Shown here: positions 1 through 64,000 of the stretch, in pieces
Numbering within the stretch: position 1 is the stretch's first letter
Layout: each line of letters opens with the position of its first letter
Assembly: GCA_002269645.1 (NCBI GenBank)
Contig: NIVC01001537.1
Span: 124,001 to 188,000 of the forward strand
DNA from: Macrostomum lignano
Taxonomy: Eukaryota
Reading direction: 5' to 3'
DNA: 64,000 nt
Program-made: the position numbers and the translations under genes
Notes under the pieces: model-generated
Seen by the model: the letters and a program-made list of their open reading frames with translations, nothing else
Databases searched by the model: none
What the model was told of the DNA's origin: nothing

Positions 1-149
1 TAGCAGAATTACAAGAAGGCCTCGTTGAAGATGACACTGTGGCTTAGCAAATAAATTGAAATTGCTTTTTTGAATCTCTTTATTCGGTTTTAACGTCAAT
101 GGTCATACCTCAGTCTGACCTCAGTCAGCGGAGGATTATGGTCATACAA

Positions 150-740
150 ACTAGTTCCGCTATGGTCATGAGATTTATAGCTACTAGTTCCGCCCTGGTC
201 ATAGGCTCATAGCTTACTAGTTCTGTTCTGGTCATGAGATTCATAGCTACTAGTTGAGCCCTGGTCATAGGCTCATAGCTACTAGTTCTGCTCTGGTCAT
301 AGACTCAGCTACCAGTTCTGCTCTGGTCATAGACTCATAGATACTAGTTCCGCTCTGGTCATAGACTCATAGATACTAGTTCCGCTCTGGTCATAGACTC
401 ATAGATACTAGTTCCGCTCTGGTCATAGACTCATAGCTACGAGTTCCGCTCTGGTCATGGACTCATAGCTACTAATTCCGCTCTGGTCATAGACTCATAG
501 CTACGAGTTCCGCTCTGGTCATGGACTCATAGCTACTAATTCCGCTCTGGTCATAGACTCATAGCTACGAGTTCCGCTCTGGTCATGGACTCATAGCTAC
601 TAATTCCGCTCTGGTCATAGACTCATAGCTACTAATTCCGCTCTGGTCATAGACTCATAGCTACTAGTTCCGCTCTGGTCATGGACTCATAGCTACCAGT
701 TCTGCTCTGGTCATGGACTCATAGCTACCAGTTCTGCTAT
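150..740. repeat. 32-bp minisatellite (ctactagttccgctctggtcatagactcatag)
   Basis: Tandem unit read directly; period 32 (e.g. 341 to 373). Confidence 0.9.
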
Positions 741-821
741 AATCCATGTCTGAAAGCAACAATCTAAAGCAGTAGTTCAGAAAGCAGTGGCAAAATAATT
801 TAGTTTTCACAATTGCACGCG

Positions 822-840
822 TTTATTGTCGGATTTTATT
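822..840 (-). terminator. Two AATAAA polyadenylation signals for the NPF gene
   Basis: tttatt at 822-827 and 835-840, about 150 nt past the stop codon. Confidence 0.6.
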
Positions 841-981
841 TTGACGCATCGTGTTAGCAATAACAGTTTGCCAAGTAGGAGCTGTGAGAGACAGAGAGAG
901 GTTCGAGTGAAGAGGGAGAGACGGGCCAGCAATTGACTCAGTAGGTCCAGTTTCTAGGAAACGCTGCTCAATCCAATCGAA

Positions 982-1395
982 TCATCGCCTATCAATGCGG
1001 TACATCCGCTTGCCGAAGCGGGGCCGGCTCATGGAGTGCAGGTACTGGTTGAGGTTGTTGATGTACTCGGCGGCCGCGGCCGGGGTGTCGAAGGAGGCCT
1101 GCCGCTTGCCGAAGCGGGGCCGGCTGACCGAGTGCAGGTACTGGTTCAGGCTGGTCACATACTTGGCGGCCTCGGCTGGCGAGCGGAAGTCGTAGGCGTT
1201 GCCGCGCTTGCCGAATCGGGGCCGGCTGACCGAGTGGAAGTACTTGTTCAGGTAGTGTAAGTACTCGGCCACGTCGTCGGCGGAGGTGAAGTCTTTGTTC
1301 ACCTCCTCGGGCGCTCTGGCCAGAGACTTGGACTGGCCGAGGGCGGCGGCGGACAGGATCAAAAGCAGAAGAGTTGACAGTTGAGCCGCGTTCAT
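982..1395 (-). CDS. NPY/NPF-family neuropeptide precursor carrying three tandem ...SRPRF-amide peptides
   Basis: Hydrophobic signal peptide MNAAQLSTLLLLILSAAALG. Three copies end in RPRF-GKR (amidation plus dibasic cleavage), each with Tyr 10 and 17 residues from the C-terminus as in NPY/NPF. Single exon, with TATA upstream and AATAAA downstream. Confidence 0.92.
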   Translation of the reverse strand: MNAAQLSTLLLLILSAAALGQSKSLARAPEEVNKDFTSADDVAEYLHYLNKYFHSVSRPRFGKRGNAYDFRSPAEAAKYVTSLNQYLHSVSRPRFGKRQASFDTPAAAAEYINNLNQYLHSMSRPRFGKRMYRIDRR

Positions 1396-1514
1396 TTCTG
1401 CTGCTGGGCCGAGGTTGCGGTTGATCAGTTTGTGGGTGCTTGTTTAACCTGCCGTTAGCTGCTAGGCGGGGGGATTTCAGCGCGGCGAGCCTTCGAGATG
1501 CCGGGCTGCCCGGA

Positions 1515-1520
1515 TTTATA
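1515..1520 (-). promoter_or_regulatory. TATA box of the NPF precursor gene
   Basis: TATAAA on the minus strand about 120 nt upstream of the ATG, in GC-rich flanks. Confidence 0.6.
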
Positions 1521-1689
1521 GGGGCGGCGCTCGGTGCGTGGGCGGGCCGGCCAGCGGCGACTCGGGGCAGCGATTGGGCTGGGCGGGGCGGCCTTCGGCT
1601 GAGCTGGGGGGCCCGGTAGCAACGAGCTGCTGACCTATCAGTCAGCCTGTTTAGCTGGCACTGTTTAGCTTACATTGGATCAATTTATT

Positions 1690-3545
1690 TGTCTGCCCTA
1701 GTGTCTGCCTTAGTGTCTGCCCTAGTGTCTGCCCTAGTGTCTGTCTTAGTGTCTGCCTTAGTGTCTGCCTTAGTGTCTGCCATGTTGTCTGCCTTAGTCT
1801 CTGCTATAGTGTCTGCCCTAGTGTCTGCCTTAGTGTCTGCCCTAGTGTCTACCTTAGTGTCTGCTTTAGTGTCTACTTTAGTGTCTACCATAGTGTCTGC
1901 CCTAGTGTCTGCCCTAGTGTCTGCCCTAGTGTCTGCCCTAGTGTCTGCCCTAGTGTCTGCCATAGTGTCTGTCTTAGTGTCTGCCTTAGTGTCTGCCATG
2001 TTGTCTGCCTTAGTCTCTGCTATAGTGTCTGCCCTAGTGTCTGCCCTAGTGTCTGCCCTAGTGTCTGCCCTAGTGTCTGCCATAGTGTCTGCCCTAGTGT
2101 CTGCCCTAGTGTCTGCCCTAGTGTCTGCCCTAGTGTCTGCCATAGTGTCTGTCTTAGTGTCTGCCTTAGTGTCTGTCTTAGTGTCTGCCTTAGTGTCTGC
2201 CCTAGTGTCTGCCCTAGTGTCTGTCTTAGTGTCTGCCTTAGTGTCTGCCATGTTGTCTGCCTTAGTCTCTGTCTTAGTGTCTGCCATAGTGTCTGCCCTA
2301 GTGTCTGCCCTAGTGTCTGCCCTAGTGTCTGCCCTAGTGTCTGCCATAGTGTCTGCCCTAGTGTCTGCCCTAGTGTCTGCCCTAGTGTCTGCCATAGTGT
2401 CTGTCTTAGTGTCTGCCATAGTGTCTGCCCTAGTGTCTGCCCTAGTGTCTGCCATAGTGTCTGCCCTAGTGTCTGCCATAGTGTCTGCCATAGTGTCTGC
2501 CATAGTGTCTGCCCTAGTGTCTGCCATAGTGTCTGCCATAGTGTCTGCCCTAGTGTCTGCCATAGTGTCTGCCCTAGTGTCTGCCATAGTGTCTGTCTTA
2601 GTGTCTGCCCTAGTGTCTGCCCTAGTGTCTGCCCTAGTGTCTGCCATAGTGTCTGCCATAGTGTCTGCCCTAGTGTCTGCCATAGTGTCTGCCATAGTGT
2701 CTGCCCTAGTGTCTGCCATAGTGTCTGTCTTAGTGTCTGCCCTAGTGTCTGCCCTAGTGTCTGCCCTAGTGTCTGCCATAGTGTCTGCCCTAGTGTCTGC
2801 CATAGTGTCTGCCCTAGTGTCTGCCATAGTGTCTGCCCTAGTGTCTGCCCTAGTGTCTGCCCTAGTGTCTGCCCTAGTGTCTGCCCTAGTGTCTGCCCTA
2901 GTGTCTGTCTTAGTGTCTGCCATAGTGTCTGCCCTAGTGTCTGCCATAGTGTCTGCCCTAGTGTCTGCCCTAGTGTCTGCCCTAGTGTCTGCCCTAGTGT
3001 CTGCCCTAGTGTCTGCCCTAGTGTCTGCCATAGTGTCTGTCTTAGTGTCTGCCATAGTGTCTGCCCTAGTGTCTGCCATAGTGTCTGCCCTAGTGTCTGC
3101 CCTAGTGTCTGCCATAGTGTCTGCCCTAGTGTCTGCCCTAGTGTCTGCCATAGTGTCTGCCCTAGTGTCTGCCCTAGTCTCTGCTATAGTGTCTGCCCTA
3201 GTGTCTGCCATAGTGTCTGCCATAGTGTCTGCCCTAGTGTCTGCCCTAGTGTCTGCCCTAGTGTCTGCCCTAGTGTCTGCCATAGTGTCTGCCCTAGTGT
3301 CTGCCCTAGTGTCTGCCCTAGTGTCTGCCCTAGTGTCTGCCATAGTGTCTGCCCTAGTGTCTGCCATAGTGTCTGTCTTAGTGTCTGCCCTAGTGTCTGC
3401 CATAGTGTCTGCCCTAGTGTCTGCCATAGTGTCTGCCCTAGTGTCTGCCCTAGTGTCTGCCCTAGTGTCTGCCCTAGTGTCTGCCCTAGTGTCTGCCATA
3501 GTGTCTGTCATAGTGTCTGCCCTAGTGTCTGCCATAGTGTCTGTC
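1690..3545. repeat. 12-bp minisatellite (tagtgtctgccc/cca)
   Basis: Tandem array; it explains the ADTR and SALV pseudo-ORFs. Confidence 0.95.
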
Positions 3546-3994
3546 TGGTGCTTAGTCTATCTGTCTACATGTCAATTAGTTATAATTAACCAGTTTATGC
3601 ATTAATGCTTCTAATTCCCTAATTATACCATTAGCGACAAGATTCGTGTCAATATCATGGGCGTAAACAGTGATTTTCAGATAACAAAGATGCGAGACCC
3701 ACATCAAAGACTAAAGATGAATGAGCAGCAGAAATGCTTCAAAAGCACCTGCTAAGGCCTCAAAACGCCTTGTAATTATAAAATTAGCGTCGTCTAAAAA
3801 ATTTCGGTGAAAACAAATTTATTGAGCAGACACTGCAGGGATTAAGCAGACACTTGGATCTCAAAAAGTCCCTTTAGTGCACTTGATGGCTTCCCTTCCG
3901 AGTTTTAAAAAAACACAAAATTCGAACACCCGTACTTCTTGCACTTGTGTTCTCAATGCTTGTCGAAAAATCACCCAGGGGTTTGTATGTGGTA

Positions 3995-4575
3995 TCGGAC
4001 AGGGTTTGTCTGGGTGTGGGACAGGGTTTGTCTGGGGTGTGGGACAGGGTTGTCTGGGGTATGGGACAGGGTTTGTCTGGGGTATGAGACAGGGTTTGAC
4101 TGGGATATGGGACAGGGTTTGACTGGGGTATGGGACATGTTTGACTGGGTTATGGGACATGTTTGACTGGGGTATGGGACAGGGTTTGTCTGGAGTGTGG
4201 GACAGGGTTTGTCTGGGGTATGGGACAGGGTTTGACTGGAGTGTGGGACAGGGTTTGTCTGGGGTATGGGACAGGGTTTGACTGGGGTATGGGACAGGGT
4301 TTGTCTGGAGTGTGGGACAGGGTTGTCTGGGGTGAAGGACAAGATTTGTCTTGTGTGGGAGACAGGGTTTTTTCTAGGGTGTGCGACAGGGTTTGTCTGG
4401 GGTATGGGACAAGGTTTGACTGGGGTATAAGACAGGGTTTGTCTGGGGTATAAGACAGGGTTTGTCTGGGGTATGGGACAGGGTTTGACTGGGATATGGG
4501 ACAGGGTTTGACTGGGGTATGGGACATGTTTGACTAGGGTATGGGACAGGGTTTTGTCTGGGGTGTGGGACAGGT
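3995..4575 (+). repeat. 22-23-bp minisatellite (tgggacagggtttgtctggggta)
   Basis: Tandem unit; reverse complement of the 5700-6600 array. Confidence 0.9.
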
Positions 4576-4999
4576 TTTTGTAGTATCGGAAGGGTTTATT
4601 ACATGTGTGTTTTATTGCTCCATTGATTTTTGTAAGGCTTGAGCAGACATCTCTTCTATAAATAGAAAAGTCAAAGCGCAAGATGTGCTCTGCTACCGGC
4701 AAAGACTGTTTCGCTACCCAACAAAATTCTTTCAAAGGCACCACCACGTTAGCTAAAGTGGCCAAATATGGAACAAAGATTACAAAAACAGCCAAAACTG
4801 GCACTGCCAGCACGTCGCTCATCTCCTGACGAAGCCAATTGTCAAGCCGAGTCAGGGCGTGGCGACACCCCGAGGCGATAATTAAAAGCCGCCGTTCAAC
4901 AAATTTTCGGAATGGAAGCGTGACAAACTGCTCAAAGTCTGCCCGAACTCGGCCGGCGCGTCACCCGTAACTTCGCATATTCACTTCTTTAAAGATCCT

Positions 5000-5375
5000 T
5001 ATCTACCTAAACCTGCTATCTCCAGTCTCTAATCTACCTACCCCTGCTATCTCCTGTCTCTAATCTACCCCTGCTATCCCCAGTCTCTTATCTACCTACC
5101 CCTGCTATCCCCAGTCTCTTATCTACCTACACCTGCTATCCCCAGTCTCTTATCTACCTACCCCTGCTATCCCCAGTCTCTTATCTACCTACACCTGCTA
5201 TCCCCAGTCTCTTATCTACCTACACCTGCTATCCCCAGTCTCTTATCTACCTACACCTGCTATCCCCAGTCTCTTATCTACCTACCCCTGATATCCCCAG
5301 TCTCTTATCTACCTACCCCTGCTATCCTCAGTCTCTTATCTACCTACACCTGCTATCCCCAGTCTCTTATCTACC
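5000..5375. repeat. 31-bp minisatellite (ctatccccagtctcttatctacctacacctg)
   Basis: Period 31 (5071 to 5102). Confidence 0.9.
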
Positions 5376-5699
5376 TATCCATTCTGTCCATCTGCTTCGA
5401 AAAAAGAAGTAATAAAATATTTTTGTCTTAACATCTATTCTGTCTGACAGCTCCGTCAAAGTCTGACAACAAAAAAAATTTTTTGACTGCAAATTCCTTC
5501 TGGATTTACTTGAGAGTAGTATGACACGCCTGAAAATATGTCGATTCATTGAGTTTAGGAACAAAGCTGGGTACACACAAAGTTCATCAAACGGTTGAAA
5601 AAGATATAAAAATATCAATTATCAAGACCTAAATGCGTTAAAATTTTAATTCTCAAACTTTCTTCATTTCCCAAGTGTACAGAAGACCATAGAATAAAC

Positions 5700-6600
5700 C
5701 ATGTCCCACACCCAGACTAAACCCTGTCCCACACCCAGACTAAACCCTGTCCCACACCCAGACTAAACCCTGTCCCACACCCAGACTAAACCCTGTCCCA
5801 CACCCCAGAGAAACCCTGTCCCACACCCCAGAGAAACCCTGTCCCACATCCAGATTAAACCCTGTCCCACACCCCAGAGAAACCCTGTCCCACATCCAGA
5901 TTAAACCCTGTCCCACAGCCCAGAAAAAACCCTGTCCCACACCCCAGAGAAACCCTGTCCCACATCCAGATTAAACCCTGTCCCACACCCCAGAGAAACC
6001 CTGTCCCACATCCAGATTAAACCCTGTCCCACATCCAGATTAAACCCTGTCCCACATCCAGACTAAACCCTGTCCCACACCCCAGAGAAACCCTGTCCCA
6101 CATCCAGATTAAACCCTGTCCCACAGCCCAGAAAAAACCCTGTCCCACACCCCAGAGAAACCCTGTCCCACACCCCAGAAAAAACCCTGTCCCACACCCC
6201 AGAGAAACCCTGTCCCACACCCCAGAGAAACCATGTCCCACATCCAGATTAAACCCTGCCCCACACACCAGACTAAACCCTGTCCCACACCCCAGACTAA
6301 ACCCTGTCCCACACCCCAGACTAAACCCTGTCCCACACCCCAGACTAAACCCTGTCCCACACCCCAGACAAAGCACTGTCCCACACCCCAGACTAAACCC
6401 TGTCCCACACCCCAGACTAAACCCTGTCCCACCCCCAGACAAAGCCCTGTCCCACACCCCTGACTAAACCCTGTCCCACACCCCAGAAAAAACCCTGTCC
6501 CACACCCCAGAAAAAACCCTGTCCCACACCCCAGAAAAAACCCTGTCCCACACCCCAGAAAAAACCCTGTCCCACACCCCAGACAAAGCCTATCCCACAT
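5700..6600 (-). repeat. 22-23-bp minisatellite (aaaccctgtcccacaccccagag), inverted copy of the 3995-4575 array
   Basis: Unit is the reverse complement of tgggacagggttt... Confidence 0.9.
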
Positions 6601-6747
6601 CTCAGACGATATCTACATAGTACAGAAAAGCAAATATAAAAGTATGGAATTTCCCCAAACCCTAATTTGGCCAGATTAGCAGTCCAGGTGCTATAACTAC
6701 TACTTTCAATACCACACAAGGTTTACAGGCAAACAAAAAATGCAGCT

Positions 6748-9700
6748 TCACTCGTCGCAGTTCAATGAAAAATCGAACGGGGCGAACGATTTCTTGAACT
6801 CCTCGGCCGCGGCGGTCTCCTCGGCCTCGGACTGCAGGCAGTCGCGCCAGTCTACGCGAGTCGGACAGTCGTAGACGTGATGCGAGGCCAGGACGTCGCG
6901 GCCGAAGCTCAACGGAAACGTGTCGAACTGGTCCCGACGAATCGGGCAGAACAGCCGCTCGCCGGTGGGCAGGTCGGCGCAGAAATACGGCGCCCCGGGC
7001 GGCACGAGGTCGGCCAGATCGGCGCCAGGGTGCAGCTCGCGAAGACTCAGCCTTGGCTCGTGCTTGTCGGCGACGTCCAGGAAAGCGGCTTTGAGGCCGG
7101 GCAGGGAGGCCACGGGCACGGGGATGCAGTGCAGCTGGGCGTGGAAGCATTTGAAATTCCGCTCGATGTACACCGGGGCCAGCTCGGAGGCGGCGTACAG
7201 CTGGGCCAGGCAGCGCTTGTAGCGGGAGAACTCGGACAGAACCTCGGCCGGACAGTCGGACAGGCATTTGTGATGTCCGATTGGCAGGGCGATCACGTGC
7301 TGCGGCACCAGGGGACCGCGGGCCAAAGCCAGGTAAGTTGACTTGGCCACGGATACAACCAGCTGCCGCTGCACTTCCGGGTTGCCCAGGCAGAACCAGC
7401 AGGCCGCCTGCTGCTGCCGCCGCTTGGCTTCGCCACCGCCGCCGCCGCCTTCGGATCTCCGTTTCTGACCGGCGTGGCCCGGCTTGCCGGAGGCTTCGGC
7501 GAAGAAGAAACTGCGCGGCCCGGCTTCTGAGGGGGGAGGGGATTGGGAATCCAGATTGGTGGCGCTTGGTGGGCAGAGGGTCTGCAGTTGCTGTCTACAG
7601 CTGACCAGTTGCTGCCTACAGCTGACCAGTTGCTGTCTACAGCTGACCAGTTGCTGTCTACAGCTGACCAGTTGCTGTCTACAGCTGACCAGTTGCTGTC
7701 TACAGCTGACCAGTTGCTGTCTACAGCTGACCAGTTGCTGTCTACAGCTGACCAGTTGCTGTCTACAGCTGACCAGTTGCTGTCTACAGCTGACCAGTTG
7801 CTGTCTACAGCTGACCAGTTGCTGTCTACAGCTGACCAGTTGCTGTCTACAGCTGACCAGTTGCTGTCTACAGCTGACCAGTTGCTGTCTACAGCTGACT
7901 AATATAAACAACTACAGCTGACCAATATAAACAGCTATAGCTGACTAATATAAACAGCTACAGCTGACCAATATAAACAGCTACAGCTGACTAATATAAA
8001 CAGCTACAGCTGACAAATATAAACAGCTACAGCTGACTAATATAAACATCTACAGCTGACCAATATAACATCTACAGCTGACCAATATAAGCATCTACAG
8101 CTGACCAATATAAGCATCTACAACTGACCAATATAAACATCTACAGCTGACTAATATAAACATCTACAGCTGACCAATATAAGCATCTACAGCTGACCAA
8201 TATAAACATCTACAGCTGACCAATATAAACATCTACAGCTGACCAATATAAGCATCTACAGCTGACCAATATAACATCTACAGCTGACCAATATAAGCAT
8301 CTACAGCTGACCAATATAAACATCTACAGCTGACCAATATAACATCTACAGCTGACCAATATAAACATCTACAGCTGACCAATATAAACATCTACAGCTG
8401 ACCAATATAAACATCTACAGCTGACCAATATAAACATCTACAGCTGACCAATATATACATCTACAGCTGACCAATATAAACATCTACAGCTGACCAATAT
8501 AAGCATCTACAGCTGACCAATATAAACATCTACAGCTGACCAATATAACATCTACAGCTGACCAATATAAGCATCTACAGCTGACCAATATAACATCCAC
8601 AGCTGACCAAAAAAAGCATCTATAGCTGACCAATATAACATCTACAGCTGACCAATATAAGCATCTACAGCTGACCAATATAACATCTACAGCTGACCAA
8701 TATAAGCATCTACAGCTGACCAATATAAGCATCTACAGCTGACCAATATAAACATCTACAGCTGACCAATATAAACATCTACAGCTGACCAATATAAACA
8801 TCTACAGCTGACCAATATAAACATCTACAGCTGACCAATATAAACATCTACAGCTGACCAATATATACATCTACAGCTGACCAATATAAACATCTACAGC
8901 TGACCAATATAAGCATCTACAGCTGACCAATATAAACATCTACAGCTGACCAATATAACATCTACAGCTGACCAATATAAGCATCTACAGCTGACCAATA
9001 TAACATCTAGTACAGCTGACCAATATAAGCATCTACAGCTGACCAATATAAACATCTACAGCTGACCAATATAAACATCTACAGCTGACCAATATAACAT
9101 CTACAGCTGACCAATATAAACATCTACAGCTGACCAATATAAACATCTACAGCTGACCAATATAAGCATCTACAGCTGACCAATATAAACATCTACAGCT
9201 GACCAATATAAACATCTACAGCTGACCAATATAAACATCTACAGCTGACCAATATAAACATCTACAGCTGACCAATATAAACATCTACAGCTGACCAATA
9301 TAAACATCTACAGCTGACCAATATAAACATCTACAGCTGACCAATATAAGCATCTACAGCTGACCAATATAAACATCTACAGCTGACCAATATAACATCT
9401 ACAGCTGACCAATATAAGCATCTACAGCTGACCAATATAACATCTAGTACAGCTGACCAATATAAGCATCTACAGCTGACCAATATAAACATCTACAGCT
9501 GACCAATATAAACATCTACAGCTGACCAATATAACATCTACAGCTGACCAATATAAACATCTACAGCTGACCAATATAAACATCTACAGCTGACCAATAT
9601 AAACATCTACAGCTGACCAATATAAACATCTACAGCTGACCAATATATACATCTACAGCTGACCAATATAAACATCTACAGCTGACCAATATAAACATCT

Positions 9701-12700
9701 ACAGCTGACCAATATAAACAACTACAGCTGACCAATATAAACATCTACAGCTGACCAATATAAGCATCTACAGCTGACCAATATAAGCATCTACAGCTGA
9801 CCAATATAAGCATCTACAGCTGACCAATATAAGCATCTACAGCTGACCAATATAAACATCTACAGCTGACCAATATAAACATCTACAGCTGACCAATATA
9901 ACATCTACAGCTGACCAATATAAACATCTACAGCTGACCAATATAAACATCTACAGCTGACCAATATAAACATCTACAGCTGACCAATATAAACATCTAC
10001 AGCTGACCAATATTTACATCTACAGCTGACCAATATAAACATCTACAGCTGACCAATATAAACATCTACAGCTGACCAATATAAACATCTACAGCTGACC
10101 AATATAAACAACTACAGCTGACCAATATAAACATGTACAGCTCAGACACAAAATAGCACCCCAGCTCACCAACTGTGCTGACATCCTTGCCGTCATCCTT
10201 ATACGGACAGTCGGTGACGCCAGCGCCGCTGGGAGTCTGTTTCAGCAGTTCAGCCCGATCAATCTTAGCCAAAGGGGTTAACTGTAAAGCGTACAGACAG
10301 CGCCTGCCGCTGCTAACGCCAGCCAACGAGTGGAACCTGGTCGAGTGCCGCTCCCGTTCCGAGCCGACCCGGTGATTCCGATAGGGCAGCCGTTCGAAGT
10401 CCAGCCCGCTGTCCGAGCCGTCGCCGCAGGCGCACACGTGATAGCGCGGGCGGAGACGGGCGGCCAGCCTGGCAATGGCGGGATGAGCGAACGGCTTGGA
10501 GGCGGACTCCACCGCCTGGCACTCGTCCATTGGTAGCCAGTCTTCGCAGCCAGTCAGAGTGCCAGCTGGCCAGGCGCAGGTTAGCAACAAATCCACGCCT
10601 GGGAACTCTGCGTCTGAGGCTTGGCCGGCCAGCCAGGCCAGCTCAGAGTCTCTGAATCTGCGGGACTCCTCGCCGCGGCTGGTGCCTGTGGGATGGGAGG
10701 GTAGCAACTGGAGCATCGGGAGGGTAGCAACTGGAGCATCGGGAGGGTAGCAACTGGAGCATCGGGAGGGTAGCAACTGGAGCATCGGGAGGGTAGCAAC
10801 TGAAGCATCGGGAGGGTAGCAACTGGAGCATCGGGAGGGTAGCAACTGGAGCATCGGGAGGGTAGCAACTGGAGCATCGGGAGGGTAGCAACTGGAGCAT
10901 CGGGAGGGTAGCAACTGAAGCATCGGGAGGGTAGCAACTGAAGCATCGGGAGGGTAGCAACTGAAGCATCGGGAGGGTAGCAACTGGAGCATCGGGAGGG
11001 TAGCAACTGAAGCATCGGGAGGGTAGCAACTGAAGCATCGGGAGGGTAGAAACTGGAGCATCGGGAGGGTAGCAACTGAAGCATCGGGAGGGTAGCAACT
11101 GGAGCATCGGGAGGGTAGCAACTGAAGCATCGGAGAGGGTAGCAACTGAAGCATCGGGAGGGTAGCAGCTGAAGCATTGGAGAGGGTAGCAACTGAAGCA
11201 TCGGGAGGGTAGCAACTGAACTGAAGCATCGGGAGGGTAGCAACTGAAGCATCGGGAGGGTAGCAACTGAACTGAAGCATCGGGAGGGTAGCAACTGAAC
11301 TGAAGCATCGGGAGGGTAGCAACTGGAGCATCGGGAGGGTAGCAACTGAACTGAAGCATCGGGAGGGTAGCAACTGGAGCATCGGGAGGGTAGCAACTGG
11401 AGCATCGGGAGGGTAGCAACTGAAGCATCGGGAGGGTAGCAACTGGAGCATCGGGAGGGTAGCAACTGAAGCATCGGAGAGGGTAGCAACTGAAGCATCG
11501 GGAGGGTAGCAGCTGAAGCATTGGAGAGGGTAGCAACTGAAGCATCGGGAGGGTAGCAACTGAACTGAAGCATCGGGAGGGTAGCAACTGAAGCATCGGG
11601 AGGGTAGCAACTGAACTGAAGCATCGGGAGGGTAGCAACTGAAGCATCGGGAGGGTAGCAACTGAACTGAAGCATCGGGAGGGTAGCAACTGAACTGAAG
11701 CATCGGGAGGGTAGCAACTGGAGCATCGGGAGGGTAGCAACTGAACTGAAGCATCGGGAGGGTAGCAACTGGAGCATCGGGAGAGTAGCAACTGGAGCAA
11801 CGGAAGGGTAGCAACTGGAGCATCGGGAGGGTAGCAACTGAACTGAAGCATCGGAGAGGGTAGCAGCTGAAGCATCGGGAGGGTAGCAACTGAAGCATTA
11901 GGAGGGTAGCAGCTGAAGCATGGGAGAGGGTAGCAACTGGAGCATCGGGAGGGTAGCAACTGAAGCATCGGAAGGGTAGCAACTGAAGCATCGGGAGGGT
12001 AGCAACTGGAGCATCGGGAGGGTAGCAACTGAACTGAAGCATCGGGAGGGTAGCAACTGGAGCATCGGGAGAGTAGCAACTGGAGCAACGGAAGGGTAGC
12101 AACTGGAGCATCGGGAGGGTAGCAACTGAACTGAAGCATCGGGAGGGTAGCAGCTGAAGCATTGGAGAGGGTAGCAACTGAAGCATCGGGAGGGTAGCAA
12201 CTGAACTGAAGCATCGGGAGGGTAGCAACTGAAGCATCGGGAGGGTAGCAACTGAAGCATCGGGAGGGTAGCAACTGAACTGAAGCATCGGGAGGGTAGC
12301 AACTGAACTGAAGCATCGGGAGGGTAGCAACTGGAGCATCGGGAGGGTAGCAACTGAACTGAAGCATCGGGAGGGTAGCAACTGGAGCATCGGGAGAGTA
12401 GCAACTGGAGCAACGGAAGGGTAGCAACTGGAGCATCGGGAGGGTAGCAACTGAACTGAAGCATCGGAGAGGGTAGCAGCTGAAGCATCGGGAGGGTAGC
12501 AACTGAAGCATTAGGAGGGTAGCAGCTGAAGCATGGGAGAGGGTAGCAACTGGAGCATCGGGAGGGTAGCAACTGAAGCATCGGAAGGGTAGCAACTGAA
12601 GCATCGGGAGGGTAGCAGCTGAAGCATCGGAGGGTAGCAAGGAATTGAAGAGGTGATAAAGGCGGCACTAACCAGCCAAGTAGGCCACCTTGAGCCCAGT

Positions 12701-13066
12701 CTGGCCAGAGAACAGTCCTCGCCGGCCCAGGTAGATCAGATTGGGCCCGATCTCGCAGCCACTTGGATCGGGCACCAGAGCATTGGCCCATTCAGGCAGA
12801 GGCGACACCACATAAGTCGTCAGTGGCGCTTTGGTGGCGCCGCTAATGTAACGCTTAATCACTTCGACGCCCGGACCAGATTCGGCGCCGAAAAAATCGC
12901 CAACGCAGAATAGCATGGCAAATTTGGCTCCAGATTTTTTCTGAGCCCTCAAGCAGCGCTTGTAGACATCGTCTAAGCGACCGCCTACGCTGCCACTGAT
13001 TAGCAGCTTAACTGGCTCCGACATGTTGGCTGCAATTTCCAATAGTAGCTTTGGATTTGGTGCCAT
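6748..13066 (-). CDS. CWF19L1: CWF19-like protein 1 (splicing/debranching associated); exons 13066-12673, 10685-10170, 7526-6748, about 562 aa
   Basis: N-terminal metallophosphatase-like region (LLISGSVGG...MLFCVGDFFG), middle GVDLLLTCAWP and LRPRYH..FERLPYRNH motifs, and C-terminal CwfJ domain (CWFCLGNPEV...YLALARGPL..HVIALPIGH; HAQLHCIPVP). GT/AG sites give phases 1 and 1 and total 1689 nt in frame. Start could be the second Met at 13024. Confidence 0.93.
7585..10140. repeat. Compound 21-bp (cagttgctgtctacagctgac) and 23-bp (cagctgaccaatataaacatcta) minisatellites filling CWF19L1 intron 2
   Basis: Tandem units share the tacagctgac core; the array switches unit at about 7900. Confidence 0.95.
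10697..12640. repeat. 23/28-bp minisatellite (gggagggtagcaactggagcatc) filling CWF19L1 intron 1
   Basis: Tandem unit with a 5-bp insertion variant and higher-order duplicated blocks. Confidence 0.95.
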
Positions 13067-13090
13067 TCGGAGAGTTTTTGTGGTTCACAT

Positions 13091-13610
13091 GGATCTACTG
13101 CCTCTTGTGATGCTGACCGGATCTACTGCCTCTTGTGATGCTGACTGGATCTACTGCCTCTTGTGATGCTGACTGGATCTACTGCCTCTTGTGATGCTGA
13201 CTGGATCTACTGCCTCCTGTGATGCTGATTGGATCTACAGTCTCCTGTGATGCTGATTGGATCTACAGTCTCCTGTGATGCTGACTGGATCTACAATCTC
13301 CTGTGATGCTGATTGGATCTACTGCCTCTTGTGATGCTGACTGGATCTATTGCCTCTTGTGATGCTGACTGGATCTACAGTCTCCTGTGATGCTGATTGG
13401 ATCTATTGCCTCATTGTGATGCTGACTGGATCTACTGCCTCCTGTGATGCTGACTGGATCTACTGCCTCTTGTGATGCTGATTGGATCTATAGTCTCCTG
13501 TGATATTAATTTACAGTTTCCTGTGATGCTAATTTGATCTATAGTCTCTTGTGATGCTAATTGGATTTATAGTCTCTTGTTATCTTGATTGAATCTACAC
13601 TCTCCTATGA
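13091..13610. repeat. 28-bp minisatellite (ggatctactgcctcttgtgatgctgact)
   Basis: Period 28 (13091 to 13119), degenerating to the right; starts about 25 nt upstream of the first CWF19L1 ATG. Confidence 0.9.
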
Positions 13611-13617
13611 TGCTGAT

Positions 13618-13899
13618 CATACATGCGCAACCTCCAAAATTCGGTCGGCCATGCAACTTAGTTTTAACAAAAATGCGACATAGTTTTTGGCCAAAATGTA
13701 ACTTACATGTAAAAGAAACCCTAAAGCAAAATTAATGCAACTTTGGGTACTATAACTGTGTTATTAAGGCAAAATGCCTCATCATCTACTTAGTACTACT
13801 TGGGTATTAATTCAGGTGGCCATTTTTGCAATTTACCTTGGTTGGCCGCCAAATTAGTCAGCTGAATTGGCCGACTCAGACAACTATTGCGCATGTATG
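13618..13899. mobile_element. 282-bp non-autonomous hAT-type MITE
   Basis: Perfect 13-bp TIRs CATACATGCGCAA (13618-13630) and TTGCGCATGTATG (13887-13899), with an 8-bp TSD ATGCTGAT at 13610-13617 and 13900-13907. An 8-bp TSD is typical of hAT. Confidence 0.85.
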
Positions 13900-15912
13900 A
13901 TGCTGATTTGAGCTAGAGTCTTTGAGCTATATAAGGTGGTAAAGTCTAGTGATGCTGATTGATAAAGTCTAGTAAAGTCAAGATAAAAATCTGGCAGATT
14001 ATAGACCAATAAAACCATTTTCTTTTTTTTAATATAGATTTGAATTACCATAATTTTTCAATATTTTGGACCTATAAAAGTCAAAGTACAAAGTCATTAT
14101 AAACAAAATTAGCAATTTTATCAAATATATATTTTTGAACAGCTAAATAAATTAGGCCTTTACAAAAAGTCTAACTTTTCTGTATAGTATCTACTTAGAA
14201 CTACTTAAAAAGTCTTTATTAAAATAATCTTCAAAGCTTGGAAACATAAGCCTTAATTTTAATTTAACTCAAATTTTGAGGTTTTTTATAGGCCCTAATA
14301 TAATAGGCTTGCATTAGAAATAGAAATTATAATATAGGCATATATATTTAGAATTTTAGTGCCTTATACTTTTTTTCATTTTTATATATGGAAAATGATA
14401 CAAATTTTATTGGTAAATATTATAGATTCTTAGATATAGACATCTATATTTACAAATTTGCTAGTCCTATATATATATACTTCATAAAAAATCTAAAATA
14501 AATAAATAAATAAATAATATTAGGCCTAATAGATCCTAGGCCTAATTTATATATAGTCAAGTTGATGAAATAAAAGATGTTTAAGCCTAATATAATTATA
14601 GTGCCAATTTTATAAATTGTAGTCTGTATAAAAGGTAGAGACTAAGTGCTAGAACTTGTGTTTTAATTTTCTGTTAAATGAATTATATGTAGGCCTATAT
14701 TACTTGAAATAGCTTTTAATCACTAAATCAGACTTACAAATTATTAGTTAACAAAAATTATTTTACCAGGACAAACAGCCATTTTATAGGATAGGTAGTT
14801 ATTAGGCAAATAATTAATTCTAGGATTTCATAACCATTTTACCCAACCGACCTATCAATCATGCCATGCGTGCGTGCGTGCAGATTTTCCAACATAAATT
14901 TTTCCTTCGAACAAATAATTCAAACAAAAAATGATTTCATGCTTTGGGATGCTTTCCTTACTCTGACGTCATATTCAGTTTTCAAATTTTATAAGCAAAA
15001 ATTTTCTGTCCTAAAGAAAAAACATTGGCACGAATACACATTGTGTCAAAAGACGAATTCAGTTAGTTGCACCCCTTGCACAATTTGGAAGCATGCAAAT
15101 ATCTCGGGAAATACAAAAGGCAATCATGTGTCTAAGATGTCACTGCAAAGCTGAGACATACGTCAAGAAGTGATAAAAGAACCAACCTGTTCACAGAGCC
15201 AATGATTGAAGGATAGAGACGCAGCGATAAAAAATCAAAGTTTTAGTTGATCAACGATCTTCAACCAATTATTTAAGATCAATTGGACTGGGCCGGTTTC
15301 GTAGTCGGCTTTCGGACTCTCTCTCTCCGCGGGTTTCAACATCTTGTACTGCATACACATGCACGAATGCGGAGTTGACGAAGTGACCACCATTTTTGGG
15401 CTTCGCAATTGGCAATTGACGATGGGACCAAAGTTTAAGAGGTCTACTAAATTGATTGGCCCTGGTTGACGAAGTGACCGAGAGCAAATGGCTCTGTCCT
15501 TGATGGCCAACCCCCCCCCCCTTAGCAAACAGTGTAGAAGTGTACATGTCTAACGATAAATAAATTTAGGGCCTCTGTACACTCCTTTGTGAATGTGTGC
15601 CTGTGTGTATAACTGCGTAATTGTTGCATGTGCCTGCTCAGGGGAGTCGGTGGAATGGATTAGTTAGTAACACACGTTTCCGGCTTTAATTTTACTTGAT
15701 ACTAGCCTGTCTAAAGGCTCAATTAGCAAATGCTTTGAATTGACTTTAAAAAAGTATTATAAAATTGTATTATACTCAGCAACAGTCAAAGTTCCCCCTT
15801 CCAAGCAAGATGAATTTTTTTTACTATTGCGAGTGACGCAACAATTAAAATTACTTACCCACGAGCAAAGCTTAATCGCCACTTGGGGTGGTTTGGGTCC
15901 GCTAGCTTAATG

Positions 15913-16200
15913 GTCCAAGATCACAACGCGCCGCCACACCGAGCGATGCTGTTAGTCAACTGAAAGAACAGCTACAGCCGCGCACTCTACGCTGGCATTC
16001 CCGATCCCCAGACATGAATCCCATCGAGCATGTTTGGGACTTCCTAAAATTCTGCATTCGAAACGAAAATCCACTAAAGCAGAATGTTGCGCTTTGCAGC
16101 AGCTTTACCACCAGGACTTTCTGCGGCCGCCTCATCCTGGGGATGCACCGCAGAGTCGCCGCACTTCTGCGTGAGAGGGGATCCCACACGCGTTATGGAG
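15913..16200 (+). pseudogene. Tc1/mariner transposase C-terminal relic
   Basis: Reads QDHNAPPHRA, then a frameshift, then ...RWHSRSPDMNPIEHVWDFLK...GMHRRVAALLRERGSHTRY. These match the Tc1 motifs QDNAPxH, SPDLNPIEHVW and the GGxTxY end. No N-terminus or TIRs seen. Confidence 0.85.
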
Positions 16201-16868
16201 AATCGCGATTATTGCGTAAAATTATTTTGTGCGACTGACGTTTATTACGAGTATTGATACCAACTTTCCATTCCTCGCGGCGGCTATAGTTGCGTAACTG
16301 GAGGGTTGAATTGTGAGTAAGAAGTTGTCGCAAAACGTGAGAAAATTTTCATCTCGCTTGGAGCGTGGACCTTTTGACTGTTGCTGAGTACTAGTATGTT
16401 GCTGGGTTTATGTACTTTTCTTACACTTCACTTCACGAGTTTGGCGGGGACTGTAGTTAGTTTGAGCTTGTTTTGTAAAAAGAAAAAGTTACACCCTAAT
16501 TTTAGGCGAGGGAGAGCGGAGACACAATTGAAACATGATTGGATCATCTTCTTAGTGAATTGTGTGCATGCGAGCACTCAGCGTACATTTGGAATTACTC
16601 CATTGGTTGATGCTATCAAATAAAGCTGGCCGAGGGTCTCCAACCAATCACAAGAGAGAATGGAATTACGATTCCTATTAACCAAGCTGGCAAGGAATAC
16701 GTACATCTGGTGAGACTATAAAGTAAAACCGACATGCACACTCCAGATGACTCATTTAATTGCAAAAGGTTGCAGAATATATGTATATATACTTAACACT
16801 AAATTCGGATCAGAGCTGGATCGTCTGCTTGTCTAAAGTCGCACTATAATTTGTAGCAAAAAATCATC

Positions 16869-19800
16869 ATGACTGTCTCTTTAGCCAAGTTAGTTATGAT
16901 CGTTTTCAGCATTTTCTACTTGCTTCTGGGAACGACCTGTCTCGGTCTGGGAATTTGGATTGTAGTCAGCAAGAGCGAGCTGTTTCGCTTCATCAACGTG
17001 ATTAACCATGCAGAGATTAGTTCGGCAGCCAATCAGCATGGACTCTTTCTTGCCGCCGGCTATATTCTGATTATCACTGGTTCATCGATGCTTCTGGTTG
17101 GTTGCTGCGGCTACTGCGGCGCTATTAAGGAATCGAAGCACTTGCTTGCTTGGGTGAGCAACGATCATTTTAAAATTATGTAAAATTTGTCTTTCTTCAG
17201 TCTAATTTTTAGAGACTTATAAATTTTGAGTTTAGAGGCTCCCCTACTGTCATGGCATTGGTAGGAATTTCAAGGCTCCCAATAGTTAGTGATTTAGGAC
17301 ACCCTACCCTATAATTTTATTGTGATCTGAGGCTCTCAGTTTGTGATTTGAGGCTCTCTATACTGCTACTAGTTGTGTTTTGAGGCTCTTTTTTGTTTGG
17401 TTGTGATTTGAGGCTCTCTATACTGCTACTAGTTGTGATCTGGGGCTCTTAGTTTGTGACTTGAGGCTCTCTATACTGCTACTAGTTGTGTTTTGAGGCT
17501 CTTTTTTGTTTGGTTGTGATTTGAGGCTCTCTATACTGCTACTAGTTGTGATCTGGGGCTCTTAGTTTGTGACTTGAGGCTCTCTATACTGCTACTAGTT
17601 GTGATTTGAGGCTCTATACTGCTACTAATTGTGATTTGAGGCTCTTTTTGTTTGGCTGTGATTTGAGGCTCTCTACTGTTTGACTGTGATTCGGTGTTCT
17701 CTAGTTCGTATACAGCTATTGAGTTGACTCTTGAGGCTCTCTTACACGAGCTTATACTGCTATTGGTCATGATTCAAGCCTCTATAGTCTGGACTATAGA
17801 GAACTGTCTCTCAGCCCACAGTCTGCTGACCAGCCCTCTCGTCTTTTCTCTGAACGCATCGGCGTTAGAGCGAGCAAACGAAGCTTTGTTTTTCTTCGTT
17901 TTCTATAAGCTTTTTTAGAAGCTTCTTTTTTTCTATAAAGCTTTTTTAAGCTTCTTTTTTATAATCTTTTATAAATACGAATGAAATAGTATATAATAAA
18001 TTGGTTTGGCTAAACCGAAAATTTTCCTTCGCCCCCACCTGTTCACAGTACGTAATCCTGATGGGCCTGGGCCTGGGAGTTGAAGTAGCCGTGGCCGTCA
18101 TTGCCGGAGTATTCCAGAACCACATCCGCACCTCATCCGAATTGGGCATGTTCGACCTGCAGGACAGGATGTTCGTTGCTATGCCTGACTATCAAAATGG
18201 ACAGATCAGCGAGGATAAGAAGACTGTCACTATGCTTATCAACTATCTGCAGATTAAGGTTTGTGCTACTTTCACTATTGTCATTTGGTTAAAAGCTCTA
18301 ATGCCCCATTGAGAGCCAGATGCAAGCAGACCTACTCTTGATAGTCAGATGCAAGCAGACCTACTCTTGATAGTCAGATGCTAGCAGACCTACTCTTGAT
18401 AGTCAGATGCTAGCAGACCTACTCTTGATAGTCAGATGCTAGCAGACCTACTCTTGATAGTCAGATGCTAGCAGACCTACTCTTGATAGTCAGATGCTAG
18501 CAGACATACTTGATAGTCAGATGCTAGCAGACCTACTCTTGATAGTCAGATGCTAGCAGACCTACTCTTGATAGTCAGATGCTAGCAGACATACTCTTGA
18601 TAGTCAGATGCTAGCAGACCTACTCTTGATAGTCAGATGCTAGCAGACCTACTCTTGATAGTCAGATGCTAGCAGACCTACTCTTGATAGTCAGATGCTA
18701 GCAGCCTGTGGTATCAATACCATTTATCAGCGGTACACCTCCAGTTCGAGTGCTGCGGCGCCGTGGTCCCAGGCGACATCGCTTTAAGCAGCAGCTTTCT
18801 CGAGTCCAACGGCAGCTACGACGGTCGCCAGCTGACCTTTCCTGTCACCTGCTGCCAGGTGCGCCAAGATCAAAAGCCAGCCGTCCTCAACAGCAGAGGC
18901 AGCATCTTTGACTCGTTGGACAGGCTTAACAGCACTCTGGTTGATGCGGACTGTCCGTTCACTGGCAATACTCTGCACACCAAGGTGAGAGATTAAACTG
19001 ATTTTAATATGGCAGCTTCATCCATTATCGATAGAGCTAACTAACAATATTCCCGCTTCGTCTCCAACTTCCAGACCTGCATTTCAAGTATTGTCAGTTT
19101 TTCCAACCGGCACGCTGTCCCCATCATCGTTATCGCCAGCTTGGTCGCCTTTTGTGAGGTGAGCTGTTCTCTGGAACTACTGAGTCTGTTCTGTTGCATA
19201 GTGACTGTGTCTGAAAGCGGGTGATGGATTATGTCTGAAAGCGGGTGACTGTGTCTGAAAGCGGGTGATTGTGTCTAAAAGCGGGTGATTGTGTCTGAAA
19301 CCGGGTGATTGTGTCTGAAAGCGAGTGATTGTGTCTGAAAGCGGGTGATTGATTGTGTCTGAAAGCGGGTGATTGATTGTGTCTGAAAGCGGGTGATTGT
19401 GTCTGAAACCGGGTGATTGTGTCTGTAAGCGGGTGATTGTGTCTAAAAGCGGGTGATTGTGTCTGAAACCGGGTGATTGTGTCTGAAAGCGGGTGATTGT
19501 GTCTAAAAGCGGGTGATTGTGTCTGAAACCGGGTGATTATGTCTGAAAGCGGGTGACTGTGTCTGAAAGCGGGTGATTGTGTCTAAAAGCGGGTGATTGT
19601 GTCTGAAACCGGGTGATTGTGTCTAAAAGCGAGTGATTGTGTCTGAAAGCGGGTGATTGATTGTGTCTGAAAGCGGGTGATTGTGTCTGAAACCGGGTGA
19701 TTGTGTCTGAAAGCGGGTGATTGTGTCTAAAAGCGGGTGATTGTGTCTGAAAGCGGGTGATTGATTGTGTCTGAAAGCGAGTGATTGTGTCTGAAAGCGG

Positions 19801-20559
19801 GTGATTGTGTCTGAAAGCGGGTGATTGTGTCTAAAAGCGGGTGATTGTGTCTGAAAGCGGGTGATTGTGTCTGAAACCGGGTGATTGTGTCTGAAAGCGG
19901 GTGATTGTGTCTAAAAGCGGGTGATTGTGTCTAAAAGCGGGTGATTGTGTCTGAAAGCGGGTGATTGTGTCTGAAACCGGGTGATTGTGTCTGAAAGCGG
20001 GTGATTGTGTCTAAAAGCGGGTGATTGTGTCTAAAAGCGGGTGATTGTGTCTGAAAGCGGGTGATTGTGTCTAAAAGCGGGTGATTATGTCTGAAAGCGG
20101 GTGATTGTGTCTGAAAGCGGGTGATTGTGTCTGAAAGCGGGTGATTGTGTCTGAAAGCGGGTGATTGTGTCTAAAAGCGGGTGATTATGTCTGAAAGCGG
20201 GTGACTGTGTCTGAAAGCGGGTGACTGTGTCTGAAAGCGGGTGATTGTGTCTGAAAGCGGGTGATTGTGTCTGAAAGCGGGTGACTGTGTCTGAAAGCGG
20301 GTGATTGTGTCTGAAACCGGGTGATTGTGTCTGAAAGCGGGTGATTGTGTCTGAAAGCGGGTGATTGTGTCTGAAACCGGGTGATTGTGTCTGAAAGCGG
20401 GTGATTGTGTCTGAAACCGGGTGATTGTGTCTGAAAGCGGGTGATTAACCGTGTCTGAAAGCCCGTCTTACCAGAGTTTTCCTATCATTGCAGGTGATTG
20501 GCGTGGTTATCGCATGCTGCCTGATCCGCGATATCAACTCGAAGCGATTGGTTGTTTGA
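16869..20559 (+). CDS. Tetraspanin; exons 16869-17153, 18049-18258, 18745-18984, 19075-19158, 20494-20559, 294 aa
   Basis: Four TM helices, GCCGYCGAIKESK motif, and EC2 with CCG and PVTCC. All introns are GT-AG and phase 0, total 885 nt. AATAAA at 20716. Confidence 0.93.
17330..17690. repeat. Degenerate ~32-bp minisatellite (gtgatttgaggctctctatactgctactagtt), tetraspanin intron 1
   Basis: Tandem unit read directly. Confidence 0.8.
18315..18705. repeat. 29-bp minisatellite (cagatgctagcagacctactcttgatagt), tetraspanin intron 2
   Basis: Tandem unit read directly. Confidence 0.92.
19200..20460. repeat. 20-bp minisatellite (gggtgattgtgtctgaaagc), tetraspanin intron 4
   Basis: Tandem unit read directly. 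Confidence 0.95.
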
Positions 20560-20845
20560 CAGTGCGCAAAACAAATCAACATTGAAATTAACCAAAGTTT
20601 AAATACTGTTTTTACGTCTGGACTGTCAAGAAAATCTGTTTTGATTGAATTTGAATTAATCGTGTTTTATTGATAAATAATCGATTTTTATGTTGCTATT
20701 AATTAATAATGTACTAATAAAAGAGTCAATCAAAACATACTTCGTATGCTTCGTATATTAGAAAAAAATTTTTGTCTTCATTTGATTTTTATTTTCTACG
20801 GTCCAGTTATGGCATTAAAAAAGCTGATAGAAAGGCTGCTCTCCT

Positions 20846-21442
20846 CTAGAAGCAGCGCCACCAGTAGCTGTAGCAGGGGAAACCCGGAGCCACGTCTTGC
20901 CGACCGCGGCGAAGGCGACTGCCGACCACCCAGAGGCCGCCGGCTCTGCCACCGCCATCACCGACTTCGCGTCGACCTCCGCCGCCTCCGCCGCAGTGCA
21001 GTCTGACATATCGGTCGTATTTTTGCTCCACCGACAGTCTGGCATCGAACAGATCCTGCGACAGCCGAGCCGGTCGTGTGGTGCGACTAAAGCTCTTCTT
21101 CTGCTGCTGCTGTTGCTGCTGCTGCTGCTGGTGTTGCTGCTGCTCCTGGGGTGGTGTTGACGGGGTCGGTGGAGGTGGCGGCTGCAGCTCATTCGGCGGA
21201 TGTGCCCAGCGAAACCCACTCTGAGCAATCAACGGCGGCAGAGGAGCCGGCAGAGGTGGCGGCGGCGGCGGCGGCAGTCTGCGCAGAGGCCGCTGACCAA
21301 GAGCAGCCAGTGCTGATCGCCAATCGACCCCGACCAGCTCTGCTCGGCCTCCGCTTCGGTTTCCGCTTCCGCTTCCGTCTATTCCAATTTTTCTGCTTCT
21401 GATCTGGCCATTCTGTTCCGCTGTGTGAACGCCTGATAACAT
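20846..21442 (-). CDS. Hypothetical Pro/Gln/Gly-rich protein or terminal exon (possible acceptor at 21432)
   Basis: 198-aa GC-rich ORF with poly-P, poly-Q and a non-repetitive core (LFDARLSVEQKYDRYVRLHC). AATAAA on the minus strand at about 20788-20793. No family recognised. Confidence 0.5.
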   Translation of the reverse strand: MLSGVHTAEQNGQIRSRKIGIDGSGSGNRSGGRAELVGVDWRSALAALGQRPLRRLPPPPPPPLPAPLPPLIAQSGFRWAHPPNELQPPPPPTPSTPPQEQQQHQQQQQQQQQQKKSFSRTTRPARLSQDLFDARLSVEQKYDRYVRLHCGGGGGGRREVGDGGGRAGGLWVVGSRLRRGRQDVAPGFPCYSYWWRCF

Positions 21443-21889
21443 GCTTTTAATAGAATATCTAAATCTAAATCTAATGGCGAAGTTTTAATACATAGTATAG
21501 TCAGCTTCTTCACTGCATCTCCAACAGTTGACTCAATCTTGTAGACTATTTATGCATTAAAGGAGCCAATCGCGTACCAACAGCATTCATAGGAGCAGTT
21601 TTTAATTTTAGCCATCCATATCAAGATAAGTTGAAGTTTACCATAATGTTCACGCTCACAATGGATGCCAAATTTAAGCGAGAGGCTCACCGCTTCTCGC
21701 GTTTCTAATAGAATACCCGCGCCACAAGCCAGACCCGGAAGACGCCATTATATTGGGCTTGATCAACAGCTTGAGCCAGTGGAAGCGCATTTCAGGGGGG
21801 AGTTCACTCTTCACTGCACTGCGCAATCAACTTGCGCAGAAGAGCAACTTTGCCTCTCTCTTCTTCAACTAAAATACTTTCTTAACACT

Positions 21890-22350
21890 TGATGTTCGCC
21901 TCTCCCTACCCGCCTCTCCCTACCCGCCTCTCCCTACCCGCCTCTCCCTACCGGCCTCTTCCTCCCTGCCTCTCCCTACCCGCCTCTCCCTACCCGCCTC
22001 TCCCTACCCGCCTCTTCCTACCCGCCTCTTCCTACCCGCCTCTCCCTACCCGCCTCTCCCTACCCGCCTCTCCCTACCCGCCTCTTCCTCCCTGCCTCTT
22101 CCTCCCTGCCTCTCCCTACCTGCCTCTCCCTACCCGCCTCTGCCTACCCGCCTCTCCCTACCCGCCTCTTCCTCCCTGCCTCTTCCTCCCTGCCTCTCCC
22201 TACCTGCCTCTCCCTACCCGCCTCTCCCTACCCGCCTCTCCCTACCCGCCTCTCCCTACCCGCCTCTCCCTACCCGCCTCTTCCTACCCGCCTCTGCCTA
22301 CCCGCCTCTCCCTACCGGCCTCTCCCTACCCGCCTCCCTACCCGCCTGTC
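21890..22350. repeat. 14-bp pyrimidine-rich minisatellite (cctctccctacccg)
   Basis: Tandem unit read directly. Confidence 0.9.
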
Positions 22351-23229
22351 CCTCCCACTAATCACAGTGGCACCGAAATAAACAAATTAAATTTCGACTC
22401 TCTAGAAAGCGTAAGTCAATGAATTGTGACAATGATCCAGTTAGTTTAGAATCATTAAAGGTTACCTCTTCAGCGTCAGCAACTGTCACATCGTATATTC
22501 AAATTGAATACAGTCAGTTTAGTTTTTTAGCCACTATAATAGAGGGGTTCAATAGGTATGATAGAGGGGGCATTTCAGTTAGGGCACAACAGTTACATCA
22601 TTGACATCGGAGTAAACATGGCAACCGAGGTGTGCACACATTGGGAATAATATAATTAAAACATTTATAAATAATAGTGAATAATTAAATTCGCTTTTTA
22701 CCTACTCGCAGTAGTTTATAAGTATAACAATAGCACAGAAGCGATTTTCATGCACATATTAAACACATAAAAAGCACTTAGTCTTCTGCGACTCTGACGA
22801 CTTTTTGACGGCTTGTACCCGTGACATTTCGTCGTTTTTGAGTCGTCTAGAGTTGCTTCTTTCCTATTATAAACAAAAGCACTGCAAACTTTAACCAGCT
22901 TTTTATCAGACACATGGTTAAAAATTTACAAACAAAAAATGCTTTAGAAAGCTAAAACAATACGTTTTCGGGATATGAACAATTATTTATGCGCGCTATG
23001 CGATAGAATAGTTGCTAAAACATTGTCGTACTACTATTAGTAAATTAAATCTAACAGTTTGCTAGAATTTTTTGTTCTACAACAAAAAACTGAGACGGTG
23101 TACTAAAAAAGCGGGCTTGATTGTTTCAGAACAATAAATAAATATATTGAGTGTGAAGAGTTGGAATCCCAGTTGCTAGGCTGATGGGATTACCGGATTA
23201 GCGCTATCTGGCCTGGCTGGCTGTCTGAG

Positions 23230-42393
<19,164 letters not shown>

Positions 42394-43364
42394 TCGGGCA
42401 GCCTGTAGTATCCGGGGGGGTCTCCTACGATTGCTTCTTACGAGGTAGAAGAGAAGACAACTATGTTGAGTCTGGCTGAGAGGCTGAGCAAGTCAATGCT
42501 GGCAGGTAGGCAGGCCTCCCTAGTCTTGTTGGCGCTCTGCAGCCAGCCCAGCCCAGCCTGACCAACCGCCTCCTCCATGAGCCACGAGGCCAGTGAGGGA
42601 GCCAGACTGCCGGCTGCGTCAGAGGCCAGAACGAATTTGATTGGCTGGGACTTGAGAGACTTTCTCTCACTGCCGCTGCATGCAGTCCCCCCCGGCTGAG
42701 CAATGACAGTCAAACGGAATTGCATTCTCTTTTTGCGTTTGGCTTTCAATATCAATTGAAAGATCAGCTTTGTCCCTGTGGTGCTGATATTTTCTTATTA
42801 TTACTCTCTGGCTAGCTAGAATAATCCCCAGATTAGCTTTTTGGTAATCTGACGCCGCCTTTGTCTCACCTGAACTGCTAAGCTAGCCTTGTCACCTTGA
42901 GCTAAGCAAGATTAGCATTCGTAATAAAATAAAATGAATTATGAATTAACTTTGGATCGAGGCTAAAATTCGCCTAATTGAGTGAGTCAGCCGGGGTCAT
43001 GTGGGGCCACCAATATTTAATTTGCAATCCCTAAACAAGTAGTTTTTTAGCCCACTAGACAGTGGCAGAAGCGATAATTTTACTAGTAAGTTAAGCTGTG
43101 CTGGTCCTGGTTAGTTAGCAGCTGATCGAAGCTTACACGTTGTAAATAGTGAGTAATATTAGTTAGAGAATAACTTACAGAAAAAATAGAAATACCAAGT
43201 AGACTACTTAGACTATTAGTAGCGGCAGCAATTTGCGTTTTATCCAACCAGCCTGGAGATTTCTTGCTTGTCTTTCAGATGCGTTCACTGGAATTTGCTA
43301 TCTAAATTGACTGCTGCACCCCATTCAGAGCGGGTCGGACGTGAGGGAGCCATCCACTCACAGG

Positions 43365-43730
43365 AGTGAGGTAGGTGGAGAAGGGAGGTGGGTGGAGGAG
43401 TGAGGTGGGCGGAGGAGTGAGATTGGTGGAGGAGTGAGGTTGGTGGAGGAGTGAGGTTTGTGGAGGAGTGAGGTGGGTGGAGGAGTGAGGTGGGTGGAGG
43501 AGTGAGGCGGGCGGAGGAGTGAGGTGGGTGAAGGAGTGAGGTTGGTGGAGGTTCACTCCTCCACCCATCTCACTCCACCCACCTCACTCCTCCACTTACC
43601 TCACTACTCCACCCACCTTACTCCTACGCCCACCTCACTCCTCCACCCACCTCACTCCTCCACCCACCTTACTTCTCCACCCACCTCACTCCTCCACCCA
43701 CCTCACTCCTCCACTAGCCTCACTCATCCA
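43365..43730. repeat. Palindromic pair of 17-bp minisatellite arrays (G-rich arm, then C-rich arm; axis about 43551)
   Basis: (gaggtgggtggaggagt)n is followed immediately by (ctcactcctccacccac)n. Confidence 0.88.
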
Positions 43731-43836
43731 GCAGCCGCCGCATTCCACAATCCTCTACATTTAACAATTAAAAACTAAGTCTGCTCAACACGCAGCTCAA
43801 AAGCACAAGCAGACGTATGAGTATTGTACGAGCTAC

Positions 43837-45166
43837 TCACACAATGGTGTAGTGAGCACTGACGAACGGTTCAGGACAGCAACTGTAAAGAGCTTCAGTG
43901 CGCCGACTGGATGCTCCAGCCAATTCCCACCTGTCATGCTGTTCAAACATCTCCCAGCTGATGGCATTCTCGCCCAGCCGCAGATCCAGCTCGAAGCCAT
44001 TGTACACCCAGCTGCCCATGACCAGCCTGCAGTGTATCGAGCCGTTGTCCTGCCGAGAGCAGGGAGCGCTGAGACTAGCTGGCGGTACGAAGACAACTTT
44101 CGAGTCGTAGTCAACCGTGGCTCGCATTGCGGATTCCTTATCTAACTGGTACTTGCCGCTGCAAAGAAAGCCATTGAAATCAGTGTATGATTGACATACC
44201 ACATATACCTGTAATAGTAAGATAGTAAGAATCTTATATTCACTTACGCGTTGTACGGTCGGACATCCGGGAGCCACAGAAGGTGGGCAGGCAGCGCCGC
44301 CTTCGTGAGGCCGCCGAAGTTCTTTGGGTCCCAGCTCAGCCTGGGGTCTGACCAAGTCTGCAACATTAAATGACACCGAGTACTGCATTCCACACTTTCT
44401 GCTCCATGCCCATTGTGACAGGCACTGCCCCAACTGCTCCGTGCCCATATTGTGACAGGCACTGCCCCAACTGCTCCATGCCCTTATTGTGACAGGCACT
44501 GCCCCAACTACTCCATGCCCTTATTGTGACAGACACTGCCCCAACTGCTCCATGCCCATATTGTGACAGGCACTGCCCCAACTGCTCCATGCCCTTATTG
44601 TGACAGGCACTGCCCCAACTGCTCCATGCCCATATTGTGACAGGCACTGCCCCAACTGCTCCATGCCCTTATTGTGACAGGCACTGCCCCAACTGCTCCA
44701 TGCCCATATTGTGACAGGCACTGCCCCAACTGCTCCATGCCCATTGTGACAGGCACTGCCCCAACTGCTCCATGCCCATATTGTGACAGGCACTGCCCCA
44801 ACTGCTCCATGCCCATATTGTGACAGGCACTGCCCCAACTGCTCCAAATCAACGGACATATTGCAGAACAACGAATTTACTTGCCATTGTGAGCCACACG
44901 TAGAAGCGAGCCCTGCTGCTTTGCACAGATTCCAGTCCCTGTAGCGACACCTCCAGGCTCACAGTCACAGGCTCGGTGGTGTTCCTGCCCATCGGCCTGG
45001 CGATGGCGCCAGCTGGTCCCAGACTGCGCAGCAGCCTCGTCACCAGGCGGTCCTCAGCGGAGCTGAACGGTCGGTCAGTCGGCAAGCCAGCCAGTTCTGA
45101 CTCGCCGCGAACAGGCAACAGGACTGTCGCTAACAATAGCAGGGCTGGCAGAAGAGAATTACTCAT
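43837..45166 (-). CDS. Cys-loop receptor ligand-binding-domain-only protein (AChBP-like / truncated nAChR alpha-type); exons 45166-44885, 44357-44248, 44158-43837; 237 aa
   Basis: Signal peptide; WLTM|TWSDPRLSWDP; loop A LWLPDVRPYNA; loop B GSWVY; loop C YSCCPEPF with vicinal Cys; stop after HYTIV. Intron 1 uses a GC donor (ATG|gcaagt). No TM-coding exon was found before the next gene. Confidence 0.85.
44395..44846. repeat. 37-bp minisatellite (ctgctccatgcccatattgtgacaggcactgccccaa) filling the GC-AG intron
   Basis: Tandem unit read directly. Confidence 0.92.
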
Positions 45167-45599
45167 CTTGCCTGACTGGTTAGTTGCTATGCCAATGTGG
45201 ACAGCTTCATAAATGGGAGAACATTTTTCGAACGTTCTTATATATACATAGCCGAATACAGATCCAGTTGTGATGAGACTGCATACTCGAAACATCCAGC
45301 CTGAGACCGGATGTCTGTCATTGACGAGCGGTGCTTAAGGCCCTATTAAATAAGTTTGACTCGTAAAATACAGCAATTGTTGCAAAAAAAGATTTTCAAC
45401 TTTTTTTTCTGATATTTTTCAGCGCGATTCAGCGGAGTCACTGATGGCTGTGACACATGAGTAGACAGCATTTACTGAAACCATATTCAAACAAGAGTCG
45501 AAAGAGGGGCAATCCAGACGCCAAAAATGTTTCAAAATAAGACAGTTCCGACCCTATATTGACAACTGCTTTTTTAATGAATTCGGATGAGTAGAGGAG

Positions 45600-46110
45600 G
45601 AATGTGGGTGGAGGAGTGAGGTGGGTAAAAGAGGATTGAGGTGGGTAAAAGAGGATTGAGGTGGATAAAAGAGGATTGAGGTGGGTAAAAGAGGAATGAG
45701 GTGGGTGAAAGAGGAGTGAGGTGGGTGAAAGAGGAGTGAGGTGGGTGAAAGAGGAGTGAGGTGGGTGTGAAGTGTGAGGTGGGTGAAAGAGGAGTGAGGT
45801 GGGTGGAGGAGTGAGGTGGGTAAAAGAGGAGTGAGGTGGGTAAAAGAGGAATGAGGTGGGTGAAAGAGGAGTGAGGTGGGTGAAAGAGGAGTGAGGTGGG
45901 TGAAAGAGGAGTGAGGTGGGTGTGAAGAGTGAGGTGGGTGAAAGAGGAGTGAGGTGGGTGTGAAGAGTGAGGTGGGTGAAAGGAGTGAGGTGGGTGCGAG
46001 GAGTGAGGTGGGTGCGAGGAGTGAGGTGGGTGCGAGGAGTGAGGTGGGTGCGAGGAGTGAGGTGGGTGCGAGGAGTGAGGTGGGTGCGAGGAGTGAGGTG
46101 GGTGCGATGA
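45600..46110. repeat. 17-20-bp G-rich minisatellite (gaggtgggtgaaagaggagt)
   Basis: Related to the 43365 array. Confidence 0.9.
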
Positions 46111-46652
46111 GTGAGTTTGAGAGTAGGAGAGTAAGGCAGAGAGTAGGAGAGTGAGGTTGAGAGTAGGAGAGTAAGGCAGAGAGTAGGAGAGTGGGCTGAG
46201 CAAAGATACAACAGTTTTTGTCTTATTCTGTTTCTGAGACGTAAATAGAAGCAAACGAAGAACAAAGCTAGAAATGAGCAGTTACAAAAATGTTTTCTTC
46301 TACTGAGGCTGATAACATTTTCCGCCAGTCGCTGGGATGAAACCGGACTGATTTCAACCAGCCCCGGTTGCTTGAGTTTCGGTCAGGAGATTTAGCACCT
46401 AAAACATTTATTAGTCAAAAATGCACATCTTTACTAAGAGTTTGGCTTTCAAATTGACAAAGAGACACTGCATCGGATCAAGGGGCAGGCAGGCTAGAGT
46501 GAGTGAGAGACTAAAAAATATTCTTTTTCGCAAAAACTCGCGGAGTTAAGAAGGTATAAAGAAAAAATTAAGTGACGCGCAGTAAGAAATGCTGTGTCAG
46601 GCGGTTTTGTCTAAATCAATGAGCATTGGATAATGTTTATGATGACCGGCTC

Positions 46653-47953
<1,301 letters not shown>

Positions 47954-48329
47954 GACTGGCTAGCAAATATTCGATTGTTTTTTGTCAACTATCACAAACT
48001 GCTGGTTGTCTCGCACTAAAACTTCTGTGCTTAGTATCAATTGATTGGTATTCAAGCGCCTTGCACTGTTTCAAATTGACTTGTCTATGGGTTTCATTGA
48101 AACTAGTATAGCTAAAAGATTTTTTTAATAGCAAGCCAGAGTTCGTTTGCAGCGATGAGGCAGGAGAGCAGTCATGTGTTCTGCATCCCTGGATCCCTAC
48201 ATCTCTACATCCCTACATCCCTGCATCCCTACAACAGATCTTACATCTGTTCTAGCTTCCTCATATAAGCTAGGGAAAACTGATAAATGATGATATGGGG
48301 TATTATTAAAGCGCGATGGGATACTATTG

Positions 48330-48755
48330 ATAGAGGATGGGGAGTTATCGATAGAGGATGGGGAGTTATCGATAGAGGATGCGGTGTTATTGATAGAGAT
48401 GAGAGTTATTGATAGAAGTGGGGAATTATTGCTATAGATGGAGAATTGTCGATAGAGGATGGGGAAACACTGACAGAGGATGGGAAACACTGACAGAGGA
48501 TAGGGAAACACTGACAGAGGATAGGAAACACTGACAGAGGATGGGGAAACACTGACAGAGGATGGGAAACACTGACAGAGGATGGGAAACACTGACAGAG
48601 GATGGGAAACACTGACAGAGGATAGGGAAACACTAACAGAGGATGGGAAACACTGACAGAGGATAGGGAAACACTAACAGAGGATGGGAAACACTGACAG
48701 AGGATGGGGAAACACTGACAGAGGATTGGGAAACACTGACAGAGGATAGGGAAAC
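48330..48755. repeat. 20-21-bp minisatellite (acactgacagaggatgggaa), left part; interrupted by the LTR element
   Basis: The array resumes at 54035-54150. Confidence 0.9.
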
Positions 48756-49030
48756 TGTGATAAATTTGTTAAGCGAGGCAGAAGTGTGGAATTGCAGGAG
48801 TGAGTAAAAGGTGCTCGCTTGAGAGCTAGGCTGTTAACATTTATTATTTAGCACTGAGGTGGTGGGTGCAGACAGATTCAAACGCGCGCATGGGGTGGGG
48901 TGGAATAAAATACAATCTCTAAGCCGATCAATAACAACTCCACTGCTAGTGAGTCCACACTACAGTGCATGCAACCTATAGCAAAGTTCATCGTGTCACT
49001 ATGTCACATCTCCCCCCTAAGTTAACACCC

Positions 49031-51268
49031 TCACTGCAGCATCAATCTGTCAGGTGGTGCTCGAACTCGAGTCGGGTAGCGCCGGGGTGCCTCGTTAGCA
49101 GAGTCAGCCGTGTCTGCCTGCGGCGAGGCTGGCGTGCCGCCAGCGTCAGGTGCCGCGCAGTCCTCGGCCGGGGTTGTGCTGCTATTCGACTCGGCCAACC
49201 CAGCGGGAGCCGCCAGCAGCTGGTCAGCGTGTCGCGCTTGTACGCCGCGCCCAGAATCGACTGTGCAGTTGCGAGTGCCGGCATTGACAATGACACCTTC
49301 GGCCCAGCGGCTGCTTTCTCCTGCACGAGCAGCAGTGCTGAAATCGCGGTAGAGCACACGATCTCCAGGCTGGAACTGGCGCGCTGGCCGCTGCTGCTGA
49401 AGCTGATGCTGCTGTCGCTGTTGCATGGCCGAAGTCAACGATGGTGTCAGGAGGTCCAGCCGGCTGCGCAGCCGGCGGCCAATGAGCAGCTGACTCGGCG
49501 CGGTGCCACTGACGCTGTGCGGAGTGTTGCGATAGGCCATCAGCAGTCGTTGAAGTTGCGCGTCGGAGTGACCGCACTTACTCAGATGCCGCTTCAGCAC
49601 CTGGACGAAGCGCTCGGCCTGGCCGTTGGTCGCCGGGTGGAATGGCGCCGAGAAGATGTGCCGGATGCCGTTGGAACTGACGAACTCAGCGAACTCGGCC
49701 GAAGCGAATTGTGGCCCGTTGTCCGACACCAAGGTTCTCGGTAGGCCGAGACGAGCGAAGATTTCTCGCAGGCAGCTGATCGTCACAGTTGCAATGGTGC
49801 TGCTCATCCTGTGCACCTCTGGCCACTTGCTGTGCGCGTCGACCAGGACCAGGTAAGTGCGGCCGTCCACGGGTCCCACAAAGTCGACGTGCAACCGCTC
49901 CCATGGCTCAGTCGGAAATGGCCATGGCTGTACCGGGGCGGAGCCTTGATTGTGTCGAAATTTGCCAAGTCGGTTCTCGAACACCGCAGCGAATCTCTCA
50001 TGCAGGTCGCTGATGTCGTAATCGGTGGACACTGCGTGCACCTGGGCCATTATTGTCGGCCAGTCCAGCCCAAGGTGAGCCAGCCAGTCTCGTCCCAGCA
50101 GTGCCGTGTCTCCTTTGTCGACTACAAGCAGCGGTAGCTGTAGCTGCTGGGCGTTGTGCTGGACGCAGACTGTGGCTTGGCCTCGCGGATGAAAGCGTTC
50201 ATTGGTGAAGGTTCGCAGAACTGCGGCAGATGGAGCCAGCTGTAGCTGAGGGAGCAACTTCTGCTGCAGCTGCTGCGGCATCAGCGTGACTGCAGAGCCG
50301 GTGTCGATGACAAACTGGCATTCCTGGCCGTTGACGAGCAGCATGACTGTCGGTCCAGCGTTTCTGCCTGTTGGTCGGACTGCGAAGATGGGCACCTGGG
50401 TGTCACACGCGCCTTCGACAGTAGGTGCCATCCGCTCCTCTTGTAGCATGTGTAGCTTGGCCTGCTTGGTGGACTGGCAGACCTTGCGGATATGGCCGAC
50501 CTTGCCGCATGCATGGCACTTGGCGTCCCTGAACTTGCATGAATGACGCTCGTGAGAACCGCCACAGCTTTTGCATGAGCTGCCACCGCCACCGTTGCCG
50601 CTGCCGTTGCCGCTGCCGCCGTTGCCGCTGCCGCCGTTTTCGCTGCCGCTGACCCGATGCCCTCTGTGGTGCGCTGAAGGTGTCACCTGCTTGCGGCTAC
50701 CTCTCTTGCTGACAAATTGCAGATTGGCAACAGACTCCGATGCCCTTTGTGACATCTCCAGGGACGAACGCTCTGCAGACTCCAGCGACATAGCCTTTGT
50801 TTGCAGGGATTCGAAAGTCGGCTCAACGACTTCCAGCAGCTTGGCTCGATAGGCGTCGCTTCGAAGACCGAACACGAGTTGGTCTCGGAGCCGCTCATTT
50901 AGCGACTCACCGAAGTTGCAGTCAGCTGACAGAGCCTGGAGCCCCGCGATGAATGCCGTGAAGCTCTCGCCTGCTTGCTGAGTTCGTTGTTGGAAACGGA
51001 ACCTCGCAGCTAGCTCCGAAGGCTTGGGTGCGAAGTGCGTTGTCAGCAGCTTCTTCAAGTCAGCGTAAGACTTCTGCGCCACTTGGACCGGCTGGCACAG
51101 ACTCCGCAGTGTGATGTAAGCCTCCTCTCCAATCGACGTGATCAGAGTTGCCACTTTTGCCTCATCCTTCACCTCCTTGCAGATGAAGTACTGCTCGAGA
51201 CGCTCTAGGAAGATCTCGGTGTTTGTAGATGGTAGCAGTTGGCCCAGCGTGGGCAGACTCGTCGCCAT
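49031..51268 (-). CDS. Gag-protease-integrase polyprotein, 745 aa, no RT/RH (copy 1)
   Basis: Gag with knuckles CKSCGGSHERHSC and CHACGKVGHIRKVC; protease IDTGS; integrase HVDF / VSDNG / NGQAER; C-terminal FQPGDRV..W. No YxDD motif. The ATG overlaps the PBS. Confidence 0.9.
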   Translation of the reverse strand: MATSLPTLGQLLPSTNTEIFLERLEQYFICKEVKDEAKVATLITSIGEEAYITLRSLCQPVQVAQKSYADLKKLLTTHFAPKPSELAARFRFQQRTQQAGESFTAFIAGLQALSADCNFGESLNERLRDQLVFGLRSDAYRAKLLEVVEPTFESLQTKAMSLESAERSSLEMSQRASESVANLQFVSKRGSRKQVTPSAHHRGHRVSGSENGGSGNGGSGNGSGNGGGGSSCKSCGGSHERHSCKFRDAKCHACGKVGHIRKVCQSTKQAKLHMLQEERMAPTVEGACDTQVPIFAVRPTGRNAGPTVMLLVNGQECQFVIDTGSAVTLMPQQLQQKLLPQLQLAPSAAVLRTFTNERFHPRGQATVCVQHNAQQLQLPLLVVDKGDTALLGRDWLAHLGLDWPTIMAQVHAVSTDYDISDLHERFAAVFENRLGKFRHNQGSAPVQPWPFPTEPWERLHVDFVGPVDGRTYLVLVDAHSKWPEVHRMSSTIATVTISCLREIFARLGLPRTLVSDNGPQFASAEFAEFVSSNGIRHIFSAPFHPATNGQAERFVQVLKRHLSKCGHSDAQLQRLLMAYRNTPHSVSGTAPSQLLIGRRLRSRLDLLTPSLTSAMQQRQQHQLQQQRPARQFQPGDRVLYRDFSTAARAGESSRWAEGVIVNAGTRNCTVDSGRGVQARHADQLLAAPAGLAESNSSTTPAEDCAAPDAGGTPASPQADTADSANEAPRRYPTRVRAPPDRLMLQ

Positions 51269-51543
51269 TGTGATAACTTTGTTAAGCGAGGCAGAAGTGT
51301 GGAATTGCAGGAGTGAGTAAAAGGTGCTCGCTTGAGAGCTAAGCTGACAATATTTATTACTTAGCACTGAGGTGGTGGGTGCAGACAGATTCAAACGCGC
51401 GCATGGGGTGGGGTGGAATAAAATACAATCTCTAAGCCGATCAATAACAACTCCACTGCTAGTGAGTCCACACTACAGTGCATGCAACCTATAGCAAAGT
51501 TCATCGTGTCACTATGTCACATCTCCCCCCTAAGTTAACACCC

Positions 51544-53781
51544 TCACTGCAGCATCAATCTGTCAGGTGGTGCTCGAACTCGAGTCGGGTAGCGCCGGGG
51601 TGCCTCGTTAGCAGAGTCAGCCGTGTCTGCCTGCGGCGAGGCTGGCGTGCCGCCAGCGTCAGGTGCCGCGCAGTCCTCGGCCGGGGTTGTGCTGCTATTC
51701 GACTCGGCCAACCCAGCGGGAGCCGCCAGCAGCTGGTCAGCGTGTCGCGCTTGTACGCCGCGCCCAGAATCGACTGTGCAGTTGCGAGTGCCGGCATTGA
51801 CAATGACACCTTCGGCCCAGCGGCTGCTTTCTCCTGCACGAGCAGCAGTGCTGAAATCGCGGTAGAGCACACGATCTCCAGGCTGGAACTGGCGCGCTGG
51901 CCGCTGCTGCTGAAGCTGATGCTGCTGTCGCTGTTGCATGGCCGAAGTCAACGATGGTGTCAGGAGGTCCAGCCGGCTGCGCAGCCGGCGGCCAATGAGC
52001 AGCTGACTCGGCGCGGTGCCACTGACGCTGTGCGGAGTGTTGCGATAGGCCATCAGCAGTCGTTGAAGTTGCGCGTCGGAGTGACCGCACTTACTCAGAT
52101 GCCGCTTCAGCACCTGGACGAAGCGCTCGGCCTGGCCGTTGGTCGCCGGGTGGAATGGCGCCGAGAAGATGTGCCGGATGCCGTTGGAACTGACGAACTC
52201 AGCGAACTCGGCCGAAGCGAATTGTGGCCCGTTGTCCGACACCAAGGTTCTCGGTAGGCCGAGACGAGCGAAGATTTCTCGCAGGCAGCTGATCGTCACA
52301 GTTGCAATGGTGCTGCTCATCCTGTGCACCTCTGGCCACTTGCTGTGCGCGTCGACCAGGACCAGGTAAGTGCGGCCGTCCACGGGTCCCACAAAGTCGA
52401 CGTGCAACCGCTCCCATGGCTCAGTCGGAAATGGCCATGGCTGTACCGGGGCGGAGCCTTGATTGTGTCGAAATTTGCCAAGTCGGTTCTCGAACACCGC
52501 AGCGAATCTCTCATGCAGGTCGCTGATGTCGTAATCGGTGGACACTGCGTGCACCTGGGCCATTATTGTCGGCCAGTCCAGCCCAAGGTGAGCCAGCCAG
52601 TCTCGTCCCAGCAGTGCCGTGTCTCCTTTGTCGACTACAAGCAGCGGTAGCTGTAGCTGCTGGGCGTTGTGCTGGACGCAGACTGTGGCTTGGCCTCGCG
52701 GATGAAAGCGTTCATTGGTGAAGGTTCGCAGAACTGCGGCAGATGGAGCCAGCTGTAGCTGAGGGAGCAACTTCTGCTGCAGCTGCTGCGGCATCAGCGT
52801 GACTGCAGAGCCGGTGTCGATGACAAACTGGCATTCCTGGCCGTTGACGAGCAGCATGACTGTCGGTCCAGCGTTTCTGCCTGTTGGTCGGACTGCGAAG
52901 ATGGGCACCTGGGTGTCACACGCGCCTTCGACAGTAGGTGCCATCCGCTCCTCTTGTAGCATGTGTAGCTTGGCCTGCTTGGTGGACTGGCAGACCTTGC
53001 GGATATGGCCGACCTTGCCGCATGCATGGCACTTGGCGTCCCTGAACTTGCATGAATGACGCTCGTGAGAACCGCCACAGCTTTTGCATGAGCTGCCACC
53101 GCCACCGTTGCCGCTGCCGTTGCCGCTGCCGCCGTTGCCGCTGCCGCCGTTTTCGCTGCCGCTGACCCGATGCCCTCTGTGGTGCGCTGAAGGTGTCACC
53201 TGCTTGCGGCTACCTCTCTTGCTGACAAATTGCAGATTGGCAACAGACTCCGATGCCCTTTGTGACATCTCCAGGGACGAACGCTCTGCAGACTCCAGCG
53301 ACATAGCCTTTGTTTGCAGGGATTCGAAAGTCGGCTCAACGACTTCCAGCAGCTTGGCTCGATAGGCGTCGCTTCGAAGACCGAACACGAGTTGGTCTCG
53401 GAGCCGCTCATTTAGCGACTCACCGAAGTTGCAGTCAGCTGACAGAGCCTGGAGCCCCGCGATGAATGCCGTGAAGCTCTCGCCTGCTTGCTGAGTTCGT
53501 TGTTGGAAACGGAACCTCGCAGCTAGCTCCGAAGGCTTGGGTGCGAAGTGCGTTGTCAGCAGCTTCTTCAAGTCAGCGTAAGACTTCTGCGCCACTTGGA
53601 CCGGCTGGCACAGACTCCGCAGTGTGATGTAAGCCTCCTCTCCAATCGACGTGATCAGAGTTGCCACTTTTGCCTCATCCTTCACCTCCTTGCAGATGAA
53701 GTACTGCTCGAGACGCTCTAGGAAGATCTCGGTGTTTGTAGATGGTAGCAGTTGGCCCAGCGTGGGCAGACTCGTCGCCAT
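51544..53781 (-). CDS. Gag-protease-integrase polyprotein, 745 aa, no RT/RH (copy 2)
   Basis: Translation identical to copy 1. Confidence 0.9.
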   Translation of the reverse strand: MATSLPTLGQLLPSTNTEIFLERLEQYFICKEVKDEAKVATLITSIGEEAYITLRSLCQPVQVAQKSYADLKKLLTTHFAPKPSELAARFRFQQRTQQAGESFTAFIAGLQALSADCNFGESLNERLRDQLVFGLRSDAYRAKLLEVVEPTFESLQTKAMSLESAERSSLEMSQRASESVANLQFVSKRGSRKQVTPSAHHRGHRVSGSENGGSGNGGSGNGSGNGGGGSSCKSCGGSHERHSCKFRDAKCHACGKVGHIRKVCQSTKQAKLHMLQEERMAPTVEGACDTQVPIFAVRPTGRNAGPTVMLLVNGQECQFVIDTGSAVTLMPQQLQQKLLPQLQLAPSAAVLRTFTNERFHPRGQATVCVQHNAQQLQLPLLVVDKGDTALLGRDWLAHLGLDWPTIMAQVHAVSTDYDISDLHERFAAVFENRLGKFRHNQGSAPVQPWPFPTEPWERLHVDFVGPVDGRTYLVLVDAHSKWPEVHRMSSTIATVTISCLREIFARLGLPRTLVSDNGPQFASAEFAEFVSSNGIRHIFSAPFHPATNGQAERFVQVLKRHLSKCGHSDAQLQRLLMAYRNTPHSVSGTAPSQLLIGRRLRSRLDLLTPSLTSAMQQRQQHQLQQQRPARQFQPGDRVLYRDFSTAARAGESSRWAEGVIVNAGTRNCTVDSGRGVQARHADQLLAAPAGLAESNSSTTPAEDCAAPDAGGTPASPQADTADSANEAPRRYPTRVRAPPDRLMLQ

Positions 53782-54034
53782 TGTGATAACTTTGTTAAGC
53801 GAGGCAGAAGTGTGGAATTGCAGGAGTGAGTAAAAGGTGCTCGCTTGAGAGCTAAGCTGACAATATTTATTACTTAGCACTGAGGTGGTGGGTGCAGACA
53901 GATTCAAACGCGCGCATGGGGTGGGGTGGAATAAAATACAATCTCTAAGCCGATCAATAACAACTCCACTGCTAGTGAGTCCACACTACAGTGCATGCAA
54001 CCTATAGCAAAGTTCATCGTGTCACTATGTCACA

Positions 54035-54150
54035 GAAACACTGACAGAGGATGGGAAACACTGACAGAGGATAGGGAAACACTGACAAAGGATAGGGAAA
54101 CACTGACGGAGGATGGGAAACACTGACAGAGGATAGGAAAACACTGTTAG
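54035..54150. repeat. Right part of the 20-21-bp minisatellite split by the LTR insertion
   Basis: Same unit as 48330-48755. Confidence 0.88.
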
Positions 54151-54474
54151 AGGATGGAAAGTTACTTATATTCACAAGAGCTAGGGAGTGAGAACCAAAT
54201 TAAGAGCTTGAGATTCAGTAGTGTAATCTTATCGGCTAGAACACTATCGGCTAGTGGATTGACTCTAGTAGCTCTACCGTCTATGGCATTAACTGAAAAT
54301 GACACCTTGAAAATGAAACCATTTTTAGTATAGGGAGTTCAGTCAATTTTGTATCCAGCAAATTGAACAAATAAGACTCAAAGCATACGCACTATAATTA
54401 TATTCAGAGAGAAATTGCATTTAGCTTATTTTTAGTCTTTAACCGAATCGAACCCAGCCCCAAGCCAGTCAGTC

Positions 54475-55418
54475 ATGTCTCTGCCGCAGCAGCGCAGCCG
54501 GGACTCCTGGGATTTGGACGGAATTCGAAAAGCGGCATTGGAACGCCTGACTAACTCGCAGCTGACCAGCTACAAGTCGGCTAAGGAGAAGCCGAGGACT
54601 TCCGATAGATCGGAGGACTCGGTGTCCAAACTGGTGCCCGAAGCCGAGCTCAAGCAGTTCACCCTGGTCGACGAGATGATGAAGAACCAATGGCTGCTGC
54701 GGCTTATTAACAGGCGAGTCTGCACATGGTTTTAGTACCTATGAGTATTGTAAGGTTAGAAGAGATAGTCCAGCTACTCACATTGGAGTAGGGGAGGTCA
54801 GTTCAGCTACTCACATTGGAGTAGGGGAGGTCAGTCCAGCTACTCACATTGGAGTAGGGGAGGTCAGTCCAGCTACTCACATTGGAGTAAGGGAGGTCAG
54901 TCCAGCTACTCACATTGGAGTAGGGGAGGTCAGTCCAGCTACTCACATTGGAGTAAGGGAGGTCAGTCCAGCTACTCACATTGGAGTAGGGGAGGTCAGT
55001 CCAGCTATTCACATTGAAGTAGGGGAGGTCAAGCCAGCTACTCATATTGGAGTAGGGGAGGTCAATCCAGTCAGTGAGATCATTGCAATCCAACAGTGAG
55101 CAGTAACCCAATCAACTCAGACGCGACCTGGTGATGTCAATCGTGAGCACAGTGCTGCTCATGGCATCGATCGCACTGTTCGCCACAGCGCAGATAATCC
55201 AACCGGATCAGTTCAACCGCAACATACCCAAGAAGTTCTATACAAAGGCCTACATGTGGCAGTATAATTGGCAGCAGCGCTTCCTGCAGGCCTATGCTGT
55301 ATCGCTATTATCTTATCTAATCGCTTTTCACCTGTCAGTCCGATGGCGCCTGGAGATGGACGAACAGATTGAGCAGTCCAGGGTAGCGGAAAGTGAGCTA
55401 GTTCGATTCTCTAACTGA
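54475..55418 (+). CDS. Hypothetical small membrane protein (about 178 aa, 1-2 TM); exons 54475-54713 and 55121-55418
   Basis: A GC donor (AACAG|gcgagt) and aactcag acceptor join in phase 2. Hydrophobic stretches LVMSIVSTVLLMASIALFA and FLQAYAVSLLSYLIAFHL. AATAAA at about 55651. The 3' exon may contain a further small intron. Confidence 0.55.
54765..55070. repeat. 33-bp minisatellite (agtccagctactcacattggagtaggggaggtc)
   Basis: Tandem unit filling the intron. Confidence 0.9.
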
Positions 55419-55904
55419 ACACGAGCAAGCTTTCAAAAATGACTAAACTCAAAAAACTCGAATACATTTCATGAAAATCAAAAAATCAGAGAAACAAAAA
55501 CAACAAAACGATGCGTATTTTGCTTTTTTTTCAAAACAATTGACTGTCTATAACTAGGAGAATTTCAACACGGCTTGCCGCTTTCAATCAAAAAGATGAC
55601 ACAAAAACACATTGAAGAAAAAGAGAGAGAAATGCTTTGAACAATTTGTAAATAAAAGCCCCTGAAAAAGCTAATAAATATTGAGGCCAAAAATTGGTTC
55701 TTGGAAGAAAAAAGAGTAAGTGGACATTTTAAATATGGCTATTATTAATTTGATAAAGATATTAGATTATTGGATGAGAAAAAACTGTTTAGTAAACAGC
55801 GCCAGATATTAGCTGAAGATTGACAACTGCAAACAAACAGGTAGTGAACAAGCCCTTTTAGTTAGTGAGGGACAAACAGCTGTCAGTGTCTTTTAGCACT
55901 TGGC

Positions 55905-64000
<8,096 letters not shown>

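What the first reader, a model, noticed from the sequence alone, without database searches (positions are those of the whole stretch)
982..1395. Intronless precursor encoding three full NPY/NPF-type peptides
Seen in sequence: three 29-34-aa peptides (APEEVNKDFTSADDVAEYLHYLNKYFHSVSRPRFa if cleaved after LAR; GNAYDFRSPAEAAKYVTSLNQYLHSVSRPRFa; QASFDTPAAAAEYINNLNQYLHSMSRPRFa). Each keeps the Tyr at -10 and -17, and they are separated by GKR. Nucleotide copies are spaced 102 and 96 nt apart, indicating internal tandem duplication. Established knowledge: NPY/NPF precursors usually yield one peptide, end in GRPRFa in invertebrates, and often have an intron near RPRF. This gene has SRPRFa and no intron. 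Inference: a multi-copy NPF design that amplifies or diversifies ligand output, possibly retroposed and then expanded.
Basis: partly seen in the sequence, partly recalled or inferred. Interest (0 to 1): 0.78.

Follow-up and report, generated by a model that had tools for sequence, protein, structure and literature searches.

The report
Intronless three-peptide neuropeptide F gene
This flatworm (Macrostomum lignano) gene encodes three neuropeptide F hormones in a row on one intron-free precursor, breaking the "one peptide, one conserved intron" rule of the NPY/NPF family, and belongs to a small undescribed family of such genes.

Summary
Window 982-1395 (minus strand) is a complete 137-aa ORF with a signal peptide and three NPF-type units, each ending SRPRF-GKR. 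The units are spaced 102 and 96 nt apart. Each unit alone passes Pfam's threshold for PF00159 (NPY/pancreatic hormone).

The source is Macrostomum lignano. GenBank holds a 99%-identical "hypothetical protein".

The same genome has a canonical single-unit NPF gene. That gene carries the hallmark phase-2 intron in the Arg codon of RF. Three multi-unit genes lack it:
- this gene (three units);
- a neighbour about 8 kb away (three units in the genome, annotated as two);
- a two-unit gene on another contig.

Units pair by position across the genes. dN/dS between paralogues is 0.15-0.19, so the peptides are under purifying selection.

The best reading is a working prohormone cleaved at the KR sites and amidated, giving three distinct NPF peptides. 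It most likely arose by intron loss (possibly retroposition) followed by internal duplication.

SRPRFa is not special: the canonical paralogue and many arthropod NPFs have it. Multi-unit NPFs also sit unremarked in krill and in other data. I found no published description, and the papers I read state that NPF is encoded once per precursor.

Verdict: a new variant of a known kind, of moderate interest.

The parts
982..1395 (-). Complete coding sequence of the three-unit NPF preprohormone (137 aa plus the TGA stop at 982-984). There is no intron in the CDS.
   Evidence: Pfam PF00159 E=1.1e-27 with 3 stretches; 99% identical to GenBank M. lignano BOX15_Mlig009822g2
1336..1395 (-). Predicted signal peptide, aa 1-20 (MNAAQLSTLLLLILSAAALG). 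Cleavage after G20 or S22 was judged by eye with the -3/-1 rule, not by a predictor.
   Evidence: the sequence itself; helix at aa 3-21 in a low-confidence model; inference
1315..1335 (-). Short N-terminal spacer QSKSLAR (aa 21-27). It is either removed by a monobasic cut after R27 or retained as an N-terminal extension of peptide 1.
   Evidence: the sequence itself; paralogue B has the equivalent SKYLLK|APQE; inference
1204..1314 (-). NPF unit 1: APEEVNKDFTSADDVAEYLHYLNKYFHSVSRPRF followed by GKR
   Evidence: Pfam 34.9 bits against a 28.7-bit cut-off; positional orthologue of unit 1 in gene B, 17/22 identical; amphipathic helix
1102..1203 (-). NPF unit 2: GNAYDFRSPAEAAKYVTSLNQYLHSVSRPRF followed by GKR
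   Evidence: Pfam 39.3 bits; closest to unit 2 of gene C and to unit 3 of this gene, 14/22 each
1006..1101 (-). NPF unit 3: QASFDTPAAAAEYINNLNQYLHSMSRPRF followed by GKR. The N-terminal Gln could cyclise to pyroGlu.
   Evidence: Pfam 34.2 bits; positional orthologue of units 2 and 3 of gene B, 18/22 identical
985..1005 (-). Seven-residue C-terminal tail MYRIDRR. It stands where canonical NPY/NPF precursors carry the C-terminal peptide (CPON).
   Evidence: the sequence itself; canonical layout as described in PMC4208409
1515..1520 (-). TATAAA box 125 nt upstream of the ATG. A CCAAT box lies at 1573-1577 and a GC box at about 1581-1591.
   Evidence: The transcript-derived GenBank model extends 78 nt upstream of the ATG, consistent with a start site just downstream of the TATA box. 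Function is inferred.
822..840 (-). Two AATAAA polyadenylation signals (835-840 and 822-827), 142 and 155 nt after the stop codon
   Evidence: function is inferred

Best explanation
This is a functional Macrostomum lignano prohormone gene of the NPY/NPF peptide family with a derived polyprotein architecture.

How it most likely works (inferred from the sequence):
1. The signal peptide sends the 137-aa precursor into the secretory pathway.
2. A prohormone convertase cuts after each Lys-Arg.
3. A carboxypeptidase trims the basic residues.
4. The exposed Gly is used for C-terminal amidation.

One translation therefore yields three different amphipathic-helical peptides of about 34, 31 and 29 aa. 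All end in SRPRF-amide, and the third probably starts with pyroGlu. They presumably act on NPF-type GPCRs, so each transcript releases a fixed 1:1:1 cocktail of NPF isoforms.

How it most likely arose: a copy of the canonical single-unit, intron-bearing NPF gene lost the conserved intron. This may have happened through an mRNA intermediate. That removed the exon boundary inside the RF codons, so the whole peptide unit could duplicate in tandem. A precursor with at least two units then gave rise by gene duplication to three genes: this one, its neighbour about 8 kb away, and one on another contig. Further unit duplications followed within the genes.
For: Shown here:
- The ORF is intact, with a signal-peptide-like N-terminus and three G-K-R processing and amidation sites.
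- Each unit alone exceeds the Pfam PF00159 gathering score.
- All units match the NPF consensus and have helical hydrophobic moments above about 99% of shuffles.
- The locus in a second assembly differs at 2 of 414 nt in the ORF and also has three units.
- Selection is purifying between paralogous units: omega is 0.19 (signal peptide plus unit 1, A vs B), 0.17 (A3 vs B2) and 0.15 (A2 vs C2), with dS of 0.6-2.0.
- Units are orthologous by position across genes, so the multi-unit state predates the gene duplications.
- The canonical single-unit M. lignano NPF gene has one 941-nt phase-2 intron in the Arg codon of RF. Genes A, B and C are uninterrupted.
- TATA, CCAAT and AATAAA signals sit in the expected places.

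From the literature:
- The Arg-codon intron is a conserved NPY/NPF hallmark across phyla (PMC7314547). It is present in 10 of 11 planarian npy genes (PMC2953531).
- NPF is described as encoded once per precursor (PMC3749230; PMC4208409; bioRxiv 10.1101/265579).
Against: - There is no direct evidence here for transcription, processing, amidation or receptor activation. Expression rests only on the GenBank model looking transcript-derived.
- The units lack the proline-rich N-terminus needed for a PP-fold: one Pro each, and the Pfam match starts at profile position 8-9.
- The structure model is low-confidence (pLDDT 44.5).
- Platynereis NPY-4, which also ends SRPRFa, activates a receptor outside the NPY/NPF receptor clade (PMC8557429). 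The receptor class is therefore uncertain.
- Retroposition hallmarks (poly(A) tract, target-site duplications, flank homology) are not detectable. The route of intron loss is unresolved.
Confidence: 0.85

Rival explanations
1. The gene is a real multi-peptide prohormone, but its peptides do not signal through NPY/NPF-type receptors. They would form a lineage-specific RFamide system acting on another GPCR group. The precedent is Platynereis NPY-4, whose receptor falls in the FMRFamide-type-1-related expansion.
For: Platynereis NPY-4 ends in SRPRFamide and activates a receptor outside the NPY/NPF clade (PMC8557429). The units here are N-terminally short and lack the polyproline segment. The gene lacks the family's precursor and intron hallmarks.
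Against: Each unit scores above the PF00159 threshold. The canonical, intron-bearing M. lignano NPF has the same SRPRF tail, so the tail does not separate the two classes. In NPY/NPF peptides the C-terminal RPRF-amide and the helix are the receptor-binding part (general knowledge, not tested here).
Confidence: 0.2
2. Only one unit gives a bioactive peptide. The other two are spacer or propeptide material with no signalling role.
For: Canonical precursors yield one NPF plus a non-NPF C-terminal peptide. Within gene A, unit 2 vs unit 3 shows a higher omega of 0.66.
Against: All three units keep GKR sites, the RPRF tail, both Tyr residues and helix amphipathicity. Orthologous units in the paralogues are conserved with omega of 0.15-0.19 for unit 1, for unit 2 and for unit 3.
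Confidence: 0.07
3. This is a dead retrocopy or a chance ORF in repeat-rich DNA, and it makes no product.
For: The gene is intronless and is flanked on both sides by minisatellites. No expression data were examined here.
Against: The 137-aa ORF is intact, with a signal peptide and processing sites. Purifying selection across old paralogues is strong. Promoter and poly(A) signals are present. The GenBank model includes 5'UTR-derived residues, which suggests it was built from a transcript.
Confidence: 0.03
4. The unit count is an assembly artefact: the tandem repeat was mis-expanded or collapsed.
For: The neighbouring gene B shows that annotation and assembly struggle with these repeats. There the model drops exactly one 99-nt unit.
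Against: In this gene the three units share only 53-56% amino-acid identity, so they cannot be confused in assembly. An independent assembly (NIVC01000624.1) has the same three units with 2 differences in 414 nt.
Confidence: 0.02

Closest known systems
Canonical invertebrate neuropeptide F precursors, for example Moniezia expansa NPF, Schmidtea mediterranea npy-1 to npy-11, and M. lignano Mlig006883 (P0026)
   Same: The peptide chemistry is the same: an amphipathic helix with Tyr at -10 and -17, an RPRF-Gly-Lys-Arg tail for amidation, and a Pfam PF00159 match. The SRPRF ending is the same as in the species' own canonical NPF.
   Different: Canonical genes encode one peptide directly after the signal peptide, followed by a C-terminal peptide. 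They carry a phase-2 intron in the Arg codon of RF. This gene has three peptides, a 7-aa tail in place of the C-terminal peptide, no intron, and shorter peptides (29-34 aa against 36-40 aa) without a proline-rich N-terminus.
The M. lignano paralogues Mlig007142 (gene B, tandem neighbour) and Mlig025228 (gene C)
   Same: Both are intronless multi-unit NPF precursors, and their units are positionally orthologous to those of this gene.
   Different: Gene B has a very recent duplicate of its last unit (2 synonymous differences) and is annotated with only two units. Gene C has two units. Its first unit ends in RPQF and its last ends in G-stop without KR.
The three-unit 'Neuropeptide F' of the krill Meganyctiphanes norvegica (P0009/P0032, CAL4093327.1)
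   Same: It has a signal peptide followed by three NPF-type units, each ending RPRFGKR, with a short tail. The precursor is about the same size, at 143 aa.
   Different: It is an arthropod protein with the GRPRF ending and no specific similarity beyond the family motif, so the multi-unit state arose independently. The gene spans about 48 kb, so it contains introns. Their positions could not be read.
Short neuropeptide F (sNPF) and FMRFamide-type polyprotein precursors
   Same: The logic is the same: several amidated RFamide peptides are released from one precursor by dibasic cleavage.
   Different: sNPF peptides are typically short and end in xRLRFa or LFRFa, although the ice-krill paper reports 8-36 aa forms. 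They are not PF00159 members and pair with a different receptor clade. The units here are long, helical, bona fide PF00159 matches.
Platynereis dumerilii NPY-4
   Same: It is an NPY/NPF-like peptide ending in SRPRFamide.
   Different: I found no report of it being multi-unit. Its deorphanised receptor lies outside the NPY/NPF receptor clade. Whether that applies to the M. lignano peptides is unknown.

Membership tests
NPY/NPF peptide family (Pfam PF00159, Hormone_3) | Sequence match to the family profile above the curated threshold | tested here: met
   The whole protein scores 96.1 bits, E=1.1e-27, with 3 stretches. The units alone score 34.9, 39.3 and 34.2 bits against a cut-off of 28.7.
NPY/NPF peptide family | A C-terminal R-x-R-F/Y followed by Gly (the amide donor) and a basic cleavage site, with the consensus Y-L-x2-L-x2-Y-Y-x4-RPRFa and Tyr at -10 and -17 | tested here: met
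   All three units match Y-[LIV]-x2-L-x2-Y-[FL]-x4-RPRF followed by GKR. The second aromatic position is F or L instead of Y.
NPY/NPF peptide family | A peptide of about 36-40 residues with a proline-rich N-terminal segment that packs on the helix (PP-fold) | tested here: not met
   The peptides are 29-34 aa with one Pro each in the N-terminal part. The Pfam alignment starts at profile position 8-9 of 36. The structure model is too poor to judge the fold (pLDDT 44.5).
NPY/NPF precursor and gene architecture | A single peptide copy immediately after the signal peptide, followed by a C-terminal peptide (CPON) | tested here: not met
   There are three copies and a 7-aa tail.
NPY/NPF precursor and gene architecture | A phase-2 intron inside the codon of the Arg that precedes the C-terminal F/Y | tested here: not met
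   The CDS is uninterrupted at all three RPRF sites. The same genome's single-unit NPF gene does have this intron (AG|gtaaga...tttcag|A, 941 nt). The hallmark is described.
NPY/NPF signalling system | The peptide activates an NPY/NPF-type GPCR | not testable with these tools
   This needs receptor expression assays. A caution comes from Platynereis NPY-4.
sNPF / PrRP-type peptides | Short peptides with an xPxLRLRFa or LFRFa tail, several per precursor, and no PF00159 match | tested here: not met
   Several copies are present, but the peptides are 29-34 aa, end in SRPRF and match PF00159.

The most novel reading that the evidence does not exclude
Macrostomum carries an undescribed, lineage-specific family of intronless NPF polyprotein genes. 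There are at least three genes, encoding up to eight units (seven distinct peptide sequences). The family was born when a copy of the canonical NPF gene lost the ancient Arg-codon intron, which freed the peptide unit to multiply in tandem. Together with independent multi-unit NPFs in krill and in other unexamined taxa, this would show that neither 'single copy per precursor' nor the conserved intron is a dependable orthology marker for the NPY/NPF family. These are the two characters used to tell NPF from sNPF/PrRP. It would also show that NPF signalling can be diversified at the level of one transcript.
Probability: 0.55. Interest if true: 0.6.

Novelty: new variant of a known kind. Interest (0 to 1): 0.5.

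Why it matters
Gene structure (the Arg-codon intron) and precursor layout (one peptide after the signal peptide) are used as evidence when orthology is assigned among NPY/NPF, sNPF, PrRP and other RFamide peptides. Here the two characters fail together in one genome, right beside a canonical paralogue. This gives a natural example of how a single-peptide hormone gene turns into a polyprotein.

M. lignano is a transgenic and RNAi-tractable flatworm model. In planarians an NPF-family peptide (NPY-8) controls germline maintenance. The functions of the three co-released NPF isoforms are therefore directly testable.

On the practical side, the neighbouring gene is mis-annotated (one unit is spliced out), and all these genes are labelled 'hypothetical protein'.

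Tried and rejected
- **More copies in the window.** tblastn found none. Gene B would lie about 7 kb beyond the window's left edge.
- **Literature.** I searched for M. lignano NPF, the SRPRF motif, multi-copy NPF and krill NPF. No held paper describes these precursors. McVeigh et al. 2009 (Int J Parasitol) and Koziol et al. 2016 are not in the library, so a prior description there cannot be excluded. Thiel et al. 2018 list M. lignano in a figure legend, but the preprint shows this was for achatin only.
- **Structure.** AlphaFold on the single sequence gave pLDDT 44.5, too low to use, so no fold search was run.
- **Retroposition hallmarks.** I looked for flank similarity and poly(A) remnants among genes A, B, C and the canonical gene. 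Nothing was detectable.
- **Window allele vs GenBank allele.** There are only 2 differences in the ORF, against about 2% divergence in the flanks, so this comparison is too weak to measure selection. I used the paralogue comparisons instead.
- **Krill gene structure.** The DNA was not retrievable.
- **Taxon of the P0013 contig.** It was narrowed only to 'nearest named relatives are an annelid and Seison'.
- **ORFs on the opposite strand** (995-1195 and 1036-1260, plus strand). I rejected these as by-products of the GC-rich repeat.

Full report
**Observation**

The region 982-1395 holds, on the minus strand, a complete 137-aa ORF:

MNAAQLSTLLLLILSAAALGQSKSLARAPEEVNKDFTSADDVAEYLHYLNKYFHSVSRPRFGKRGNAYDFRSPAEAAKYVTSLNQYLHSVSRPRFGKRQASFDTPAAAAEYINNLNQYLHSMSRPRFGKRMYRIDRR

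- RPRFGKR occurs three times. The copies are 102 and 96 nt apart.
- Tandem Repeats Finder reports a 96-nt period with 2.5 copies and 82% matches.
- The ORF is GC-rich (63%, GC3 88%) in a window of 48% GC.

**Family**

- Pfam PF00159 (pancreatic hormone/NPY) matches with E=1.1e-27 in three stretches.
- Each unit scanned alone exceeds the curated cut-off: 34.9, 39.3 and 34.2 bits against 28.7.
- All three fit the NPF consensus Y-[LIV]-x2-L-x2-Y-[FL]-x4-RPRF.
- Their helical hydrophobic moments exceed about 99% of shuffles.
- The match starts at profile position 8-9, and each unit has a single proline in its N-terminal part. The proline-rich arm of the PP-fold is therefore missing.
- AlphaFold on the single sequence drew one helix per unit, but at pLDDT 44.5. 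I do not lean on it.

**Organism and locus**

- The nearest database protein (99% identical) is Macrostomum lignano BOX15_Mlig009822g2, a 'hypothetical protein, partial'. Its extra N-terminal residues are translated 5'UTR.
- In GenBank assembly GCA_002269645.1 the gene lies on NIVC01000624.1, downstream of a CwfJ-family gene. The window shows the same neighbour at 6748-7911.
- Window and GenBank alleles differ at 2 of 414 ORF positions and at about 2% of the unique flanks.
- On the minus strand the gene has GC and CCAAT boxes, TATAAA 125 nt before the ATG, and two AATAAA signals 142 and 155 nt after the stop.

**A gene family, not a singleton**

- Gene B. About 8 kb downstream on the same strand in the GenBank contig, and outside this window, lies Mlig007142g2, annotated as a two-unit, 108-aa 'neuropeptide Y'. 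Its genomic sequence is an uninterrupted 426-nt ORF of 141 aa with three units. The annotated 99-nt GT-AG 'intron' equals exactly one repeat unit, and units 2 and 3 differ by only two synonymous bases. This is most likely a collapsed transcript or a copy-number variant, not a real intron.
- Gene C. A profile of the three window units was searched against 1.84 billion representative proteins and gave 26 hits. Among them was a third M. lignano gene, Mlig025228 (two units, 105 aa, intronless, on another contig).
- Canonical gene. The same search found a canonical single-unit NPF, Mlig006883 (91 aa...YYAMVSRPRFGKRRR).

**The intron**

- The literature treats a phase-2 intron in the codon of the Arg before the terminal F/Y as a conserved NPY/NPF hallmark. 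[quoted passage not shown]
- It is also present in 10 of 11 planarian npy genes (PMC2953531).
- I mapped the gene of the canonical M. lignano NPF. It has exactly this intron: CCC AG|gtaaga...tttcag|A TTT, 941 nt.
- None of the eight units of genes A, B and C has it.
- So the hallmark is alive in this genome and was lost specifically in the multi-unit lineage.

**History**

Comparing the 22 residues before RPRF:
- A1 pairs with B1 (17/22).
- A3 pairs with B2 and B3 (18/22).
- A2 pairs with C2 and with A3 (14/22 each).
- C1 is nearest to A1 and B1 (10/22).
- The canonical peptide is the most distant from all of them (5-9/22).

The multi-unit state, with at least two units, therefore predates the duplication that separated A from B, and probably also the split from C. 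Later unit duplications occurred inside A (older) and inside B (very recent).

Flanks of A, B, C and the canonical gene share no detectable similarity, and no poly(A) remnant is left. Retroposition is plausible but cannot be told apart from other routes of intron loss.

**Function**

Between paralogues, synonymous divergence is high (dS 0.6-2.0) while omega is low:
- 0.19 for signal peptide plus unit 1 (A vs B);
- 0.17 for A3 vs B2;
- 0.15 for A2 vs C2.

The peptides have been under purifying selection for a long time. Together with the signal peptide, the intact dibasic and amidation sites and the promoter and poly(A) signals, this supports a working prohormone.

The mechanism I commit to is the standard one, and it is inferred:
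1. ER entry through the signal peptide.
2. Convertase cleavage at KR.
3. Carboxypeptidase trimming.
4. Gly-directed amidation.

This yields three distinct SRPRF-amide peptides in fixed 1:1:1 ratio per transcript. Two points stay open:
- The receptor class. Platynereis NPY-4 also ends SRPRFa, yet it activates a receptor outside the NPY/NPF clade (PMC8557429).
- The N-terminus of peptide 1. Signal-peptide cleavage after G20 or S22, and a monobasic cut after R27, were judged by eye.

**Comparison with what is known**

Papers I could read state the single-copy rule explicitly:
[quoted passage not shown] CPON' (PMC4208409).

Against that baseline the gene departs in three ways: copy number, absence of a C-terminal peptide, and absence of the intron.

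- SRPRFa is not unusual. It is the ending of the canonical M. lignano NPF, of aphid and decapod NPFs, and of Platynereis NPY-4.
- The multi-unit design is not unique. The profile search also recovered:
  - a three-unit 'Neuropeptide F' from the krill Meganyctiphanes norvegica, whose gene spans 48 kb and is therefore intron-bearing;
  - an uninterrupted two-unit NPF ORF on a 334-kb contig of an unidentified eukaryote, whose nearest named relatives are an annelid and Seison;
  - further two- to four-unit sequences from marine and environmental data.

I found none of these discussed in the held literature. The two most relevant flatworm neuropeptide surveys, McVeigh 2009 and Koziol 2016, are not in the library. 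A prior mention there cannot be ruled out.

**Verdict**

By peptide sequence this is an NPY/NPF-family member. By precursor and gene architecture it fails three of the family's defining features. I therefore file it as a new variant of a known kind: an intronless NPF polyprotein gene, one of at least three in M. lignano.

Interest is moderate (0.5). It is a clean, testable exception to characters that the field uses as orthology markers, and it sits in an experimentally tractable flatworm. It does not reveal a new kind of system.

Noticed in passing
L001:10001-10426 (NIVC01000624.1; about 7.6 kb beyond the window's left edge in gene orientation): The tandem paralogue Mlig007142g2 is annotated with a 99-nt GT-AG intron that equals exactly one repeat unit. 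The genomic ORF is uninterrupted and encodes three NPF units (141 aa), and units 2 and 3 differ by two synonymous bases. This is probably a mis-annotation or a copy-number polymorphism.
   Followed up: yes
L005:10001-10318 (NIVC01000376.1): A third M. lignano multi-unit NPF gene (Mlig025228) is intronless and has two units. Unit 1 has a proline-rich N-terminus and ends in RPQFGKR (Q in place of R). Unit 2 ends in SRPRFG followed directly by the stop codon.
   Followed up: partly
P0009/P0032 (Meganyctiphanes norvegica, CAL4093327.1 and CAL4116002.1): This krill 'Neuropeptide F' precursor has three units, each ending in [AG]GRPRFGKR, and its gene spans about 48 kb. The partial NPF2 reported from ice krill in 2013 may be a fragment of such a precursor.
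   Followed up: partly
L006:8001-8609 (ENA ERZ25767047, contig ctg37439, 334 kb): An uninterrupted ORF carries two full-length NPF units (...SRPRFGR and ...GRPRFGR) in an unidentified eukaryote. The nearest named relatives are NPFs of Lamellibrachia (an annelid) and Seison.
   Followed up: partly
P0020 (Tara/MERC), P0017 and P0028 (JGI metagenomes), P0010-P0012 (copepods, e.g. Eurytemora): There are further multi-unit precursors. P0020 has three to four NPF-like units (...DMDQSFNGQVRPRFGKR). P0017 and P0028 each have two short units ending in MQRPRFG. The copepod precursors carry 7-8 short xIRPRFGKR copies.
   Followed up: no
P0004, P0035, P0037 (Lepeophtheirus salmonis): Salmon-louse NPF isoforms differ by an insert placed exactly at the RPR|F junction, the conserved intron site. 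The insert carries another NPF-like C-terminal segment. This resembles the 'long NPF' isoforms of decapods.
   Followed up: no
window 150-738, 1690-3543, 3979-4578, 7888-10142, 10695-12640, 58906-62907 and many more: The window is packed with minisatellites and microsatellites. Examples are a 12-mer repeated 154 times right upstream of the NPF gene, which creates spurious 616- and 638-aa ORFs, and (AGAT) repeated about 1000 times at 58.9-62.9 kb.
   Followed up: no
window 49031-51394 and 51544-53907 (minus strand): Two tandem copies, 2513 nt apart, of a 787-aa retroelement pol-like ORF with aspartyl protease and integrase core domains.
   Followed up: no
window 6748-7911 (minus strand): An ORF with CwfJ C-terminal domains 1 and 2 (PF04677, PF04676), likely the last exon of the CwfJ-family gene. 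It is the same upstream neighbour as in the GenBank contig, which confirms synteny.
   Followed up: partly

Follow-up and report, generated by a model that had tools for sequence, protein, structure and literature searches.

Acetylcholine-binding proteins (AChBPs) have served as the chief structural surrogates of nicotinic receptors, and they also illustrate how a receptor domain can be recruited as a soluble neurotransmitter buffer. In the receptors, an FPFD-type motif of the Cys-loop provides the coupling to the pore. AChBPs have variable Cys-loops; until a spider example was added in 2015, molluscs and a single annelid were their only known sources (PMC4569296). The molluscan proteins, from Lymnaea stagnalis, Aplysia californica, Bulinus and Biomphalaria, each comprise a Neur_chan_LBD ligand-binding domain (LBD) of ~210 residues and a putative signal peptide, with no transmembrane (TM) segment. 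The same LBD-only arrangement is found, in phyla other than that of the gene described here, in Capitella teleta AChBP, in CsAChBP of the spider Cupiennius salei and in gene models from amphioxus, a copepod and bivalves. No paper in the searchable literature links AChBP to Macrostomum. Judging mostly by title and abstract, none of the papers listed as mentioning both AChBP and a flatworm concerns such a protein.

Here, we describe a gene of the flatworm Macrostomum lignano that probably encodes a secreted protein made of a nicotinic-type pLGIC LBD only, AChBP-like in kind. The gene is on the minus strand of a 64,000-nucleotide stretch of DNA (hereafter the window). Window coordinates, used throughout, are those of record NIVC01001537.1 minus 124,000; the two sequences were 100% identical over 8 kb. 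An initial annotation of the window had proposed a putatively secretory LBD without M1-M4, in a non-mollusc, carrying the motifs PYNA, GSWVY, YSCC and CSRQDNGSIHC. All four motifs are present where they had been placed, on the minus strand. The host is indeed a non-mollusc, and the residues of the nicotinic binding site are kept.

The window protein has the aromatic box and the loop C vicinal cysteine pair in common with molluscan AChBPs. It differs from them in its Cys-loop, which has nine residues between the cysteines rather than 12 (both loops are shorter than 13 residues and hydrophilic). It differs further in the C-terminal junction of its gene, where a stop codon lies inside a splice donor, and in its flatworm host. 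With nicotinic acetylcholine receptors (nAChRs) of the alpha7 type, the window protein shares the LBD fold and the alpha-type determinants of loops A, B and C. Conversely, such receptors have M1-M4, a C-x13-C loop and the FPFD motif, and the window protein has none of the three.

Gene structure and the ligand-binding domain

The assembly GCA_002269645.1 contains two loci for this gene (L003 and L004), both reached via a neighbouring gene for a 302-aa protein. The second copy, L004, is on NIVC01000624.1, and the reading frame is intact in both copies. In the window, the ATG is at 45166 on the minus strand, as read from the sequence. A TATA-like element, TATATATAAG, can be read directly 80 nt 5' of the ATG (45237..45246) and is a putative core promoter. 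In L004, there is an insertion at this element (tatatacaatataag).

Exon 1 (45166-44885, 282 nt, minus strand) was delimited by translation, by alignment and by an AlphaFold2 helix at residues 37-49. Its translation begins with a putative signal peptide (residues 1-21, 45166-45104). Recognised by eye, the peptide consists of MSNS, the hydrophobic stretch LLPALLLLATVLLPV and the sequence R-G/E, the slash marking the predicted cleavage site; similar leaders align in paralogs. According to the alignment, a 13-aa linker that is absent from paralogs, helix alpha1 and strands beta1-beta2 are also encoded in this exon, as is the loop D residue Trp91 (codon at 44896-44894). Intron 1 (44358..44884) is of the GC-AG type, with the boundaries ATG/gcaagt and ttgcag/A. 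Twelve copies of a 37-bp minisatellite, located by TRF at 44399-44846, take up nearly all of it. No junction other than the GC donor, on which the initial annotation was silent, preserves the frame. A rival GT 4 nt downstream leads to a frameshift and early stops. The same GC donor is found in L003 and L004.

Exon 2 (44357-44248, 110 nt, minus strand) was placed by translation and alignment; it encodes TWSDPRLSWDP...WLPDVRPYNA and has the loop A Tyr129 codon at 44255-44253. In the nAChR genes of vertebrates, this segment is likewise covered by a conserved exon of 110 bp. Intron 2 (44159..44247) has only 89 nt, from gtaagt to tttgcag. Exon 3 (44158-43841, 318 nt) includes most of strand beta10. 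Within it, still on the minus strand, are the Cys-loop C164-x9-C174 (44061-44029), the loop B Trp181 codon (44010-44008) and loop C, Y222-S-C-C-P-E-P-F229 (43887-43864). The exon ends at a phase 2 gtgagt donor (43835..43840) that holds an in-frame TGA (43839-43837). With this 3' donor left unspliced, the product of the three exons is 237 aa long. Beyond the donor, two arrays of a 17-bp minisatellite abut in opposite orientation and form a palindrome of ~370 bp (43362..43730, TRF). The 17-bp unit recurs at 45593-46115, which is upstream of the gene, and at 40964-41142.

The match of the product to its protein family is beyond chance, as the Pfam, PDB and AlphaFold2 results show. Residues 54-234 match Pfam Neur_chan_LBD, the sole family matched, with an E-value of 2.7e-30 and over profile positions 14-208 of 216. 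In a phmmer search of the PDB, Aplysia AChBP and its chimeras were the best matches (5e-28 to 1e-25); human alpha7 matched at ~1e-24. The AlphaFold2 monomer model, for which 136 aligned relatives were the input, has a mean pLDDT of 91.1 and a pTM of 0.84. It shows an N-terminal helix and a beta sandwich, as expected for an LBD. Foldseek placed Aplysia AChBP (Ac-AChBP) at the top, with a target TM-score of 0.86-0.87 and an rmsd of 2.1 A over 208 columns, followed by the extracellular domains of alpha7, alpha1 and alpha9. All 16 of the nearly invariant columns of the family are retained by the window protein.

Residues of the binding site were assigned from an alignment that included alpha7 and the AChBPs of Lymnaea and Aplysia, with approximate reference sequences. 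Every position of the aromatic box is aromatic: W91 in loop D, Y129 in loop A, W181 in loop B, and Y222 and F229 in loop C. Thus PYNA (Y129), GSWVY (W181) and YSCC (Y222, C224, C225) are all part of the product, and the vicinal cysteines C224-C225 are kept. At F229, phenylalanine replaces the second loop C tyrosine; F is also present at this position in 12 of the 63 TM-bearing relatives in our alignment.

The nearest full-length relative is from the same species: Mlig018664/Mlig011179 (the P0002 cluster), of 247-269 aa and 47-48% identity, which also has a C-x9-C loop. The corresponding records, PAA75741.1, PAA79548.1 and PAA85864.1, are uncharacterised and named 'Neur_chan_LBD domain-containing protein'. 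Mlig018664, a protein of 247 aa, is encoded by exons of 58, 185, 110, 318 and 73 nt. Those of 110 and 318 nt are common to both genes. In Mlig018664 one more intron, near the signal peptide, splits the region of exon 1 into 58 and 185 nt, and the donor equivalent to that of intron 1 is a canonical gtgaga instead of gcaagt. Relative to Mlig018664, 13 residues are inserted after the signal peptide in the window gene. The fifth, tail exon of Mlig018664 is annotated from transcripts, whereas the window gene has only a candidate for such an exon.

The 3' end of the gene and the absence of transmembrane segments

The initial annotation had found no M1-M4 exon in the 1.4 kb before the next gene. This holds, and it can be extended to the entire 64-kb window. 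When full-length alpha7 was compared with the window by tblastn, only the three LBD exons were matched and no M1-M4. Similarly, HMMs for M1-M3 and for M4, built from 51 TM-bearing relatives, detected nothing in the six frames of the 64-kb window (best E 0.12). As positive controls, 40-residue segments of alpha7 M1, M2 and M3 scored 2e-16, 5e-13 and 1e-10 at equal database size. The match with E 0.12 was to the M3 region of the profile, at 16792-16619 and 27 kb from the gene; on inspection it was compositional and was rejected.

The next gene on the same strand encodes a 567-aa Ig-domain protein. From its 5' end to its ATG, the GenBank annotation covers 42393..42483 on the minus strand. The annotated 5' end, 42483, comes directly after the sequence ...ctcag, and the ATG (42393-42391) opens a signal peptide belonging to this second protein. 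Hence, only 1.35 kb is left for any further exons of the LBD gene.

In what frame and for how long might the LBD gene continue? Because the TGA is inside the phase 2 GT/gtgagt donor, a message that does not undergo this splice ends at 237 aa. The equivalent 318-nt exon of Mlig018664 ends CCTTGT/gtgagt, an identical phase 2 donor with an in-frame TGA. In the Mlig018664 model, this donor is joined to a last exon of 73 nt, located 1.1 kb downstream, that encodes LDKKRKGKDGKGKGRPRGEEDDD and a stop and is followed by AATAAA. The 24-residue tail so added is charged, rich in Lys, Gly and Asp, and has no TM helices. A second relative, P0005, is encoded by a 906-nt contig (SRR28338166) and is also an LBD-only protein, which ends 11 residues past the equivalent junction. 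The contig is intronless, with 5' and 3' untranslated regions and AATAAA; hence, it represents a transcript.

By analogy, the window gene probably uses its donor as well, to join a short final exon for a tail outside the membrane. The earlier caveat that splicing might continue past the stop is therefore probably right; the Mlig018664 model uses the identical donor, which leads there to a charged tail and not to TM helices. The proposed stop at 237 aa is present as a TGA, in frame and inside the donor. The Mlig018664 donor is spliced in a model derived from RNA-seq, so residue 237 may not be the true C-terminus.

We looked in the window for a homologue of the charged Mlig018664 tail exon and found nothing convincing. 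The same was true for homologues of the tails of P0005 and of P0006, a short M. lignano database entry described below. Enumeration of acceptors between 43840 and 42380 gave several candidate tails, extending 8-47 residues beyond Val237. The most plausible acceptors are at 43212, 43206 and 43173, all of them open in the phase 2 frame to a TAG at 43085-43083. The only ATTAAA of the interval (43021-43016) is 3' of this TAG. Acceptor and poly(A) enumeration thus defines a low-confidence candidate last exon at 43083..43212 on the minus strand, with tails of 29-42 residues beyond Val237. Whether the 3' donor is spliced or the intron is retained, the product of the LBD gene has no TM domain.

The Cys-loop also separates the window protein from receptors. 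CSRQDNGSIHC is hydrophilic and contains no FPFD-type motif. Its length, C-x9-C, upholds the earlier description of a shortened loop. Among the 63 TM-bearing sequences that were aligned, C-x13-C is found in 53 and x9 in only one. An FPFD-like motif occurs in 51/63 TM-bearing sequences but in 9/76 LBD-only sequences. In the LBD-only group the loop varies from x8 to x20, the length being x10 in 16/76 and x9 in 11/76, and the cysteines are absent in 4/76. A Cys-loop that is short and hydrophilic thus characterises the LBD-only relatives and is seldom seen in those with TM segments; a C-x9-C loop as such is ordinary among the soluble relatives. The x9 loop argues that the lineage has long been free of a pore, and against a recent truncation of a receptor.

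We consider it very improbable that the gene is one for a regular nicotinic receptor subunit, with M1-M4 exons situated beyond the neighbouring gene, outside the window or lost to misassembly. Such a subunit would account for a stop placed inside a perfect donor exactly at the LBD/M1 boundary. Conversely, it would have to be reconciled with the lack of any TM-like exon in the 43.8 kb downstream or in the whole window, in searches whose controls worked, and with an independent Ig-domain gene, equipped with its own signal peptide, 1.35 kb downstream. The second assembled copy, L004, is arranged alike, and Mlig018664 uses the same donor for a short charged tail. The hydrophilic x9 Cys-loop, without the motif found in most TM-bearing sequences, argues in the same direction.

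Relatives of the protein and the ligand

Soluble, LBD-only relatives of the protein are widespread in databases. Among the best 150 cluster representatives, 61 are shorter than 300 aa, begin with Met, lack any hydrophobic segment and stop a few residues past strand beta10. Sources of LBD-only sequences, among those looked up, are the gastropods and bivalves Gigantopelta, Babylonia, Ylistrum, Saccostrea and Sinanodonta, the annelid Capitella, amphioxus (Branchiostoma) and a copepod transcriptome (Neocalanus).

The phylogeny suggested in the initial annotation was obtained by neighbour joining (NJ), with a capped distance and 200 bootstraps. It groups the window protein with P0002, P0152 and P0005 in a flatworm clade, recovered in 197/200 bootstraps. 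The nearest neighbours of this clade are LBD-only proteins of molluscs and Capitella, with no support for the deeper nodes. The flatworm clade and the AChBPs of Aplysia and Lymnaea (Ac and Ls) fall within a weakly supported group of 39 tips, 32 of which are LBD-only. Ac-AChBP joined the nearest clade with at least 10 tips in just 25/200 bootstraps. The flatworm clade is firm, but on these data one origin, or several, as in the independent derivation that had been put forward, would fit equally. A profile search with the flatworm clade, at a cut-off of E 1e-10, found no members beyond P0002 and P0005.

Members of the clade differ at the binding site. The loop A residue is Tyr in the window protein, Phe in Mlig018664 and Ile in P0005. 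In addition, P0005 is without both Cys-loop cysteines. Since the loop A tyrosine is lost in the paralogs and the cysteines are lost in P0005, the family may not be cholinergic. A soluble LBD-only protein might instead bind another small cation, act as a toxin decoy, or have a structural or extracellular-matrix role. For a role of the latter type, an AChBP-related, calcium-carbonate-binding protein of bivalves is a model. We regard a product of this kind as possible, if on balance unlikely. The loop A and cysteine changes of its relatives point towards it, as do F229 in place of the second loop C tyrosine and the low identity, just 22-29%, between the flatworm clade and the Lymnaea and Aplysia AChBPs. 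Against this, the window protein itself is aromatic at every box position and has the vicinal cysteines, and F229 has its counterpart in TM-bearing relatives, as counted above.

A related and tentative proposal, which we think unlikely to be right in full, concerns the history of the group. There may be a macrostomid clade of secreted LBD-only pLGIC proteins, separate from molluscan AChBPs. It would have arisen when a receptor was truncated at the pre-M1 intron, where the phase 2 gtgagt donor supplies a TGA. The proteins would since have been drifting off cholinergic function, with the Cys-loop reduced to nine residues or its cysteines lost, and with the loop A tyrosine lost in paralogs. Retention or splicing of the intron would give a tail-less or a tailed product.

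Annotation, the second copy and the proposed function

The GenBank annotation of M. lignano was built from a genome-guided RNA-seq assembly, and transcripts overlapping repeats were removed from it (PMC5730564). This transcript-based annotation calls no gene at the LBD locus in either copy. Since repeat-overlapping transcripts were dropped and the gene sits amid minisatellites, its absence from the annotation is not decisive. None of ten candidate products, namely the 237-aa protein of each copy and eight spliced forms, was present in a collection of 15 billion proteins. A search of 1.84 billion cluster representatives gave nothing above 50% identity except an 82-aa fragment, P0006, and a word-indexed protein search with the 237-aa product gave one weak match only. 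P0006 (UniProt A0A1I8IKX8, M. lignano) is identical to residues 142-207 and is the only public model. Its tail, LQPRRRAHKWSLWKVA, was not found in the window; we deem this old model unreliable.

The coding sequences of the two genomic copies differ by two nonsynonymous changes, G21S and Y183C, and no synonymous ones. Their flanks differ by 0-1%. G21S falls at the predicted cleavage site of the signal peptide, and Y183C is in loop B. With only 2 of 714 coding positions different, the comparison has no power as a test for selection. A comparison of the window gene with Mlig018664 over 223 codons gave a pN of 0.36 and a pS of 0.59.

A further reading is that the gene is a silent or decaying duplicate of an expressed gene of the Mlig018664 type, its frame still open and its splicing or expression lost. 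We hold this to be a minority possibility. That the RNA-seq-based annotation calls Mlig018664 and neither copy of the window gene is what such a duplicate would predict, as is the lack of a matching product in public collections. An intron 1 that starts with GC where Mlig018664 is canonical, and that has a GT 4 nt on which would break the frame, would fit as well, and so would two copies that differ only nonsynonymously and the lack of a recognisable homologue of the Mlig018664 tail exon. Several of these points have a counterweight. The annotation dropped repeat-overlapping transcripts, and minisatellites surround the gene; the GC donor is in a strong gcaagt context; and two differences between copies are too few for a selection test. 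Moreover, both copies have an intact frame of 237 codons in three exons, none of the 16 near-invariant residues is lost, and the aromatic box is fuller than that of the expressed Mlig018664. That pS exceeds pN in the comparison with Mlig018664, and that a TATA-like element precedes the ATG, are likewise at odds with decay.

The reading we favour is a functional gene for a secreted, AChBP-like protein. On this reading, the subunit would be secreted, N-glycosylated at N62 and assembled as a ring of five. Acetylcholine (ACh) or another cationic ligand would be bound at the subunit interfaces through cation-pi contacts. The protein would act as a soluble buffer or decoy and not transduce a signal. 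It would be soluble in both of its possible forms, the one with the 3' donor spliced to a short non-membrane tail and the one that retains the intron and ends at residue 237.

The importance of the gene is limited by the presence of LBD-only models from many phyla in the databases, and by the absence of the window copy from the transcript-based annotation. Even so, the flatworm clade adds a phylum to the range of proteins of the AChBP kind, which in searchable papers comprises molluscs, one annelid and spiders. The stop-inside-donor junction that the window gene shares with Mlig018664 suggests a simple route from a receptor gene to a soluble protein. RNAi works in M. lignano. Transgenesis is also established in this flatworm (PMC5730564), so that the role of an AChBP-like protein would be testable there in vivo.

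Repeats and mobile elements around the AChBP-like gene

A 17-bp minisatellite, GGAGTGAGGTGGGTGGA, is found on both sides of the AChBP-like gene, at window positions 43362-43551, 43553-43730, 45593-46115 and 40964-41142. Shortly after the last LBD exon, the first two of these arrays abut in opposite orientation. The resulting palindrome of ~370 bp could fold back in DNA or in pre-mRNA. Within the gene, a 37-bp minisatellite repeated 12 times (44399-44846) makes up nearly all of intron 1; it has fewer units in the second genomic copy on contig NIVC01000624.1. The genes flanking the AChBP-like gene on each side contain (CAGA)n microsatellites of 300-430 bp (41793-42221 and 47363-47659).

Elsewhere in the window, a 787-aa retroelement ORF occurs as an identical tandem pair (49031-51394 and 51544-53907) and encodes gag-like, aspartyl protease and integrase domains. 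No match to a reverse transcriptase was found in either copy, and the arrangement resembles an LTR element that has undergone deletion and duplication. A CWF19-like gene, with CwfJ_C_1 and CwfJ_C_2 domains, is located on the minus strand (6748-12450); long, coding-looking minisatellites fill its introns and surroundings.

Second copy, database model and a related transcript

Two substitutions separate the second genomic copy (NIVC01000624.1, 12889-14035) from the window gene: G21S, which falls at the predicted cleavage site of the signal peptide, and Y183C, within the loop B motif GSWVY. Cysteine at position 183 was found in no relative in the alignment. The sole public model overlapping the AChBP-like gene is an 82-aa fragment (UniProt A0A1I8IKX8). 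It begins at Met142 and follows the frame as far as EQHDR, where it departs at an internal GACAG/gtggga. Its 16-residue tail could be located neither in the window nor in the second copy. In the related LBD-only transcript (Logan contig SRR28338166_133578), both Cys-loop cysteines are lost (PTDRLRNESRLGY), as is the loop A tyrosine.

Splice junctions and the downstream Ig-domain gene

Intron 1 of the AChBP-like gene has a GC-AG junction, with the donor ATG/gcaagt (44880-44885). Use of a GT located 4 nt further downstream would break the frame. At the position of the GC donor, the paralog Mlig018664 has a canonical gtgaga.

The downstream Ig-domain gene has its annotated 5' end at 42483 (in the interval 42475-42484), immediately after ...ctcag, as would be expected of a spliced-leader trans-splice acceptor. 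Given this acceptor-like 5' end, it is possible that the Ig-domain gene and the AChBP-like gene belong to a common transcription unit. With a second AG, 8 nt further on (exon start 42475), the donor at 43841 would be in frame with the ATG of the Ig-domain gene.

Donor repeats in the paralog Mlig018664

The intron that follows the 318-nt exon of Mlig018664 carries a 38-40-bp unit repeated 20 times in tandem (7073-7857 of the paralog locus, L001). Each unit combines the final 29 nt of that exon with the gtgagt donor. Hence, the real donor is the first among about 20 near-identical donors, and splicing from any later copy in the array would lead to direct read-through into the TGA.
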